64,000 nt of DNA from Syntrophales bacterium (lineage in GTDB: Bacteria; Desulfobacterota; Syntrophia; Syntrophales; UBA8958). The number at the start of each line of letters is the position of its first letter. The first letter of the stretch is position 1. The stretch is taken from the NCBI GenBank assembly GCA_026417625.1, contig JAOACW010000003.1, forward strand, positions 147,517-211,516, in the 5' to 3' direction. Positions 1 through 64,000 of this stretch are shown here, in pieces. A program made the translations under genes and the position numbers. The notes below the pieces were generated by a model, which was not told where the DNA came from, did no database searches, and saw only the letters and a program-made list of their open reading frames with translations.

Positions 1-1
1 T

Positions 2-451
2 GGTATTCTAGCAGAGGAGTATGGAAGACCGGATTTCATAAGTGAGTTATTTGATTTTAATTACACGGATTACTACGAAGAGGAAATGGGGAAGGAATTG
101 AAGAGAAGGTTTGTGTCTTTTGAATCGCTAATAATGCCCGATGTTTTACCAGAGGTGAAACGGAGGATGAACGAACTGGAAGACAGATGGAGGGTTGGGG
201 AAAAGAGGCAGATAAATATAGACCCGGGGTATATCTCAGAAGGACATTTAATTCTGGCTACGGGAAAACCATATGCCCACCGGCCTTACATTGGCAAAGG
301 AGTGTGGGCAGATTTAACTCTCATATTCCAGCACGGTGAATTTCGGGGATTGCCCTGGACATACCCGGATTATGCTTCATCGACTGTACGGCGGATGCTG
401 GGGGGTATAAGGAGGAAGTATTTAGAGCAGTTGAGGTGGTTGAGGTCATGA
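2..451 (+). CDS. DUF4416 family protein, 5' end cut by window edge
   Basis: Frame is open from base 2 (GILAEEYGRPDFISELFDFNYTDYYEEEMGKEL...) upstream of the listed ATG at 86. NYTDYYEEEMG and INIDPGYI motifs fit DUF4416. Stop overlaps the next start (ATGA at 448-451). Confidence 0.6.
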   Translation, partial: GILAEEYGRPDFISELFDFNYTDYYEEEMGKELKRRFVSFESLIMPDVLPEVKRRMNELEDRWRVGEKRQINIDPGYISEGHLILATGKPYAHRPYIGKGVWADLTLIFQHGEFRGLPWTYPDYASSTVRRMLGGIRRKYLEQLRWLRS

Positions 452-1335
452 TTGCCAGTATGACTGGTTACGGTAGGGCAGAAGGAGTGGTGAGAGGTAA
501 GAGAATTATTGTAGAGTTAAAATCACTTAATCATAGATTTCTAGAAATAGTGTTACGCCTTCCGCCTTCTCTTTCTTATTGGGAATATGAAATAAGGAAG
601 AAACTTGCAGGCGCATTTTCCCGAGGTCGCATCGAGGTGACCGTTTGGATGGATAATTTAAGTGATGGAGGGGATTTAGAGACCCTCCCTTCTGTGAATA
701 TCCAGCTTGCACGTCGGTACTTGGAACTTTTGAAATTGCTTAAAACGGAGCTAAGTCTCGGAGGCGAAGTCGATGTTTCTCTCATCGCTCTTTTTAAAGA
801 TATTTTTGTTACCCCGGGTCACATGTGCTCGAGTATGTTCGAATGGAACGATCTGGAAGGGATTTTTCAGAGTGCCATATGTGCACTTAAGGAAATGCGT
901 ATTAGGGAAGGGGAATCATTGAAGGAAGACCTCATAGGTCGTGTAAATCAGGTAAGCGAGTATTTGGATTTCATAGAAGAACGTTCACCTTGGGTTGTTC
1001 GGGAGTACCGTGAAAGGTTAATAGATCGCATAAGGGAACTTCTTGATGCAAAAGACGTTGATGAAAATAGAATCTATCAGGAAGTTGCCTTTTTTGCCGA
1101 GAGATGTGATGTTACAGAAGAAATTGTCCGTCTTCGAAGTCACATAGATCAATTCCACAAATTGCTTGCAGATGGTGGGGTCATTGGTAGAAAGATAGAC
1201 TTTTTACTACAGGAAATGAACAGGGAAATTAATACTGTTGGTTCTAAAAGCAATGATATAACGATAACTAAGTACGTGATTGATGTTAAGAACGAGATTG
1301 CAAAGATAAGGGAGCAAGCGCAGAATATTGAGTGA
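448..1335 (+). CDS. yicC: YicC/YloC family stress-induced protein
   Basis: N-terminus MIASMTGYGRAEG and ELKSLNHRFLE are typical of the YicC N domain. The C-terminal DFLLQEMNREINTVGSK motif is typical of DUF1732. I prefer the ATG at 448 over the listed 436 because of family N-termini and the ATGA coupling. Confidence 0.8.
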   Translation: MIASMTGYGRAEGVVRGKRIIVELKSLNHRFLEIVLRLPPSLSYWEYEIRKKLAGAFSRGRIEVTVWMDNLSDGGDLETLPSVNIQLARRYLELLKLLKTELSLGGEVDVSLIALFKDIFVTPGHMCSSMFEWNDLEGIFQSAICALKEMRIREGESLKEDLIGRVNQVSEYLDFIEERSPWVVREYRERLIDRIRELLDAKDVDENRIYQEVAFFAERCDVTEEIVRLRSHIDQFHKLLADGGVIGRKIDFLLQEMNREINTVGSKSNDITITKYVIDVKNEIAKIREQAQNIE

Positions 1336-1988
1336 TGGAAGGTAAAAGCAGTTTGTATATAGTTGTATCGGCACCCTCGGGGACAGGGAAAACGACAATG
1401 TGTTCAGAACTTTTGAAATCATGTCCGAACCTTGTGTTTTCCGTTTCCTACACCACCAGGCCAAAAAGACCGGGGGAAATTGAAGGTAGAGACTACCACT
1501 TTGTGTCCAAAGAGGAATTCTTGGCAAAGTTGGAAAGGGGTGATTTTTTGGAGTGGGCAGAGAATTTTGGATACCTTTATGGCACGGATGAAGTAGCTAT
1601 TAAGGAAGCTCTGCTTCAAGGTAAGGATGTTCTTGTTGACGTGGATCACCGAGGTGCTAAGATTTTGAAGGAACGGTTACCTGGGGGTGTTTTTGTTTTT
1701 ATTTTGCCACCCAGTTTTGAGGAGCTTTACAAAAGGTTGGCCCGTCGGGGTTGTGAAGCAAGGGAGACTTTGGAATCACGTTTTGCTAGGGCAAGGGATG
1801 AGATAAAGGAGGTTTTCTGGTATGATTATATTATAGTTAATGATGATTTGAGCGAGGCAGTGAGGAAACTGCGGGCTATTTATTTAGCCGAGAAGTGCCG
1901 CAGGGATCGTATGATGCGATTTGTTGAGGAACTTTGGGAAAATGAGTTCATTAATAATGGGAGGTTCTATGGCAAGAATAACAATTGA
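1335..1988 (+). CDS. gmk: guanylate kinase
   Basis: P-loop [20 protein letters not shown] and Y.F motifs. Start is GTG 1332 or ATG 1335, overlapping the yicC stop. Confidence 0.9.
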
Positions 1989-2244
1989 AGATGCTTTAGA
2001 GAAAGCCAAAAATCGGTTTGCCCTTGTGCATCTTACGACAAATCGGGCAAGGCAACTACTGAAGGGGGCAAAACCATTGGTTGATCCTAGGAACAACAAG
2101 GAAATAGTGGTGGCTCTGAGAGAAATTGCAGCAGGTAAGGTAACCTATGCTCGTCCTGAGTATCTTGTGGATGCCAAGGTTAACTACAGACACATTGAAG
2201 AAGATTATACAGAGTTTATAGGAGAGTATGACGAGTTGGAATGA
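1969..2244 (+). CDS. rpoZ: DNA-directed RNA polymerase subunit omega
   Basis: [30 protein letters not shown] matches the RpoZ N-terminal signature. The listed ORF start at 1921 is an upstream extension overlapping gmk. Confidence 0.85.
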
Positions 2245-2259
2245 GCGTTTGCTTAAAAG

Positions 2260-3006
2260 ATGGATGAGTGGAAAATTGTGTATGGGAGGAACCCCGTAAG
2301 GGAATTGCTCATTGCTGCTCCCGAAAGGGTTTCTAAACTGATGGTTGCTTCGGGATCGAGATGGTCGTCCCTTGATGAGGTTTTAAATATTGCATTGCAA
2401 AATGGAATAAATGTTGAGTACAGTGAAAGACGCAATTTGGACAGGTTATCCCAAGGAGGTTCCCATCAGGGAATAGTTGCCTTCGTAAAAGGTTTTAAGC
2501 AGTTTTCTCTGCATGATGTGATAAGAGAGATTCACCCGAGGTTGAAGGGTAAGGTAGTAGTTGCTTTGGATGGTGTAACCGATCCCCAAAATCTGGGAGC
2601 AATTGTTAGGACGGCGCATTGCTTTGGTGTGAATGGGATTTTGATCCCAAGGCATCGTTCTGTTTCTGTAACCCCAGTGGTGGTTAAGACCTCTGCTGGT
2701 GCGATTAATTACACACCAGTTATTACAGTGACCAATCTGGCCAGTGCGATTGATTTTTTGAAGAAAGAAGGTTTCTGGGTTTACGGGGCAGAGGCAGATG
2801 CACCGTGGGAAATTGATGCGTTGCGATTTGATGGAGACGTGGCCCTTGTAGTGGGGGGGGAAGAGAAAGGGATACGGCCTCTCATCAGGGAAAAATGTGA
2901 TTTTCTTTTTGCAATACCCATGGTAGGGAAAATAAATTCTTTAAACGTTTCAGTTGCGACTGGGGTTGCCCTTTATACAATTTTTTCCAAATTGAGGAAG
3001 AGTTAA
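2260..3006 (+). CDS. rlmB: 23S rRNA 2'-O-ribose methyltransferase, RlmB/TrmH (SpoU) family
   Basis: YGRNPVRELL substrate-binding N domain. SpoU motifs LDGVTDPQNLGAIVRTA, VVGGEEKGIR and SLNVSVATGVALY. Confidence 0.8.
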   Translation: MDEWKIVYGRNPVRELLIAAPERVSKLMVASGSRWSSLDEVLNIALQNGINVEYSERRNLDRLSQGGSHQGIVAFVKGFKQFSLHDVIREIHPRLKGKVVVALDGVTDPQNLGAIVRTAHCFGVNGILIPRHRSVSVTPVVVKTSAGAINYTPVITVTNLASAIDFLKKEGFWVYGAEADAPWEIDALRFDGDVALVVGGEEKGIRPLIREKCDFLFAIPMVGKINSLNVSVATGVALYTIFSKLRKS

Positions 3007-3008
3007 GT

Positions 3009-4220
3009 ATGCCTGTGTTTGTGTGGGAGGCGACAAATAGAAAGGGAGAGATAAAAAGAGGCGAACTTGAAGGTCCCGATGAAGCGGCGGTCAGGAATCT
3101 TCTCAGGCGCCAGGGGTTTCGGTCTATAGAGGTAAAGGCTAAGCCGAAAGATATTTCTGAGTATATTCCTTTTTTAAAACCGAAGGTCAAGGAAAAGGAA
3201 ATTGTTGTTTTCGCGAGGATTTTTTCTACAATGATAAACGCCGGACTTCCTCTTATACAGTGTTTGGATCTACTTGCGCAGCAGGAGAAAAACAGGACGT
3301 TTAAGCAGGTGATCCTCACAGTGAAGGCGGATATTGAAGGCGGGATGACTTTATGTGAAGCCCTGAAAAAACATCCCAAGGTTTTCGATGAGCTTTTTGT
3401 GAATCTGGTAGCAGCTGGTGAAAGTGGTGGTATATTAGATGTGATTCTCCAGCGTCTCTCTAATTATATGGAAAAGGCTCTTAAACTGAAAAGCAAGGTA
3501 AAAGGAGCAATGACATACCCCATCAGTGTGCTTGTGATCTCTTTGGGTGTTGTGGCACTACTTCTTCTTAAGGTGATTCCTGTTTTTCAAAAGATGTTTG
3601 AGGGTATGGGTGGAGAGTTACCCGCACCAACGCAGTTTCTTGTTAACGCTAGTGCATTTACCCAGAAATACTTCCTTGTGATGGTCGGAATTGTGGTGGC
3701 GTGTAGTTATGCATTTAAACGCTTCCGATCCACCGAAAAAGGTAGGTTATTGATCGATAGTATGTTACTGAAGGCCCCCGTATTTGGTCCACTTCTAGGT
3801 AAGGTAGCAGTGGCAAAGTTCTCCAGAACTATGTCAACAATGCTGTCCAGCGGGGTTCCCATTCTGGAAGGTCTTAGCATTGTGAGCAAAACAGCAGGCA
3901 ATGTGGTTGTAGAAAAGGCACTTATGGAAACAAGAAAGAGAATTTCCGAGGGGAAGAGCATTGCGGAACCATTAGCAGAAACTGGAATCTTTCCACCCAT
4001 GGTGATTCAGATGATCTCTGTAGGAGAGGCTACAGGTGCTCTGGATACAATGTTGGCAAAGATCGCTGATTTTTACGACGATGAGGTGGATGCTGCTGTA
4101 GAGGCGATGACGTCTCTACTCGAACCGTTGATGATGGTTTTTCTTGGGGGTGTCGTTGGAGGCATGATAATTGCTATGTACCTGCCCATTTTCAAGATGG
4201 CCTCTGTTGTTGGGGGTTAA
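3009..4220 (+). CDS. pilC: type IV pilus assembly protein PilC / type II secretion platform protein F
   Basis: 403 aa with two GspF-type repeats ([15 protein letters not shown] and [19 protein letters not shown]) and three TM segments. No adjacent pilB/pilT. Confidence 0.85.
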
Positions 4221-4224
4221 AAAA

Positions 4225-4301
4225 TGGTCGGGATGGCGCGATTCGAACGCGCGACCCCTGCGTCCCGAACGCAGTGCCCTACCAGACTGGGCCACATCCC
4301 G
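4225..4301 (-). tRNA. tRNA-Pro (anticodon CGG)
   Basis: Reverse complement folds as a 77-nt cloverleaf: CGGGATG TG GCCC AGTCTGGTA GGGC A CTGCG TTCGGGA CGCAG GGGTC GCGCG TTCGAAT CGCGC CATCCCG A CCA. Confidence 0.9.
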
Positions 4302-4309
4302 ATGTATTT

Positions 4310-4338
4310 AACATATAAAAAATGATTCTCGTTGTCCA
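4310..4338 (-). promoter_or_regulatory. possible sigma-70 promoter for tRNA-Pro
   Basis: Minus strand reads TGGACA-N17-TATGTT, ending about 8 nt before the tRNA 5' end. Confidence 0.3.
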
Positions 4339-4361
4339 CATTTTTTTGACGGTGTAGGGAG

Positions 4362-4778
4362 ATGATAATATACGATCTCAGTTGTGAAAAAGGTCACAAA
4401 TTTGAGGGGTGGTTTCAAAGCAGAGTGGCTTTCGAAGACCAGAAAGAAAAGAAGCTTATTTTGTGTCCTGTGTGTGGAAGTTCTGAAGTACAGGTGCTGC
4501 CTTCTGCCTTGAGGGTAATCAGCGGAGATAGAGGAAGGGATGGGAGACAAGATACAGTAGAGATTACGCCTCTGGGTTTTTTAAAGATGATCCAGGATTA
4601 TGTGGTGGAGAATTTCGAGGATGTGGGAGAAAGATTCGCTGAGGTAGCATTGAAGATACACAGAGGTGAGGAAGTGAGGAGAAATATTAGGGGTACAACA
4701 ACACCGGAGGAAGAAGAACTCCTCCGGGAGGAGGAAGTTCCCTTTTTGAAAATACCTATAATCAAGTTCCATAGCTAA
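4362..4778 (+). CDS. DUF1178 family zinc-ribbon protein
   Basis: MIIYDLSCEKGHKFEGWFQS ... CPVCGS is the DUF1178 N-terminal signature. Confidence 0.6.
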   Translation: MIIYDLSCEKGHKFEGWFQSRVAFEDQKEKKLILCPVCGSSEVQVLPSALRVISGDRGRDGRQDTVEITPLGFLKMIQDYVVENFEDVGERFAEVALKIHRGEEVRRNIRGTTTPEEEELLREEEVPFLKIPIIKFHS

Positions 4779-4802
4779 GACAGATCTGCAGGAGCTAGCC
4801 TT

Positions 4803-7112
4803 TTGCCAGTAATGTTAGGGAGTATACTGGAAACTATTGGAAATACCCCTCTTGTGGAAATCCGCAGGTTGAATCCTAATCCCCGGGTTAGGATCTTTGC
4901 GAAGCTTGAGTATTTTAACCCTGGGGGATCTATAAAGGATAGGCCAGCGTACGCGATGATCAAGGGTGCCGAGGAGAGAGGGGAATTGACAAGAGGGAAA
5001 ATAATTCTGGAAGCCACAAGTGGGAATACAGGTATAGGATTGGCCCTTGTAGCGGCAGCTAAGGGTTACCGTCTGTGTTTGGTGATGTCTGAGGCGGTGA
5101 GTGAGGAGCGAAAGAAGATACTGAAGGCTATGGGTGCGGAGCTCATATTTACTCCTGCCGCGCTGGGTACAGATGGTGCGATAGAGTACGTTTACAACAT
5201 GTTAAGAGAGAATCCCGATCGCTATTTCTGCCCTGATCAGTTCAACAATCCCGATAATGTGTTAGCCCATTACCATGGGACAGCGGAGGAGATTTGGCGT
5301 CAGACAGGTGGTAAAGTTTCTATGGTTGTTGTGGGTTTAGGAACAACGGGCACAGCCATGGGGGTTTCTAAGAAGTTAAAGGAGTATAATCCCTCTATTC
5401 GTATTGTGGGAGTGGAACCGTATTTACAGCACAAGATTCAGGGATTGAAGAATATGAAGGAGTCTTATAGGCCGGGCATTTTCGAGAAAGACCGCTTGGA
5501 TGAGAAGGTGAATGTTCTTGATGATGATGCTTTTGAGATGGCAAGAAAACTAGCACGGGAAGAGGGTCTATTTGTTGGTATGAGTTCTGGTGCTGCGATG
5601 TACGTGGCTGTAGAAAAGGCAAAAGAACTGAGTGACGGATTGATAGTGGTTATATGCCCAGATGGGGGAGAACGGTATCTCAGTACTGAGTTGTTTACAG
5701 ACAAACAGGAAACCACCATTAAGTTGTACAACAGCCTAACAAGATCCAAAGAGTATTTTAGACCACTCAAACCGGATGTAGTACTTATACATACGTGTGG
5801 GCCAACGGTTCATGAGATTCCCCATATAGGTAGTCTTAGGCGATTTGTAGTGTCTGATTTATTGAGGCGGTATCTGGAAGTTAAAGGTTACCGGGTGAGG
5901 AATTTAACAAATGTGGTGGATCTTGCTGATCGTTCCATTCAAGGAGCAGAACAGAGGGGAATGGATCTCAATTCTTATTCTAACTGGGGCACACAAATCT
6001 TTTTGGAGTCTCTCAGAAAATTACAGGTATTAACCGATGGCGAATATCCAAGATCTCTCGAAAATGTTGAGCGAATGGTAAAGATAGTTGAGAGGTTGAT
6101 AGATAGAGGTTACGCCTATGAGAAATTGAGGTCTGTTTACTTTGATGTATCTAAGCTTGATGGTTATGGATGTTTGTCTCACGTGGATTTGAAGAGAGTC
6201 GATTACGGTCGTACTGTGGATCTTGACGACTATGAGAAGGACAGTCCTGGTGATTTCACGCTTTTTAAAAGGGCGACCCTTAATGAGTTAAAGAAGGGAT
6301 ACTACTTCGCTACCCCTTGGGGGAATGTAAGACCCAGCTGGCACTTACAGTGTGCAGCTTTAGGACTTACATGTCTGGGCGAGGAATACGATATTCATGC
6401 CAGTGGTACTGATGTTCTTTTCCCTCATTGTGAGAATGTTTTGGCGATCGGCAAAGGATTGACGGGTAAACGCATGGCACGATATTGGTTATTAACCGAA
6501 CTTGTCATGGTCGGAGGAAAAAAGATGTCCCGTTCTGCAGGTAATGCCGTTACCATAGATGATCTTGAAAAGTATGGATACAAAGGCAGGGAAATCAGGT
6601 TTTTTTTGATAGGCGCTCATTACAGAAAACCCCTAAACTTCTCCTTTGGAGCTCTGGATACGGCAAAAAATACTGTGCGTAGATTAGATTCTTTTATACA
6701 GCGTTTGATCCGGCACAAAGGGGGTGATGAGGACCCAGAAGTGGAACAATACATATACGATGTGCGTCAGAGTTTTTTTGCAGCATTGGATGACGATCTT
6801 AATGTTGCCATGGCGTTTGCAGCACTTTTTGATTTTGTTAGGAAAGTAAGTAAACTTATGGCGCAGAATCGATTGGGTCAGCGCGCCCGTGATCGCGTAC
6901 TTGATGTGATGATGCTTCTTGATAGAGTTCTTGGAATCATGAATTTTAAAGAAGTTATGATAAGTGATGAGGCAAGAAGACTTATCGAAGAACGAGAGTC
7001 ATTGCGGAAGGCTGGTAATTGGAAAGAAGCGGATGAGATTCGAGAGAGATTGAGAAGTATGGGAATTGAGTTAGCGGATACCCCAGAAGGAACATTATGG
7101 TGGTTGGGTTAA
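4803..7112 (+). CDS. fusion protein: cysteine synthase (CysK/CysM-type PLP enzyme) plus cysteinyl-tRNA synthetase-like domain
   Basis: Residues 1-300 carry GGSIKDR (PLP lysine), TSGNTG, GTTGT, MSSGAA and GERYLST.LF. From about residue 305, IKLYNSLTRSKEYF, CGPTVHEIPHIGS, SWHLQCA, FPHCEN, KMSRS, DDDLNVAMAFAALF and a C-terminal W.EAD.IR..L...GI...DT..G..W resemble full-length CysRS. No stop or start codon at the junction (about 5700-5720). Confidence 0.8.
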   Translation: MPVMLGSILETIGNTPLVEIRRLNPNPRVRIFAKLEYFNPGGSIKDRPAYAMIKGAEERGELTRGKIILEATSGNTGIGLALVAAAKGYRLCLVMSEAVSEERKKILKAMGAELIFTPAALGTDGAIEYVYNMLRENPDRYFCPDQFNNPDNVLAHYHGTAEEIWRQTGGKVSMVVVGLGTTGTAMGVSKKLKEYNPSIRIVGVEPYLQHKIQGLKNMKESYRPGIFEKDRLDEKVNVLDDDAFEMARKLAREEGLFVGMSSGAAMYVAVEKAKELSDGLIVVICPDGGERYLSTELFTDKQETTIKLYNSLTRSKEYFRPLKPDVVLIHTCGPTVHEIPHIGSLRRFVVSDLLRRYLEVKGYRVRNLTNVVDLADRSIQGAEQRGMDLNSYSNWGTQIFLESLRKLQVLTDGEYPRSLENVERMVKIVERLIDRGYAYEKLRSVYFDVSKLDGYGCLSHVDLKRVDYGRTVDLDDYEKDSPGDFTLFKRATLNELKKGYYFATPWGNVRPSWHLQCAALGLTCLGEEYDIHASGTDVLFPHCENVLAIGKGLTGKRMARYWLLTELVMVGGKKMSRSAGNAVTIDDLEKYGYKGREIRFFLIGAHYRKPLNFSFGALDTAKNTVRRLDSFIQRLIRHKGGDEDPEVEQYIYDVRQSFFAALDDDLNVAMAFAALFDFVRKVSKLMAQNRLGQRARDRVLDVMMLLDRVLGIMNFKEVMISDEARRLIEERESLRKAGNWKEADEIRERLRSMGIELADTPEGTLWWLG

Positions 7113-7124
7113 AGGGGTTTCACA

Positions 7125-7946
7125 ATGATAAGAAAGGCTATTTATGCCGGTACGTGGTATCCAGGAAACGAGGAAAGGCTAAGGATAAGCATAGAGAAAT
7201 ACCTTGCGGCCGTTCCGTTGCAGAAATTGCCAGGGATAACTAAAGGCATTTTGGTACCTCATGCGGGATATACCTATTCGGGACAGGTAGCGGCGTACGG
7301 TTACGCTGTGGTCAGGTATTTCTCGTATGACGCCATTATAGTCATTGCACCGAGCCATTATGCTTTTTTTCATAATGTCTCAGTTTTTACCAATGGAGCT
7401 TACGAGACACCCTTGGGACTTCTCCCCGTTGATGAGGAATTGGCGGAGAGATTAATTGTTGAAGGAAAGTGCTGTGTTTCTCTGCCTGAGATTCATGAAA
7501 GAGAACATGCGATTGAGGTTCAGGTTCCATTTCTACAGCTTGTGTTTAAGGGTACTCCCTTTGTGCCTCTGATTATGGGTGATCAATCGGAAGAGCTGTG
7601 TAAGGAGCTTGCCGAGACAATATACAGGGCAATTTCCGTTTCAGGAAAAAAAGTACTGATCGTTGCTAGTTCTGATCTATCGCATTTTTACGGTTACGAT
7701 AGGGCGGTTAAGATGGACGGAGCACTGCTCAAGTATATTTCAGAAATGGATGATAAGGGTTTATTGGAGGCGCTCGCAAGAGGTACGGTAGAGGCATGTG
7801 GTGGTGGACCTATTGCGACACTGATTAAAGTGTGCAAATTTTGTGGTTCAAAAAAGGCAAGCATTTTAAAATATGCCAATTCTGGAGATGTAACGGGTGA
7901 TAGAGGGGAAGTAGTTGGTTATGCAGCGGCAGCTTTCTATGTGTGA
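7125..7946 (+). CDS. AmmeMemoRadiSam system protein B (Memo-like)
   Basis: YAGTWYPG, VPHAGYTYSG, APSH and SSDLSH motifs of the Memo/AmmeMemoRadiSam-B family. Lies 12 nt after the fusion gene. Confidence 0.8.
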   Translation: MIRKAIYAGTWYPGNEERLRISIEKYLAAVPLQKLPGITKGILVPHAGYTYSGQVAAYGYAVVRYFSYDAIIVIAPSHYAFFHNVSVFTNGAYETPLGLLPVDEELAERLIVEGKCCVSLPEIHEREHAIEVQVPFLQLVFKGTPFVPLIMGDQSEELCKELAETIYRAISVSGKKVLIVASSDLSHFYGYDRAVKMDGALLKYISEMDDKGLLEALARGTVEACGGGPIATLIKVCKFCGSKKASILKYANSGDVTGDRGEVVGYAAAAFYV

Positions 7947-7968
7947 CGAAGCAATTTTGAAAATTTTC

Positions 7969-7997
7969 TTGACATATTGAAAATAAAAAAATAGTAT
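7969..7997 (+). promoter_or_regulatory. sigma-70-type promoter for the tRNA cluster
   Basis: TTGACA (7969-7974), 17-nt A/T-rich spacer, TAGTAT (7992-7997), about 45 nt upstream of the first tRNA. Confidence 0.6.
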
Positions 7998-8043
7998 TTT
8001 AGTTTCATAATAGCAAAGTGAGTTCTTTGAAAGTGACATACTG

Positions 8044-8119
8044 GCTGGCGTAGCTCAATGGGTAGAGCAGCTGATTTGTAATCAGCAGGTTGCGGGTTCG
8101 AGTCCCATCGCCAGCTCCA
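8044..8119 (+). tRNA. tRNA-Thr (anticodon TGT)
   Basis: 76-nt cloverleaf GCTGGCG..GCTGA TTTGTAA TCAGC..CGCCAGC T CCA. One C-A mismatch in the T stem. Confidence 0.85.
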
Positions 8120-8133
8120 CTTTAGGTGATTCT

Positions 8134-8215
<82 letters not shown>

Positions 8216-8268
8216 TAAAGTTAATATTGAGGTAACAGGGGGGTGGGTTGGGACCTTGTGAGTTGAGA

Positions 8269-8344
8269 GCGGGAGTAGCTCAGTGGCTAGAGCATCAGCC
8301 TTCCAAGCTGAGGGTCGCGGGTTCGAATCCCGTTTCCCGCTCCA
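8269..8344 (+). tRNA. tRNA-Gly (anticodon TCC)
   Basis: 76-nt cloverleaf GCGGGAG..TCAGC CTTCCAA GCTGA..TTCCCGC T CCA. Confidence 0.9.
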
Positions 8345-8380
8345 CTGTTTGACATATAGTCAGATCTTGGTTGGTATATA

Positions 8381-8456
8381 GCCCACGTAGCTCAGTAGGT
8401 AGAGCACATCCTTGGTAAGGATGAGGTCGCCAGTTCAATCCTGGTCGTGGGCTCCA
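8381..8456 (+). tRNA. tRNA-Thr (anticodon GGT)
   Basis: 76-nt cloverleaf GCCCACG..CATCC TTGGTAA GGATG..CGTGGGC T CCA. Confidence 0.9.
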
Positions 8457-8476
8457 TGCGAGAGGGGAGTTAAAAT

Positions 8477-8626
8477 ATGCGGATTATAATAACACTTGCG
8501 TGTACACAGTGTAAACAGAGAAATTATACGACTACGAAGAACAAAAGGACGATGCAGAATCGTCTCGAACTCAAGAAATATTGTAAGTTTTGCCGTTCTC
8601 ATACACTTCATAGAGAAACGAAGTGA
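8477..8626 (+). CDS. rpmG: 50S ribosomal protein bL33, Zn-ribbon (C+) form
   Basis: Not in the ORF track (49 aa). Hand translation is [58 protein letters not shown] at 8464-8469. Confidence 0.9.
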
Positions 8627-8654
8627 TTATGTTACTAGGTGGCTTACAGCATGC

Positions 8655-8731
8655 AGGCCAGTAGCTCTAACGGATAGAGCGCCGGACTCCAAATCCGGAT
8701 GCTGGGGGTTCGAATCCCTCCTGGCCTGCCA
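8655..8731 (+). tRNA. tRNA-Trp (anticodon CCA)
   Basis: 77-nt cloverleaf AGGCCAG..CCGGA CTCCAAA TCCGG..CTGGCCT G CCA. Confidence 0.9.
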
Positions 8732-8781
8732 TAAATTTAAGCTGACTCTTCAGGATCAAGGGTAAAAGCAGAAAGAGTTTT

Positions 8782-8985
8782 ATGGATAAAGTTAAGGCAT
8801 GGCTAATAAAGGCGAAGGTTTTTTTGCAAGAGGCGAGGGCTGAGCTTAGAAAGGTTACGTGGCCTACGCCAAAACAGGCGTTTACGTCCACAGCTGTGGT
8901 CATTATATTTGTTTTTATAGTGTCTACGTTTCTGGGCTTTGTGGATTTCTGGTTGACGAAACTCGTTAAACTGATCTTGGGTTAG
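8782..8985 (+). CDS. secE: preprotein translocase subunit SecE
   Basis: 67 aa with the ELRKVTWPT motif followed by a single TM helix. Conserved position before nusG. Confidence 0.85.
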   Translation: MDKVKAWLIKAKVFLQEARAELRKVTWPTPKQAFTSTAVVIIFVFIVSTFLGFVDFWLTKLVKLILG

Positions 8986-8991
8986 GATGTC

Positions 8992-9522
8992 ATGGCACAT
9001 CGGTGGTATGTCGTACATACTTATTCGGGTTATGAGAATAAAGTAAAGATCTCGCTTCAGGAGCGCATTCAGGCGGCGGGAAAACAGGAGTATTTTTCCG
9101 ATATGTTGATTCCAGAAGAAAATGTGGTGGAACTTGTAAGTGGTGAGAAGAAAACCACTAAGCGTAAGTTCTTTCCCGGTTACATTCTCGTTAGGATGGA
9201 GCTAAATGAGGAAACGTGGCACCTTGTAAAGAATACTCCTAAGGTGACAGGTTTTGTTGGTGGTAGGGATAAACCCCTGACCATTCCCGACAAAGATGTA
9301 GAAATGTTAAAGACTCGTATAAGCGAGGGGACGCTCAAACCGAAGCCAAAGCATAAGTTTGATGTGGGTGATCATGTGCGGATAATAGATGGACCATTTA
9401 CGAATTTTGAGGGTGTGGTGGACGAAGTAAAACCTGAAAAGGGTAAAGTCCGGGTGATCGTGAGTATATTTGGGCGTTCGACCCCTGTGGAGCTTGATTT
9501 TATTCAGGTTGTGCAGAGCTAA
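8992..9522 (+). CDS. nusG: transcription termination/antitermination factor NusG
   Basis: [17 protein letters not shown] domain, FPGYILV, and C-terminal KOW ([14 protein letters not shown]). Confidence 0.95.
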
Positions 9523-9548
9523 AAAACTGTAAGGAGTTATTTGATTGT

Positions 9549-9974
9549 ATGGCAAAGAAAGTTATAGCGAACATAAAGCTTCAGTTGAAGGCTGGTAAGG
9601 CGACGCCTTCACCGCCTGTAGGTCCGGCACTGGGGCAGCACGGGGTGAATATTATGGAATTCTGTAAGGCGTACAACGCTATGACGCAGCACCTAGAAGG
9701 TATGATTGTGCCTGTTGTCATTACGGTGTATTCGGACAGATCCTTTACGTTTGTTACCAAAACACCACCTGCTTCAGTTCTTTTAAAACAGGCAGCGAAG
9801 ATTGCCAAAGGTTCCAGCGAACCGAAAAAGGAGATTGTAGGTAAGGTTACGGCCCAGCAAATAAGAGAAATCGCTGAACTAAAATTCAACGATTTGAATG
9901 CTCTAGATATGGATGCGGCGATCAGAATTATTGAGGGCACTGCCAAGTCGATGGGCATCGCGATTGAGAGATAA
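9549..9974 (+). CDS. rplK: 50S ribosomal protein uL11
   Basis: [34 protein letters not shown] signature. Confidence 0.95.
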
Positions 9975-9996
9975 TTAGGATTTAGAGGGTAAGGAT

Positions 9997-10695
9997 ATGG
10001 CTAAAAGAGGGAAGAGTTATTTGGAAGTGAAAAAAAAGTTGATTCCGGGCAAACGGTATACTTTGAAAGAGGCTGTAAATATTGTTGTCCAAACGGCAAG
10101 GGCGAAGTTTGATGAAACGGTGGATGTCGCTATCAAACTTGGTGTTAATCCGCAGCATGCTGATCAAATGGTAAGGGGCAGTGTGGTTTTGCCTCATGGG
10201 CTTGGTAAACAGGTTCGTGTGCTTGTATTTTCAAAGGGTGAAAAGGAGAAGGAGGCTTTGGAAGCGGGGGCGGATTATGTTGGAGGTGAGGAGTTGATAG
10301 AAAAAATTAAAGAAGGTTGGTTGGATTTTGACAGAGTTGTGGCTACGCCGGACATGATGGGAAGTGTGGGGAAATTGGGTAAGATTCTTGGACCACGGGG
10401 TCTTATGCCAAACCCCAAAATGGGCACTGTTACTTTTGATGTGGGGCGAGTGGTTAAGGAGTTAAAGGCTGGTAGGGTTGAATTCCGCGTTGAGAGAGCA
10501 GGTATAGTTCACACACCGGTGGGTAAAGTCTCCTTTGGTCCGGAGAAACTGCTTGAGAATATAATGGCGGTGTTGGAGACAATAATAAGGTTAAAGCCAG
10601 CTTCCAGCAAGGGGGCGTATCTCAGAGGAATTGCACTTTCGACCACTATGGGTCCTGGCATAAAAGTTGACCCATTAAGCGTTAAAAATCTGTGA
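9997..10695 (+). CDS. rplA: 50S ribosomal protein uL1
   Basis: [14 protein letters not shown]...DQ.VRG.V.LPHG signature, 232 aa. Confidence 0.95.
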
Positions 10696-10865
10696 TTTTA
10701 TGTCGAAGACAGCAGGTACTATGTGTTTAATCGGTGATCCGGCCTGCCGAGACGAAGGGATATATGAAGTCTTTTCCTGTATGATGTTTGGGCTTTTCGT
10801 TGAGATGATGTGATGCCTCGGCAGGATTTCTGAACGGCACTTGATTTGGGAAAGGAGGCTTAATT
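10696..10865 (+). promoter_or_regulatory. structured rplJ (L10) leader, putative autoregulatory element
   Basis: 170-nt untranslated gap before rplJ. A 9-bp long-range helix CCTGCCGAG (10743-10751) / CTCGGCAGG (10817-10825) encloses about 65 nt. L10-(L12)n feedback on such leaders is well established. Confidence 0.5.
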
Positions 10866-11390
10866 TTGGACCGTAAAAAGAAAAAACAAATTGTATCTGA
10901 ATTGCATGAGAAATTGCAATCTTTTGACATGGCTGTGCTGACGACTTATAGCGGTTTAAATGTGGAGAGAATGACTGAGCTACGGAGAAATCTACGTAAA
11001 GCCCAGGCGGAGTTAAGGGTCGTCAAGAACAATCTGTTGCGCATTGCTTCGGAAGGAACGGAACTCGAAGTTTTGAGGGATAGATTTGAAGGTCCACTTG
11101 CACTTGTGCTTGTTAAAGGTGATGTCGTGGAACCTGCTAAGGTACTTGTGGACTTTGCCCGCAGAAACAGCGAGCTTGAATTCAGGATGGGAGTGATGGG
11201 TGGTAAAATAATGCAGAAAGAAGATCTTTTTGCATTGGCTACCCTCCCGGGGAGGGAAGTCCTGCTGGGCAAGGTACTAGGTGTTTTGTTAGCTGTGCCT
11301 ACAGGTTTGGTGAACGTGTTGAGTGCTGTTCCTCGGGGTATCGTACAGGTTCTTGATGCCTATCGCCGTAAGAAAGAGTCAGATAATTAA
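10866..11390 (+). CDS. rplJ: 50S ribosomal protein uL10
   Basis: TTG start preceded by AAGGAGG. L10 family sequence (...[15 protein letters not shown]...A) and operon position. Confidence 0.9.
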
Positions 11391-11404
11391 AAATACAGGA
11401 AAGG

Positions 11405-11803
11405 ATGGAGATCATGTCACAGACGATCACAAAAGAGGATGTAGTAAAGTTTATTGAGTCAATGACGGTTTTGGAACTTGCAGAATTGGTTAAAGAACTT
11501 GAACAGCGGTTTGGAGTTTCTGCAGCTGCTCCTGTTGCTATGCCAGTGGCAGCGACGCCGGGGGTTGAAAAGGCAGCTCACGTGGAAGAGAAGACGGAAT
11601 TTGATGTGATTCTGACAGGTTTCGGTGATCAGAAGATCCAGGTGATCAAGGTGGTTAGAGCTATCACTGGTTTGGGGCTGAAAGAAGCAAAGGATCTTGT
11701 AGAAGGTGTGCCGAAACCCATTAAAGTGGGTGTTTCCAAAGAAGAAGCTGCGGATATTAAGAAAAAGATAGAAGAAGTTGGTGGAACGGTAGAGATAAAA
11801 TAA
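11405..11803 (+). CDS. rplL: 50S ribosomal protein bL12 (L7/L12)
   Basis: [21 protein letters not shown] hinge and C-terminal [18 protein letters not shown]. Alternative start at ATG 11414. Confidence 0.95.
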
Positions 11804-11812
11804 GTATTTTTA

Positions 11813-11882
11813 CCCCCGGAATTGGGATTGCATGACAGTTTATAGAGTAATGTTTTACATTGAAGGGCATCTTTTCCGGGGG
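11813..11882 (+). promoter_or_regulatory. rplL-rpoB intergenic stem (possible attenuator/processing site)
   Basis: CCCCCGGAA (11813-11821) pairs with TTCCGGGGG (11874-11882), followed by a T-rich stretch. An attenuator/RNase III site is known at this junction in E. coli. Confidence 0.35.
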
Positions 11883-11913
11883 TTGTTACTTTGAGAGAGG
11901 CTGTAGGGTGTTT

Positions 11914-14900
11914 ATGTATAACGTGAAGAAAGATTTTAGAAGAATAAAAAAACTAATCGAGATTCCCAACCTCATCGAGGTCCAGTTGAAGTCCTATGAG
12001 AAATTTCTGCAGAAGGATGTGGACCCCGATAAACGCAAGAATTATGGGCTGCAAGGTGCATTTCGAAGCGTATTTCCAATTTCTGATTACAGTAGAAGAT
12101 GTTCATTGGAGTTTGTGAGTTATCGAATCGGTGAGCCACGCTACGATGAAAAGGAATGTTTAGAGAAAGGATTAACCTATGCGGCACCAATGAGGATCGT
12201 TGTGCGTCTTCAGATCTTTGATGTGGATCCAAGTACAGGGGTTCGCCAGATTAGTAACATCAAAGAGCAAGAGATCTATTTCGGTGAGATACCTCTTATG
12301 ACGGCCAACGGAACTTTTATCATTAACGGTACGGAGAGGGTGGTAGTAAATCAGTTACACAGATCTCCAGGAATTTTTTTCGATCATGATAAAGGTAAAA
12401 CGCTGGCAAGTGGTAGGGTTGTTTACTCAGCAAGAATTATACCCATCAGGGGTTCGTGGCTTGATTTCGAATTTGATTCAAAAGATTTGCTTTATGTGCG
12501 TATAGATCGCCGTCGAAAGATGCCTGTGACGGTTCTTTTGAAGGCTCTTGGCTATAGCACGGAGTTAATCCTCAATTATTTCTATGACATTGAGACGGTT
12601 TTCTTCGAGGAGGATTCCATCAAGAGGGTGGTGGGTGAATCCCTAATAGGTGAAAAGGCGCCGGAGGATATTAAGGACCCCCGCACGGGAGAGGTTATTG
12701 TTAGAAAGGGGAGGAAGATAAACAAGCTGCTTTTGAAGAGGATTACCGATGCGGGTATCGAAAGGATTGAAATCGACGAACTAAGTCTGATCGGGAAAAT
12801 CCTATCATCAGACGTAAAGGACCCGGAAACGGGTGAGGTCATAGCCCACTGCAACGAGGAATTAACACCAGAAATTCTGGAGGAGATAAAGAGTAAAGGT
12901 ATAAAAGAATTAAATTTCATTCACATAGATGAAGACAGAAGCAATATTTCTATAAGGGAAACACTTCTAATTGATAGGGTGGATTCTCAGGAGGACGCCA
13001 TTATTGAAATCTACAGAAGGTTAAGGCCGAGCAACCCTCCCACACCCGAAACAGCTCAGGCCTTCTTCCACAGTCTTTTCTTCGACCCGGCGACCTATGA
13101 TCTATCTGATGTGGGGAGGGCAAAGATGAACTACAAGCTCCGGCTTGACATACCAACGGATGTAACAGTTCTCACGAATAGTGATATACTGGCAGCAGTA
13201 AAATACCTTTTGAATTTGAAAATGGGTTCTCCGGATTACAGTGTAGATGATATAGATCATTTGGGGAATAGAAGGGTGAGATCGGTTGGTGAGTTAATCG
13301 AAAACCAGTATCGTATTGGTCTGGTTAGGATGGAGAGGGCAATAAAGGAGAAGATGAGTCTTCATGATATCGAGACATTGATGCCCCACGATCTTGTAAA
13401 TGCTAAGCCGGTGACAGCCGTTGTTAGTGAGTTTTTTGGAAGCAGTCAGTTGTCACAGTTTATGGATCAGACAAATCCTCTTTCCGAGGTTACTCATAAA
13501 CGCCGTTTGTCTGCTCTTGGCCCTGGTGGTTTGACACGAGAGAGAGCAGGTTTTGAAGTGCGTGATGTGCATCCCACCCATTATGGAAGGATATGTCCAG
13601 TTGAAACTCCGGAAGGTCCAAACATCGGTTTGATTGTATCGCTCAGCACATACGCACGTATCAATGAATTCGGATTTGTTGAGACGCCATACTGGGTGGT
13701 GGAAAACGGGGTTATACAGAATAAGATCCGGTTCATGACAGCCATTGAAGAAGAAGATTATATCATTGCTCCTTCTGATTGCCCTGTTGATGAGAACGGT
13801 CGTTTGATTGGTGACATGGTTACTGCGAGGAAAGGGGCCGACTTTTTGACAGTGGCACCTGAGGAGGTAAACTACATTGATGTTTCACCCAACCAGTTGG
13901 TGAGTGTAGCGGCGACTCTCATACCTTTCCTAGAACATGATGATGCGAATCGTGCGCTTATGGGATCCAACATGCAGCGGCAGGCTGTACCTCTTTTAAG
14001 GCCAGCCGTTCCTCTGGTGGGCACAGGTATGGAATCGGTAGTGGCAAAGGATTCGGGGGCTGTGGTAGTGGCGCGGCGCGATGGAGTGGTGGAAAGTGTG
14101 GATGCATCTCGGATTGTGGTGAGGAGTGATGGAGCGGAGAAGGATGGCTTGGATATAGGGGTTGATATATATAACTTGACTAAATTCAAACGATCAAATC
14201 AGGATACGTGTTTCAATCAGAGACCCTTGGTGAACAAGGGCGACAGGGTACGTAAAGGTCAGGTGATTGCCGACGGACCTGCTACTGATAACGGGGAACT
14301 GGCACTGGGTAGAAATGTGCTTGTAGCCTTCATGTCTTGGGGTGGATATAACTATGAGGATTCAATTTTGGTGAGTGAGCGGTTAGTTAAGGAGGATGTC
14401 TATACGTCCATCCACATAGAGGAGTTTGAGGTGATGGCCCGGGATACTAAACTGGGCAAGGAAGAGATCACGCGAGATATTCCCAATGTGGGGGAGGAAG
14501 CTCTTAAAAACTTGGATGAAAATGGCATCATCAGGATGGGCGTTGCAGTTAAACCAGGAGACATCCTTGTGGGTAAAATAACACCAAAAGGGGAAACTCA
14601 GCTTTCGCCTGAAGAGAAGCTCTTGAGGGCGATATTTGGAGAGAAGGCCAGTGATGTCAGGGATACATCTCTGAGGGTGCCGCCAGGTGTTGAAGGTATT
14701 GTTATTGATGCAAAGATTTTTACGCGCAAGGGTATTGACAAAGACAAGAAGGCATTGGCTCTTGAAGAAGAAGCGAGGAGAGCTCTGCAGAAGGATCGTG
14801 ATGATGAGATTAGGATAATTATGGATGCTGTACGTGACAAAATTAAAAGTCTTCTAGTGGGGAAGACGGTAGGAGCTAGGCTTTCAGATCCCAAGAAGAA

Positions 14901-16011
14901 AAGGATTTTCCTGAAGAAGGGTGATGTTATAACCGAAGATGTCCTCGATAAGATGCCTTTTGAGTACTGGAAAGAGATAACGTTGGAGGGTGATGCGGAA
15001 ACAGAGGAAACTCTTAATGTGATTTTTACGAATTTGGAACGCCGTATTGACATGATAAAGAAACAGTATGAGGCTAAAGTGGAGCATCTAGAGGCGGGGG
15101 ATGAATTGCCTCCTGGTGTGCTGAAGATGGTGAAAGTTTATGTGGCTGTTAAGAGGAAACTTTCCGTTGGAGATAAGATGGCGGGTCGTCATGGTAATAA
15201 GGGAGTACTTTCGCGAATTCTACCCGAAGAGGATATGCCTTACTTTGCCGATGGCACGCCGGTTGACATAATACTCAATCCACTTGGTGTGCCTTCTCGG
15301 ATGAACGTTGGTCAGATTTTGGAGACACATCTCGGTTGGGCAGCTAGGGGATTGGGAGAAAAGTTAAACGAGTTACTGGAGAAGTACAGGAACATCCAAC
15401 GAATTAGGGATGAATTGAAGCGTATCTATAAATCCAAGGATATTGCTGATTTTGTTGACACGGCGACAGATGCGGAAATTGAAGCACTTGTGCACCAAGT
15501 GAAAGAAGGGATTCCCATGATATCACCTGTGTTTGATGGAGCTCGGGAGGACGAAATTAGGGGGCTTCTTAGAGCTGCGGATTTACCCGAGCTTGGGCAA
15601 GCGGTGCTTTACGATGGAAGAACTGGGGAGCCTTTTGATCAAGAGATCACAGTGGGGATGATATATATGCTGAAGTTGCATCATCTTGTTGATGATAAAA
15701 TCCATGCTCGCTCCATTGGACCATATTCGCTGGTTACTCAGCAGCCGTTGGGAGGTAAGGCCCAGTTTGGCGGTCAAAGATTGGGAGAAATGGAGGTCTG
15801 GGCCATGGAGGCATATGGAGCGGCGTATTCGTTGCAAGAATTTTTGACGGTAAAATCCGATGATGTGGTTGGACGTACTAGGATGTATGAAGCCATCGTT
15901 AAAGGTGAGCATACACTTGAGCCTGGACTTCCTGAATCCTTCAATGTTCTTGTCAAGGAACTTCAGAGTTTGTGCCTTGATGTAGAATTAATAGAAGAAG
16001 AAGAGGAGTAA
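11914..16011 (+). CDS. rpoB: DNA-directed RNA polymerase subunit beta
   Basis: [17 protein letters not shown]-terminus, and the [28 protein letters not shown] and [12 protein letters not shown] motifs. ATG at 11914 preferred over the listed 11860. Confidence 0.97.
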
Positions 16012-16023
16012 AGGGAGGAAACC

Positions 16024-19000
16024 GTGGAAGATATATACTCTTATTTTGAAAAACCAAAAAATCCCATAAGATTCAACGCAATTAGAATATCTATAGCCTC
16101 GCCGGAGAAGATACTGGCTTGGTCCGCAAGGCCGAATACTAACGGTGAGGTGAAAAAACCAGAGACGATAAATTACAGAACGTTCAAACCTGAAAGGGAT
16201 GGGCTGTTTTGTGCAAAGATATTCGGACCTGTAAAAGATTACGAATGCCTGTGTGGCCGTTACAAACGGATGAAGCACCGAGGTGTAATCTGTGAAAAGT
16301 GTGGTGTTGAAGTTACACAGTCGAAGGTTCGTCGAGAGCGAATGGGGCACATAAAACTGGCTGCACCGGTGGCTCATATCTGGTTCCTGAAGAGTATACC
16401 GAGTAGAATAGGAGCGGTTCTCGATTTGACTTTGAAGGAGCTGGAAAGGGTTCTCTATTTTGAGTCGTGGATTATCATCGATCCGAAGTATACGCCGTTG
16501 CAGAAAATGGCTTTGATCTCCGATGAGGAGTTGAATGAGCTGAAGGAGAAGTATGGAGAGGATGCTTTTGAAGCAGGTATTGGTGCGGAGGCGATTCGCA
16601 AACTTTTGGAGCAGGTAGATCTTGAGAAATTGGACGCAGAACTGAGAGAGGAAATTAAAAATGCCGTTTCGGATGCGAAAAAGAAGAAACTCATCAAGCG
16701 TCTTAAAGTAATTGAGGCCTTACGTAAATCGGGAAACAAACCGGAATGGATGATTTTGACAGTACTGCCTGTAATTCCTCCAGACCTCAGACCTCTTGTG
16801 CCACTGGATGGGGGCCGGTTTGCCACGTCCGATCTCAATGATCTCTACCGCCGTGTTATAAACAGGAATAACCGACTTAAGAGGCTTATAGAGCTCAATG
16901 CACCGGAGATAATTATAAGGAATGAGAAACGGATGTTGCAGGAGGCTGTGGATGTGCTTTTTGACAACGGCCGCAGGGGGCGTGCGGTGACAGGAACCAA
17001 CAAGAGGCCGCTCAGATCTCTTTCGGATATGCTTAAGGGCAAGCAGGGTCGTTTCCGTCAAAATTTGCTGGGTAAACGTGTGGACTATTCTGGGCGTTCT
17101 GTTATAACTGTGGGTCCTGATCTGAGACTTCATCAATGCGGTTTGCCGAAAAAGATAGCTTTGGAACTCTTCAAGCCTTTTATTTACAATCGCCTAATCG
17201 ATAAAGGTTACGTGACGACCGTCAAGAGCGCCAAGAAGATGGTGGAAAGGGAAACCTCAGAGGTATGGGATGCTTTGGATGAGGTTGTGAAAGAGTTTCC
17301 CGTTTTACTTAACAGGGCACCGACTTTGCACAGATTGGGGATCCAGGCGTTTGAACCTGTTCTTATTGAGGGGAAGGCCATCCAGTTGCATCCTCTTGTT
17401 TGTACAGCTTACAATGCTGACTTTGACGGGGACCAGATGGCTGTACACATACCTCTCTCTCTTGAAGCGCAGGCGGAAGCTCGGATTCTTATGATGTCAA
17501 CTAACAATATTCTCTCTCCCGCACATGGGAAGCCCATAATACTGCCCAATCAGGATATAGTGCTGGGTATATACTACCTAACCAGGGAGAAGACAGGTGT
17601 AAAGGGTGAGGGTATGGTTTTTGCCTCGCCCGAAGAAGTAAGAAGTGCTGTGGACAACGGAGAGGTAGATATTCATGCTCGGATCACCGTTCGAATCAAT
17701 GGCGAGAGGAAACAAACCACCGCAGGTCGCGTTATTCTCTCTGAGATAGTTCCGCCAGAGGTGCCATTCGACTATATAAATAAGGTGATGACGAAGAAGG
17801 AGTTGGCAAATCTCATTGACTACTGTTACAGACACTGTGGGGCAAAAACGACGGTGATCACAGCGGACAGGTTGAAGGATCTTGGTTTCAAGTACGCTAC
17901 TATATCCGGGGCGTCCATTGCTATCCATAATATGGTCATTCCTGAGAGCAAGAAGGAAATTCTGGAAAAGGCCAATAAGGAGGTAATGAAGGTTCAGAAG
18001 CAGTACCTGGAAGGTTTGATAACGGACGGTGAGAGGTATAACAAGGTAATTGACATCTGGGCTCAAGCAACTGAGAGGATTGCTGCGGAGATGATGGCAG
18101 GTATAGAGGCTACAGTGGTGACTACACCTTCAGGAGAAAAGAAGAGGTTGGAGAGCTTCAACCCGATCTACATGATGGCTAATTCCGGTGCCAGAGGCTC
18201 TGCTGTTCAGATTCGCCAGCTGGCGGGCATGCGCGGATTGATGGCTAAACCATCTGGGGAGATTATTGAAACGCCCATTACGGCGAACTTCAGGGAGGGT
18301 TTAACGGTTCTCCAGTACTTTATCTCCACCCATGGTGCGAGGAAGGGACTTGCCGATACTGCTTTAAAAACGGCCAATTCAGGTTATCTAACACGTCGCC
18401 TTGTGGATGTGGCCCAGGATTGCATCGTAACTGAAATGGACTGCGGTACGATTGATGGGATATACGTTTCAGCACTGATAGAGGGTGGAGAAATAATTGA
18501 AACTGCAGGAGAACGCGTTCTTGGACGTGTGGCACTGGAGGATATAAAGGACCCATTCACAGGGGAGGTTATTGTTCGTGCAAACCAGGAGATCGATGAG
18601 ACATTAGCGGAACGGATTGATAAAGCGGGTATTGAAAAAGTGGCAATTAGATCTGTACTGACGTGTAAGTCTAAATACGGTGTATGCGCCATGTGTTATG
18701 GCCGTGATCTTGCCCATGGACGTCTGGTGAATATCGGCGAAGCAGTGGGGATCATAGCAGCCCAATCTATTGGAGAGCCTGGTACGCAGCTGACTATGAG
18801 AACATTCCATATTGGTGGTACGGCGAGATTTGAAGAACATTCCACACTTCAGGCGCGTCACGATGGAACTATAAAATTCGTTAATCTGTCCACTGTTATA
18901 TCTAGAACGGGAGATCTCGTAGTTATGAATCGGAATGGCGAGATCCATGTGCTTGATGAAGAAGGGCGCAGTCGTGGTAAGTACCCTGTTCCCTATGGTG

Positions 19001-20217
19001 CTCATCTTAAGGTGAGAGAGGGTGACTACGTTACTGGTCCAGGTAGAGATCCTAAGACTGGCGAGGAAAGGCAACCTACACTCATAGCCGAATGGGATCC
19101 GTTCTCCATACCGATTCTTGCTGAGGTGGAAGGTGTGGTTAAATTTGGGGATATTATTGATGGAAAAACAGTGCAGGAACAGGTGGATGAGGTTACAGGT
19201 TTGTCCCGAAAGGTTATCATTGACTTTAAGGGGACGGATCTTCGCCCACGCATTTCAATAAAGGATAAGAGAGGTAGGACGGCTAAGGTTCCAGGAACGA
19301 ATGCCTTTGCCAGGTATATGTTGCCGGTGGGTGCCAACATTGTGGTTTCCGAAGGGGATGTTGTGAGTGCCGGCGATATCATTGCCAAGATACCCAGAGA
19401 GACGACGAAAACCAAAGACATAACAGGAGGTTTGCCTAGGGTTGCGGAACTTTTTGAAGCGCGGAAACCTAAGGAGTACGCAGTGATAAGCGAGATCAAG
19501 GGTGTTGTGTCATATGGAAAAGATGTGAAGGGTAAAAGAAAGATAATCATAACACCTGACAGTGGGGAACCAAAAGAATACCTTATCCCCAAAGGTAAGC
19601 ATGTGAGTGTTCAGGAAGGTGACCGGGTACAGGAAGGCGAACCCCTCATGGATGGTGTGTTCAATCCTCATGACCTTTTGGCAATAAAAGGTGAAAAAGA
19701 GCTGGCCCGTTATCTAGTGGATGAGGTACAGGAGGTTTACAGATTGCAGGGTGTAAAGATCAACGATAAACATATGGAGATCATAGTTCGTCAGATGTTG
19801 CGACGAGTAAAGATAGTTGATCCAGGGGATACAACATTTATAGCGGAAGAAGAGGTGGAGAAACACCGTTTCCAGGAGGAGAATGAGAGGGTAATAAAAC
19901 AGGGTGGAAGACCTGCAATTGGGAAACCCATTTTAATGGGAATAACGAAGGCCTCACTGTCTACTCAGAGCTTTATTGCAGCTGCTTCTTTCCAGGAAAC
20001 CACAAGGGTTTTGACAGAGGCAGCGCTTGCAGGGAAAACGGATTATCTCCGAGGGTTAAAGGAAAATGTGATCATGGGTCGACTCATACCTGCAGGGACG
20101 GGGTTACCAATGTACAGGAAATTGGGTATCCTTGTTAAGGAAGGTAGCGAAGAACAAGGAAGTAAAGAGGATATTACTTTACATGAGAAAATTCTTGACA
20201 TGGAAACCACAAGCTGA
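16024..20217 (+). CDS. rpoC: DNA-directed RNA polymerase subunit beta'
   Basis: GTG start after GGGAGG. Zn finger CLCGRYK...CEKCG, catalytic [12 protein letters not shown], trigger-loop and bridge-helix regions. Confidence 0.97.
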
Positions 20218-20287
20218 TAGTAATCCACATTTCCATGTCGCTGGCATTTTCATTGCTGCAGATAGAATTACGAGTGGAGATTAGTAG

Positions 20288-20659
20288 ATGCCTACAATAA
20301 ATCAGTTGGTTCGTAAGGGGCGCACAAAGGTTGTTAAGAAGTCTACCACACCGGCTCTCGCAGGGTGTCCGCAGCGTCGAGGGGTGTGTGTGCGGGTTTA
20401 CACAACGACTCCGAAGAAGCCTAACTCGGCGTTACGTAAGGTAGCTAGGGTGCGTCTGACGAGTGGATATGAAGTTACGGCCTACATACCCGGTATTGGC
20501 CATAATCTACAGGAACATTCTGTTGTGCTGGTACGCGGTGGTAGGGTAAAGGATCTTCCGGGAGTGAGGTATCATATAATTAGGGGAGCACTTGATGCTG
20601 TTGGGGTTCAAGATAGGAGGCAGGGTAGGTCAAAATACGGTACCAAGAAGCCAAGGTGA
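20288..20659 (+). CDS. rpsL: 30S ribosomal protein uS12
   Basis: [12 protein letters not shown]...[16 protein letters not shown] signature. Confidence 0.97.
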
Positions 20660-20677
20660 TGTAAGGGTGTAGGAGTC

Positions 20678-21148
20678 ATGCCTAGGAAAAGAGTGGTTGT
20701 CAAAAGAGATATAGCGCCTGACCCAAAGTTTAAGAGCAAGCTTGTGGCGAAATTTATAAACTGTTTGATGAGGGATGGGAAAAAGAGTATAGCAGAGAAG
20801 ATCCTTTATGGGGCGTTTGAGCTCCTGGAGAAGAGGGCTAAGGAACCTCCGCTTCAGGTTTTCGAAAGGGCTATAGAGAATGTGAAGCCTTTGATCGAGG
20901 TAAAATCGAGGAGAGTGGGGGGTGCCACGTATCAGGTTCCCACGGAAGTACCTTCCAATAGAAGGCTTTCGTTGAGTATACGTTGGATCATTCATAGTGC
21001 CCGTGAGAGATCTGAGAAAAGCATGATTGAGAAATTGGCAGCGGAACTTTTGGATGCAGCGAATGGACGGGGAGCGGCTATTAAGAAAAGAGAAAATGTG
21101 CACAAAATGGCGGAGGCCAATAAAGCATTTGCGCATTTTAGATTTTAA
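20678..21148 (+). CDS. rpsG: 30S ribosomal protein uS7
   Basis: MPRKR....R.I.PDPKF...LVAKFIN.LM.DGKKS signature. Confidence 0.97.
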
Positions 21149-21231
21149 AATTTACGGTCGAGGAACAAAGGGTCAAGGTAAATAACTCAGTAAGAAATTT
21201 TTGTTAGAGATGAAGAAGGAGGAACTTAGAA

Positions 21232-22425
21232 ATGGCTAAGAAAAAATTTGAAAGAACGAAACCGCATGTGAATGTCGGTACAATTGGCCATGTGGACCAC
21301 GGAAAGACAACGTTAACAAGTGCGATTACAAAACATTTGTCTAAGAAGGGACTTGCCGAGTATCGGCCCTTTGATTCCATTGACAACGCTCCGGAAGAGA
21401 AAGAGCGGGGTGTGACGATTAATATTTGTCACGTGGAATACGAGACGGCCAAACGGCATTACGCTCACGTTGATTGTCCTGGCCATGCCGACTACATCAA
21501 AAACATGATTTCTGGGGCCGCCCATATGGATGGAGCTATTCTAGTTGTAGCAGCATCTGATGGACCGATGCCTCAGACAAGGGAGCATATTCTTCTTGCG
21601 CGGCAGGTGCAGGTACCTTATATTGTAGTTTTTTTGAATAAAATTGATCTTGTGGATGATCCGGAACTTCTTGATCTTGTGGAATTGGAACTCCGGGAGT
21701 TGTTGAGCAAGTATGAATTTCCGGGTGACGAGATTCCTATAATTAGAGGTTCTGCGCTGAAGGCTTTGGAATCCGATGATCCTGATTCTGAAGAGGCGAA
21801 ATGTATTTGGGAACTTTTAGATGCAATAGATAATTACATTCCTGAGCCTGTGAGAGTGTTGGACAAACCATTCCTCATGCCCATCGGTGATGTTTTTAGT
21901 ATTTCCGGAAGAGGTACGGTGGTGACTGGTAGGGTGGAAAGAGGTACCATTAGAGTAGGCGATGAAGTAGAGGTTGTAGGTTTCCGGCCTACTTTCAAGA
22001 CGGTATGCACCGGTGTGGAAATGTTCCGGAAAACTCTCGATGAGGGACGGGCTGGAGACGATATAGGAGTCCTTTTGAGGGGTACCAAAAGGGAAGAAGT
22101 AGAAAGAGGTCAGGTGGTTGCAAAGCCGGGTTCCATTACACCCCATACGAAATTTAAGGCGCAAGTCTACGTGTTGACTAAGGAGGAAGGGGGGCGTCAT
22201 ACGCCTTTCTTTACCGGGTATCGACCTCAGTTTTACTTCAGAACAACTGACGTCACAGGTGTCGTTCGATTGCCGGAAGGTGTGGAGATGGTAATGCCTG
22301 GTGATAATGTGGAATTAGAGATAGAGCTAATAACACCCATTGCAATGGAAGAGCAGCTCAGGTTTGCAATTAGAGAGGGTGGTAGAACAGTTGGTGCAGG
22401 TGTGGTTAGTAAGATTCTTGATTGA
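21232..22425 (+). CDS. tuf: elongation factor Tu
   Basis: [23 protein letters not shown]-motifs. 397 aa. Confidence 0.98.
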
Positions 22426-22431
22426 GAGAGT

Positions 22432-22749
22432 ATGTCTCAGATGAAGGATCAGAGGATAAGAATAAGACTAAAGGCGTACGATCATAAATTGTTGGATCGT
22501 TCGGTGCAGGAGATTGTGGAGACAGCGAGGCAAACGGGTGCCCGTGTGGCAGGACCTGTGCCCCTGCCAACGGAGATCAATAGATTCTGTGTGAATCGTT
22601 CGCCACATGTGGACAAAAAGTCGCGGGAGCAGTTTGAGATACGGACTCACAAGAGGCTTATCGATATTATCGAACCAACACAGGCCACAATAGACGCCCT
22701 GATGAAGCTGGATTTGGCTGCGGGCGTGGATGTAGAGATTAAGTTATAG
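22432..22749 (+). CDS. rpsJ: 30S ribosomal protein uS10
   Basis: [13 protein letters not shown]...IVETA..TGA.V.GP.PLPT signature. Starts 6 nt after the tuf stop. Confidence 0.97.
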
Positions 22750-22763
22750 GTCTTGCGTTGGTG

Positions 22764-22804
22764 GGAGATGGATGAGTTATTCGAGAACCATCTCCTACTT
22801 TTTT
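22764..22804 (+). terminator. terminator-like hairpin / possible attenuator between rpsJ and rplC
   Basis: GGAGATGG (22764-22771) pairs with CCATCTCC (22788-22795) around a 16-nt loop. A TTTTTT run follows at 22799-22804. Confidence 0.45.
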
Positions 22805-22820
22805 GACTTTGGTAAGGGAT

Positions 22821-23456
22821 ATGGGAAAAGGATTGATAGGTAGAAAACTGGGGATGACGCAGATATTTGATGAGGAAGGCACCGCTATTCCCGTCACTGT
22901 TATTGAGGTGGAGCCTTCTGTGGTTATTCAAATAAAGACCAAAGAAAAGGATGGTTACGATGCTCTACAGCTGGGGTATGAGAGGGTGAAGAAGAAGGTC
23001 CTGACAAAACCACAGATTGGTCATTTTGACAAAGTGGGGAAGGGTTACTTCAGGTACCTCAGGGAGATAAGGTGTGATGTATCTGGGTACGAGGTTGGTT
23101 CTGAAATTCGTGTTGATATATTTAGACCCGGTGAGTACGTTGATGTGACGGGTATATCAAAGGGAAGGGGATTTGCCGGTGGTGTTAAACGTCATGGGTT
23201 CCGAGGCGGTAGGGCATCCCATGGATCCATGTTTCACCGGGCACCGGGTTCCATTGGATCCAGTTCTTTTCCATCCAGGGTTTTTCCTGGCAAAAGACTT
23301 CCAGGGCATATGGGTTGTGAGAGAAGGACGGTGCAAAATTTACGGGTAGTGGCTGTCAGACCGGAGGATAATGTTCTGCTTGTCAAAGGAGCTGTGCCTG
23401 GAGCGCCCCGCGGTATTCTGTTGATAAGGGAATCGGTGAAGAGAAGGTCATCATAA
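22821..23456 (+). CDS. rplC: 50S ribosomal protein uL3
   Basis: MGKGLIGRKLGMTQIF N-terminus is the family norm. The listed TTG at 22803 lies inside the T-tract. Confidence 0.95.
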   Translation: MGKGLIGRKLGMTQIFDEEGTAIPVTVIEVEPSVVIQIKTKEKDGYDALQLGYERVKKKVLTKPQIGHFDKVGKGYFRYLREIRCDVSGYEVGSEIRVDIFRPGEYVDVTGISKGRGFAGGVKRHGFRGGRASHGSMFHRAPGSIGSSSFPSRVFPGKRLPGHMGCERRTVQNLRVVAVRPEDNVLLVKGAVPGAPRGILLIRESVKRRSS

Positions 23457-23475
23457 AGTTTTGAGGTATAGTACT

Positions 23476-24099
23476 ATGCCAGTTGCGCCGGTATACAACA
23501 TAAACCACGAAAAGGTAAAGGACATAGAGCTCAGCGATCAGATATTCGGGGCTGAGATTAATGAGGCAGTTATTTATGAAGTTGTGAAGATGCAACAGGC
23601 ATGCAAGCGAAAAGGGACAGCTTCAACAAAGGAGCGGGGAGAGGTCTCCGGTGGGGGGAGAAAACCGTGGAGGCAGAAAGGTACGGGAAGAGCCCGAGTC
23701 GGAACGATTCGTTCTCCATTGTGGAGGCATGGTGGTACAGTGTTTGGGCCCAAACCCAGGGATTATTCCTATAGAGTTCCCAAAAAGGTGAGGCGGTTGG
23801 CATTGATTTCCGCATTAAGTATGAAATTTAAAGAAGATCGCATGATAATTCTGGATGATTTTCCATTGGATGAGATTAAGACCCGCAAGTTCAGAGAAGT
23901 TATAGATAGGTTTGGTCTTGATAAGGCACTAATCGTTGTTGATGGAGATCGTCCAGTTCTTGATAAGTCCTCAAGAAACTTAAGAAATGTGAAAATGTTA
24001 AGGGCTGAGGGTTTGAATGTATATGATCTTTTAAAATTTGATCACGTTGTTTTTCTGGAACCTGCAGTGAAGATTGTGGAAGGGGTGTTGCAGAAGTAA
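23476..24099 (+). CDS. rplD: 50S ribosomal protein uL4
   Basis: [16 protein letters not shown] signature. ATG 23476 has a GAGG RBS 9 nt upstream. The listed TTG at 23461 is less likely. Confidence 0.95.
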
Positions 24100-24386
24100 T
24101 GGAAATTCATGATGTTATAAAAAGAGTGGTTGTGACTGAGAAAAGTACTATCCAAAAAGATGAGGAAAATAAGTACGTTTTTGAAGTGGATCGCCGGGCG
24201 AATAAGATAGAGATCGCAAGAGCTGTAGAAAAGTTGTTTAAGGTTAAGGTGGTCGATGTGCACACTATGAATTACCAGGGTAAGAAAAAAAGACTGGGAA
24301 GAATTGTAGGCGAAAGGCGATCCTGGAAAAAAGCAATAGTTACCCTTGCTCCAGGTAATCGTATAGAGATATTCGAAGGTGTTTGA
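24099..24386 (+). CDS. rplW: 50S ribosomal protein uL23
   Basis: TEKS......N.Y.F.V...ANK.EI..AVEKLF.VKV..V.T signature. Confidence 0.95.
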
Positions 24387-24417
24387 GTGTTGAAGTTGTG
24401 TGAAGGGGTTTTAGCAT

Positions 24418-25239
24418 ATGGGTATTAAAGCGTATAAGCCAACGTCGCCAGGAAGGCGTTTTCAAACCTGTTCTGATTTTGAAGAGATTACAAAAAGTGA
24501 GCCGGAGAAGAGTCTGCTGAGGCCGCTTCCCAAAACAGGAGGAAGAAACAACTACGGGCGTATGACTTGTCGTCATATGGGTGGCGGTCATAAAAGGCTT
24601 TACAGGGTTATAGACTTTAAAAGGGATAAGGTGAGTATTCCGGCAAGAGTGGCCAGTATTGAGTATGACCCGAACCGGAGTTGTAGAATTGCCCTTCTCA
24701 ATTACGTAGACGGGGAAAAAAGATATATAATTGCTCCTGACAAGCTTCAGGTGGGAGATGTAGTCGAAAGCGGCGAGAATGTTGATATAAAACCCGGCAA
24801 TGCCTTGCCACTTAAAAACATCCCACTGGGAACTCTTATACATAATGTTGAGTTGAGACCTGGTAAAGGTGGTCAGCTTATAAGATCAGCAGGTTCGTTT
24901 GGGCAACTGCTGGCAAAAGAGGGTAGATACGCTCAGGTGCGTTTGCCATCGGGAGAGGTTCGAAAAGTGCTTCTGGAATGTCGGGCTACAATAGGTCAAG
25001 TTGGGAACGTTGAACACGAAAACGTGAGTATCGGGAAGGCCGGTAGAAGTCGATGGTTGGGTATAAGACCTAGAGTCCGCGGAGTAGCGATGAACCCGGT
25101 GGACCATCCCATGGGTGGGGGTGAGGGTAAAACTTCTGGTGGTCGACATCCTTGTACTCCATGGGGAGTTCCTACGAAGGGTTACAAGACAAGAAGGAAA
25201 AAATTGTCTGATAAGTACATTGTAAAGAGAAGGAGATAA
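24418..25239 (+). CDS. rplB: 50S ribosomal protein uL2
   Basis: [22 protein letters not shown] and [17 protein letters not shown] signatures. Confidence 0.97.
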
Positions 25240-25242
25240 AAC

Positions 25243-25524
25243 GTGGCACGTTCGGTTAAAAAAGGCCCTTACGTTGATCCTAAACTTTTGGAGAAAATTC
25301 GCAAAATGGAAACGTCTGGGAGTAAAGCGGTAATTAAGACCTGGTCGAGAAGATCGACAATCGTGCCTGAAATGATAGGTTATACTTTTGCCGTGCATAA
25401 TGGAAAAAAATTTATACCTGTTTTTGTGACAGAAAATATGGTTGGGCATAAGCTAGGGGAATTTGCACCTACGAGGACCTTTTATGGGCATGCGGGAGAT
25501 AAAAAATCAAAGGTTCGGAAATAG
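25243..25524 (+). CDS. rpsS: 30S ribosomal protein uS19
   Basis: GTG start. SVKKGPYVD and [18 protein letters not shown] signatures. Confidence 0.95.
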
Positions 25525-25554
25525 ATAGTTTCGGGTAAAGGGGAGTTGATAGTG

Positions 25555-25890
25555 ATGGAAGCGAGGGCAGTTGCGCGATATGTTAGGGTTTCGCCACAAA
25601 AGGCGCGACTCGTGATAGACTTGATTAGGGGTAAGCGGGTTGAGGAGGCCCAGCGGATACTTACCTTTACCAGAAAACGGGTAGCACCGATTATAAAGAA
25701 ACTGTTAAATTCTGCTGTTTCTAATGCTAAGCAGAACCCTAACATAGACAAGGATATACTGTTTGTTAAGGAGGCTTATGTTGATCAAGGTCCTACTCTT
25801 AAAAGATGGAGAGCTAGGGCTCTTGGAAGGGCAGTGGCTATTAGAAAGAGGACAAGTCACATCACAATAGTGTTGGACGAGTTGCAATAA
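25555..25890 (+). CDS. rplV: 50S ribosomal protein uL22
   Basis: [21 protein letters not shown]-terminus. GGGGAG RBS 9 nt upstream of ATG 25555. Confidence 0.95.
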
Positions 25891-25906
25891 CAGCGGAGGT
25901 GAGAGG

Positions 25907-26563
25907 TTGGGTCAGAAGGTTCATCCCATTGGTTTTCGATTGGGTTTTATAAAACGATGGCAGTCGTTGTGGTATGCGGAACGAAATTATGCTGATTTGC
26001 TGCACGAGGATATTAGGATAAGGTCTCATCTGAAACAAAAACTCTATCATGCTGGTATTTCTAGGATTGAAATAGAGAGGGCTGCCAATAAGGCTAAGGT
26101 AAACATATATACTGCTCGTCCGGGTATCATAATTGGAAGGAAAGGTGCGGAGATTGAAAGAATAAAAAAGGAATTGGAAAGGATAAGCCAAAGCGAAATT
26201 ATAATTAACATATTGGAAGTTAGAAAACCTGAAGTAGATGCACAGTTGGTGGCAGAGAACGTAGCCATGCAGTTGGAACGGCGAATCTCGTTTCGAAGGG
26301 CAATGAAGAAGTGTGTAAGCGCTGCGCTTAAATTCGGTGCTAAAGGTATAAAGATCTGTTGTTCGGGGCGACTTGGTGGTGCGGAAATCGCTCGGTCGGA
26401 GTGGTATCGGGAAGGACGCGTACCTCTTCATACTTTGAGAGCGGATATCGATTACGGATTTGCGGAAGCGAGGACAACATACGGACAAATTGGGGTTAAA
26501 GTTTGGATTTTCCACGGGGAAGTGTTGCCTTCAAGGGCTGAAGCAGTAATTAAACAGCGTTAG
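25907..26563 (+). CDS. rpsC: 30S ribosomal protein uS3
   Basis: TTG start. [15 protein letters not shown] domain, [29 protein letters not shown]. Confidence 0.97.
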
Positions 26564-26577
26564 CGAGGAATTTAGCT

Positions 26578-27000
26578 ATGTTGGCTCCAAAAAGGGTTAA
26601 GTATAGGAAAGTACAGCGGGGTCGAATGGGAGGAAAAGCCATTCGTGGTAGTACTATTGCCTTTGGTGAGTATGGTCTTCAGGCGTTAGAATGCGGATGG
26701 ATCACATCTCAGCAGATAGAGGCGGCCCGTATTGCGATAACCCGGCACATGAAGAGGGGTGGAAAGGTGTGGATTAGAATATTTCCTCACAAGCCAATCA
26801 CAAGAAAACCTGCGGAAACCCGTATGGGTAAAGGAAAGGGTTCTCCTGAGGGTTGGGTGGCTGTAGTGAGACCAGGAACCGTTCTTTATGAGGTTAAAGG
26901 GGTGCCTAAGGATGTCGCACAGGAGGCTTTACGCTTGGCGTCTCATAAACTGCCGATTAAAACTCGTTTCATGACGAGAGGTTTGTCCGATGAAGGCTGA
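26578..27000 (+). CDS. rplP: 50S ribosomal protein uL16
   Basis: [17 protein letters not shown]...RG and RMGKGKG.PE.WVA signatures. Confidence 0.97.
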
Positions 27001-27181
27001 TGAGTTGAGGGAACTCGCTAACGATGAGCTCCAGCGCAAAGAACGGGAGCTCAGGGAAGAGTTATTCAGACTTCGTTTACGTAAACACACTGGTCAACTT
27101 ACCTCTCCGGCCCTCATTGGCAAGATCCGTCGGGATATTGCGCGGATCAAAACGGTGTTACGGGAAAGGGGGATAAAGTAG
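26990..27181 (+). CDS. rpmC: 50S ribosomal protein uL29
   Basis: 63 aa. ELREL...EL...[10 protein letters not shown] signature. Overlaps the rplP end by 11 nt. Confidence 0.9.
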
Positions 27182-27184
27182 AGC

Positions 27185-27442
27185 GTGGAAACAAGGGGTA
27201 AGCGAAAAACATTGCAGGGTGTGGTTGTTAGCAACAAGATGGATAAGACCATTGTGGTGAAAGTTGAACGGCTTACGAAGCACCCTGTATTTCATAAATA
27301 CGTTCGACGTTATAAGAAGTATAAGGCCCATGATGAGAAAAATGAGTGTAACATTGGGGATAGGGTGCTCATTGTGGAATCGCGACCCTTAAGTAAAGAG
27401 AAACGTTGGCGACTCCGTGCTATTCTCGAAAAAGCGAAGTAA
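27185..27442 (+). CDS. rpsQ: 30S ribosomal protein uS17
   Basis: GTG start. [17 protein letters not shown]...HP.Y.K signature. Confidence 0.95.
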
Positions 27443-27460
27443 AAGTGAGGTGAGGTTCCT

Positions 27461-27829
27461 ATGATTCAAATGCAGACTATTCTCAACGTTGCTGATAATT
27501 CTGGTGCCACGAAGGTAATGTGTATTAAGGTGCTTGGTGGGACCAGGAGAAGATATGCTCGTGTGGGAGATGTTATCGTGGTATCAGTTAAGGAGGCGCT
27601 TCCTAATTCGAAGGTAAAAAAGGGTGATGTAATGAAAGCAGTTGTGGTACGCACAGTTAAGGAAGTTCGCCGTGCTGATGGTACTTATCTCAAGTTTGAC
27701 GATAATTCCGCGGTATTGATATCGAATCAATTGGATCCAATTGGTACGAGGATTTTTGGACCGGTGGCGCGGGAGCTTAGGGCCAAGCAATTTATGAAGA
27801 TAGTTTCTTTAGCTCCAGAGGTGATATGA
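27461..27829 (+). CDS. rplN: 50S ribosomal protein uL14
   Basis: [16 protein letters not shown] signature, 122 aa. Confidence 0.97.
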
Positions 27830-27830
27830 G

Positions 27831-28151
27831 ATGCGTGTGACAAAGTTGAAGAAAGGGGATATGGTGAAGGTTCTCGCTGGTAAGGAAAAGGGTAAAACGG
27901 GAAAAATTCTAAAGGTGATACCGGAGAAGTGCCGAGTGATAGTGGAAAAGGTAAATATTGTTAAGAAGCACAAACGTCCGGATGTTCATGGAAAAGGCGG
28001 GATTTTGGAGAAGGAGGCATCTATTCACCTGTCGAATGTGGCCTACTTGTGTAGTAAGTGTAATACAGGAGTTCGTATAGGGTATAAGGTACTGGAGGAC
28101 GGCAAAAAGGTTCGTATCTGTAAAAAATGTAACGAAGTTTTGGATACATAG
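27831..28151 (+). CDS. rplX: 50S ribosomal protein uL24 with C-terminal CxxC...CxxC pair
   Basis: KKGD.V.V.AGKEKGK.GKILKV KOW motif. C-terminus reads [28 protein letters not shown]. Confidence 0.95.
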
Positions 28152-28160
28152 GCTTGAGCA

Positions 28161-28703
28161 ATGGCGAGATTAAAAGAGTATTACAGAAGAGAAGTGGTTC
28201 CAGCTCTTATAAAAAAGTTTGGTTATAAGAACCCCATGGAGGTTCCTCGTTTGGAGAAAATAGTGATCAACATGGGGTTAGGTGAGGCAATCCAAAATCC
28301 TAAGGTGCTGGACATAGCATCTCAAGAATTGGCAAGTATAACTGGGCAAAAGCCGATCATTACGAAAGCCAAAAAATCGATATCAACTTTTAAGCTTCGG
28401 AAAGGTATGTCAATTGGATGCTGTGTTACATTGAGGCGCGACAGGATGTATGAATTTTTCGACCGTCTTGTTAACTTTAGTCTGCCACGGGTTAGGGACT
28501 TCAGGGGTATTTCTCCTCGTTCCTTTGATGGGAGAGGTAGTTTCGCAATGGGAATCAGGGAGCAGATAATTTTCCCAGAAATTGACTATGATAAGGTCGA
28601 CAAAATCAGGGGTATGAATATAGTGGTTGTTACTACGGCTAAAACAGACGAGGAGGCACGAGAGTTACTCCGTCTGTTGGGTATGCCTTTCAGAGGCATG
28701 TGA
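28161..28703 (+). CDS. rplE: 50S ribosomal protein uL5
   Basis: MARLKEYY...V.P.L...[15 protein letters not shown] signature. Confidence 0.97.
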
Positions 28704-28734
28704 GCATCTCTTTTGTGAGGGGAGGCTTTAAACT

Positions 28735-28920
28735 GTGGCGAAAAAATCATTGATAGCAAAGGCAAAGAGAAAACCTAAGTTTTCGGTTCGAGCTTATAAT
28801 AGATGTCCTTTGTGTGGAAGACCTCGGGCTTACTACAGGAAGTTTAAGATGTGTCGAATTTGTCTTAGGCAACGTGCACTAAAAGGTGAAATACCTGGGG
28901 TAATTAAGGCTAGTTGGTGA
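28735..28920 (+). CDS. rpsZ: 30S ribosomal protein uS14, type Z (zinc-binding)
   Basis: GTG start. 61 aa with CPLCGRP...CRIC. Confidence 0.95.
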
Positions 28921-28938
28921 TTAAGTGGGGGTTTACGT

Positions 28939-29340
28939 ATGGCAGTTACTGATCCTATCGCGGATATGTTGACAAGAATTCGCAATGCGAATCGGGCGTT
29001 TTTTAAGAGTGTGGATGTGCAAATGTCGAGAATGAATTGTTCAATTGCTGATGCTCTGAAACGTAGTGGTTTCATTGACGGTTATGAAAAATGCCTGGAC
29101 GAAAAGAAACACGAGATGCTTAGGATATATCTCAGGTACTATAATGGTAAAAAGCAGGTTATCAGTGGTCTGAAGCGCATAAGCAAACCTGGTAGAAGAA
29201 TCTACGTGAGATGTGATGAGATTCCGAGGGTCATGAACGGCTTAGGCATAGCTATATTGTCTACATCCAAAGGGATTTTGACCGATGATGAGGCTAGAAA
29301 GGCACGCGTAGGTGGTGAGCTCTTATGCCAGGTTTGGTGA
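28939..29340 (+). CDS. rpsH: 30S ribosomal protein uS8
   Basis: DPIADMLTRIRNA signature. Confidence 0.97.
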   Translation: MAVTDPIADMLTRIRNANRAFFKSVDVQMSRMNCSIADALKRSGFIDGYEKCLDEKKHEMLRIYLRYYNGKKQVISGLKRISKPGRRIYVRCDEIPRVMNGLGIAILSTSKGILTDDEARKARVGGELLCQVW

Positions 29341-29355
29341 TGGAGGAAATTTGAT

Positions 29356-29898
29356 ATGTCCAGAATTGGTAAAAAACCAATTGAGTTACCACCGGGAGTT
29401 CAAGTTACTAGACAGAATGGATGTATAAAGGTAGCGGGGCCTAAAGGTACTTTGCACTATAATATTCCCCGTGGCATAGAAGTTAGACAGGAGGATAACA
29501 AACTTGTGGTGGAATGTGTCACCTCGGACAGGAAGGGAAAGGCGCTACACGGGCTAGCTAGAACCTTGATTGCAAATATGGTTACCGGAGTGACTGTGGG
29601 TTATGAGAAGGCTTTGGAAATTTCAGGGGTGGGGTACAGAGCTGAACTGGGGCAAGGTGTGTTGAAGTTGAGCCTGGGTTATTCCCATCCTATTGAGTAC
29701 CGGATCCCCGAGGGAATTAGTATTCGTATTGATAGACAGGTAAATATTGTCGTCTCGGGGATTGACAAGGAGCTGGTTGGGCGTGTAGCTGCAGAAATAC
29801 GGGCTTTTAAGGAGCCTGAGCCTTACAAAGGTAAGGGTATAAAGTATGTAGGTGAAAAGATAATACGCAAGGCAGGAAAAACTGCGGGCTCGAGGTAA
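29356..29898 (+). CDS. rplF: 50S ribosomal protein uL6
   Basis: MSRIGKKPI.LP.GV signature, 180 aa. Confidence 0.97.
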   Translation: MSRIGKKPIELPPGVQVTRQNGCIKVAGPKGTLHYNIPRGIEVRQEDNKLVVECVTSDRKGKALHGLARTLIANMVTGVTVGYEKALEISGVGYRAELGQGVLKLSLGYSHPIEYRIPEGISIRIDRQVNIVVSGIDKELVGRVAAEIRAFKEPEPYKGKGIKYVGEKIIRKAGKTAGSR

Positions 29899-29921
29899 TT
29901 TTTTAAAAAGAGGGTGTAAGG

Positions 29922-30296
29922 TTGGCAACGAAAAGGTTGGAAAAGGTTAGAAAGATTAGAGAAAAGAGAGAAGCGCGAGTTAGAAGTAAAATACGGGGAA
30001 CTGTTTTGCGTCCAAGATTATCTGTTTTTCGGAGTGCGAAACATATTTATGTTCAGGCTATTGCGGATGATATAGGCAATACACTTGCCGCGGCTTCCAC
30101 CCTCAGCAAGGAGTTGAGGGATAGGATTGTGGGTTTGAAGAAAACTGAAGCGGCGAGGGAAGTGGGACGCCTGGTAGCGGAGAAGTTATTGGCACGGGGT
30201 ATTGAAAAGGTGGTTTTTGACAGAGGTCGTTTTAAGTATCACGGAAGAGTAAAGGCCTTAGCTGAGGGAGCACGACAAGGAGGGCTTAAATTTTGA
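29922..30296 (+). CDS. rplR: 50S ribosomal protein uL18
   Basis: TTG start. [17 protein letters not shown] and FDRG...[15 protein letters not shown] signatures. Confidence 0.95.
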
Positions 30297-30299
30297 GGT

Positions 30300-30812
30300 G
30301 TGGTTCTGACAATGGAAATAAGAGACTTTGAAGAGAGCATACTGATCGATAGGGTGATCGCCATAAAGAGGACTGCGAAGGTTGTGAAGGGAGGTCGCAG
30401 ATTCCGTTTCAGTGCAGTCGTTGTGGTGGGCGATGGTAAGGGTTCGGTTGGAATTGGTTTGGGTAAAGCTCATGAGGTACCGGAGGCTATTCGCAAGGGT
30501 ATGGAAAAGGCCAAGAGGAGTATGCGGAAAGTTGCGATAGTGAACCGTACAATTCCTCATGAGATAATCGGTGAATGGGGAGCTGGTAAAGTTCTTTTGA
30601 AACCTGCCTCGGAAGGCACGGGCTTGATAGCAGGTGGTGCGGTGCGGGCTGTACTTGAAGCTGCTGGGATTCAAAATGTTCTTACTAAGTGTCTTGGTTC
30701 TCATAACCCCCACAATCTGGTGAAGGCAACACTAGATGGTCTTATGAAATTGAGGGATCCCGACGAGGTTGCGATGCTGCGTGGTTTAAAGAAGACAACG
30801 AGTCTCGACTAA
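30300..30812 (+). CDS. rpsE: 30S ribosomal protein uS5
   Basis: [32 protein letters not shown] signature. Start is GTG 30300 or ATG 30312. Confidence 0.95.
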
Positions 30813-30826
30813 GGGGGGACGAGAGG

Positions 30827-31012
30827 GTGAGTAAAATTAGGATAACTCTTATAAGAAGTTATATTGGTAGACCGGAGAAACAGAGGAGGATTCTTCGGGG
30901 ATTAGGTTTGTTACGCAGAGAGCGGTCAGTTGTCCTGCCTGATACACCTGAGATACGGGGTATGGCGGAGAAGGTTGCCCATCTTGTTAAAGTTGAAAGG
31001 GTTGAGGAATAA
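30827..31012 (+). CDS. rpmD: 50S ribosomal protein uL30
   Basis: GTG start. IRITLIRS.IGR.EKQR..L.GLGL.R signature. Confidence 0.93.
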   Translation: MSKIRITLIRSYIGRPEKQRRILRGLGLLRRERSVVLPDTPEIRGMAEKVAHLVKVERVEE

Positions 31013-31016
31013 GGAT

Positions 31017-31451
31017 ATGGATCTTTCTTCATTGAGATGTCCCTTGGGTGCCAAAAAGAAGAAGAAACGTGTCGGTAGAGGGGATGGCTCTGGCCATGGG
31101 GGAACAGCTTGTCGTGGACATAAGGGTCAAAATGCGCGATCAGGTGGGGGTGTTTCCCCTGGATTTGAAGGTGGTCAGATGCCTCTCGTTCGGCGAGTAC
31201 CTAAGAGAGGTTTTCGCAATCCGTTCCGCAAGAAGATCCTTATAGTGAATCTTGAACAGTTGAAAGATTTTGAGGCACACAGTGTAGTGGATGAAAACTC
31301 CCTGAGGGCAAAGGGAATTGTCAGTAAAAAAGGAGACGTTATAAAACTCCTTGGCCGGGGTGAAGTTAAGGTTCCGCTAAAAGTGAGATTGCAACATGTA
31401 AGCGAAGGTGCTCGTCGAAAGATAGAGTCTGCTGGCGGTACCGTGGAGTAA
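31017..31451 (+). CDS. rplO: 50S ribosomal protein uL15
   Basis: RVGRGDGSGHGGTACRGHKGQNARSGG signature. ATG 31017 follows an AAGGA RBS. The listed 30930 start would overlap rpmD. Confidence 0.95.
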   Translation: MDLSSLRCPLGAKKKKKRVGRGDGSGHGGTACRGHKGQNARSGGGVSPGFEGGQMPLVRRVPKRGFRNPFRKKILIVNLEQLKDFEAHSVVDENSLRAKGIVSKKGDVIKLLGRGEVKVPLKVRLQHVSEGARRKIESAGGTVE

Positions 31452-31462
31452 GGTGAGGAACA

Positions 31463-32770
31463 TTGCTGGACGGCGTATCCAATATACCGAAGATTCCCGA
31501 ACTTCAAAAACGGATATTGATGACCTTTTTGTTGTTAGTGGTGTACCGTATCGGTGCCCACATACCTACACCTGGTATAGATGCCCATGCGTTAGCAGCG
31601 TATTTTGATCAGGCACGGGGATCGCTCCTCGGGTTATTCGACATGTTTGCTGGGGGAGCACTGAGTAATCTATCAGTGTTTGCTCTGGGTATAATGCCAT
31701 ACATAAGTGCTTCCATTATTCTGCAGTTGCTAACCATAGCGGTTCCTTATTTGGAACAGCTGTCCAAAGAGGGAGAGCTAGGGCGGAGGAAAATTACTCA
31801 GTACACAAGATATGGTACAGTGATTCTGAGTCTTATTCAGGGTTTCGGAATAGCTGTGGGAATGGAGAATATGGCAGGACCGACGGGTGCACCCATTGTA
31901 ATCGAAGGGGGATGGAGTTTCCGCTTTATGACGATGATTACCCTCGCAGCAGGGACGGCGTTTTTAATGTGGTTAGGAGAGCAGATAACAGAGAGAGGTA
32001 TAGGAAACGGAATATCTTTGATTATATTTGCTGGTATTGTGTCTAGGGCACCGGAAGCCATATTCAATACATTTAGGTTACTCTCCGCAGGAGAAATGGG
32101 TATATTCTTTATTTTGATTCTTTCTATCATGATGGTCGCTGTGGTGGGTATTATAGTATTTGTTGAGGGAGCTCAGAGGAGAATTCCGGTGCAGTATGCT
32201 AAACGTATTGTGGGACGGCGAATTTATGGTGGTCAGACTACGCATTTACCGTTGAAGATAAACACCGCGGGGGTGATACCACCTATCTTTGCCTCGTCTA
32301 TAATAATGTTCCCTGCAACCATCGCTAATTTTATTCCTCATCCATGGATGAAAGGAGTAGCCGATGTTCTGGTTCCGGGGCGATTGATTTATGAAGTTCT
32401 TTATGTTATTTTTATCATTTTCTTCTGTTATTTTTACACCGCTGTTGTTTTTAACCCTGTAGATGTAGCGGATAACATGAGAAAATACGGAGGTTATGTG
32501 CCAGGGATCAGACCGGGGAGGAAAACTGCGGAATACATTGACACTGTTCTTTCGCGGTTAACATTCAGTGGAGCTATCTACGTTTCCGCTATTTGTGTTT
32601 TGCCGAGTATTCTTATAAGTTACTTTAATGTACCATTTTATTTTGGGGGTACTGCTCTTCTGATTGTTGTGGGTGTTGCATTGGATACAGCGGCACAGAT
32701 AGAAACTCATCTTCTGGCTAGGCAATATGAAGGCTTTATGAAAAAAGGAAAAATTGCAAGAAGACGGTAA
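31463..32770 (+). CDS. secY: preprotein translocase subunit SecY
   Basis: TTG start after AGGTGAGGA. ELQKRILMTFLLLVVYRIG..IP.PGI, 10 TM segments, 435 aa. Confidence 0.97.
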   Translation: MLDGVSNIPKIPELQKRILMTFLLLVVYRIGAHIPTPGIDAHALAAYFDQARGSLLGLFDMFAGGALSNLSVFALGIMPYISASIILQLLTIAVPYLEQLSKEGELGRRKITQYTRYGTVILSLIQGFGIAVGMENMAGPTGAPIVIEGGWSFRFMTMITLAAGTAFLMWLGEQITERGIGNGISLIIFAGIVSRAPEAIFNTFRLLSAGEMGIFFILILSIMMVAVVGIIVFVEGAQRRIPVQYAKRIVGRRIYGGQTTHLPLKINTAGVIPPIFASSIIMFPATIANFIPHPWMKGVADVLVPGRLIYEVLYVIFIIFFCYFYTAVVFNPVDVADNMRKYGGYVPGIRPGRKTAEYIDTVLSRLTFSGAIYVSAICVLPSILISYFNVPFYFGGTALLIVVGVALDTAAQIETHLLARQYEGFMKKGKIARRR

Positions 32771-32794
32771 TGGTTGCCGAGAGTAACGGGAGCT

Positions 32795-33541
32795 ATGATT
32801 TTTCTTAGGCAGCCAGACGAAATAGAGAAAATTAGGGCTAGTAATATAATAGTGGCGGAAATCCTGCAGGAACTTAGAGGAATGGTAGTTGAGGGAATTC
32901 AGACAAGGGAACTGGATCGTATTTCTGAGGAGTTGGCGGTAAAAAAAGGGGCAAAACCAGCTTTTAAGGGATATCGTGGTTATCCATTTTCGCTGTGTGT
33001 ATCTGTTAATGAAGAAGTTGTCCACGGTTTGCCTTCGTCTCGTGTGCTAACCAGTGGGGATATAGTTAGTCTTGATTTCGGAATTCTCTATCGAGGATAT
33101 TATGGCGATGCTGCTATTACTGTGGGGGTGGGGACAATATCTGAAGAGGCTTCTCGCTTGATCAAAGTGACGGAGGAAGCGCTGTATATTGGTATAGAAG
33201 AGGCAAGAGTTGGAAATCGATTGGGAGATATATCTGCGGCCATCCAGGAACATGTGGAGAGTGCAGGATTTTCTGTGGTAAGGGAATTTGTAGGGCATGG
33301 GATAGGTCGTAGTATGCATGAGGATCCGCAGATACCAAACCATGGCACAAGGGGTAGGGGCATACTGCTAAAAGCGGGTATGGTATTTGCGATTGAGCCA
33401 ATGGTGAATGCGGGTACGTATCATGTAAAGGTGTTGCCCGACGGTTGGACTGTGGTTACCGCCGATGGCAAACTATCGGCTCATTTTGAGCATACCATTG
33501 CCATTACAGAAAATGGACCTGTCATTTTGAGTAAATGCTGA
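32795..33541 (+). CDS. map: type I methionine aminopeptidase
   Basis: VHG.P, D.G..Y.GY.GD, FVGHGIG, FAIEP and HFEHT metal-ligand motifs. ATG 32795 gives a typical 248-aa protein. TTG 32774 is the alternative start. Confidence 0.9.
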   Translation: MIFLRQPDEIEKIRASNIIVAEILQELRGMVVEGIQTRELDRISEELAVKKGAKPAFKGYRGYPFSLCVSVNEEVVHGLPSSRVLTSGDIVSLDFGILYRGYYGDAAITVGVGTISEEASRLIKVTEEALYIGIEEARVGNRLGDISAAIQEHVESAGFSVVREFVGHGIGRSMHEDPQIPNHGTRGRGILLKAGMVFAIEPMVNAGTYHVKVLPDGWTVVTADGKLSAHFEHTIAITENGPVILSKC

Positions 33542-33562
33542 TTATTGGAAGAGTAAGTTTTT

Positions 33563-33784
33563 ATGCCGAAAGAAGCACCTATTGAAGTAGAAGGCACGGT
33601 AATTGAGCCTTTACCGAATGCAATGTTTCGTGTTGAACTTCCCAATGGCCATAGGGTACTTGCCCACATTTCTGGGAAGATGAGAATGCATTATATTAAA
33701 ATTTTGCCTGGTGATAAAGTGATCGTTGAGCTCTCGCCATATGATTTGACAAGAGGGAGAATTGTCTACAGAGAGAGTAAATAG
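33563..33784 (+). CDS. infA: translation initiation factor IF-1
   Basis: [33 protein letters not shown]...[22 protein letters not shown]. Confidence 0.97.
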
Positions 33785-33799
33785 CTGAGGAAGAGTGTT

Positions 33800-33913
33800 A
33801 TGAAGGTCAGGGCATCTGTGAAGAAGATATGTGATAAGTGTAAGATTATAAAAAGAAAAGGGGTATTGCGGGTCATCTGTGAAAACCCAAAGCATAAACA
33901 GCGTCAGGGATAA
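33800..33913 (+). CDS. rpmJ: 50S ribosomal protein bL36 (Zn form)
   Basis: Not in the ORF track (37 aa). Hand translation is [37 protein letters not shown]. Confidence 0.93.
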
Positions 33914-33946
33914 TAAGATCTTTGTTTGAACATAGGGAGGTAAAAA

Positions 33947-34312
33947 GTGGCCAGGATTGCGGGGGTTGATTTGCCCAAAAACAAGAGGATGGAAATAGCT
34001 CTTACGTATATTTATGGTATTGGACGTTCCAAAGCTCGGCAGATTCTCACTGAGGCTGGGGTGAGTTTTGATAAAAAAACGGATGATCTGACGGATGAAG
34101 AGATCTCTACCATAAGGGATATTATTGACAAGAAGCATAAAGTGGAGGGTGATCTGCGCAGAGAAGTGGCTATGTCTATAAAGAGGCTTATGGACATGGG
34201 ATGTTACCGCGGGTTGCGTCATAGAAGAGGTCTTCCCGTAAGGGGTCAGAGAACCCATACCAACGCTAGGACGAGAAAGGGACCCAGAAGGGCGATTGGT
34301 CGTAAGAAGTAG
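33947..34312 (+). CDS. rpsM: 30S ribosomal protein uS13
   Basis: GTG start after [29 protein letters not shown] signature. Confidence 0.97.
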
Positions 34313-34330
34313 ATCGGTTAGGAGGAATGA

Positions 34331-34723
34331 ATGGCAAAAAGGGTTAGCAGGACGGGTAAAAAGAAGGAGAGGAAAAATGTGCCGGAGGGTATTGCCCACA
34401 TACAGTCCACGTTTAACAATACAATAGTTACAATTACCGATTTAAGTGGTAATGTTATAGCATGGTCATCTGCTGGTGTTCAGGGGTTCAAGGGTTCGAG
34501 GAAGGGAACCCCATTTGCAGCGCAGATGGCAGCAGAAGATGCAGTGAAAAAAGCAAAAGAACATGGTATGCGCAGTGTTCAGGTTTATATAAAAGGTCCT
34601 GGTGCCGGCAGGGAGTCAGCTCTGCGGGCTCTGCAGGCTGCAGGGTTAACAATCACGCTAATAAGGGATGTGACACCCATACCGCACGATGGTTGTCGTC
34701 CCCCTAAACGTAGACGGGTTTAA
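34331..34723 (+). CDS. rpsK: 30S ribosomal protein uS11
   Basis: [37 protein letters not shown] signature. Confidence 0.97.
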
Positions 34724-34752
34724 CATATAACAAAACGTAAGGAGGCGATTTT

Positions 34753-35379
34753 TTGGCAAGTTATCGTGGTCCAGTTTGTAGGATTTGTCGTAGAGAGGGT
34801 TTAAAACTCTTCTTGAAAGGTGAGCGTTGCTATACAGACAAATGCTCATTTGAGCGACGGGATTATGTTCCCGGTGATCATGGGCACGTAAGAAGGAAAT
34901 TGTCTGATTACGGAGTCCAGCTCAGGGAAAAGCAAAAGCTGAAGAGAATTTACGGTTTGCAGGAAAGGCAATTCCGGAGATATTTTGAGGAAGCTGATCG
35001 CCAGAAAGGTATAACGGGAACGAATCTTTTACTCCTTTTGGAGCGTAGGCTCGACAACATAGTGTTTCGTTTGGGTTTTGCCACTTCCAGGAGGGAGGCA
35101 CGACAGTTGGTGAGACATAACCATTTCCTGGTCAATGGCAAGAAGGTTAATATTCCATCATACCTAATTAAGGTGGGTGATGAAATACAGGTACGTGAGC
35201 GGAGCAGGTCTATCGCCAGAATTAGTGAAGCTATGGAGGCAGTTGAACGAAGAGGTATTCCTCATTGGTTGGAGTTGGACAGAGATAATTTCCGGGGGTA
35301 TGTTAGATCGTTGCCCACTCGTGAAGATTTGACAATGCCCGTTAAGGAGCAGCTTGTCGTAGAGTTCTATTCAAAGTAA
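34753..35379 (+). CDS. rpsD: 30S ribosomal protein uS4 (Cys4 N-terminal form)
   Basis: TTG start after [34 protein letters not shown] and an S4 RNA-binding domain. Confidence 0.95.
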
Positions 35380-35409
35380 ATTTTTAGCAAATCAGAGGAA
35401 AATTAGAAT

Positions 35410-36423
35410 ATGCAGAGAAATTGGCGTAGTTTGATACGACCTAAACGCATAGAAATTAATGAGAGCACACGCACACGGTTTTACGGGGAATTTGTTTGTC
35501 AGCCCCTGGAGCGAGGAATGGGTATAACGCTGGGAAATGCTCTAAGAAGAATACTCCTCTCCTCCATACCTGGTGCTGCTATAGTATCAGTTCGTTTTGA
35601 TGGGGCGCTTCATGAATTTACTTATTTGCCAGGCGTTAAAGAAGACATAACCGACATAATCCTTAACCTTAAGGGTGTGCGTATAAAACTACATCAGGGT
35701 GGACCGAGGACGTTGAGGCTGGATGTGGCCCGCGAAGGAGAGGTGAAGGCGGGGGATATTATTGCTGATCCTACGGTGGAGATCTTAAATCCCGATCACC
35801 ACATTGCGACTCTTTCCGCTCATGGAGTGCTTAGGGCGGAGATGCAGGTTCGCATGGAGAGGGGATATGTGCCGGCAAAGCGGGAAAGGGACCCTGACCA
35901 GCCAGAAGGTACTATAAATATAGATGCCCTTTTTTCGCCCATCAAGAAGGTTAATTATACGGTTACATATGCCCGTGTAGGCCAGATAACTGATTACGAC
36001 CGCCTCGTCCTTGAGGTGTGGACCGATGGGAGTATTAAGCCGGAGGAGGCTGTATCGTATGCTGCGAAAATATTGAAGGATCAACTGGAGATATTTGTAA
36101 ACTTTACTCATGTTGATGTTGGGGAGGAGGCAGAAGAGGAGGTCAAACCCAAAGTGGATACAATTAGTGCGTTAAATGAGATACTGTTGAGACATGTTGA
36201 TGATCTAGAGTTATCGGTGAGGTCTGCGAATTGCCTGAAGAATGCAGGCATCAATCTCATAGGTGAGTTGGTCCAAAAAACAGAGGCGGATATGTTGAAG
36301 ACGAAGAATTTTGGGCGCAAATCTCTTAATGAAATCAAAGAGGTTCTTGCAGAACAAGGACTCAGTTTAGGTATGAAACTTGACTTCCCTCCCTGGAACA
36401 CGAAATCTCAAGGGGAAGGGTGA
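35410..36423 (+). CDS. rpoA: DNA-directed RNA polymerase subunit alpha
   Basis: [20 protein letters not shown], and the C-terminal domain [21 protein letters not shown]. Confidence 0.97.
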
Positions 36424-36468
36424 AAATAATGAGATCTACTTGAACGTTTTGGAAGAGAGGTATTTTTT

Positions 36469-36867
36469 ATGCGACACTTAAAGGCGACATGCAAGCTGGG
36501 GAGAACGACGAGTCATAGAATAGCGATGTTCCGTAATATGGTAACATCTCTGTTAATGACGGAACGGATAAAGACAACAGATGCGAAGGCTAAAGAATTG
36601 CGCCGGATTGCAGATCGTATGGTTACTCTAGGTAAGCGGGGAGATCTTCACGCGAGGAGGATTGCACTGTCATACGTGCGTAATAAAAGAGCTGTGAAGA
36701 AACTTTTTGAAGAACTGGCAGTGAGGTATAAGGATCGGGCTGGTGGTTATACCCGCGTTGTGAAGCTTGGATACCGTCGGGGGGACAACGCTCCAATATC
36801 AATTGTGGAATTCATTCAGGAAGGTGCCGAGAAGAAGATTAAGAAAAAGACCCCCGTGACTAAATAG
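36469..36867 (+). CDS. rplQ: 50S ribosomal protein bL17
   Basis: MRHLKA..KLGRT.SHR.AMFRNM..SL signature. Confidence 0.97.
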
Positions 36868-36887
36868 AGAAAATTTTTTCAGAGGGA

Positions 36888-36916
36888 GGCCGACGTTTTA
36901 AGTCGGCCTTTTTTTA
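36888..36916 (+). terminator. rho-independent terminator after rplQ
   Basis: GGCCGAC (36888-36894), loop GTTTTAA, GTCGGCC (36902-36908), then a run of 8 T. Confidence 0.8.
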
Positions 36917-36985
36917 TTCTTGAGTTTTTCCGGAAAAGAGAGTAAATTCGCGTTGAAAGTGTAACTCCAATGAGGAGGTTGGATT

Positions 36986-37246
36986 ATGGCTGAACAGAAG
37001 GTAGGTGAGGTTGTAAAGTTTTTTGCAAAACCAAGTGTTGCAGCTGTCAAGATCACAGAGGGTGAACTAAGTCTCGGGGATACAATAAAAATAACAGGAC
37101 ATACAACGGATTTCACACTGAAGATCGAGTCGATGGAAATAAACAACGCTAAAGTGGAAAAGGCAGTAGTGGGAGATTATGTGGGAATAAAGGTGTCAGA
37201 TCGAGTCCGTCCCGGGGATGAAGTATTCAAAGTAATTCCGGATTAA
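36986..37246 (+). CDS. small EF-Tu domain-2-like beta-barrel protein (translation elongation factor-like)
   Basis: 86 aa. The G.V..F......AAV.I.EG.L..GD.I.I.G pattern resembles the translation-factor domain II barrel. GAGGAGG RBS upstream. Confidence 0.5.
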   Translation: MAEQKVGEVVKFFAKPSVAAVKITEGELSLGDTIKITGHTTDFTLKIESMEINNAKVEKAVVGDYVGIKVSDRVRPGDEVFKVIPD

Positions 37247-37272
37247 TCTGTAAGAGTTGATGGTTGATTTTG

Positions 37273-37310
37273 GCCATGGATCCAGCAGTGATAGGGCCCA
37301 TGGCTTTTTT
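37273..37310 (+). terminator. rho-independent terminator after the small barrel-protein gene
   Basis: GCCATGG (37273-37279) pairs with CCATGGC (37298-37304), followed by TTTTTT (37305-37310). It lies inside the N-terminal extension of the listed folC ORF. Confidence 0.6.
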
Positions 37311-37322
37311 GTGTTAAGAGAA

Positions 37323-38588
37323 ATGGATTACAGGGGAGCGCTTGCTTATCTGGATCGTCTTGAGAGGAAAGGTATTCATCTAGGTCTCTCCGAGTTGATG
37401 CAAGTATTGGCAAGGCTGGGAAATCCTCAGGAGGGTTTTCCCTCCGTTTTAATTGGTGGTACAAATGGCAAGGGGTCCATCGCCTCGCTAATGACTTCAG
37501 TTTTACGGCAGGAAGGATATCAAGTGGGGTTGTATACATCCCCTCATCTGGAAGATATTCGGGAACGTATAAAGATCAACGGTGAGGATATCTCTCAGGA
37601 TGATTTTACGGCATGCGTTGAGCTTGTTTGTGACGCTGACTCAGAGAGAAGTCTGAGTTACTTTGAATTTCTCACCGCCTGTGCTTTTGTTCATTTTTTC
37701 CATGAAAAGGTGGACATTGCCGTCGTTGAGGTAGGAATGGGAGGGCGTTTTGATGCCACCAATGTGTTGAATCCATTGGTCTCAGTTATATCGAATGTAT
37801 TTTCTGAACACCGTGAATTTCTAGGTCGAACCATTGCTCAGATAGCGAGAGAGAAGGCGGGTATAATCAAACAAGGGGGTGTTTGTGTAACATCTACTAA
37901 TCAGAGACAGGTGGTGGAAATTTTCGAAAGGATTTGCAGAGAAAAGGATTCATCTTTTTTTCGTGTGGGTCGTGACTTTAAGTATCGGTGCTTTAAAGAT
38001 GGTTCATTTCATTATTGGGGTTTACATAGAAGCTTCAAAAATTTGTACTGTTCCCTAACTGGGGATCATCAGGTGAGAAATGCCGTTACCGCTTTAGGAG
38101 CCTTGGAGATTCTTGCTGAGCGTGAGGGGTTTGTGCTTAGCGAACGGGGAATACGGGAAGGTTTGATTGGGACTTTTTGGCCGGGCAGACTGGAATCATT
38201 CCAGACTGATCTATCCTTCATTCTCGATGGAGCACATAATCCTGCAGGTATCCGTGCACTCTGTCGTTATTTAAAAAAAGCTTATCCGGAAAAGAATATA
38301 GTCATGGTGTTTGGAGTGCTTTCCGATAAAGACTACAAGGCAATGCTTAGGTCTATTAGGACTGTGACAAAAAGTATAGTGCTTACGAAACCGGAAGTTG
38401 AAAGGGCCCGGGATCCTGAGGAGATGGTATCGACGGCTCGTTTGCTTTTTCCCATGGTTCAATTAACACGCACCCCTGAGGAGGCCCTCAATGTCGTGAG
38501 AGAAGTTGCTGCGCCTGAAGACATAGTTGTCGTAACTGGGTCTCTTTATCTTGTAGGAAAGATGCGTGGCATACTTAGAGAAACATGA
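37323..38588 (+). CDS. folC: folylpolyglutamate synthase / dihydrofolate synthase
   Basis: IGGTNGKGS P-loop and Mur-ligase family layout. Start at ATG 37323 (MDYRGALAYL) is downstream of the terminator. The listed start is 37257. Confidence 0.85.
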   Translation: MDYRGALAYLDRLERKGIHLGLSELMQVLARLGNPQEGFPSVLIGGTNGKGSIASLMTSVLRQEGYQVGLYTSPHLEDIRERIKINGEDISQDDFTACVELVCDADSERSLSYFEFLTACAFVHFFHEKVDIAVVEVGMGGRFDATNVLNPLVSVISNVFSEHREFLGRTIAQIAREKAGIIKQGGVCVTSTNQRQVVEIFERICREKDSSFFRVGRDFKYRCFKDGSFHYWGLHRSFKNLYCSLTGDHQVRNAVTALGALEILAEREGFVLSERGIREGLIGTFWPGRLESFQTDLSFILDGAHNPAGIRALCRYLKKAYPEKNIVMVFGVLSDKDYKAMLRSIRTVTKSIVLTKPEVERARDPEEMVSTARLLFPMVQLTRTPEEALNVVREVAAPEDIVVVTGSLYLVGKMRGILRET

Positions 38589-40987
38589 AGAGATATTTTT
38601 TGCAAATGTTCTTCTTAGTTTTTCTGTTTTTTCCCGGAAATATCCTCTCCGCTGAGAAGGGTGAAGTAAGGGGTCGTGTTGTTGATCCTTCAGGTAAAGG
38701 ACTCGCTGGTGTGGAGTTGTTACTTGTTGAGGATCAACCTCTCACAAGCGAGACAGATTCAGAGGGGTTTTTCACCATTCATGTATTTCGGGAAGGCACG
38801 TTTAATCTGCTGATTAATAAAGTAGGATACTTTCCTCTTTTTAGGGAAGTTCGTCCTACACCCGAAGGAGAGTTACCTCTTTATGTGCTTTCTCCCCTTC
38901 CCATGGAACCTGTTGAGGTAGGAAAAGGGGATAGAGTACCGGTTATGGTTGAGGCTCTTGTTCTTATGTCCGAGCAGGATTCAGATACATATTATGGAGA
39001 GGGGCAGGTTAAGGTCATCTATGAGGATGCTGTGTTAACAGCGGATAAGGCAAAGCTTAATTTACAAACAAACAGAGGGGAAGCATCGGGAAATGTTGTT
39101 TTTAAAAGTGGTGGTGATTTCCTCGAGGGTGAAAGTCTTGTGTGGAATATCAAAGAGAAAACAGGGGTGGTGGAAAATGGAAAGGTGTTTGTGTTGCGTA
39201 CCCATGTCTATGTTCGGGGAGATAGGATTGAAAAACTCTCAGGGGATACGTATCATGTGATTAATCCTAAACTGACTACTTGCGACGGGGAAAAACCTGA
39301 TTGGAAGGTGAAAGGTGATGAATTGAAGGTAACCCTTGAGGGATACGGTATATTGAAGAAAGGGGTTTTCTGTGCGGCGGATATTCCCATTTTGTACAGT
39401 CCATATTTAGTGTTCCCGGTTAAAACTAAAAGACAGTCAGGGTTTCTCTTACCGCGTTTTTCTTACTCCCGTGATAAACTGGGGTTTGACGTTACTGTCC
39501 CATATTTTTTCGCAATATCGGAGGATAAAGATGCTACACTCTATCCCCGGTATATGAGTCAACGGGGATTTCAAACCGGGCTTGAGTTCAGATATGCCCC
39601 TTCCGAAACAGTTAAAGGGGTGATCTATGGAGATTTTTTGAACGATAGAAAGAAGGTGAAGGAGGAGGTAGGAGATATTTCAAGGAATTGGCAAGATCCT
39701 CATAGGCGTTGGTCCTTTTATTTTCATCACGAGCAGCAGTTTGACCCTTCCCTCGGGTTGAGAGTAGATGTCGTGCGAGTTTCCGACCCGTTCTATTTCC
39801 GTGATTTCTCGTCGTACAACTACTTTTTGGAGAATTACTCGAAAGATAAACAGCAACCCTTCAAAAACATATCCTTTCTAGCTGACGAGACTTTGCGGTT
39901 AATCGATTCTACAGTGCGACTTGTTAAGGTAAATCCGTTTGTAAATTCAACGATATTGATTAAACGAACGGAAAATCTCATGGCGAATTCCAATGAGAAT
40001 ACTTTACAACGCTATCCTGAGGTAAAGATAACAGCGTCGAAAACCCCTCTTTTTTCTTCGTTTTTATTCGGTGAGGGCACAGTAACGTATGATTATTTTT
40101 ACAGACAAAAGGGGCAGAAGGGACACTATCTGGATGTCAATCCTACGATTTCTCTACCTTTTGATGTGGGAGATATTGGCAGTGCAATAGCGTATGCGGG
40201 TTTCAGAGCTTCGTTATGGAGTAGGGATGACTCGGATAAGTCGGAAAATTCAAGGAGTGGTGAGAGGGAGGTGTATTCCACTGGTATTTCTATTTACAGA
40301 GACATGTGCAGGGTATTCGATATTGATGGCAAGGAGATTAAGAAACTTTTTCATGTTATAAGACCAGAGTTGACCTATGAGTACACCCAGCATTTTCATC
40401 AACGCACTTCTCTTCCCGATTATGTTGAGCGTGTTCAGAATACGAACTTAATAAAATACGGGATATCAAACACATTGAATGCAAAGATAATCGATGGAAA
40501 AGATCGGTTCCGATATGATGAGATTTTTCGACTGAAAATAACGCAGACGTACGATGTTAAAGAGGCGCAACGGGATAACGGAGAAGAGAAGCCTAAACGG
40601 CCTTTTGGAGAGATAGTAATGGAAATGGATGCCCATCCTTTTAAATACGTTTCTTTCTCTGCAAGGAACAATTTTAATGTTTATGAAAAAAACTTATCTC
40701 AAGCGAATTACGATGCTTCGGTTCAGGATAACAGAGGAGATCTTGTAAAAATCTCCTACCGGTACACGAAAGACAAGGTTGAGCAAACCAACCTTTCTGT
40801 TAAGGCGGTTATGACAAAAGAACTTAACTTCAACTTCTCCGCAAGATGGGACCATCTAAACGACCGCTCTGTGGAGAAGATTTACGGGATTATGTATTCC
40901 AGGCAGTGTTGGTCATTGGGTATAGATGTGGCGGATCGCCACAACGATAGGGCCTTTTCTCTGAAATTTTCAATCTTTGGACTGTAA
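38585..40987 (+). CDS. lptD: LPS-assembly protein LptD with N-terminal carboxypeptidase-regulatory-like domain
   Basis: Signal peptide. Residues about 25-105 read G.V.GRVVDPSGKGLAGVEL....TDS.G.F.......G.F.L...K.GY (CarboxypepD_reg-like). An OstA-like region follows (VIYEDAVLTADKAKLN...G.ASGNVVF), then a large LptD C-terminal barrel. ATGA overlap with folC. Confidence 0.75.
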   Translation: MKRYFLQMFFLVFLFFPGNILSAEKGEVRGRVVDPSGKGLAGVELLLVEDQPLTSETDSEGFFTIHVFREGTFNLLINKVGYFPLFREVRPTPEGELPLYVLSPLPMEPVEVGKGDRVPVMVEALVLMSEQDSDTYYGEGQVKVIYEDAVLTADKAKLNLQTNRGEASGNVVFKSGGDFLEGESLVWNIKEKTGVVENGKVFVLRTHVYVRGDRIEKLSGDTYHVINPKLTTCDGEKPDWKVKGDELKVTLEGYGILKKGVFCAADIPILYSPYLVFPVKTKRQSGFLLPRFSYSRDKLGFDVTVPYFFAISEDKDATLYPRYMSQRGFQTGLEFRYAPSETVKGVIYGDFLNDRKKVKEEVGDISRNWQDPHRRWSFYFHHEQQFDPSLGLRVDVVRVSDPFYFRDFSSYNYFLENYSKDKQQPFKNISFLADETLRLIDSTVRLVKVNPFVNSTILIKRTENLMANSNENTLQRYPEVKITASKTPLFSSFLFGEGTVTYDYFYRQKGQKGHYLDVNPTISLPFDVGDIGSAIAYAGFRASLWSRDDSDKSENSRSGEREVYSTGISIYRDMCRVFDIDGKEIKKLFHVIRPELTYEYTQHFHQRTSLPDYVERVQNTNLIKYGISNTLNAKIIDGKDRFRYDEIFRLKITQTYDVKEAQRDNGEEKPKRPFGEIVMEMDAHPFKYVSFSARNNFNVYEKNLSQANYDASVQDNRGDLVKISYRYTKDKVEQTNLSVKAVMTKELNFNFSARWDHLNDRSVEKIYGIMYSRQCWSLGIDVADRHNDRAFSLKFSIFGL

Positions 40988-41018
40988 TGGGTACAGGGTT
41001 TGATGCCTAAATGATTCT

Positions 41019-41615
41019 TTATTTCTGTTCTATTGAGAAGTTGAACTTCGTAAGTTCTCTAGTAATTTCAATTGCTTTGGCAGTATTCATCGCTGAAATA
41101 ACGGCGCCTGCTTTGTCTCTCTTCATGTTCATTGCAATACCTGCCGCTGTTTTAGTGTCGAGTTTTTCTAGAATTGCGGCGGCTTTTACTGGTGATGCTG
41201 ATTCGTATATTTTGGCAAGTTGCTTGTACCGTTTAGTTTCCTCTTCTTTTTCAACCTCTAATTTTTGTTCAATGCGTTTTTCTAAATTCATAAGCTGGTC
41301 AATTTTCCCCTCAATTTCCCTTTTTAAGGCCAAAAGTGCTTGTTCTTGAGCTCTAAGGTTAGCTTCCCTATCTTCAACCTCTTTTAATTTCTTCTCAAGA
41401 ACGTTGTAAAGTTCCCGTTCCTTCGTGATATTGATGTCTAGCAGGTCTTTAGGTTGTTCCGCAGAGAAACCTTTATGCTCCGTAGATTTCAAGCCCTTGG
41501 ACTCGTTCATTGAAGAGAGTGTTTTGCCAAATAGATGTCCCCCGATGGCTACTTTGAGGATTAAAAGGGTGATTAAAGCTATCTGAATGATTAAAAGACG
41601 CTTATTCATGCTCAT
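41019..41615 (-). CDS. MotE-family / MgtE_N-domain flagellar protein
   Basis: N-terminal TM helix, coiled coil, and a C-terminal KQLAKIYESASPVKAAAILEKLD...AAGIAMNMK..KAGAVISAM region typical of MgtE_N/MotE. Last gene of the flagellar operon. Confidence 0.55.
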   Translation of the reverse strand: MSMNKRLLIIQIALITLLILKVAIGGHLFGKTLSSMNESKGLKSTEHKGFSAEQPKDLLDINITKERELYNVLEKKLKEVEDREANLRAQEQALLALKREIEGKIDQLMNLEKRIEQKLEVEKEEETKRYKQLAKIYESASPVKAAAILEKLDTKTAAGIAMNMKRDKAGAVISAMNTAKAIEITRELTKFNFSIEQK

Positions 41616-42045
41616 TTTTTGTAAATCTTAGAATAGCTGATTCGTCAAAGAAGTTTTTTTCTTTTGTCTCATGGTGTTGTTTGAATTCCTTAAAATGTTT
41701 TTCTTTAAGTTTCTCCAGCATCTTTCGTTCTTTCATTACAGAAAGTAGATCCTTGCGTTTTTTTTCAGCGAGTGCTTTCATCTCCTCAATTTGTCTTTCT
41801 TTCTCTCTTATCTCTCTGCTTAATTGTCTTATAAATTTGTAACTGATAGCAATTTCGTCCGTTGTAATCGGACAACTCTGGAGTTTGCGTAGTTTGTCAA
41901 TCATCCCCTTTTTCTCCTCTTTCATCTCATTCAGGGTATACTGTGCTTTCTGTATTTCCTGGAGGTAGCTGTGGTACTCCATAAGAACCTTTTCTTCTTT
42001 CGCTTTTTTCGCGTTTAGAACTGACTGCAATTTAAATACAAACAT
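41602..42045 (-). CDS. fliJ: flagellar export chaperone FliJ
   Basis: 147-aa coiled-coil protein starting F.F.LQSVLN. Directly downstream of fliI. Confidence 0.75.
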   Translation of the reverse strand: MFVFKLQSVLNAKKAKEEKVLMEYHSYLQEIQKAQYTLNEMKEEKKGMIDKLRKLQSCPITTDEIAISYKFIRQLSREIREKERQIEEMKALAEKKRKDLLSVMKERKMLEKLKEKHFKEFKQHHETKEKNFFDESAILRFTKNEHE

Positions 42046-42050
42046 TGAAA

Positions 42051-43364
42051 CTATTCTTCAAAAATTTCGAAAAGATTTTTCTTTGTTGTTTCAAAATCAA
42101 TTTTTTCATCGATGTCCTGTCTGAGGAAGTCGTTAACCTTATCTATCATTGCGATTGCGTAGTCTATTTCGGGATTTGAACCTTTTACGTAAGCTCCAAT
42201 GTTTATAAGGTCCTCTGCTTTTCTGTAAGTGGCAAGGATATTTTGAAGTTTCGTCGCTTTTTTCATGTGTTCTTCATCCACTATGTCTATCATTACTCGA
42301 CTTACACTCTGGAGGACATCAATAGCGGGATAGTGCCCTCTGTTAGCCAGTTCTCTGCTCAGGACAACATGTCCGTCTAGAATTGATCTGGTAGCATCGG
42401 ATATGGGTTCGTTGAAGTCATCTCCCTCAACGAGGATAGTGTAAAGACCTGTAATGCTGCCTTTGCCCTCAATCCTCCCTGTTCTCTCCAGAAGCTTTGG
42501 AAGTAGACTGAAGACCGAGGGTGTATATCCCTTTGTAGTGGGTGGTTCACCCACGGAAAGACCTACCTCCCTTTGGGCCATAGCGAATCGGGTTAGGGAG
42601 TCTACCATTAGAAGAACATCTTTCCCCAAATCTCGGAAGTATTCAGAGATGGTCGTTGCCACGTATGCAGCCCTCATTCTTATCAGTGGGTGACGATCCG
42701 AAGTTGCAACAACTACAATAGATCGTTTGAGACCTTCCTTACCAAGATTTTTCTCGAGGAATTCTCTGACCTCTCTACCCCGCTCTCCGATTAGTCCGAT
42801 TACGTTTACATCCGCCTGCGAATTTCTAGCCATCATTCCCAAAAGGACGCTTTTCCCTACGCCGGTTCCTGCGAAGATTCCCATACGTTGTCCTTTTCCA
42901 CATGTAAGCACTCCATTTATAGAACGTATACCCAGGTCAATTGGCTCGGTTATCCTGGCCCTTTTCAGAGGGTTTATAGGGTCAGCGTATATTGGGTATT
43001 CTTTCTCAGCGGATATTGTTCCTTTTTCATCAAGTGGGTGCCCAAGACCATCTATAATTCTCCCCAATAGTTGGGGTCCTACGCCGATACTGGCTTTTTT
43101 TCCTAGAGAGACAATGCGGCACCCCGGACCGAGCCCCTGAATGGAGTCCAGAGGCATGAGTAAAACTCTGCCGTTTTTGAATCCTACCACCTCTGCCATG
43201 ATCGGATTTACGCTATCCGTCGGGTAAATAGCGCATAATTCTCCCAGTGATGCCACCGGTCCATGTCCTTCCACGACAAGTCCGACTATTTCACTTATTT
43301 TACCGTAGACCTGAATGAACCTCTTTTCTCTGATTAACGTGGAGTACTTTGCTAAATCGATCAT
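42051..43364 (-). CDS. fliI: flagellum-specific ATPase FliI
   Basis: Walker A GTGVGKSVLLGMM, Walker B VLLMVDSLTR. F1/T3SS-ATPase family, 437 aa. Confidence 0.95.
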   Translation of the reverse strand: MIDLAKYSTLIREKRFIQVYGKISEIVGLVVEGHGPVASLGELCAIYPTDSVNPIMAEVVGFKNGRVLLMPLDSIQGLGPGCRIVSLGKKASIGVGPQLLGRIIDGLGHPLDEKGTISAEKEYPIYADPINPLKRARITEPIDLGIRSINGVLTCGKGQRMGIFAGTGVGKSVLLGMMARNSQADVNVIGLIGERGREVREFLEKNLGKEGLKRSIVVVATSDRHPLIRMRAAYVATTISEYFRDLGKDVLLMVDSLTRFAMAQREVGLSVGEPPTTKGYTPSVFSLLPKLLERTGRIEGKGSITGLYTILVEGDDFNEPISDATRSILDGHVVLSRELANRGHYPAIDVLQSVSRVMIDIVDEEHMKKATKLQNILATYRKAEDLINIGAYVKGSNPEIDYAIAMIDKVNDFLRQDIDEKIDFETTKKNLFEIFEE

Positions 43365-43382
43365 AATTTCTTACTATTTCAA

Positions 43383-44078
43383 TTACTCTTTTAGGCTTTG
43401 TAGCGTGTTTTTCATGGCTTGTAACTGCTGTTCAATTCTGGCATCTATTTCCCCGGATTTTGTCACTATGAGTGCGCCTCCGCGGCCAACGGAGATGTCT
43501 TCCTTAAATACGGGGTTTCTAAGGCCATCGAACTGGCTGAAGAATTCGTTCTTTATTTCCATAAGGAAACGATAATCTTCTGGGTGCAGATGTATGATTA
43601 GATTATCCCGTTCAAGTGTCGTATTTATAGCTGCCTTCAGCGTGTGGCAAATTGTCTCTCTTTGCGTTTCGATTTCGTGATGGATGATCTTTTCCGCCAT
43701 TGTGAGGGATAGATCCACGATGTCTGCTTCTGTTTGTTTGATTAGGTTATGTCTCAACATCGAAAGTTCTTTTACAATGGATGCCAGCTCGTCGATTTTT
43801 CTTTTCAGCTGTTGCTGGTATCTTTCTTCCGTTTCCCTTTTGCCTTTTTCGTAGCCCAGTTCAAAGGCTCTTCTTTCTCTGAGGGGTATCTCTTCCTCGT
43901 AAATCTTGTTTATCCTCTCCTCCCATTCTTTTTGGAGAGTGCTCTTTTTCCTTGACCCATGAGGAGTTTCATCAGTACAAGTTTCCCCATCCTTTGATTG
44001 CAGATCTATAATTTTAACTGTATGGCTTTTAATGATTCTCGTTTTATACAAACTCATCCTCTCCCGCACCCCGGGCAA
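43383..44078 (-). CDS. fliH: flagellar assembly protein FliH
   Basis: Charged coiled-coil N-terminus and a FliH/YscL-type C-terminus (GGALIVTKSGEIDARIE.Q). Sits between fliG and fliI. Start uncertain (44078 or 44057). Confidence 0.75.
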   Translation of the reverse strand: MPGVRERMSLYKTRIIKSHTVKIIDLQSKDGETCTDETPHGSRKKSTLQKEWEERINKIYEEEIPLRERRAFELGYEKGKRETEERYQQQLKRKIDELASIVKELSMLRHNLIKQTEADIVDLSLTMAEKIIHHEIETQRETICHTLKAAINTTLERDNLIIHLHPEDYRFLMEIKNEFFSQFDGLRNPVFKEDISVGRGGALIVTKSGEIDARIEQQLQAMKNTLQSLKE

Positions 44079-45039
44079 TCACAACACGGCCTTCTTCTTC
44101 GAGTTTCCTCGCCGTTTCCACGATTGTTTTCTGTGCCGCCTCTACCTCCGAAACACGGATTGGAGGCATCATCTCCAGCTCCTCTTTGAGCATTTCGGCA
44201 GCTCTCTTAGACATATTTTTGTAAAATTTTTGTCTCCCCGATTCGTCTACGAGCTTCAATGCTTTTGCAAGTACTTCTGAAGATATTTCTTTTAGAATTT
44301 CCTGGATGCTTCTGTCGTCCAGTTTAAGGATATCGTCGAATGTAAACATGAGACTTCTTATTGAGCTTGCAAGTTCTGGATCGGTTTCTTCAAGGGTGTT
44401 TATTATACTGTTTTCAGTGTTGCGGGAGAGACGGTTGAGTATTTCCGCCGTCACTTTGATTCCTCCAACTTGCTGCTCTGATATGGATGCCACAAGGAGT
44501 TCTTTTTCTAAAGTTTGGGCTATCTCTTCTATGATCTCATGAGGAACGGTCTTCAGGTTAGCAATCCTCCTTATGATTTCACACTGCATCTCTAACGAGA
44601 AGTTATCCAGGATCTGTGCTGCCTGTTCAGGTTTCAAATGTGAAACAATGAGAGCAATGGTTTGAGGATGCTCGTTCTTTGTAAATTCCATAAGTACCTG
44701 TGGATTTATGTCTCTGAGCTTCTCAACGATGGGATTTTCGGTGTTTTTTGCTTTGTCTACCTCAGCCAGTATAGGTAGGGCATCTTTCTCCCCTAGGGCT
44801 TTTACGACAATTTTTTTTGCTGCATCTTCAGTAACGGCAATTGTGCCTCCTGTCTCTTTCGCCAGTTGGAGAAATTCCCTGGCTACACTTTTTATCACCT
44901 CTGCGGGGATGATTGATATGCGATTCATGTACTTTCCTAAACGGCGAATCTCTTGGGGACGAAGATTTTTCATCACCTCCGCTGCCAGATCTTCTCCAAG
45001 GGCAAGTAACATTATTGCGGCCTTTTCCTCGTTTGTCAT
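44044..45039 (-). CDS. fliG: flagellar motor switch protein FliG
   Basis: EKAAIMLLALGED.AAEV.K.L...EI, MFTFDD and the C-terminal torque helix region. 331 aa. Confidence 0.95.
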   Translation of the reverse strand: MTNEEKAAIMLLALGEDLAAEVMKNLRPQEIRRLGKYMNRISIIPAEVIKSVAREFLQLAKETGGTIAVTEDAAKKIVVKALGEKDALPILAEVDKAKNTENPIVEKLRDINPQVLMEFTKNEHPQTIALIVSHLKPEQAAQILDNFSLEMQCEIIRRIANLKTVPHEIIEEIAQTLEKELLVASISEQQVGGIKVTAEILNRLSRNTENSIINTLEETDPELASSIRSLMFTFDDILKLDDRSIQEILKEISSEVLAKALKLVDESGRQKFYKNMSKRAAEMLKEELEMMPPIRVSEVEAAQKTIVETARKLEEEGRVVIARGAGEDEFV

Positions 45040-46559
45040 CGCACCCAGTTCCTCAGAATTTCAGCAAATTTTTTTGCATCGGTGCTTGCCAAATGTCGGA
45101 TGATTTCTGTTTCAGTTTTCCCAGAGAGATCTTCTACTGCAATTTGAAGTGGTGCTTCTCTACCTTCTAAGATTTTTTGAGAAGGTTGACTGAAGCTTGT
45201 CGGAACAGGCTCAACCTTCTCCGTTAACACTTTGACGAGAGGTCGAATAGCTAGGAAGAGGACACTGACAAAAGCAACTAGTAGTATGACATATTTTACC
45301 ACTGACATTGCAGGGTTTAATATAGAATACCAGTCAAAACCCGAGGGTGAACTGTCGACCTCTACTTTACTTAACGGCAAACATGAAACAACTACCTGAT
45401 CACCACGATTTGCATCAAACCCTGCAGATTTTCTGACCAATTCCTCAAGAACCTCGATTTCTTTCTTTGATCTTTCCTGGAAGGTTTCTTTCCCCTTTTC
45501 ATCCTTTACGTATGTCCCATCTACGACTACTGCGATAGAAAGTTTCTTTATATCGCCAACGGGCAGAATGGTTTTCTGCGACACTCTATTGATCTCGTAA
45601 TTTATGGTCTCTTCTGCCCGCTGTTGTTCCTGACTCCCTGATGCAGATCTGGCTGCGCCTGTGGTATTTTTGCTTTCGTGTTTTTGTATGCTTCTCACTA
45701 CGGCAGATTCTGGGTCAAATAGTTCTTCTGTTTTTTCTGTAACCCGAAAGTCGAGATCTGCGGCTACTCTCACTATTGCCTTTCCCTTTCCTACCACTTT
45801 TTCCAGCATACTTTGTATTTGGTTGGCAATTTCTCTTTCGAGATTTTTCTGGTACTCTACCTGTGTAGCCGATAATCTTGAGAGGCGATTGTCTGCGGGA
45901 TTTCTGGAGAGGATGTTACCCCTACTGTCGATGACGATTACATCTTCTGGGGTCATGCCTTCCACGCTTTTAGCTACAAGATTAACTATGCCGTCGACCT
46001 GGTCGGGACGCAAGCTTCGACCAGGTTTCAATTTAAGTGTGACTGAAGCTGACGGTCTTTTCTGCTGGTCAACGAATAAGGATTCCTTTGGTATGGCTAT
46101 GTGAACCCTGCTTTGTTGGACACCTTCAATACTGTTTATGGTTCTGGATAGTTCTCCCTGTAATGCTCGCCGGTAGTTCACCTGTTGTTCGAATTCCGTT
46201 GCTCCGAATGTCTTGTTGTCAAATAGTTCAAAACCAACAGTCCCTCCCCGTAGCGCCCCTGATGAAGCCAGCTCGATCCTCAATTCCGGGACTCTACTGG
46301 ACGGTGCGTATATGGTATCCCCTGAGGGTGATAAGCGGTACGGAGTTTTTTTCTCCTGAAGTTTCGCCACGACCGATGCGGCATCTTCACTGGAAAGACC
46401 GGAGAACAATACCTGATACTCAACCCTGTTCACCATGTAGACGAATATAAGTAGAAGTAGAAGTGTCCCTATGCCGGAGGCGATTATTATCATTTTCCTG
46501 CTTTTGGACAGTGTGTTAAAGTTACCGCGAAGTTGGTTTATAATTTTTAGTGCATTCAT
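45036..46559 (-). CDS. fliF: flagellar M-ring protein FliF
   Basis: N-terminal TM, YscJ/FliF ring domains (SRVHIA.PK.S.F), second TM near the C-terminus. 507 aa. Confidence 0.92.
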   Translation of the reverse strand: MNALKIINQLRGNFNTLSKSRKMIIIASGIGTLLLLLIFVYMVNRVEYQVLFSGLSSEDAASVVAKLQEKKTPYRLSPSGDTIYAPSSRVPELRIELASSGALRGGTVGFELFDNKTFGATEFEQQVNYRRALQGELSRTINSIEGVQQSRVHIAIPKESLFVDQQKRPSASVTLKLKPGRSLRPDQVDGIVNLVAKSVEGMTPEDVIVIDSRGNILSRNPADNRLSRLSATQVEYQKNLEREIANQIQSMLEKVVGKGKAIVRVAADLDFRVTEKTEELFDPESAVVRSIQKHESKNTTGAARSASGSQEQQRAEETINYEINRVSQKTILPVGDIKKLSIAVVVDGTYVKDEKGKETFQERSKKEIEVLEELVRKSAGFDANRGDQVVVSCLPLSKVEVDSSPSGFDWYSILNPAMSVVKYVILLVAFVSVLFLAIRPLVKVLTEKVEPVPTSFSQPSQKILEGREAPLQIAVEDLSGKTETEIIRHLASTDAKKFAEILRNWVR

Positions 46560-46571
46560 AACGTTTGCGCG

Positions 46572-46868
46572 TTATATTGTCATTCTCATTATTTCTTGAT
46601 AGGCTTCTATAAGCTTGTTTCTTATCTGCAACATGGCGCGAAGAGAAATGTCAGCTTTTTCTAGCGCGATGATTGTTTCGTGTAAGCTTCCTTCGTTTCT
46701 CAATTGTAGTGCTACAATCGCTTCTTCTGCTTTAGTCTGCGCATTGCTGACCTCGTTTATTGCACCGATCAACGCCTCTTTGAAGGATAAATTTTTAGGG
46801 TCCTTTTTTAGTCCTTCGGTTGATTTGCTCACCGGGGATGTGTGGTATAGGTTCGGCTCAATTTTCAT
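46572..46868 (-). CDS. fliE: flagellar hook-basal body complex protein FliE
   Basis: 98 aa. FKEAL..AI..V...Q..A and LHE..IA.EKA.IS......IRNK..EAYQEIM signatures. Confidence 0.9.
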   Translation of the reverse strand: MKIEPNLYHTSPVSKSTEGLKKDPKNLSFKEALIGAINEVSNAQTKAEEAIVALQLRNEGSLHETIIALEKADISLRAMLQIRNKLIEAYQEIMRMTI

Positions 46869-46901
46869 TGCTTTATACCTCCATATCTGAAAGCACCGAC
46901 A

Positions 46902-47333
46902 TCATTTACCTATGTCTAGGGACTTAAGAAGCATATTTTTGGTGGCGTCAAAAGCCGTAACACTTGCTTCAAAAGACCTGCTCGCCGCGATCATTTCAGC
47001 CATCTCTTGAATCACGTTTATATTTGGTAGTTTGACCATTCCTTGACTATCCGCGTCAGGGTGTTGGGGGTCGTAAATGGTTTTGAAACTGTTCGTTGAA
47101 TCTTCAAGGATTTCCACTTTCACAGTTTTTAGTGTTTCTTTGAAGTTCTTCTTATCCGTTGTTTGCACCTCCGTAGATGAGAAGACAGGGATCTTTCTCC
47201 TGTATGGTTCGCCACTTGGGGTTTTTGTGGTGTTGATGTTGGCTAAGTTGCTAGTAACTACATCGAGCCTCACTCTCTGAGCGGTCATGGCATCGGCACA
47301 AATCTTGAAAGTTGAGTTGATATCCATTTTCAT
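46902..47333 (-). CDS. flgC: flagellar basal-body rod protein FlgC
   Basis: SNLANINTT....GEPYRRK N-terminus and V.LPNINV..EM..MI.A.R.FEA C-terminus. Confidence 0.93.
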   Translation of the reverse strand: MKMDINSTFKICADAMTAQRVRLDVVTSNLANINTTKTPSGEPYRRKIPVFSSTEVQTTDKKNFKETLKTVKVEILEDSTNSFKTIYDPQHPDADSQGMVKLPNINVIQEMAEMIAASRSFEASVTAFDATKNMLLKSLDIGK

Positions 47334-47710
47334 TTGACCTCCTTGAGAACATTATTAAGCTGGCGGAATTTTCTCGCCAGCATTTCTATGGTGGCGTTGT
47401 ATATAAGTTGGTTCTCCGCAAGATTGGCCATGTGAGTGTCCAAAGTTACGTTTTCTAGGGTTATTACTTCGTAATCTATAAGGGGATCGTAAGTACTTTT
47501 TTCACTTGCGATGTGCCGGGGATGCGTCACACGAACGTCCAGTCTGGTAGGAGTCCCGACACCATCGTTTTTTTTAAGTCTCAGATCAGAAGAAATCCAG
47601 TCAGGGACATCGAGATTTGCTATGTTGCTCACGATAATCTCATGTTTTTTTGCCCTGTAGTTTAGCATTGTTTCTAAGATGCTAATCGTCCTGTTGAATA
47701 ACCGGATCAT
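47330..47710 (-). CDS. flgB: flagellar basal-body rod protein FlgB
   Basis: L.YRAKKHE.I.SNIAN.D.P motif. 126 aa. ATGA overlap with flgC. Confidence 0.9.
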   Translation of the reverse strand: MIRLFNRTISILETMLNYRAKKHEIIVSNIANLDVPDWISSDLRLKKNDGVGTPTRLDVRVTHPRHIASEKSTYDPLIDYEVITLENVTLDTHMANLAENQLIYNATIEMLARKFRQLNNVLKEVK

Positions 47711-47733
47711 TTTTGTACCCCTAATATAAATCC

Positions 47734-47749
47734 TGCAATCATCGTTCCA
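47734..47749 (-). promoter_or_regulatory. sigma-54 (-24/-12) promoter for flgB operon
   Basis: Minus strand reads TGGAACGATGATTGCA (GG-N10-GC). It starts 3 nt after the stop of the upstream sigma-54 activator gene and ends about 24 nt before the flgB ATG. Confidence 0.7.
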
Positions 47750-47752
47750 GGT

Positions 47753-49150
47753 TCAGATATTTTTTAGGTTGTATTCGTGAATTTTGTTACGCATAGTTCT
47801 AACGCTAATTCCGAGTAGTTGAGCTGCTTTCGTTCTGTTTCCACCAACTTTTTGCAGGGTTTCGAGGATCATTATCCTTTCCATATCGCGAAGGGTTAGG
47901 TTTTCTATCCTGGATGTTAAGGATTTGCCTAAGTCAATTTCTAGGTCATTACTACCGACGATGGGTTGGCGATCTTCAGAAATGCCCAGGTGTTCCACAC
48001 TGATGAGTCTACCTTCACAGATCAAGACAGCCCTTTCAATGGTGTTTTCCAATTCACGAATGTTACCTGGCCAGTTGTATTCGTGCAGTTTTTTTTGGGC
48101 TTCTGGTGTAAGAGTGAGATGTTCTTTCCCCATAGCGCTCGAAAATTTCTTTATGAAGTGATTCGCGAGTAACAGTATATCCTTTCGTCTTTCTCTCAGA
48201 GGAGGAATATAAACAGGTATAACATTCAGTCTGTAGTAAAGATCTTCACGGAATTTACGGGCTTCTATCGCTGCTTTTAAATCTGTATTCGTGGTTGCTA
48301 TTATTCTTACATCAACGGGAATTGGTTTCGTTCCTCCAATACGATCAATTTCACCCTCTTGGAGCACTCGAAGGAGTTTTGCCTGGAGTTGCACATCCAT
48401 TTCACTGACTTCATCTAGGAGAAGAGTTCCCCCGTTTGCCAGTTCGAATTTGCCTATTTTTCTCTGTATTGCGCCTGTGAAGGCTCCTTTTTCATATCCA
48501 AACATCTCACTTTCAAGAAGATTGTGGGGTATTGCAGCACAATTAACTGCCACAAAAGGTTTCCCCCACCTGGTGGAGTGCATATAGATGTAGCGGGCAA
48601 TGAGCTCTTTTCCTGTGCCACTTTCTCCTTGTATAAGGACACTGGAGTTGCTCTTCGCCACTCTTTTAAGCATGGCTAGGAGTTTTAGCATGTATGGGTC
48701 TTCAGTGATTATTTCTTTGACGAACCGACCTTTGGATGTTTCTCCAGTCGAATGTTTTTTTGTCATCTGATGGGCCATTACGTTTTTTACGGTGAATTCT
48801 AACTCTTCAATGTTGAAAGGTTTTGTTAGATAATCAGCGGCGCCTTCCTTAATGGCTTCCACGGCGCTTTTGACCGTTCCGTAAGCTGTGATGAGTATCA
48901 CTGGGGTTTCCGGTGAAATTTGTTTTATGTGCTTCAGTACATCCATGCCGTTCATGCGGGGCATGCGCACATCGGAGATCACAACTGAAAAAGAGTCTTT
49001 ACTGAAGATCCTCACAGCTTCTTCCCCATCCTTTGCAGTCTCAACCTCATAACCCGAACTCGTAAGTGCATCGGCAAGGGCGAATCTCATAGTATCCTCA
49101 TCATCGACGATAAGAATTTTTCCTTTTATTCGATTTGTCCCTCTAGTCAT
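47753..49150 (-). CDS. sigma-54-dependent response regulator (REC-AAA+-Fis HTH; FlrC/FleR-like)
   Basis: REC with ILIVDDED and VISDVRMP. GESGTGKE Walker A and GAFTGA sigma-54 contact loop. C-terminal NRTKAAQLLGISVRTMRNKI HTH. Confidence 0.9.
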   Translation of the reverse strand: MTRGTNRIKGKILIVDDEDTMRFALADALTSSGYEVETAKDGEEAVRIFSKDSFSVVISDVRMPRMNGMDVLKHIKQISPETPVILITAYGTVKSAVEAIKEGAADYLTKPFNIEELEFTVKNVMAHQMTKKHSTGETSKGRFVKEIITEDPYMLKLLAMLKRVAKSNSSVLIQGESGTGKELIARYIYMHSTRWGKPFVAVNCAAIPHNLLESEMFGYEKGAFTGAIQRKIGKFELANGGTLLLDEVSEMDVQLQAKLLRVLQEGEIDRIGGTKPIPVDVRIIATTNTDLKAAIEARKFREDLYYRLNVIPVYIPPLRERRKDILLLANHFIKKFSSAMGKEHLTLTPEAQKKLHEYNWPGNIRELENTIERAVLICEGRLISVEHLGISEDRQPIVGSNDLEIDLGKSLTSRIENLTLRDMERIMILETLQKVGGNRTKAAQLLGISVRTMRNKIHEYNLKNI

Positions 49151-49905
49151 TCTTGCTCTGATCCTCCTGTTGCAGGGAATGAAATGCTGAAACGAATGGA
49201 GTTATCATTATCTGCTTCGAAATTTATTATTCCGTTGTGGATATCAACTATTGTGTAAAGGATTGTAAAGGCGAGACCTGAATTTTTTCCGTGTTCGTAG
49301 ATGAAATATTCAAATGGAGAGACCCGTTCCTGAAGGGCACTGTTTCCTCTTTCTACAAGGTTCAATACCACATGGGATACAGTTTTTGATGAATAATTTG
49401 TTTGCGCTTTTTTGACCTCTGTTGATACAAATAGATGTTCCTCTTCTGTAAGGTAACGAATGGCTGTATATATGATGGTAATCAAGAGGAATCTCAGCAT
49501 CTCTCTGTTGCCTAGAATGGGAGGCACATTACTTGTGTAATTAAGCACCAGGTAGGGTTTACCCTGATCAGTAAAGAGTAAATTATCGCCAGTGATTTCT
49601 TTAAGGAGATCGTTAAGATTTAGGGGTTCAAAGGGTATCTGCAGCAGTTTACTCGTTCGGACAAGACCCATGAGGCTCTGATTGATGGACTTAACTGCTG
49701 AAAGAATCTGTTCAACCCTTCTTCTATTTATGTCTTTCTTCTGTTCTCTAAGTAGGAGAGAAGCGAGCAATTCTATGCTTCCCAAAGGATTCCTGATTTG
49801 GTGAACAATTTCATTGCTTACATGATGGATTAATCTTATCGATTCTTCGGAAAGCTTTCCCTTTATGTTTTCGGTGATAAACCCGTATCCTCTATGGTTT
49901 GTCAT
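49147..49905 (-). CDS. soluble histidine kinase (FlrB/FleS-like) with divergent ATP-binding domain
   Basis: H-box SNEIVHQIRNPLGSI and C-terminal HATPase_c-like fold (PFEYF, NSGLAFTIL, IRFSISFP). No TM or obvious sensor domain. ATGA overlap with the activator gene. Confidence 0.75.
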   Translation of the reverse strand: MTNHRGYGFITENIKGKLSEESIRLIHHVSNEIVHQIRNPLGSIELLASLLLREQKKDINRRRVEQILSAVKSINQSLMGLVRTSKLLQIPFEPLNLNDLLKEITGDNLLFTDQGKPYLVLNYTSNVPPILGNREMLRFLLITIIYTAIRYLTEEEHLFVSTEVKKAQTNYSSKTVSHVVLNLVERGNSALQERVSPFEYFIYEHGKNSGLAFTILYTIVDIHNGIINFEADNDNSIRFSISFPATGGSEQE

Positions 49906-49907
49906 CT

Positions 49908-51779
49908 CTATTTCCTGTAAAGGTCAGGATGTTTTTTCATTCGGTGCATCGTCACTAATGTATAATCGGCCAGCTTAATCCAAAAGGTCTGAGGGGTACC
50001 CTCTTTAATCTTTTCTGTAATCTCTGCGACTTTTTTTTGATCGTTTTCTTTCATGAATATGCGAGCAAGAGCATAAAGAAGCCATCTTTTCGACTCTTCA
50101 TCTGCGCTGTTTATGGCTTTGCTTATTTCGTCCGGATCGGGGGTGGTTTTATTTTCCAAGCTTGCCACCACAGGAATCAGAGGAGACACCTTTTCGCTTT
50201 TGCTCAACCGGGAGTAGATATCTTCAACCTCACGGATGACGTTTCTGTTTGTGCTTGTGTATTTAATGAAATCGAGTATTTTTTTGGATTCACCGTGAAG
50301 TGCAAGCTTCTCCAAACTCTGTGCGACTTTTAATAGAGTTTGAGGATTCTCGGGACCGAATACCCCGCGGGATGCTGACATATAGTAAATGTAAAGGACC
50401 GCTAAAGTGTCTCCCTCTGCGTAGAATCTATCGATGAGACTTGTGCTGAGTCCAGCCGCTTTGATAAGGGTATCAGTCCTGATGCTTCCCTCAGGTTTTT
50501 TGTCTAAAAGTAACAGGCATGTTTTTAGAGATTCTATCTCGTATCCCATTTTTCTTAAACCATCCGCTTTTTCGAGTAGAAGCAGGTCCTCTTTTTCCTT
50601 CGGTGGTTTCGGCGTAGTGTTTAAAAGAAGGTCGTAGGAATGAATGGGATCGTAAAAATACTGTGCAGCGGCTAGGTGATATGGGATTTTCTGATCTCTC
50701 TCCCTTATTCCTATAAGTGCCGCAGTGTGAATGCTCTCCCATGCCTCTTCACTTTGGGGAAAACGTTCGAGAATGAGTGAAAGGATATGTAGAGCAGCCT
50801 TTGTCTTGTTAATGGACAGCAGGGACCGAGCCGATATGAGTAGGGCTTTAGAAGTCAGAGGATCGTTAGGATGTAAAGATGCAAATGCCATGAGGAGACG
50901 GAGCGCTACCCGGTGATTATTACACATATGGGCTGATACTCCTGCTTGAAAAAGGTGCTCTTTTGAGACATCTATGAACGGTGGCCATTTGTTGGCGATT
51001 GTTTCGTATGCCTCGTGGGCATGTTGGTACTTGTTCAGTTTGAAGTAAGATGCTGCAAGCCCTAACCAGGCGGTTTTCTCTTCGTTTGATTTTTGATGGG
51101 TATTTATAAAGTTTCGGTACGCTTCCACAGCTTTTTCATAACGTCCAACACGGTAAAAATCATGGGCTATATGAATAAGGGCGTTTATTTTTAAAGGAGA
51201 GGAGCTGTATCCGTTTATGAGTTTTTCCCACGAAGCTATGGCTTCGTGAAAGAAGTTTAGGCCCTCATAGCTGATTGCAAGATTGTGGTAGATTGCATCG
51301 TTTCCTTCTTGGGGATCAGGATACTCCTTAAGTAACTGCTTATAGATTTGAACAGCCTGAAATAAATGGTGGTGAGATACCCTTTTGCCGAGTTCGAAGT
51401 GAGTATCTGCTAGTTTTTTCAATGCCTCTTTTCTTTCCATACCTTGGAGTTTGGATGGATCTGTGAGACTTTTAAGCTTTAAAAGGTTATCTTCTTGGTC
51501 GTTATCCGCAGAACTTGCGCTTACCATTCCAAAGGATATCCCCTGAACGTCTGTTGACGTTTCCTTATCTTTAGACCCCAATTTTTCTGTTGAATAGCCA
51601 ATTATTTGACTATCGCTATCTGAAGACGCTGGTACTTTGACGTAATGTGATCTTGTGTTCATGAGAGGGGTTATACTGTCGTTTTCAGTTGTAGTAGTGC
51701 CGTCCGTGATTTTGGGTAAATAGAGAATCACGACTAGCAATGTGGAAAAAACCATTAAAAAGACATTTTTTTTCATCAT
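49908..51779 (-). CDS. secreted/membrane-anchored TPR-repeat protein
   Basis: Preferred start MMKKNVFLMVFSTLLVVILYL (signal or anchor). Multiple TPR-like A..Y......Y..A repeats. Its stop lies 2 nt before the kinase gene start. Confidence 0.65.
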   Translation of the reverse strand: MMKKNVFLMVFSTLLVVILYLPKITDGTTTTENDSITPLMNTRSHYVKVPASSDSDSQIIGYSTEKLGSKDKETSTDVQGISFGMVSASSADNDQEDNLLKLKSLTDPSKLQGMERKEALKKLADTHFELGKRVSHHHLFQAVQIYKQLLKEYPDPQEGNDAIYHNLAISYEGLNFFHEAIASWEKLINGYSSSPLKINALIHIAHDFYRVGRYEKAVEAYRNFINTHQKSNEEKTAWLGLAASYFKLNKYQHAHEAYETIANKWPPFIDVSKEHLFQAGVSAHMCNNHRVALRLLMAFASLHPNDPLTSKALLISARSLLSINKTKAALHILSLILERFPQSEEAWESIHTAALIGIRERDQKIPYHLAAAQYFYDPIHSYDLLLNTTPKPPKEKEDLLLLEKADGLRKMGYEIESLKTCLLLLDKKPEGSIRTDTLIKAAGLSTSLIDRFYAEGDTLAVLYIYYMSASRGVFGPENPQTLLKVAQSLEKLALHGESKKILDFIKYTSTNRNVIREVEDIYSRLSKSEKVSPLIPVVASLENKTTPDPDEISKAINSADEESKRWLLYALARIFMKENDQKKVAEITEKIKEGTPQTFWIKLADYTLVTMHRMKKHPDLYRK

Positions 51780-51798
51780 TGTGACCGAACTATCAAAT

Positions 51799-51814
51799 TG
51801 CAATTCCCGTACCA
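51799..51814 (-). promoter_or_regulatory. sigma-54 (-24/-12) promoter for TPR-kinase-activator operon
   Basis: Minus strand reads TGGTACGGGAATTGCA (GG-N10-GC), about 20 nt upstream of ATG 51779. This implies a very short leader without a clear SD. Confidence 0.55.
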
Positions 51815-51837
51815 CGTAAGTGGATAGCGGTTGGAGG

Positions 51838-51853
51838 TGGCACTGCATTTGCA
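51838..51853 (+). promoter_or_regulatory. sigma-54 (-24/-12) promoter for PilZ-motA-motB operon
   Basis: TGGCACTGCATTTGCA is a near-perfect match to TGGCAC-N5-TTGCA. AAGGAGG RBS at 51871-51877 and ATG at 51888. Confidence 0.75.
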
Positions 51854-51887
51854 GGATTGTCGAAGCATGAAAGGAGGCTGCAGACAG

Positions 51888-52424
51888 ATGGAATCATCTA
51901 TCAATAATAATAGAGAGTATTCCCGAGTTTATGCCTATATACCACTTAAGTATCGCGTTGTTCCTTCCGATGAATTTCACGGGTTGTGTAGTCACATAGC
52001 AGTTGAGCCTTTTTATTTTGATACATCAATTTTGCCAGAGGTGGAAAATGCGCAGTTAGAAACATGGTTTAATCTGATCAACGAAAAATTGGATTTAATA
52101 ATTAGGCTTTTAAGGGCTCAGGCAGATGGGTTTCAATCACTGCCTTATAAGGCCGTAAATATAAGTGGGAGTGGTATCAGTTTTTCAGTTCACGAGGAGG
52201 TTCGGGTAGGTGACATTTTGGAAATAAAGATGGTTCTTTCCGATTGTAACTTTCATCCGGTATACCTGTGTGTGTATGGAGAGGTTGTCAGGGTGGAGCA
52301 TCTGACCTCTGGTTATGTTATTGCTGTCAGGTTCGTTAAAATGGATGATAGGATAAGGGATGAGATAGTGCGTTTTGTCTTTGAGCGAGAAAGGCAAATT
52401 CTCAGGGAAAGAAGAAAAGGTTAA
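51888..52424 (+). CDS. PilZ domain protein (putative c-di-GMP receptor, flagellar-brake candidate)
   Basis: REYSR (RxxxR) at residues 9-13 and NISGSG (D/NxSxxG) at 91-96, counted from ATG 51888. Beta-barrel-like C-terminus. The listed 51831 start would overlap the promoter. Confidence 0.75.
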   Translation: MESSINNNREYSRVYAYIPLKYRVVPSDEFHGLCSHIAVEPFYFDTSILPEVENAQLETWFNLINEKLDLIIRLLRAQADGFQSLPYKAVNISGSGISFSVHEEVRVGDILEIKMVLSDCNFHPVYLCVYGEVVRVEHLTSGYVIAVRFVKMDDRIRDEIVRFVFERERQILRERRKG

Positions 52425-52439
52425 ACGGGGAAAAGTACA

Positions 52440-53294
52440 GTGGTTGTGTCCATAGGTTTTGTTGTTGTTATTGTTTCTGTTGTGGGTGGTTTTCTTCTAG
52501 AGAAGGGTAATCTTTATGTGCTATTCCAGCCAGCGGAATTTCTGATAATTGGTGGCGCGGCGGTTGGGTCTTTTATCATTGCATCCCCCAAAAAAGTTAT
52601 AAAGGGGGTGCTGGAGCATACAAAGAGGATCTTCAAAAAGACAAGTTATGATAAAAATGATTACCTGGAGGCATTGCTTTTCCTCAATGGTGTGTTCTAC
52701 AAGATAAGAAAGCAAGGACTTGTGGCGATTGAGAGTGATGTGGATAACCCTGCAGGTAGTCCTCTGTTTAACCGTTACAGCTCCATAATGGGAAATGAAA
52801 GGGTCTTACATTTAGTTTCTGATACCCTCCGAATGGTTATGAGCACCACAATTGCCCCTCATGAGTTGGAGTCACTTATCGACAGTGAGATAGAAAGTCA
52901 TTATGAGGAGTTGATCTTACCTTCGAAAAGTGTGAACAGTGTTGCTGATAGCTTGCCCGGACTCGGTATAGTAGCAGCGGTGCTCGGAGTTGTGCTTACC
53001 ATGGGTAAGATGGGAGAACCACCAGAGGTGCTAGGTCACAGTATAGGTGCTGCCCTGGTGGGAACATTTTTAGGTGTTCTCCTCTGTTACGGTTTTGTAG
53101 GACCAGTGGGGCGTCATATGGAGCATATAGCCCGTGAGGAGATACGTTTTCTCACCGTTTTTAAGGTAGCACTACTCGCTTTTGTCCAGGGAGCGGCACC
53201 GAAAGTAGCACTTGAGTTTGGCAGGCGGGTTATTCCCAAAGAGGTGAAACCCACCTTCACCGAAGTGGAGGAACTCCTGCGTAAGAGTAAGTGA
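52440..53294 (+). CDS. motA: flagellar stator protein MotA
   Basis: GTG start. N-terminal TM pair, GLGIVAAVLGVV.TMG and LVGTFLGVLL.YG TM3/TM4 motifs. 284 aa. Confidence 0.92.
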   Translation: MVVSIGFVVVIVSVVGGFLLEKGNLYVLFQPAEFLIIGGAAVGSFIIASPKKVIKGVLEHTKRIFKKTSYDKNDYLEALLFLNGVFYKIRKQGLVAIESDVDNPAGSPLFNRYSSIMGNERVLHLVSDTLRMVMSTTIAPHELESLIDSEIESHYEELILPSKSVNSVADSLPGLGIVAAVLGVVLTMGKMGEPPEVLGHSIGAALVGTFLGVLLCYGFVGPVGRHMEHIAREEIRFLTVFKVALLAFVQGAAPKVALEFGRRVIPKEVKPTFTEVEELLRKSK

Positions 53295-53297
53295 CGA

Positions 53298-54110
53298 ATG
53301 GCTGAGCGCACCCCAATAATAATAAAAAAAATGAAAAAATCCCATCATGAGGAACACCACGGCAGTTCGTGGAAAGTTGCCTACGCTGATTTTGTTACGG
53401 CTATGATGGCCTTCTTTCTCCTCCTGTGGCTTCTTGCCATGATCTCCCCGGAGAAGAGGGCGGCAATGTCAGAATATTTCAGAAATTTTAATTTATTTAG
53501 AGATGTAACTACTGCAGGCTCCAAGGGTATGATGAATAAGGAAGGTCTCCTGGGCGATAAGCAGAACAGTTTGGTAAAATCGACTAATGCGATGACTGGA
53601 AGGGTGAATTCGAGGGGTGAGAAGGAGATTATTGCTGAACGGTTGAAGAAGGCGATTGATGAGAAGTTGAGGGCATACAGTGACCAAATTTACGTTGATA
53701 TAGTGGAGGGTGGTGTCCGCATTCAACTCGTGGATGCTGAGGGAAAGGAAATGTTTGCCCTAGGAAGTGCGGAACCAACGCCAAGGGCTAAGCAGATACT
53801 GAGTGTTATTGCAGAAAATATCCAAGACCTCCAGAATAAAGTCGCTATAGAGGGTCATACAGACGCGGCACCTTTCAAGAGTTCCCAGATAACTAATTGG
53901 GAACTATCCACTGCACGGGCGTCAGCGGCGAGAAGGGAACTAGAATCTAAGGGGCTTGACCCCCAAAGGATAGCCCGTGTTGTGGGTTTTGCAGATCAGG
54001 AACTATTCATTAAAGATAACCCCCGAGATCCAAGGAACAGAAGAATTAGTGTTACCATTCTAACTGGTAATCAGGGAATGGTTCCGCGATCCTCTATGAG
54101 GAATTTTTAG
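53298..54110 (+). CDS. motB: flagellar stator protein MotB (OmpA-like C-terminal domain)
   Basis: SWKVAYADFVTAMMAFFLLLW plug/TM region with the conserved Asp. C-terminal IEGHTD..P......NWELS.ARA.A peptidoglycan-binding motif. Confidence 0.92.
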   Translation: MAERTPIIIKKMKKSHHEEHHGSSWKVAYADFVTAMMAFFLLLWLLAMISPEKRAAMSEYFRNFNLFRDVTTAGSKGMMNKEGLLGDKQNSLVKSTNAMTGRVNSRGEKEIIAERLKKAIDEKLRAYSDQIYVDIVEGGVRIQLVDAEGKEMFALGSAEPTPRAKQILSVIAENIQDLQNKVAIEGHTDAAPFKSSQITNWELSTARASAARRELESKGLDPQRIARVVGFADQELFIKDNPRDPRNRRISVTILTGNQGMVPRSSMRNF

Positions 54111-54112
54111 CT

Positions 54113-54586
54113 TCATTTGGTGTCATCCCGATTTATGCACACATCCACGACAAAGGATCCAGCTTCTGTTTCGAAAGGTATTATGATACTTGGTCCTCCC
54201 AACACATGACGGATGGAGTGGTTCCTACCGGATACAACTGTTGGTATTGCTGCCATTATACTGTAACCTGCTTTTTCCAGTTTCTTTCGTGCTACCCCGG
54301 AAATCATGTTGGTAATTTCACCGACTGCGTCTCTAATGTCACCGTTCATGTTATTTATTTCTTCTCCGAGCATGTTACTTACAATGCGTAGTATCGCACT
54401 CTCGCTGAAGCTTAAAGCCAAGGATCCCCGGGCATCTCCTGCCAATCCTATGATACCGGAGATGTCACCCTGGGCTAAATTGTCTTTTTTTAGGAAGGGT
54501 TTTCCCGGTTTTGGCTCTATAAAGGCCATTGTTTTTAGAACCTCAATCGTCGCTTCCAGGAAAGGATTGATGAATTCTACGTTCAT
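54113..54586 (-). CDS. cheX: CheX-family CheY-P phosphatase
   Basis: FINPFLEATIEVLKTM start. Active-site pattern D-x3-E-x2-N (DAVGEITN) with a Pro about 22 residues later. Confidence 0.8.
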   Translation of the reverse strand: MNVEFINPFLEATIEVLKTMAFIEPKPGKPFLKKDNLAQGDISGIIGLAGDARGSLALSFSESAILRIVSNMLGEEINNMNGDIRDAVGEITNMISGVARKKLEKAGYSIMAAIPTVVSGRNHSIRHVLGGPSIIIPFETEAGSFVVDVCINRDDTK

Positions 54587-54612
54587 GATGCACCTCTATA
54601 AAATTTATGGAT

Positions 54613-54987
54613 TCAGCCGAGTATTTTGGCAATTTTTTCCTGAAGTGTCTCTGCAGTGAAGGGCTTAACGATGTAATTATTCACTCCTGCTTTAACTGCT
54701 GCGATCACGTTTTCCTGCAAGGCCTCTGCAGTTACCATAAGAAAGGGAGTTTTGCTGAGTGTAGCATCTGACCTTACTGCCTTTAATAATTCCAATCCTG
54801 TCATGTTCGGCATGTTCCAATCCGCAATTATGAAGTCGATCTGCTGGGACTTTAGGATTCTTAATGCTGAAAGTCCGTCTTCTGCTTCTACAATATTTTC
54901 GAAGCCAATCTGTCTTAGGATGTTTCTTATAACTTTCCGCATGGTGGCAAAATCATCGACCACAAGAATCTTGATATTTTTGTCCAT
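54613..54987 (-). CDS. cheY: chemotaxis response regulator CheY
   Basis: ILVVDDFATMRK, ADWNMPNMTG, MVTAEA, KPF. 124 aa single-domain REC. Confidence 0.93.
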   Translation of the reverse strand: MDKNIKILVVDDFATMRKVIRNILRQIGFENIVEAEDGLSALRILKSQQIDFIIADWNMPNMTGLELLKAVRSDATLSKTPFLMVTAEALQENVIAAVKAGVNNYIVKPFTAETLQEKIAKILG

Positions 54988-55498
54988 TTTGTGGACCTCC
55001 TTCGATTTGTATTATTGCCTTTAGATAGGCTCCACGCCCTCCGTTGAGAAATAGACAAGATTCTCCTCTGCTTTCTTCTATGTCGGTCTTTTTTACCTCT
55101 GGAAGAGAGAAAATCACTCTGGTTCGGGGAGATAAGTCTTTCAGAAACCTACCACACACCATGTTAAGTGTTTCCTTTAAACAATCCTCGATGATCGGTT
55201 CCAGTATGTCTTGGGCTTCGATGTTTATAGAATTTTCCAACATCTGTTCCACAAGTGGGCGATTACACAGCAAAGTGATGTGTCCCTGGAAAGCGCCTGA
55301 AAAGGAAATGGTCGCTTCGTACGGTAATTCTGTGTCTACTAGAGAATTCACTGTATCTTCTAGAGAGATGAAAAATGCCGTATTAAATACCTCGCGAACA
55401 GACTTTGCCAGAATTTTTGAAATAGCACTATTTAAACAGATGCTCTCCATAAATCGTGCTTTCCCGTAGGTAGATCTTTCTGCGTCTAAATCAACCAT
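54953..55498 (-). CDS. second CheX/CheC-like phosphatase-domain protein
   Basis: D-x3-E-x2-N present (EDCLKETLN) with a Pro 21 residues later. 181 aa. The 3' end overlaps the cheY start by 35 nt. Confidence 0.55.
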   Translation of the reverse strand: MVDLDAERSTYGKARFMESICLNSAISKILAKSVREVFNTAFFISLEDTVNSLVDTELPYEATISFSGAFQGHITLLCNRPLVEQMLENSINIEAQDILEPIIEDCLKETLNMVCGRFLKDLSPRTRVIFSLPEVKKTDIEESRGESCLFLNGGRGAYLKAIIQIEGGPQNGQKYQDSCGR

Positions 55499-55501
55499 CG
55501 T

Positions 55502-56347
55502 CTATAACACCTCGAATAGTTCCTGGGCCTTCGTTAATTCCTCTGCAATTTGAAGCATACACTTTTCAAGATCTTCACCAGTGAAGTTCCATGCGCGAAT
55601 AATACTTTCCTCGTTTTGGTGGGCCAGTCCATCCATGCCTCCATCGATCCCCATGAGAAGACAGATTTGGTCGGCAAGATGAACAAACGCAGGTAGCTTG
55701 GAATTTGCTTTTTTTGCTTTTTCAGGTCTGTGGTGGTAAGCGATGGCATCGTGTAGATCGGGATGAAAGTTCCAATAGATAGCGATGCGAGCACCCACTT
55801 CTGCATGGTTTATCCCTATTACATCTTCTTCAGCTGTGAGGAATGAACACTTGTTTTTCTTTATGTAATCGAATATCTTCGCCGCTGCATCCTGAATATA
55901 CTGGCCAATTACCAGTTTTCCTACATCGTGGAGAAGAGCAGCTGTGTAAAGAGACTCATCTTCCTTTCCCTGAATTCTTCTGCTTATGACCTGAGAGGCA
56001 ATTGCCACGGCTACGGCATGCTTCCAGAGGTCCTTTGCCTTGACACCATACCCTCCCTTCGATTTTGAGTAGATACTGGCTGCAGAAGCAGTCTGGATAG
56101 CACGCAGAAGATTCTTCTGCCCCAGGAAAATTATAGCATCCTTTAGGGAAGTGATCTTTTGGTGTGTTCCAAAATAAGCGGAATTGCTAATTTTTAGTAT
56201 GTTTGCCGCAATGGCCTGATCGTATTTCACAAGTTCAACCACCTCGTGTACAGAGAAATCTTCGTCACTTAACATAATGGCAACCTTGTTTGCCACGGCA
56301 GGATACGGAGGGAGTTTTTTGATGGATAGGAGGATTTTTTCCAACAT
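55502..56347 (-). CDS. HDOD domain protein
   Basis: LPPYPAVANKV..ML.D......EVVELVKYDQAIAANILKISNSAYFG ... LKDAIIFLG and LLHDVGKLV are HDOD hallmarks. Confidence 0.85.
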   Translation of the reverse strand: MLEKILLSIKKLPPYPAVANKVAIMLSDEDFSVHEVVELVKYDQAIAANILKISNSAYFGTHQKITSLKDAIIFLGQKNLLRAIQTASAASIYSKSKGGYGVKAKDLWKHAVAVAIASQVISRRIQGKEDESLYTAALLHDVGKLVIGQYIQDAAAKIFDYIKKNKCSFLTAEEDVIGINHAEVGARIAIYWNFHPDLHDAIAYHHRPEKAKKANSKLPAFVHLADQICLLMGIDGGMDGLAHQNEESIIRAWNFTGEDLEKCMLQIAEELTKAQELFEVL

Positions 56348-56349
56348 AA

Positions 56350-56832
56350 TTAGATCTCCTTAGTTTTGCCGTTTGATGAACGTATGTAACAACGACCATC
56401 GGATATATAAAGTCTCACACTCCTATTGATATTGAGTCCTGTATCCTCGGCCGCAATTAATACGTTGTTTTTCCAGAATATTCTCCTTGCCGCATTTATG
56501 TTTTTCTGACCTATCTGGAATAAGTTGTCATCGTTTATTATACTTGCACCCCCTACAATCCTGACTATCATCCTCCTTTTTTCAGCGCCAAGTTCGTAAC
56601 AGGACTTAAAAAGCATAGGAATTCCCGTGTCGGCGAACATGGCTGGAGAATCCTTTGCTTTTTCTGCATTTATTGTGGAATCCGGTAACATGTAGTGGAG
56701 AAGCCCTCCGACGCGCATCAATGGATCATAAACCACAACGGCCACACATGATCCTAGGGCATATGTGACAAGGACATCTTCCGGTTTATTACTTATTTTC
56801 ATATCACCCATGCCTACAATGATGTCGCCCAT
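56350..56832 (-). CDS. cheD: chemoreceptor glutamine deamidase CheD
   Basis: ALGSCVAVVVYDP..RVGGLLHYMLP motif. ATG 56832 preferred, because the listed start 56907 would overlap the sigma-54 promoter motif. Confidence 0.85.
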   Translation of the reverse strand: MGDIIVGMGDMKISNKPEDVLVTYALGSCVAVVVYDPLMRVGGLLHYMLPDSTINAEKAKDSPAMFADTGIPMLFKSCYELGAEKRRMIVRIVGGASIINDDNLFQIGQKNINAARRIFWKNNVLIAAEDTGLNINRSVRLYISDGRCYIRSSNGKTKEI

Positions 56833-56888
56833 TTTCCCGAAGTTTATGCGTACCAAAAGAAAAAGTAGCAAATTTTTCCATGTGATTA

Positions 56889-56904
56889 TGCAAAACGTGG
56901 GCCA
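56889..56904 (-). promoter_or_regulatory. sigma-54 (-24/-12) promoter for cheD-HDOD-cheX-like-cheY-cheX operon
   Basis: Minus strand reads TGGCCCACGTTTTGCA (GG-N10-GC), about 57 nt upstream of ATG 56832. Confidence 0.65.
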
Positions 56905-56959
56905 CAAATTGCGTAAGTTGCAACCTCAAAAGCTTAGTGTATAGTTTTACTGAGGTGAT

Positions 56960-58327
56960 TTAGAAACGTTTTATCTTTTCCACGAGGGTGGTTCGTTTGA
57001 TGTTCAGCAATTTGGCGGCCTTATTTTTGACACCTTTACACTTTTCCAGTGCCTCGAGTATGAGGGCCTTCTCGTATTCCTGGACCGTTTTTTGGAGGTC
57101 TATACCCTCTTCAGGGATGGAAAAATCTTTTATTGTGGTTTTTTCAGTTGCCGTGGAATGAAACTTCTCCGGTAGATCTTCCAGTGTGATGCTTCCCGTT
57201 TCTTTCATAACCACCAGCATCTCAATGAGGTTTTCCAGTTCTCTGACATTACCTGGCCAGGGGTAAGACATAAGGGCTTCCATTGCCCTGGGTTCTATAT
57301 GTTTCACGTTTTTCTTCTTCTGCTGGTTGAATTTTTTTAGGAAGTGGTTTGCTAGAATTGCGATATCTGTACCGCGTTCCCTCAATGGTGGGAGATGTAT
57401 GGGTATAACGTTTATGCGGTAAAATAGGTCTTCACGAAAACGCTTCTGTCTCACAAGTTCGGCAAGATCCTGATTCGTGGCAGCTATTATGCGGACATCA
57501 ACGGTCATTGTTTTTATACCACCGATGCGTTCAAACTGCTTTTCCTGTAATACTCGGAGGATTTTCACCTGAAGGGCTGGGCTCATATCTCCTATTTCGT
57601 CGAGAAATATGGTTCCACCGTCCGCAATCTCGAATCTCCCGGGTCTCGATCTTATGGCACCTGTGAAAGCCCCTTTCTCGTGACCGAATAGTTCGCTTTC
57701 CAGAAGATCCTGAGGTATTGCCGCGCAGTTGACGGTTACAAGGGGTTTATTTTTCCTATCACTGTTGTAATGAATAGCTCGGGCAACTAGTTCCTTACCC
57801 GTACCACTTTCACCCTGTATGAGAACGGTGGAGTCGGTTAGGGCTACTTTTTGAATCTTTTCAAAAATTTTTTTCATGGGTTCGCTGTAGCCTATTAGTT
57901 TTCCAAAGTCGAACTTTTCTCTGAGAGAGTCCCTTAAGAGAACGTTTTCTTCTTTCAACTGGGCATAAGATACAGCTCTGGAGAGGGTTATTTTTACTAA
58001 GTCTTCCTTGAGAGGTTTGGTGATAAAGTCAAAAGCACCCATCTTCATAGCATCAACAGCTGTCTGAATACTACCGTAACCCGTAACTACAATTACGATC
58101 TGGTCGCTTTTTGTATCTTTTATGACTTTTAGGAGCTCCAACCCATCCATGTGGGGCATTCTTAGGTCTGTGACAACTACATCAAAATTGTCCCTAAAGA
58201 AAACGTCAATGGCTTCCTTTCCATCTGCGCAAGCTAACACCCTGTAACCCCACGACTCTAGCATCTCTTTCAAGTTGTTACGGTTCAATTCGTCGTCTTC
58301 CACGACTAGTACACTTGCCCTCTTCAT
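56960..58327 (-). CDS. sigma-54-dependent response regulator (REC-AAA+-HTH), no adjacent cognate kinase
   Basis: VLVVEDDE and VVTDLRMPHMDG REC. GESGTGKE and GAFTGA. C-terminal NKAAKLLNIKRTTLVEKI HTH. ATG 58327 has a GGGGGA RBS 5 nt upstream. The listed start is 58498. Confidence 0.9.
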   Translation of the reverse strand: MKRASVLVVEDDELNRNNLKEMLESWGYRVLACADGKEAIDVFFRDNFDVVVTDLRMPHMDGLELLKVIKDTKSDQIVIVVTGYGSIQTAVDAMKMGAFDFITKPLKEDLVKITLSRAVSYAQLKEENVLLRDSLREKFDFGKLIGYSEPMKKIFEKIQKVALTDSTVLIQGESGTGKELVARAIHYNSDRKNKPLVTVNCAAIPQDLLESELFGHEKGAFTGAIRSRPGRFEIADGGTIFLDEIGDMSPALQVKILRVLQEKQFERIGGIKTMTVDVRIIAATNQDLAELVRQKRFREDLFYRINVIPIHLPPLRERGTDIAILANHFLKKFNQQKKKNVKHIEPRAMEALMSYPWPGNVRELENLIEMLVVMKETGSITLEDLPEKFHSTATEKTTIKDFSIPEEGIDLQKTVQEYEKALILEALEKCKGVKNKAAKLLNIKRTTLVEKIKRF

Positions 58328-58460
58328 TCCATTCCCCCTTATTTTCCCCGTCAACATTATGACATAATTCGTCAAGATTGTATGTGTCAAGGGAAAATTT
58401 GTGTTTTTTTTTGGCGTTGAGTCTGCGTGTATCCTTCTGTTTGAGTGATGAAAAGGTATG

Positions 58461-58476
58461 TGGTCTAAGTATTGCA
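58461..58476 (+). promoter_or_regulatory. sigma-54 (-24/-12) promoter for mcp-cheR-cheY-cheB-cheA operon
   Basis: TGGTCTAAGTATTGCA (GG-N10-GC). GGGAGG RBS at 58509-58514 and ATG at 58522. Confidence 0.65.
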
Positions 58477-58521
58477 TATGGACGGAGCATCGACTCAAAA
58501 TTTCGGCAGGGAGGTTGAATT

Positions 58522-60402
58522 ATGTTTTCTAAAATGTCTCTTGGATCGAGGATTATGGTTGGAGTTTTTCTGCTTGTGCTCATTCCGCTGATTGTTGTGG
58601 GGGGATTTTCTATTTTTAAAAGTTCAGAGATAGTGGAGAAGTTAACATCAGAGAGATCACTCGTTGCAGCAAAGAGTGTGTCCGAAACGGTTGATCGTTA
58701 CCTTACTGGAGAGATAAAGCTACTCGAGAGTTACTCCTCTGATCCGAATATCCGTATGGCAGCTGCGGGTGGTTCTGTGGATGCGGCGGATAGCATCCTA
58801 ACCAATGTCATGCAAAAGGTGGGTAAGGACTACGAGACCATCTTTGTGGCGGATAGCTCAGGGATTATAAGGGCAGATGGAGTTGGAGGAAAGTACAAAG
58901 GGATAAATATAGGGGACAGGGAATATTTTAGCAAGGCAAAGGCGGGGAAGCCCAATGTGGGCACACCGGTGAGATCTAAGGGAACGGGCAATCCTGTTTC
59001 AGTTGTTGCAGTTCCCATCTATGAAAGCGGTGGTGGTTTCGTTGGTATACTAGCTGCTGCTTTAAAAATTGATAAACTCATCGAACACGTTACGAGTGTT
59101 AGATACGGTCAGACGGGTTTCGCCTTCATGGTGGACGAGAACGGAACTTTCATAGCTCATCCTCGGAAAGAGCTGATCCTGGAGGCGAATGTAAATAAAG
59201 CCAAAGGGATGGAGACAGTTGCAGAAAAGATCAAAGGTAAAAAAGATGCCATAGTGTCATATTCGTTCGAGGGGATAAGGAAGATTGCTGGTTTATCACC
59301 TGTTGATGTCACTGGTTGGACGGTTATAGCCACGCAGAACGAGGATGAGATCTTTGCACCTTCGCGGGCAATCCGCAATGCAGTTGCCATCTCAGCCTTG
59401 GTGATACTCGTATTGTCTATTGGAGCTGCCTTTTACTTTTCTCGCACTCTATCCCGTCCTATAACGAACTCTGTTCATAAACTATCCGAGGCAACTTCCC
59501 AGATGGCTTTGGCTTCTAGTCAGGTGAACACTTCAAGCCAGTCCCTTGCTGAAGGGGCTTCAGAGCAGGCATCGTCATTGGAAGAGACCTCTGCCTCTCT
59601 GGAGGAGATGGCAGCTATGACAAGACAGAATGCCGATAACGCCAGCCAAACCAAGGTGATGATGGATGAGGCTCGTAAAATCGTGCAGCGTGTCAATGCC
59701 CACATGGAGGAAATGGGAACGGCAATTGCGGAGATCAAGCGCACCAGTGAGGAAACCTCAAAGATAATCAAGACCATTGATGAAATCGCATTTCAGACGA
59801 ACCTTTTGGCTCTCAACGCAGCTGTGGAGGCTGCGCGCGCTGGAGAGGCAGGTGCTGGTTTTGCTGTGGTGGCAGATGAGGTGAGGAATCTTGCCCTCAG
59901 GGCTGCAGAAGCGGCTAAAAATACGAGTAACCTCATAGAGAATACTGTCAAAGCGGTGAAGAGAGGAAGCGAGCTTACAGCTGCAACGAAGGAGGCCTTT
60001 GAAGAAAATATGGCTATCGCTAACAAAATTGGTCAACTGATTGACGAAATTGCAACGGCCTCACAGGAACAGGCGCAGGGTATCGAGCAGGTATCAAAAG
60101 CTGTAGTGGAGATGGATAAGGTGACACAGCAGACCGCTGCTCAAGCGGAAGAAACTGCATCCGCTGCGGAGGAGATGAACGCTCAGATCATGCAGGTGAA
60201 AAATGTTTCTGAAGAGCTTATGCGCTTAGTTGGGGGACGACAAAATGGGTTAGGTGAGAGTTTGCCGCTTCTCACACAAGATCAATTCTCCGTCAAGAAA
60301 AAGGTTTTCTCTCTGCCGGGTGTGAAGAGAAGTAAGGATGAAGGTTTAAAGTCTGTGACAGTTGCGGCACCTTCAACGGGTGAATTTCGTGATTTCCATT
60401 GA
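58522..60402 (+). CDS. methyl-accepting chemotaxis protein with Cache-type periplasmic domain
   Basis: TM1, a periplasmic region of about 260 aa (Cache-like), TM2, HAMP, and the highly conserved signalling hairpin [40 protein letters not shown]. Confidence 0.93.
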
Positions 60403-60417
60403 TTTGTGAGGGTTTGA

Positions 60418-61242
60418 ATGTTCAACATTGAGCTTTCCGATAGTGATTTCGAAAAGATCAGTCGTTTTGTTTACGACTACTGTGGGATCTATTTGCATGA
60501 GGGAAAACGGGAGTTAATAAAAACTCGGCTGGGTAAAAGGTTGAGGGCGGGAAATTTCAAGTCTTTTGCGGAGTACTACAGATATGTAACTTCCCCACAG
60601 GGAGCGGATGAACTGATTGCGATGATCGATGCCATATCGACGAATCTTACCTATTTCTTCAGGGAAGAGAGGCATTTTCAGAAATTAATGACGATAGTTA
60701 CCTCCCTTTATCTAAATGGTGGACGTAGCTGGGGGATAAAGATATGGAGTGCTGGCTGCTCTACGGGTGAAGAGGCTTACACCATTGCCATCTGTTTGAA
60801 GGAGTGTTTGGGGCTAAAACCGGTAAGCATAAAGATTTTAGCTACGGATATATCCACCCAGGCTTTGAAAACAGCGGTAACAGGTATCTACCCTATGGAA
60901 AAAGTGCAGAAAGTGCCCCACGAGATACTGCGCCGTTACTTTCAGTACGGTCAGGGCAGCTTCGAGGGGTACGTTCGTGTGAAGGATGAGATAAAGAATC
61001 TTGTGGAATTCCGTCGCTTTAACCTCATAGATGAGCCCCCTTCTGACTTTAGGTTCGATATCATCTTCTGTCGGAACGTAATGATTTATTTCGATCGGGA
61101 AACACAGGCTACCCTTGTTAGTAGATTGCATCGTTGCTTGAATAAAGGGGGATTCCTTTTTGTTGGACATTCGGAGAGCCTATCGGGTCTAAAGCACCCA
61201 TTTCGTTATGTGGAACCAGGTGTCTACAAAAAGGATCGTTAA
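60418..61242 (+). CDS. cheR: chemotaxis protein methyltransferase CheR
   Basis: TNLTYFFRE, IWSAGCSTGEE.YT, ATDIS, IFCRNVMIYFD motifs. Confidence 0.93.
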   Translation: MFNIELSDSDFEKISRFVYDYCGIYLHEGKRELIKTRLGKRLRAGNFKSFAEYYRYVTSPQGADELIAMIDAISTNLTYFFREERHFQKLMTIVTSLYLNGGRSWGIKIWSAGCSTGEEAYTIAICLKECLGLKPVSIKILATDISTQALKTAVTGIYPMEKVQKVPHEILRRYFQYGQGSFEGYVRVKDEIKNLVEFRRFNLIDEPPSDFRFDIIFCRNVMIYFDRETQATLVSRLHRCLNKGGFLFVGHSESLSGLKHPFRYVEPGVYKKDR

Positions 61243-61274
61243 AGGAGGATTATCGACACGGAAGGAGATTGTTA

Positions 61275-62752
<1,478 letters not shown>

Positions 62753-62754
62753 TT

Positions 62755-64000
62755 ATGGAACTTAAGAATCTCCTGAGCCTTATAAATGGTTTGGTTGCGG
62801 ACTTTCTCTGCTTGAACGGGAGGGAAATAGATATTCCGTCTTCCGGCAGATTTCTCAATGTGTTGGAAGAGATGTCAAAAATTGCAAGGGAGATGCGATA
62901 TAGCACCTTAAACAGAGTTTCTGAGTTGTTAATACATCTCCTGGAGAGGCTCATTTTAGAAGAGGTCAAAGAAAAACAGAGAGGTTTTGAGGTATTTGAA
63001 AAAGGGGTTTCTCTACTGCAGGAGATAGGACAGGTTCTTGAAAGGGGCGAGGATTTTGCGGATGAGGAAAGGATCAGGACGTATGTAAATTCTGTTAAAG
63101 AGCTTACGGGTGGTATTGCTGAAGTTGAGGAGCCCAGTCACTGCGACAGAGCTTTTGATGAGGGTGGTTCTGAGGTGAGAACGGAACCCCTCCATTCCTA
63201 CATTCACCAGGACACGACCCTTTTGAGTGATTTTATCACGGAAGCTCTGGAATACATAGGGAATATCGAGATAAGTATTTTGGATCTGGAACAGAATCCT
63301 CACGATAAAGATTGCATTAACGCTATCTTTCGTCCTTTTCATTCCATAAAAGGTGTAGCAGGATTCCTTGGTCTGGCCAACATTCGTGATCTTGCCCATT
63401 CTCTGGAGAATCTACTGGATAAGGCAAGAAATGATGAGCTCACTATTACACCCTCAGTAATAGATGTTGTGCTTGATGGAACAGATTTATTGAAGGGTTT
63501 GATTCTCAAATTACGGGATGAAATGAGCGGAAAGGCTTTCTCGGGTGGTGAGGACGTTGGAGACTTCCAGGAGATCATGGAGCGCATCAGGAGTGTGGAA
63601 AATGGCATGGTGGAACCTGCCGGTGCGAAAAGGCTGGGAGAGATACTACTGGAGGAAGGTGTAATAGATCAAGAAAAGTTGGATGTCGGACTGAAAAAGC
63701 AGAGTGTGAGTCCCGGTAAGAAAATAGGAGAAGTGCTCATTGAAGAAAAATTGGTGACACCCAAACAGGTTTCCCGTGCTTTACGAAAACAGGCCGAGTA
63801 TTCTGAAGATATGTCCACCATTCGTGTGGATACGAGAAAGCTGGATGACGTTATTGATTTGGTTGGCGAGCTTGTAATCACTAAAACTATGCTTGAACAA
63901 GACCTGAGGCATTTGCTCACTACAGATAGAAACATCATACGAGATATGGGACAGCTCAATCGCATTACCTCTGGGTTGCAGAGGATGACAACGGGTCTAC
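62755..64000 (+). CDS. cheA: chemotaxis histidine kinase CheA, 3' end cut by window edge
   Basis: Not in the ORF track (runs off the window). My hand translation is open from ATG 62755 to the end. HPt motif FRPFHSIKGVAGFLG (His codon 63340-63342). Dimerisation-domain start STIRVDTRKLDDVIDLVGELVI at about 63820. Confidence 0.88.
   Translation, partial: MELKNLLSLINGLVADFLCLNGREIDIPSSGRFLNVLEEMSKIAREMRYSTLNRVSELLIHLLERLILEEVKEKQRGFEVFEKGVSLLQEIGQVLERGEDFADEERIRTYVNSVKELTGGIAEVEEPSHCDRAFDEGGSEVRTEPLHSYIHQDTTLLSDFITEALEYIGNIEISILDLEQNPHDKDCINAIFRPFHSIKGVAGFLGLANIRDLAHSLENLLDKARNDELTITPSVIDVVLDGTDLLKGLILKLRDEMSGKAFSGGEDVGDFQEIMERIRSVENGMVEPAGAKRLGEILLEEGVIDQEKLDVGLKKQSVSPGKKIGEVLIEEKLVTPKQVSRALRKQAEYSEDMSTIRVDTRKLDDVIDLVGELVITKTMLEQDLRHLLTTDRNIIRDMGQLNRITSGLQRMTTGL
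63631..63792 (+). other. MshEN / T2SSE_N-like tandem motif inside CheA (candidate c-di-GMP-binding module)
   Basis: RLGEILLEEGVIDQEKLDVGLKKQ, then SVSPGK, then KIGEVLIEEKLVTPKQVSRALRKQ. The first copy fits RLGxx(L/V/I)(L/V/I)xxG(L/V/I)(L/V/I)xxxxLxxxLxxQ at every fixed position. Confidence 0.5.

Follow-up and report, generated by a model that had tools for sequence, protein, structure and literature searches.

In-frame fusion of a cysteine synthase with a CysRS-like module in Syntrophales, a candidate synthase and Cys-tRNA ligase on one chain

The Bacillus-type cysE-cysS operon sits upstream of rlmB…secE-nusG-rplK. HisZ, a HisRS-like protein, regulates HisG (ATP-PRT), and the HisRS-like domain of GCN2 senses uncharged tRNA. 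MshC, the cysteine:GlcN-Ins ligase of mycothiol synthesis (3C8Z, 8HFM), is an active Zn-dependent cysteine-adenylating enzyme with a CysRS-derived fold. SepCysS carries out PLP-dependent beta-replacement on a tRNA-bound substrate; the only bacteria from which a systematic search reported SepRS/SepCysS are Parcubacteria and Chloroflexi (PMC5424206). Finally, E. coli and mammalian CARS are reported to bind PLP and make CysSSH, an activity mapped to K73, K76, K266 and K269 (PMC5660078; Akaike et al. 2017).

Here we describe a gene of Syntrophales that encodes a cysteine synthase and a CysRS-like module on a single chain. It lies in the window, a 64-kb stretch of a metagenome-assembled genome. The family of such fusions in sulfate-reducer and syntroph bacteria is apparently undescribed.

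Architecture of the fusion gene

The ORF and the features of its first half and junction are as follows.

4791..4795, + strand: AGGAG, putative Shine-Dalgarno-like site read from sequence, 7 nt before TTG 4803
4803..7112, + strand: whole fusion ORF, TTG start, 769 aa
4827..5663, + strand: PALP fold-type II PLP domain, CysM/CysK-type cysteine synthase (Pfam PF00291, 247 bits)
4923-4943, + strand: GGSIKDR, PLP lysine motif
5016-5033, + strand: TSGNTG, substrate Asn-loop
5340-5354, + strand: GTTGT, phosphate loop GTxGT
5580-5597, + strand: MSSGAA, Ser contacting pyridine N
5667-5759, + strand: synthase/CysRS junction GERYLSTELFTDKQETT / IKLYNSLTRSKEYF, sequence read
5697..5717, + strand: linker TDKQETT, about 7 residues, from …GERYLSTELF (synthase end) to IKLYNSLTR… (start of the CysRS fold)

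The first-pass annotation had described a 769-aa ORF joining two normally separate enzymes, and both the ORF and the domain models bear this out: PALP, tRNA-synt_1e and DALR_2 are all matched, CysS_C is matched in addition, and every motif lies where it had been placed. The typical length within the fusion family is likewise 769 aa. The identical NCBI protein model starts at ATG 4812 and has 766 aa; Pfam domain positions are given in this numbering, in which PALP spans residues 6-284.

The N-terminal half had been read as a complete CysK/CysM-type enzyme. In agreement with this, all four PLP-site motifs known from CysM/CysK sulfhydrylases (E. coli CysM 2BHS, M. tuberculosis CysK1 2Q3B) are present, they are conserved in 77-78 of 78 related fusions, and the cutoff of the NCBIfam model TIGR01136 cysKM is passed (367.5 vs 344.15). 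Best PDB matches of this half are M. tuberculosis CysK1 2Q3B (269.7 bits, E 2.8e-79, whole domain covered) and E. coli/Salmonella CysM. A short loop before …YRPGIF is CysM-like. Unlike CysM and CysK, the fusion protein stays below both equivalog cutoffs (cysM 366.6 vs 394.2; cysK 323.3 vs 350.95), and its synthase C-terminus runs straight into CysRS.

At the junction, the reading frame is continuous from 5600 to 5800 without stop or frameshift, as previously noted. The linker is the least conserved part of the fusion family, and in the AF2 model its region (residues 288-299) has pLDDT <50, with a pTM of 0.61 for the whole model. These low-confidence values suggest a flexible tether rather than a demonstrable channel.

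We wondered if adjacent cysM and cysS genes might have been joined by an assembly or gene-calling error. The metagenomic origin of the window would permit it, a homologue on an ENA contig (L003) is split in two ORFs, and some other lineages have the two genes genuinely separate, as pairs. Against it stand the continuous frame and the recurrence of the same junction in the complete genome of an isolate, in closed chromosomes from long reads and in hundreds of assemblies made independently (51-73% identity). Since the fusion recurs in Syntrophus aciditrophicus SB and in two closed Smithellaceae chromosomes, an assembly-induced origin, raised earlier as a possible refutation, is excluded, and an artefact of any kind has a negligible probability. 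The split in L003 is itself the likelier artefact, as its protein falls into one 90%-identity cluster with a fused protein of 782 aa. The junction position is homologous across all orders carrying the fusion. ORF 4803-7112 is thus confirmed as a real in-frame fusion of a CysM/CysK-type synthase with a full-length CysRS-like module.

The CysRS-like half compared with canonical CysRS

Features of the second half are given below; residue numbers are those of E. coli CysRS.

5757..6668, + strand: CysRS catalytic (Rossmann + CP) domain (Pfam PF01406 tRNA-synt_1e, 257 bits; residues 316-619 of the 766-aa protein)
5793-5807, + strand: TCGPT (C28 equivalent)
5823-5834, + strand: HIGS
5910-5921, + strand: NVVD (T68V)
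5931-5942, + strand: RSIQ (KIIK site)
6339-6353, + strand: WHLQC (W205, C209)
6390-6407, + strand: DIHASG
6420-6440, + strand: FPHCENV (H234 kept, H235C, E238V)
6522-6536, + strand: KMSRS
6774..6938, + strand: DALR_2 helical domain, …AALDDDLN… (Pfam PF09190, 28.7 bits vs cutoff 22)
6963..7070, + strand: CysS_C anticodon-binding domain (Pfam PF23493, 27.1 bits vs cutoff 23)

DALR_2 and CysS_C both exceed their cutoffs, and the module is full-length, with helical region and C-terminal tail, as first proposed. It shares the domain order of canonical CysRS (E. coli CysS; 1LI5, 1LI7, 1U0B; TIGR00435), namely Rossmann/CP, DALR helical and C-terminal anticodon-binding, and differs by the 300-aa cysteine synthase fused to its N-terminus. 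When the AF2 model is superposed on 1U0B_B, the CysRS-tRNACys complex of E. coli, 486 columns align with a target-normalised TM of 0.83. The NCBIfam model cysS TIGR00435 is passed by 21 bits (360.9, cutoff 340). Equivalents of R423, D436, R439, G446 and D451 are all present in the CysS_C domain; by the Pfam domain assignment and the 1U0B complex, they presumably contact tRNA.

Residue states were tabulated for 92 canonical CysRS representatives and 121 members of the fusion family. The earlier description of altered class-I signatures stands for only some of the sites concerned. HIGS is no real deviation, because the fourth position of the canonical motif is usually N (73/92; H in 17/92); the family has S in 81 and N in 37 members. 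The first G of GGG is variable in canonical CysRS too. The whole fusion clade is marked by K269R (KMSRS), with R in 121/121 as against K in 90/92 canonical sequences, and by change of GGG to xSG. T68, H235 and E238, on the contrary, have their canonical states in 92/92, 92/92 and 91/92 sequences, and each of the 121 family members differs at all three. The objection that HIGS and KMSRS may simply be ordinary in this lineage is therefore half right: HIGx variation is ordinary and KMSRS is the norm of the fusion clade, but changes at T68, H235 and E238 are not.

Unusual changes fixed throughout Syntrophales are T68V/I, E238V/I, Q241I and H256N. E238 is replaced by V, I or L in 121/121 family members. 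H235C belongs with them, save for G or A in 4 of about 24 Smithella-clade sequences. At Q241 and H256, canonical in 88/92 and 91/92 sequences, the window protein has I and L. Altogether, T68V, H235C, E238V, Q241I, H256L and K269R, as well as G226S, W184F, W194F, Y26H and K73R, fall on positions that are 88-100% invariant among the 92 representatives. Several changes at invariant or nearly invariant positions (T68V, Q241I, H256L, W184F, W194F, Y26H, K73R/K76Q) had been missed by the first-pass annotation.

In E. coli CysRS, T68 presumably contacts the alpha-amino group of the substrate, and E238 is reported to be a zinc ligand together with C28, C209 and H234 (Newberry et al. 2002). HMMER alignment to 1LI5 retains C28, C209 and H234 and gives H235C, E238V and K269R, which confirms the earlier alignment by eye (Zn-ligand Glu to Val, a new Cys beside the His). 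Of the four-ligand site C28/C209/H234/E238, the window protein thus has the first three ligands and W205, with V in place of E238. H206, H37, G39, K266, M267, S268, S270 and the anticodon-domain residues are also kept as in canonical CysRS.

Throughout the family, C28, G29, H37, G39, W205, H206, C209, D222, H224, G227, D229, F232, P233, H234, K266, M267, S268, S270, N273, R423, D436 and R439 are conserved in 121/121 members. D451 is kept in 120/121, and the anticodon-domain set R423, D436, R439, G446 and D451 in 119-121 of 121. Mean pairwise identity of the CysRS catalytic domain is 73.9% compared with 78.5% for PALP, and 42% of its columns are at least 95% conserved. Judged from the sequences, the catalytic domain of the family is under purifying selection.

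The physical link between a PLP enzyme and CysRS recalls the PLP-dependent cysteine persulfide synthase (CPERS) activity of CARS enzymes, which are reported to bind PLP and form CysSSH (PMC5660078), and this connection had been offered as one interpretation. At the positions of K73, K76, K266 and K269, the window protein has R, Q, K and R. Its CysRS half thus lacks three of the four lysines, K73 and K269 almost family-wide (R at 73 in 116/121, R at 269 in 121/121). The PALP half is linked to persulfide chemistry by its general class alone. With the KIIK/KMSK lysines mostly replaced, we consider it very unlikely that the fusion is tied to CPERS activity.

A second comparison concerns MshC. At the E238 site no Glu occurs in either protein, Ser being found in MshC (FPHHEYS) and Val in the window protein; KMSKS and H235 are kept in MshC and changed in the fusion. 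Unlike MshC, which has about 410 aa and lacks an anticodon-binding domain, the window protein has a complete anticodon-binding region. Membership of the MshC family was rejected, since the TIGR03447 score is 174.9 vs a cutoff of 485, DALR_2 and CysS_C are kept, and the alignment of MshC chains (413-414 aa) covers no more than residues 8-375 of the CysRS-half query, which has 470 residues. The suggestion of an MshC-like ligase therefore fails.

A broader form of this idea is a neofunctionalised adenylating enzyme. Its substrate would be cysteine, or a related thiol without the normal alpha-amino contact, which it would activate and pass to an acceptor outside the ribosomal tRNA-Cys pool. It may resemble MshC in this, or the aaRS paralogues active in non-ribosomal peptide synthesis, and would draw its cysteine from the fused synthase. 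Change of T68, E238 and Q241 from polar to hydrophobic residues and the new Cys at 235, all fixed in the clade following its long stem branch, are in line with it, as are retention of ATP and Zn-thiolate determinants and the lack, shared with MshC, of a Glu at E238. Moreover, Aravind and colleagues predicted more class-I aaRS paralogues in peptide-like syntheses, some of them beside cysteine synthase genes (PMC2922099). The full anticodon-binding apparatus is nevertheless retained and conserved, similarity to MshC is confined to the part and score given above, and the locus is a housekeeping one without biosynthetic neighbours. On balance, this reading appears improbable.

Genomic setting, spread and erosion of the fusion

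The gene is flanked by two conserved neighbours.

4362..4778, + strand: DUF1178 zinc-ribbon gene, immediately upstream (Pfam PF06676)
7125..7946, + strand: Memo / AmmeMemoRadiSam system protein B gene, immediately downstream (TIGR04336, 280 bits)

The DUF1178 gene, probably co-transcribed with the fusion, is conserved as neighbour throughout Syntrophales, and the Memo-family gene in most of them; of 46 loci from Syntrophaceae and Smithellaceae, about 44 are syntenic. Gene order is fixed as rlmB-pilC-DUF1178-fusion-Memo-tRNAs-secE-nusG-rplKAJL-rpoBC. The S. aciditrophicus locus is syntenic with the window, and this housekeeping synteny is conserved order-wide. No biosynthetic neighbour genes occur at the locus, the setting being one of translation and transcription housekeeping, and no T-box or other Rfam element was detected upstream of the fusion. 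As in the Bacillus-type cysE-cysS operon, a cysteine-biosynthesis gene is coupled to cysS beside rlmB and nusG-rpl-rpoB. Unlike there, the partner is a CysM-type sulfhydrylase instead of serine acetyltransferase, the coupling is covalent and the T-box is absent.

A protein from a Syntrophales MAG at NCBI matches the window protein with 100% identity. Fusions of about 769 aa that are 65-73% identical to it form more than 120 clusters when grouped at 90% identity, and proteins of S. gentianae and of cultured S. aciditrophicus SB are among them. Across species-representative genomes, a relative is encoded in at least 580 matched stretches, the best 80 of which include the two closed Smithellaceae chromosomes. 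Order-wide conservation of the gene in Syntrophales is thus real. It is best explained as the form that one ancient fusion, found across Desulfobacterota, takes in Syntrophales. An independent fusion with fully canonical motifs occurs in one Nanoarchaeota MAG, which makes the architecture viable also for a synthetase that looks canonical. In truly unfused relatives of other lineages, the PALP gene lies 2-4 nt upstream.

The PALP half is intact in every fusion lineage examined, while the CysRS half erodes in a lineage-specific manner. HIGH, GxD and KMSKS are kept in Syntrophales and in the SEEP-SRB2/Thermodesulfobacteria group. Desulfobacterales fusions keep T68 and the Zn/Cys site (C28, C209, H234, H235, E238) and have lost KMSKS, D229 (GxD) and often HIGH. 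In Desulfovibrio ferrophilus only anticodon-domain residues are left and even the Zn cysteines are lost; the protein is annotated simply as 'cysteine synthase'. R423, D436, R439 and D451 equivalents survive in all degenerate relatives. The CysRS half has therefore become a pseudo-synthetase in other Desulfobacterota orders. Loss of catalytic signatures with retention of the binding surface, by which pseudo-aaRSs are defined, is seen in Desulfobacterales and D. ferrophilus members and not in the window protein.

TIGR00435 scores are 351-375 in Syntrophales, 343-371 in KMSKS-less Desulfobacterales fusions, 436-451 in the SEEP-SRB2 group and 517 in the canonical Nanoarchaeota fusion. Since KMSKS-less relatives also pass (370.7 and 342.7 in L063 and L082), the cutoff does not discriminate. 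Ratio of catalytic-domain to PALP identity is 0.88 in Desulfobacterales vs 0.90-0.92 in Syntrophales. A motif-less module that stays under purifying selection points to some role independent of aminoacylation. The simplest explanation of motifs decaying in some lineages and being kept in others is that catalysis is still needed where they are kept.

These observations bear on the possibility that the CysRS-like half is a tRNA-Cys/cysteine-binding partner of the fused synthase, with a separate canonical cysS charging tRNA. Such a partner may adjust cysteine synthesis to how far tRNA-Cys is charged or to the amount of free cysteine. Erosion confined to the CysRS half, survival of anticodon-domain residues in degenerate members and selection on dead modules all agree with it. 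So do the loss of T68 and E238 in Syntrophales, whose distance from the cysS profile equals that of dead modules, and the preservation of the PALP link, fused or adjacent, even when the genes are split. By analogy, Desulfobacterales and D. ferrophilus modules resemble HisZ and GCN2, having lost catalytic motifs while remaining conserved and attached to the cognate amino-acid biosynthesis enzyme. Unlike HisZ and GCN2, the window protein keeps ATP and Zn motifs and has no homology to HisRS. H37, G39, H224, G227, D229, K266-M-S and S270 are present in 121/121 Syntrophales sequences, and a pure sensor would not need these ATP-site motifs, which decayed elsewhere. Furthermore, no second canonical cysS was found in the 64-kb window or in 89 fetched loci, which cover a sliver of each genome. 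We regard a partner module of this kind as the main rival of the reading preferred below, though as the less likely of the two. Only tentatively can we propose its fuller form, in which the CysRS half of the Desulfobacterota-wide fusion is at root a tRNA-Cys/cysteine-binding device controlling the synthase, or acting on tRNA with it, and the Syntrophales version is neofunctionalised for a different substrate or acceptor, charging being left to a separate canonical cysS. If true, a bacterial equivalent of the HisZ/GCN2 logic would exist for cysteine.

Proposed coupling of cysteine synthesis to tRNA charging

The reading that we prefer, and to which we assign roughly an even chance of being correct, is an enzyme that acts both as cysteine synthase and as Cys-tRNA ligase and has a zinc site with three ligands, as in MshC. 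The PALP half would make L-cysteine from O-acetyl- or O-phospho-serine and sulfide. The CysRS half would still bind ATP through H-I-G-x, GxD and K-M-S-R-S and hold the cysteine thiolate on zinc, itself bound by C28, C209 and H234, under W205. Its intact C-terminal domain would bind the tRNA-Cys anticodon. From cysteine produced by the adjoining synthase, this half would form Cys-AMP and then Cys-tRNA-Cys. Relative to canonical CysRS, the amino-acid pocket was rebuilt and has since stayed frozen in Syntrophales, which would leave a zinc site with three protein ligands.

Substrate channelling from synthesis to charging had been among the first suggestions. Conserved ATP, Zn and anticodon determinants speak for the coupling itself, while the structural model suggests a tether and no demonstrable channel. 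Coupling is therefore the best-supported reading, though unproven. In linking cysteine synthesis with tRNA-Cys the fusion resembles SepRS/SepCysS. The two show no homology: the PLP fold of SepCysS is another one, and SepRS belongs to class II.

Several findings count against a bifunctional enzyme. Pocket changes at T68, H235 and E238 fall on near-invariant canonical positions, divergence from TIGR00435 is as great as in motif-less relatives, and conservation alone proves little, the dead module of Desulfobacterales being conserved as well. A literature search for Cys-tRNA-Cys-forming activity or sole-enzyme status of the fusion returned nothing. On the other side, the reported restriction of bacterial SepRS/SepCysS to Parcubacteria and Chloroflexi implies that Syntrophales need a CysRS, and the fusion may be the only one of the cell. 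Deviations of the KMSRS and FPHCENV type have working precedents in CARS K269A and in the Ser of MshC at the E238 site: both K269A and K266A variants of E. coli CARS are reported to keep translation activity in PUREfrex (PMC5660078).

Occurrence and origin of the fusion

The first-pass annotation described an intact cysteine synthase joined in frame to a CysRS-like enzyme. The reading frame is indeed open through the junction, every motif it had named was located in its place, and Pfam detected four domains:

4803-7112, + strand: fusion ORF with TTG start, 769 aa (the modal length of the family)
residues 6-284 (this and the next numbered from ATG 4812): PALP
residues 316-619: tRNA-synt_1e
C-half: DALR_2 and CysS_C

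An AGGAG sequence lies 7 nt before the TTG start. A protein 100% identical to the window protein is present in an NCBI Syntrophales MAG, with the start modelled three codons downstream of TTG. The N-half scores above the NCBIfam cysKM subfamily cutoff, and the C-half barely exceeds the cutoff of the cysS equivalog model TIGR00435 (360.9 versus 340).

An assembly-induced fusion, considered in the first-pass annotation, can be dismissed, since the fusion is present in the complete genome of cultured Syntrophus aciditrophicus SB (CP000252) and in two closed Smithellaceae chromosomes (OY820932.1 and OY821638.1). When each GTDB species was scanned through a single genome, at least 580 stretches, among 600 matches listed, encoded a relative. 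More than 120 clusters (90% identity) of approximately 769-aa fusions, those of S. aciditrophicus and S. gentianae included, are 65-73% identical to the window protein. The best 80 matches, with lineages as labelled in MAG database records, belong to Syntrophaceae, Smithellaceae, the SEEP-SRB2/Thermodesulfobacteria group, Desulfobacterales (Desulfatibacillum, Desulfatirhabdium, Desulfobacteraceae, Olavius Delta 4 symbiont), Desulfobacca, Desulfarculaceae and Desulfocapsaceae. Position of the junction is the same in all these groups and the linker is similarly short, which points to a single ancient fusion.

A cysteine synthase-CysRS fusion from a Nanoarchaeota archaeon MAG (P0124, 768 aa) evolved independently. 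It is nested among ordinary CysRS in a rough neighbour-joining tree (Kimura distances, midpoint rooting, long branches) used for grouping only, and its motifs are fully canonical (HIGN, FPHHQNE, KMSKS). In two truly unfused relatives, the PALP gene lies 2-4 nt upstream of the CysRS-like gene. An apparent split gene (L003/P0136) was rejected as evidence for the unfused state, because its 90% identity cluster also contains a fused protein of 782 aa. One unfused PALP/CysRS-like pair (L006:4209-7293) is directly followed by a ThiF/MoeB-type E1-like gene, which recalls the CysO-CysM thiocarboxylate route; no other locus was seen to have it.

The S. aciditrophicus locus is syntenic with the window (yicC-gmk-rpoZ-…-rlmB-pilC-DUF1178-fusion-Memo-…-secE-nusG-rplKAJL-rpoB). 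Of 46 Syntrophales loci, about 44 have the order rlmB-pilC-DUF1178-fusion-Memo-nusG, which was found in no other group. The DUF1178 zinc-ribbon gene (4362-4778 in the window) is situated 24-33 nt upstream of the fusion and keeps this position in about 44 of the 46 Syntrophaceae and Smithellaceae loci (L010-L055), not in other orders; it may be a functional partner of the fusion or merely linked to it. In S. aciditrophicus, Memo is followed by an AMMECR1 gene (13338-13916 of locus L001); in the window there is no AMMECR1 in the interval after Memo (7946-8044), and a Thr-Tyr-Gly-Thr-Trp tRNA cluster comes directly next (8044-8731).

Residues of the CysRS half

When aligned by HMMER with 1LI5, the CysRS of E. 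coli, the window protein keeps C28, C209 and H234 and shows H235C, E238V and K269R, which bears out the equivalences previously proposed by eye. For calibration, 121 Syntrophales-type fusions (the family) and 92 canonical CysRS cluster representatives were aligned to E. coli numbering.

Selected positions in canonical CysRS and in the family (position; canonical; family; distribution)
HIGH position 4; N 73, H 17; S 81, N 37; ordinary
First G of GGG; variable; variable; ordinary
G226S, K269R, W184x, W194x, Q241x; nearly invariant; changed; whole fusion clade
T68; T 92/92; I/V 121/121; Syntrophales-specific
H235; H 92/92; C 121/121; Syntrophales-specific
E238; E 91/92; V/I/L 121/121; Syntrophales-specific
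H256; H 91/92; mostly N, L in window; Syntrophales-specific
K73; K 82/92; R 116/121; largely Syntrophaceae-specific, K in Smithella
Y26; Y 91/92; H 115/121; Syntrophales-specific (H or R)

The catalytic signatures had been described as deviating, and this is true only in part. HIGS is ordinary, because the fourth position is usually N in canonical enzymes (73/92), and so is the change at the first G of GGG, whereas H235C and E238V depart from near-invariant positions. KMSRS does replace a nearly invariant lysine, but K269R marks the whole fusion clade; like G226S, W184x, W194x and Q241x, it also occurs in canonical-looking fusions. Four Smithellaceae sequences have G or A at position 235, so C235 is not indispensable.

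The window protein keeps 51 of the 65 positions that are at least 93% invariant among canonical enzymes. Conserved in all 121 family members are C28, G29, H37, G39, W205, H206, C209, D222, H224, G227, D229, F232, P233, H234, K266, M267, S268, S270, N273, R423, D436 and R439; D451 is kept in 120. The roles of T68, the zinc ligands and the anticodon contacts are assumed to be those known from structural work on E. coli CysRS.

Decay of the CysRS half in related lineages

PALP motifs are intact in essentially all fusions; the state of the CysRS half varies. In the SEEP-SRB2/Thermodesulfobacteria group it has the appearance of a working CysRS, with KMSRS. Desulfobacterales fusions keep C28, T68, C209, H234, H235 and E238; unrelated residues (K-V-D-E…) stand in place of KMSKS, D229 is lost and the first His of HIGH often too. 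In Desulfovibrio ferrophilus IS5, a cultured organism with a complete genome (AP017378.1, L007:10001-12334), the C-half of a 775-777-aa "cysteine synthase" has lost the zinc cysteines C28 and C209, HIGH and KMSKS, and retains anticodon-domain residues; similar proteins also lack the zinc cysteines, HIGH and KMSKS. The D. ferrophilus gene stands alone, with no co-oriented adjoining gene. Equivalents of R423, D436, R439 and D451 in the anticodon-binding domain are kept in all lineages, motif-less ones included.

Within-group identity of the catalytic domain is 65.7% in Desulfobacterales (PALP 75.0%) and 72.2% in Syntrophaceae (PALP 78.2%). By this measure the motif-less modules are still under purifying selection, which weakens conservation as proof of catalysis.

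TIGR00435 scores are 517 bits for the Nanoarchaeota fusion, 436-451 for the SEEP-SRB2 group, 351-375 for Syntrophales, 343-371 for KMSKS-less Desulfobacterales and 300 for the relative P0122; D. ferrophilus falls below the report threshold. By overall divergence the window protein groups with the dead modules. Fusions from Desulfobacteraceae and Desulfatibacillum MAGs (L063:4001-6256, 370.7; L082:4001-6262, 342.7) pass the cutoff of 340 without KMSKS and D229, and often without HIGH. Since such relatives pass, passing says nothing about activity, and the score was abandoned as a proxy for function. "Cysteine--tRNA ligase" labels are therefore unreliable in these lineages, KMSKS-less fusions being likely to be systematically annotated in this way; marker sets using the NCBIfam cysS model may be unreliable too.

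Possible functions of the Syntrophales enzyme

ATP-site and zinc-thiolate determinants are frozen in Syntrophales, while sister orders let the same determinants decay. The most economical reading of this pattern is that adenylation and tRNA charging would still be required in Syntrophales. We favour, with about an even chance of being right, a bifunctional cysteine synthase/Cys-tRNA ligase whose Cys2His zinc site would resemble that of MshC. Loss of the Glu has a precedent in MshC itself, which is active in zinc-dependent adenylation of cysteine and carries Ser at the position of E238. In E. coli CARS, translation activity survives the K266A and K269A substitutions (PMC5660078). Syntrophales need some CysRS, and among bacteria the reports of SepRS/SepCysS are confined to Parcubacteria and Chloroflexi (PMC5424206).

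Against the bifunctional enzyme stand the loss of T68, H235 and E238, a profile score as low as that of dead modules, and the aminoacylation-independent, selected role that the module has in other orders. The same observations make up the case for the main rival, which we consider less probable: the CysRS-like module would bind tRNA-Cys or cysteine as a partner of the fused synthase, and a canonical cysS would be located elsewhere in the genome. Neither tblastn with both halves over the window nor Pfam/NCBIfam scans of its 27 other ORFs found a second cysS or cysK. Canonical CysRS tblastn over 89 loci, a sliver of each genome, matched only fusions. Among the canonical representatives, P0147 gave the best score with the fusion as query; a search for its homologues matched enzymes of Acidobacteriota, Omnitrophica and Coatesbacteria but none of Syntrophales, which is uninformative on a second cysS.

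Two further activities had been suggested. Membership of the MshC family is contradicted by the MshC model score (174.9 against a cutoff of 485) and by the anticodon-binding domain of the window protein. A persulfide synthase does not fit either, as the window has R, Q and R in place of its defining lysines K73, K76 and K269. As to channelling of cysteine between the halves, the AF2 model folds both confidently (mean pLDDT 83.6), but its disordered linker and pTM of 0.61 argue against a rigid channel; since there is also no solved structure spanning both halves, coupling is better called tethering than a demonstrated channel.

No paper describing the fusion turned up in full-text searches, and neither Pfam nor NCBIfam has a fusion-specific model; database entries for members of the family read "cysteine--tRNA ligase" or "cysteine synthase". 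What is new here is the covalent joining of two known enzymes, with the synthetase pocket rebuilt. The fusion is of interest because CysRS residues regarded as invariant have been lost, and the loss fixed, across a whole order, alongside graded pseudo-synthetase relatives, in bacteria that dominate anoxic, sulfidic habitats. If the Syntrophales enzyme charges tRNA-Cys, CysRS can function without the Glu zinc ligand, Thr68 and His235, a natural experiment on zinc-thiolate selection of cysteine and a rare covalent tie between a synthetase and an enzyme that makes its amino acid. If there is no such charging, the enzyme and the dead modules of Desulfobacterales and D. ferrophilus together point to a role so far unrecognised, that of a synthetase-like tRNA-Cys-binding domain controlling cysteine synthesis.

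The genes around the relatives P0121, P0271 and that of D. ferrophilus were uninformative as to functional neighbours, and an Rfam scan of 4000-9000 found nothing but tRNAs. Elongation factor G (fusA) is normally encoded between rpsG and tuf; the str operon of the window (20288-22749, rpsL-rpsG-tuf-rpsJ) has no fusA at this site. Downstream of the ribosomal protein cluster, 41000-63000 is occupied by a flagellar (FliF, FliG, FliI-type ATPase, MotA) and chemotaxis (MCP, CheB) block that holds two sigma-54 response regulators.

Follow-up and report, generated by a model that had tools for sequence, protein, structure and literature searches.

An MshEN_N-type domain between P1 and P3 of a P2-less CheA, a candidate site of direct c-di-GMP input into chemotaxis

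Introduction

The MshEN_N module is a four-helix c-di-GMP module of ~53 residues, first defined on Vibrio cholerae MshE, in which two tandem 24-residue motifs of the form RLGxx(L/V/I)(L/V/I)xxG(L/V/I)(L/V/I)xxxxLxxxLxxQ are joined by a short spacer (Wang et al., 2016; PMC5013675). MshE itself has an additional α/β subdomain, MshEN_C, and regulates a type IV pilus ATPase rather than a histidine kinase; its isolated N-subdomain suffices for c-di-GMP binding, with a KD of 350 nM. Thermus thermophilus PilF, a pilus and DNA-uptake ATPase, contains three tandem full GSPII domains with C-subdomains, and here too the N-subdomain alone (residues 159-221) binds c-di-GMP, with a KD of 54 nM (PMC11731258). 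Nanomolar binding is compatible with K or L at motif position 1, as GSPII-B has Lys at this position and binds at 6 nM, while GSPII-C, with P at position 1 and a longer spacer, binds c-di-GMP at about 460 nM (PMC11731258). A precedent for MshEN allosteric control of an enzyme other than a secretion ATPase is E. coli NfrB, where c-di-GMP binding to the MshEN domain activates the glycosyltransferase domain (PMC10118264), with a motif that reads PLG and in which position 10 is occupied by a residue other than Gly (alignment, PMC5013675 supplement). NfrB differs from the protein described here in its output domain, in being membrane-bound, and in having an MshEN domain that is complete and C-terminal.

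The known c-di-GMP routes to flagellar behavior involve PilZ proteins on receptors, CheR or the motor. YcgR-type PilZ brakes act on MotA/FliG. Input to chemotaxis is provided by the PilZ-containing chemoreceptor Cbp1 (PMC6454048) and, as described by Xu et al. (2016), by the MapZ-CheR1 adaptor. In contrast to these PilZ domains on a receptor, a methyltransferase or the motor, the CheA described here contains a candidate MshEN_N sensor inside the kinase. We found no case in the literature searched of documented c-di-GMP action on the CheA kinase itself, and no binding or kinase experiments on any CheA–MshEN_N protein.

The fusion of CheA to MshEN_N was already catalogued in 2016, as a supplementary table entry for a form that retains P2, with a link between c-di-GMP and chemotaxis predicted by bioinformatics only and a stated range of 'Actinobacteria, Proteobacteria' (Wang et al., 2016; PMC5013675). 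In the Aeromonas fusion, as in the CheA described here, MshEN_N is immediately N-terminal to P3 (PMC5013675). However, the Aeromonas protein keeps its P2 and has a degenerate first motif (MLG…) and a long spacer, whereas ours adds an example without P2, with a fully canonical motif 1 and with an extra N-terminal helical bundle. Another MshEN_N–chemotaxis fusion, Geobacter lovleyi Glov_2742 from the Deltaproteobacteria, has the arrangement (MshEN_N)2-CheX (Wang et al., 2016, Supplementary Table 4), its partner being the CheY-P phosphatase CheX. A 2023 survey of CheA architectures called the Hpt-P3 region of P2-less CheAs unstructured and did not mention an MshEN_N module.

Domain organization of the CheA

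The window analyzed here is a 64-kb stretch of DNA, and its partial cheA ORF (62755..64000, + strand) begins with an ATG at 62755, 3 nt past the cheB stop, and continues for 415 aa (aa 1-415) until the window ends. Exact-sequence look-ups of the CheB and CheY proteins of the window gave no record and no longer contig. Orthologues have a total length of about 725-740 aa, with HATPase_c (P4) and CheW-like (P5) domains downstream, including a syntenic orthologue (L001) of 738 aa with Hpt, P3, HATPase_c and CheW. The first 118 residues (62755..63108, +) form an N-terminal helical bundle predicted by AlphaFold2 (AF2) with a pLDDT of ~95, to which no family could be assigned. A Pfam scan of aa 1-118 gave no match, and the possibility of a degenerate Hpt found no support, the hhalign comparison (probability 2%, E=0.022) not being significant. 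A low-confidence linker (aa 128-151) follows the bundle in the AF2 model.

The P1/Hpt domain (63214..63600, +; aa 154-282) has five helices in the AF2 model, matches Pfam Hpt over aa 156-245 with 56 bits, and superimposes on P1 of T. maritima CheA (1tqg) with an rmsd of 1.6 Å (Foldseek). Its phospho-accepting histidine is His196, found in the sequence FHSIKG (nt 63340-63342). The P3 dimerization domain (H-kinase_dim, 63814..64000, +; aa 354-415), also cut by the window end, matches Pfam PF02895 over aa 354-411 with 56.6 bits, and is modeled with helices at 360-383 and 392-414, placing the onset of P3 near 354-360. A P1/Hpt domain with its phospho-accepting His and a P3 domain identify the protein as a CheA, encoded here in a flagellar cluster. 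It departs from the classical five-domain CheA, where P2 lies between P1 and P3: no CheY-binding P2 domain was matched in Pfam even at E<=10, and the gap between the end of the fifth P1 helix (aa 282) and the MshEN_N bundle is 10 residues, with no β-strand predicted (AF2).

Sequence and predicted fold of the MshEN_N segment

Between the Pfam Hpt and H-kinase_dim matches, CheA aa 293-346 (nt 63631-63792) form a 54-residue segment that reads RLGEILLEEGVIDQEKLDVGLKKQ-SVSPGK-KIGEVLIEEKLVTPKQVSRALRKQ. Motif 1 (63631..63702, +; aa 293-316, RLGEILLEEGVIDQEKLDVGLKKQ) comprises helices α1-α2 and fits the MshEN motif at 11/11 fixed positions. It is separated by the six-residue spacer SVSPGK (63703..63720, +; aa 317-322), against 5 residues in the published motif, from motif 2 (63721..63792, +; aa 323-346, KIGEVLIEEKLVTPKQVSRALRKQ), which comprises helices α3-α4 and fits at 7/11, its deviations being the conservative R>K, L>I and L>V and a G>K change (K332) at the turn Gly. 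The initial annotation had quoted this segment, with its intact first copy, its second copy altered at those four positions only, its longer spacer and the lack of a recognizable P2, and on re-examination each of these statements proved accurate. Apart from K332, the two copies agree with the relaxed motif as published, and the CheA site was its sole match when all 64 kb were scanned in six frames.

Profile searches assign the segment to the same family. The curated 53-position model NCBIfam NF053729.1 ('c-di-GMP_motif, MshE-related') matched CheA at aa 293-346 over its full length (model 1-53 of 53), scoring 54.7 bits where the cutoff is 38 bits (E=6.5e-15, or E=1.1e-16 when the segment was searched alone). 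Pfam T2SSE_N (PF05157) gave no match in CheA even at E<=10; since this model takes in the bundle no earlier than helices α3/α4 and is devoted for the most part to the C-terminal subdomain (alignment, PMC5013675 supplement), its failure is not counted as a refutation. DUF4388 remained below threshold (20-24 bits vs a Pfam cutoff of 25), as did FumaraseC_C, and both are uninformative. A phmmer search of the PDB with the single CheA segment returned MshEN-type domains only (PilF, PilB and MshE; best PilF, 7e-12), as did a search with a profile of CheA segments (PilF, 1.6e-22; VcMshE, 2e-9). The best PDB sequence matches are the GSPII-B/GSPII-C domains of PilF (8PDK, 8PFA, 6F8L; PMC11731258), and models of NfrB match the segment weakly.

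The template-free AF2 model of the segment is a four-helix bundle with helices at 294-300, 306-318, 324-330 and 336-354, each with a pLDDT of about 86-94, and no disordered linker. Its best Foldseek match in the PDB is V. cholerae MshE with c-di-GMP (5HTL; 5htl_A TMq 0.74, rmsd 1.1 Å over 58 columns, probability 1.00), followed by the bound-state PilF GSPII-B at 1.3 Å, and the top 16 PDB matches are all MshEN-type domains; the short length of the domain keeps the E-values weak (0.012). The MshE domain shares with the segment its two 24-residue motifs, its four-helix bundle and 31% identity, with all ligand-contact positions alignable, but its spacer is 5 residues long, and Arg and Gly stand at the positions of K323 and K332 in the window protein. 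The putative ligand-contact residues, with roles assigned from PMC5013675, are kept in both halves (R293, L294, G295, L309, L313 and Q316; K323, I324, G325, V339, L343 and Q346). By sequence membership and by fold, the segment is a genuine MshEN_N-type domain. CheA lacks the MshEN_C (T2SSE_N1) α/β subdomain along with its Asp contact, the model having no β-strands. Helix α4, which extends to aa 354 (nt 63816), leads directly into P3, and PF05157 has no match; the segment is therefore not a full MshEN/T2SSE_N (GSPII) domain but MshEN_N only, the category that Wang et al. (2016; PMC5013675) apply to such proteins.

Conservation and distribution

Per-residue conservation was counted over 88 distinct orthologue segments. 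In motif 1, no variation is seen at G295, L298 and G302, and L313 occurs in 87/88. Motif 2 has invariant G325, A342 and L343, with R344 and Q346 each found in 87/88 and K or R at position 323 in 87/88. The spacer residue Pro320 is nearly invariant. The majority-residue frequency of the MshEN_N domain (84 orthologues) is 0.71, vs 0.78 for Hpt, 0.74 for P3 and 0.31-0.45 for the linkers, and the insert is thus as conserved as Hpt and P3. The Gln that ends motif 1 (Q316) is present in the window CheA but in only 13/88 orthologues. As the equivalent PilF single mutant, Q190E, loses affinity ~160-fold (PMC11731258), binding across the family may be weaker or geometrically different.

The insert is present in 115/115 homologues whose sequence spans the region. 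Of clusters formed at 50% identity, the best 150 representatives include about 116 with the architecture, which is also seen at 80 GTDB species loci in Thermodesulfobacteriota, Planctomycetota and Hydrogenedentota, the latter two phyla lying beyond the range given by Wang et al. (2016). Among 55 representative CheAs of this layout, NF053729 matches all 55, HATPase_c 52 and CheW 51, while Pfam P2 has one weak match. The CheA–MshEN_N fusion is a widespread family trait, common among sulfate-reducer-like bacteria, and not unique to the window. The family includes a cultured strain, Desulfacinum infernum DSM 9756 (locus L063), whose 742-aa CheA has HATPase_c and CheW, and some members have duplicated MshEN_N modules. 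The initial annotation had named a T2SSE_N or MshEN profile match, paired helices in place of a disordered linker, and the insert in orthologous CheAs as checks of its proposal; the MshE-related profile, the modeled helices and the orthologues bear it out, while T2SSE_N does not.

Proposed role in c-di-GMP control of CheA

The best reading of these data, which we hold with moderate confidence, is that the MshEN_N module lets c-di-GMP act directly on CheA. That the module binds c-di-GMP is probable. In this arrangement, a single c-di-GMP would span both motifs, with the guanine Hoogsteen edges read by the backbone amides of G295/E296 and G325/E326 and the bases stacked by R293 and K323. Two hydrophobic platforms (L294, L309, L313, I324, V339 and L343) would complete the site, and Q316 and Q346 would hold the ribose-phosphate. 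Counting against this reading are the combination of K332 at the α3-α4 turn Gly of motif 2, V339 in place of Leu and a 6-residue spacer, the missing MshEN_C subdomain, and the lack of a GGDEF, EAL or HD-GYP gene in the window.

That c-di-GMP in turn affects the kinase is a more finely balanced proposition, about as easily doubted as believed. In the model, α4 and the first helix of P3 are nearly continuous, and the tether from P1 to α1 is only about 10 residues long; ligand-induced ordering and unwinding at α1 would therefore alter the reach of P1 to P4 and CheY, and kinase output would then be c-di-GMP-dependent. A weaker suggestion, drawn only from the usual suppression of motility when c-di-GMP is high, is that the effect is inhibition at high c-di-GMP, with less CheY~P and fewer reversals. 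Such inhibition of CheA would act jointly with the PilZ protein encoded beside motAB.

The strongest alternative, although unlikely, is that the MshEN_N fold has been kept and nucleotide binding lost, leaving a rigid spacer above P3 or a docking surface, either for CheY, replacing P2, or for a PilZ-type adaptor. XpsE/GspE of Xanthomonas has the same fold with binding lost (PMC5013675), and a docking role has a precedent in the degenerate, PilZ-binding N-domain of Xanthomonas PilB, the X. citri PilB-N/PilZ complexes 7lkm, 7lkn and 7lko being among the Foldseek matches. The module also occupies the place of the CheY-docking P2, and the poor conservation of the Gln ending motif 1, together with the replaced turn Gly of motif 2, would fit a non-binding domain. 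However, the model is closer to ligand-bound MshE (1.1 Å), the N-domain of X. citri PilB superimposing at 2.3 Å with 17% identity (Foldseek), and the non-binders XpsE and P. aeruginosa PilB have lost the RLG/G and Leu positions (alignment, PMC5013675 supplement). Here, 20/22 fixed positions are identical or conservative, the exceptions being K332 (turn Gly) and K323 (Arg), and Lys at position 1, as in K323, occurs in the 6 nM binder (PMC11731258). Gly-3 of both motifs, moreover, is invariant in 88/88 orthologues with no obvious structural need beyond ligand contact.

A second alternative is that the module senses a cyclic dinucleotide other than c-di-GMP, such as 3',3'-cGAMP, which has been reported as a messenger in deltaproteobacterial lineages. 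The relatives of the window CheA in Thermodesulfobacteriota would suit this reading, the title of PMC8844925 pairs c-di-GMP with 3',3'-cGAMP for Myxococcus, and VcMshEN binds cGAMP measurably (KD 3.3e-4 M; PMC5013675). This affinity is about 660-fold below that of VcMshE for c-di-GMP (PMC5013675), however, and the backbone arrangement at Gly-3, through which guanine O6/N7 is selected, is preserved in both half-sites, the near-symmetry of the motifs is what a symmetrical ligand would lead one to expect, and the PilZ neighbor points toward c-di-GMP signaling, making a switch of ligand improbable. Finally, chance resemblance inside a flexible, charged P1-P3 linker, which the missing T2SSE_N match, DUF4388 (20 bits vs 25) as the sole Pfam signal, and reports of P2-less CheAs with an unstructured Hpt-P3 region (PMC10782961) might have suggested, is refuted by the full-model NF053729 match, the high-pLDDT four-helix bundle, the PDB profile and Foldseek matches, the single site in the six-frame scan, and conservation on par with Hpt and P3.

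If c-di-GMP does act on CheA through MshEN_N, it would constitute a major and overlooked input route into chemotaxis, spread over at least about 116 clusters at 50% identity in three phyla. We suggest tentatively that in the MshEN_N CheAs a second messenger, either c-di-GMP or a dinucleotide related to it, may gate a chemotaxis kinase directly, which would make them the first of their kind; ligand on the bundle atop P3 would switch P1 delivery or autophosphorylation, and the module would fill the regulatory position left vacant by P2. Pfam-based CheA surveys have missed the module, as the N-subdomain is not represented by any Pfam model, and its presence exposes a blind spot in the 2023 survey of CheA architectures. 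The window offers a clean example, in which a canonical motif 1 is combined with the absence of P2 and with a PilZ gene next to motAB. With a family of 80 species-level genomes that includes a cultured strain, the question of whether the central chemotaxis kinase reads c-di-GMP becomes directly testable.

Genomic context

A GGDEF, EAL or HD-GYP motif was not found in the 64-kb window, nor was an MshEN motif in its two CheX-family genes, which differ in this from Glov_2742. Near orthologous cheA genes, a crude regex screen with no background rate found GGDEF/EAL/HD-GYP motifs at 9/80 loci, about 1 per 90 kb, and we judge that enrichment is not clear. The PilZ-domain ORF (51831-52424, +) scores 38 bits with Pfam PilZ, against a cutoff of 22.5, and its translation contains the RxxxR (REYSR) and NxSxxG (NISGSG) motifs. 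The initial annotation had the PilZ gene fused into the motAB operon, which needs correction, as it is an ORF of its own that lies 16 nt upstream of motA (52440-53294, +), with motB at 53298-54110 (+). Upstream of cheA, in the same operon and on the same strand, are genes for a dCache MCP (58522-60402, +), cheR (60418-61242, +), a CheY-like receiver (61269-61697, +) and cheB (61697-62752, +), and the gene order at the orthologous locus L001 is identical to that of the window operon.

Domain layout and identity of the CheA segment

The partial cheA that closes the window begins at an ATG (62755) 3 bases past the cheB stop and runs for 415 codons to the window end. Pfam assigns aa 156-245 to Hpt (P1) and aa 354-411 to the P3 dimerisation domain, and has no match to a P2 or CheY-binding domain in the partial CheA, even at E ≤ 10. 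[quoted passage not shown] Compared with the motif as given in PMC5013675, RLGxx(L/V/I)(L/V/I)xxG(L/V/I)(L/V/I)xxxxLxxxLxxQ, the first copy fits all fixed positions, the second departs at K323, I324, K332 and V339, and the spacer (SVSPGK) is six residues long, all as originally described.

Of the two kinds of profile named in that annotation, an MshEN-type model recognises the segment and Pfam T2SSE_N does not. Positions 1-53 of NCBIfam NF053729 ('cyclic di-GMP-binding domain-containing protein, MshE-related'; 53 positions) align to aa 293-346 with 54.7 bits, above the curated cutoff of 38 bits (E = 6.5e-15; 1.1e-16 for the segment alone), and NfrB-type glycosyltransferase models match more weakly, over their MshEN region. 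The T2SSE_N model starts only at α3/α4 and mostly represents the C-terminal subdomain (supplement alignment, PMC5013675), which is absent from the window CheA. Scanning the full 64 kb in six frames for the relaxed Wang et al. motif returns the CheA segment as the sole site. When the 68-aa segment is compared with all PDB sequences (phmmer), the matches are type IV pilus ATPase N-domains only, namely T. thermophilus PilF (7e-12), Geobacter PilB and V. cholerae MshE (5HTL; 5.6e-4), and a profile of 37 CheA-embedded copies finds PilF (1.6e-22), PilB (4e-10) and MshE (2e-9), with nothing significant in the PDB beyond these. Positions 33-77 of Pfam DUF4388 give sub-threshold to weak matches on aa 294-351, as they do over the segment in 5/55 related CheAs, so part of DUF4388 may be a related helical module.

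Predicted structure

A template-free AlphaFold2 model of the 415-residue fragment (mean pLDDT 86.9; alignment of 54 sequences) begins with a helical bundle (aa 2-118) and a linker predicted as disordered (aa 128-151), followed by P1 with five helices (aa 154-282) and by the four MshEN_N helices (294-300, 306-318, 324-330 and 336-354; block pLDDT 86-94). Confidence drops briefly at aa 352-357, beyond which come the two P3 helices. The model contains no β-strands and therefore no P2, which, with the Pfam result, bears out the claim that no recognisable P2 is present. Modelled by itself, the segment has a pLDDT of 79.3, and every one of its top 16 Foldseek matches in the PDB is an MshEN-type domain, with E-values kept modest (0.012) by the short length of the domain. 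The rmsd is 1.1 Å over 58 columns for MshE with c-di-GMP (5HTL; TMq 0.74), 1.3 Å for ligand-bound PilF GSPII-B, and 2.3 Å both for apo PilF and for the non-binding Xanthomonas PilB N-domain. Together, the four-helix model and these matches argue for paired helices, not the disordered linker that the initial annotation had set against its own reading.

The helical bundle ahead of the real Hpt (aa 1-118; window 62755-63108) is confidently predicted (pLDDT about 95) and conserved among orthologues, with no Pfam or NCBIfam family. Since related CheA clusters often carry two HxxKG Hpt domains, it could be the relic of an Hpt domain that has lost its His; comparison with Hpt by hhalign is not significant (probability 2%).

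Distribution and conservation

A profile of MshEN_N plus P3 was searched against GTDB species genomes and 1.84 billion cluster representatives. In GTDB, 80 loci have a match starting in the first ten profile positions, upstream of motif 1, including Smithella, Syntrophus, Desulfobacterales, Syntrophobacteraceae, Syntrophorhabdus, Planctomycetota and Hydrogenedentota, with Desulfacinum infernum DSM 9756 as a cultured strain. The representatives yield 12,805 matches at E ≤ 1e-3 and 73 at E ≤ 1e-30, and in about 116 of the best 150 one alignment spans both MshEN_N and P3. Domain libraries scanned over 55 representatives find NF053729 and P3 in all 55, Hpt, HATPase_c and CheW in 51-52, a single weak P2 match and no receiver domain. 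The window CheA is a member of the catalogued CheA–MshEN_N class and belongs to its P2-less form, which is widespread. Its nearest match among the CheAs of all collections shares just 52-61% identity, and the window CheB and CheY have no counterpart in the exact-sequence gene index, so the source lineage is either poorly sampled or left out of these collections; the best matches tentatively suggest a Syntrophales-related member of Thermodesulfobacteriota.

The insert is found in 115/115 homologues whose sequence covers the region (Syntrophales, Desulfobacterales and other 'Deltaproteobacteria' MAGs; ≤52% identity to the window protein), which answers the question of orthologues in favour of the original observation. 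Across 88 distinct homologue segments, Gly-3 is invariant in both motifs, position 21 is Leu in 87/88 (motif 1) and 88/88 (motif 2), motif 1 has L or V and motif 2 V, I or L at position 17, 87/88 segments retain Q346, and motif 2 begins with K or R in 87/88. Position 1 of motif 1 is K in 65, R in 11 and P in 11, and its terminal Gln (Q316 in the window protein) occurs in only 13/88. The mean majority-residue frequency is 0.71 for the insert (0.80 for motif 2), 0.78 for Hpt, 0.74 for P3 and 0.31-0.45 for linkers; conservation of the insert is on par with Hpt and P3 and far above the linkers.

Some CheA homologues of 840-950 aa carry more than one tandem MshEN_N module before P3 (three to four or more motifs), which suggests sensor duplication; these are loci L053, L061, L062, L075 and L076 ('Deltaproteobacteria bacterium' MAGs) and L079 and L080 (Hydrogenedentota). 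Eight representatives that outscored the CheAs against the search profile (P0121-P0125, P0129, P0135, P0138; about 780-1180 aa) consist mostly of repeated MshEN_N motifs, 6-12 each in three blocks, with no P3 or Hpt motif.

Candidate c-di-GMP control of CheA

Judged by published binding data, each deviation in the segment would be tolerable if taken singly. The isolated N-subdomain binds c-di-GMP (VcMshE minus the C-subdomain, KD 350 nM; PilF 159-221, KD 54 nM), PilF GSPII-B binds at 6 nM with Lys at position 1, the consensus has since been widened to (R/K/L)LG, and PilF GSPII-C, in which one motif starts with Pro and the spacer is longer, binds at about 460 nM (PMC11731258). The position 10 Gly is missing from one motif in NfrB and M. 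xanthus PilB (alignment, PMC5013675), both reported as c-di-GMP binders, NfrB via its MshEN domain (PMC10118264; PMC11731258). The CheA–MshEN_N copy catalogued by Wang et al. (2016), from an Aeromonas protein that retains P2, has a degenerate first motif (MLG), whereas that of the window CheA is complete. A 2023 survey of CheA architectures makes no mention of MshEN or c-di-GMP and calls the Hpt-P3 region of P2-less CheAs unstructured (PMC10782961); full-text searches turned up no experimental work testing a CheA for c-di-GMP binding.

With residue roles carried over from the 5HTL description (PMC5013675), the two guanines would be read by the G295/E296 and G325/E326 amides, base stacking would come from R293 and K323 and the hydrophobic platforms from L294, L309, L313, I324, V339 and L343, with Q316 and Q346 holding the ribose-phosphate. 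In the AlphaFold2 model α4 runs almost directly into P3 and the α1-P1 tether is about 10 residues, while in PilF the first turn of α1 unwinds on ligand binding (PMC11731258); on these grounds we propose that c-di-GMP would alter the reach of P1 to P4 and CheY, and hence kinase output. Our guess, held with little confidence, is that output would fall.

The fold could instead be kept purely as a spacer or for docking, much as Xanthomonas PilB-N pairs with PilZ, which we consider unlikely, though deserving some weight; that its ligand is a dinucleotide other than c-di-GMP seems more doubtful still. Chance resemblance is excluded, the likeness to MshEN being beyond chance. To the limit of computation, what was initially observed and how it was interpreted both stand. 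That a second messenger directly controls CheA has been predicted since 2016; it is a candidate mechanism only and, if true, would be mechanistically new.

Motility neighbourhood

The PilZ gene described as fused into the motAB operon is a separate neighbouring ORF (51831-52424, + strand; Pfam 38 bits), 16 nt upstream of motA (start 52440), with motB starting at 53298; its annotated TTG start is uncertain. The product, with intact REYSR (RxxxR) and NISGSG (NxSxxG) motifs, is a candidate c-di-GMP brake or clutch resembling YcgR or MotI and, from its place beside motA, c-di-GMP probably also acts at the motor in this organism. In the syntenic locus L001 the genes run MCP-cheR-receiver-cheB-cheA(738 aa)-cheW, and the window operon therefore most likely continues likewise.

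A regex-level screen gave no clear overall GGDEF/HD-GYP enrichment near cheA (9/80 loci). In Syntrophobacteraceae-type loci (L033, L038, L063 from D. infernum, and L064), an opposite-strand ORF with a GGDEF motif (about 560-605 aa) lies downstream of cheA, at a distance of about 1.5 kb in L033, L063 and L064, and four other loci (L004, L022, L024, L054) have an HD-GYP-motif ORF ≤6 kb away. In the window, whose GC content is 44.5%, the stretch from motAB to the che operon (54113-58498, - strand) is densely packed with accessory chemotaxis genes, encoding CheX (157 aa), CheY (124 aa), a divergent second CheX-like protein (181 aa; 35-nt overlap with cheY), an HDOD protein, CheD and a sigma-54 receiver/activator.
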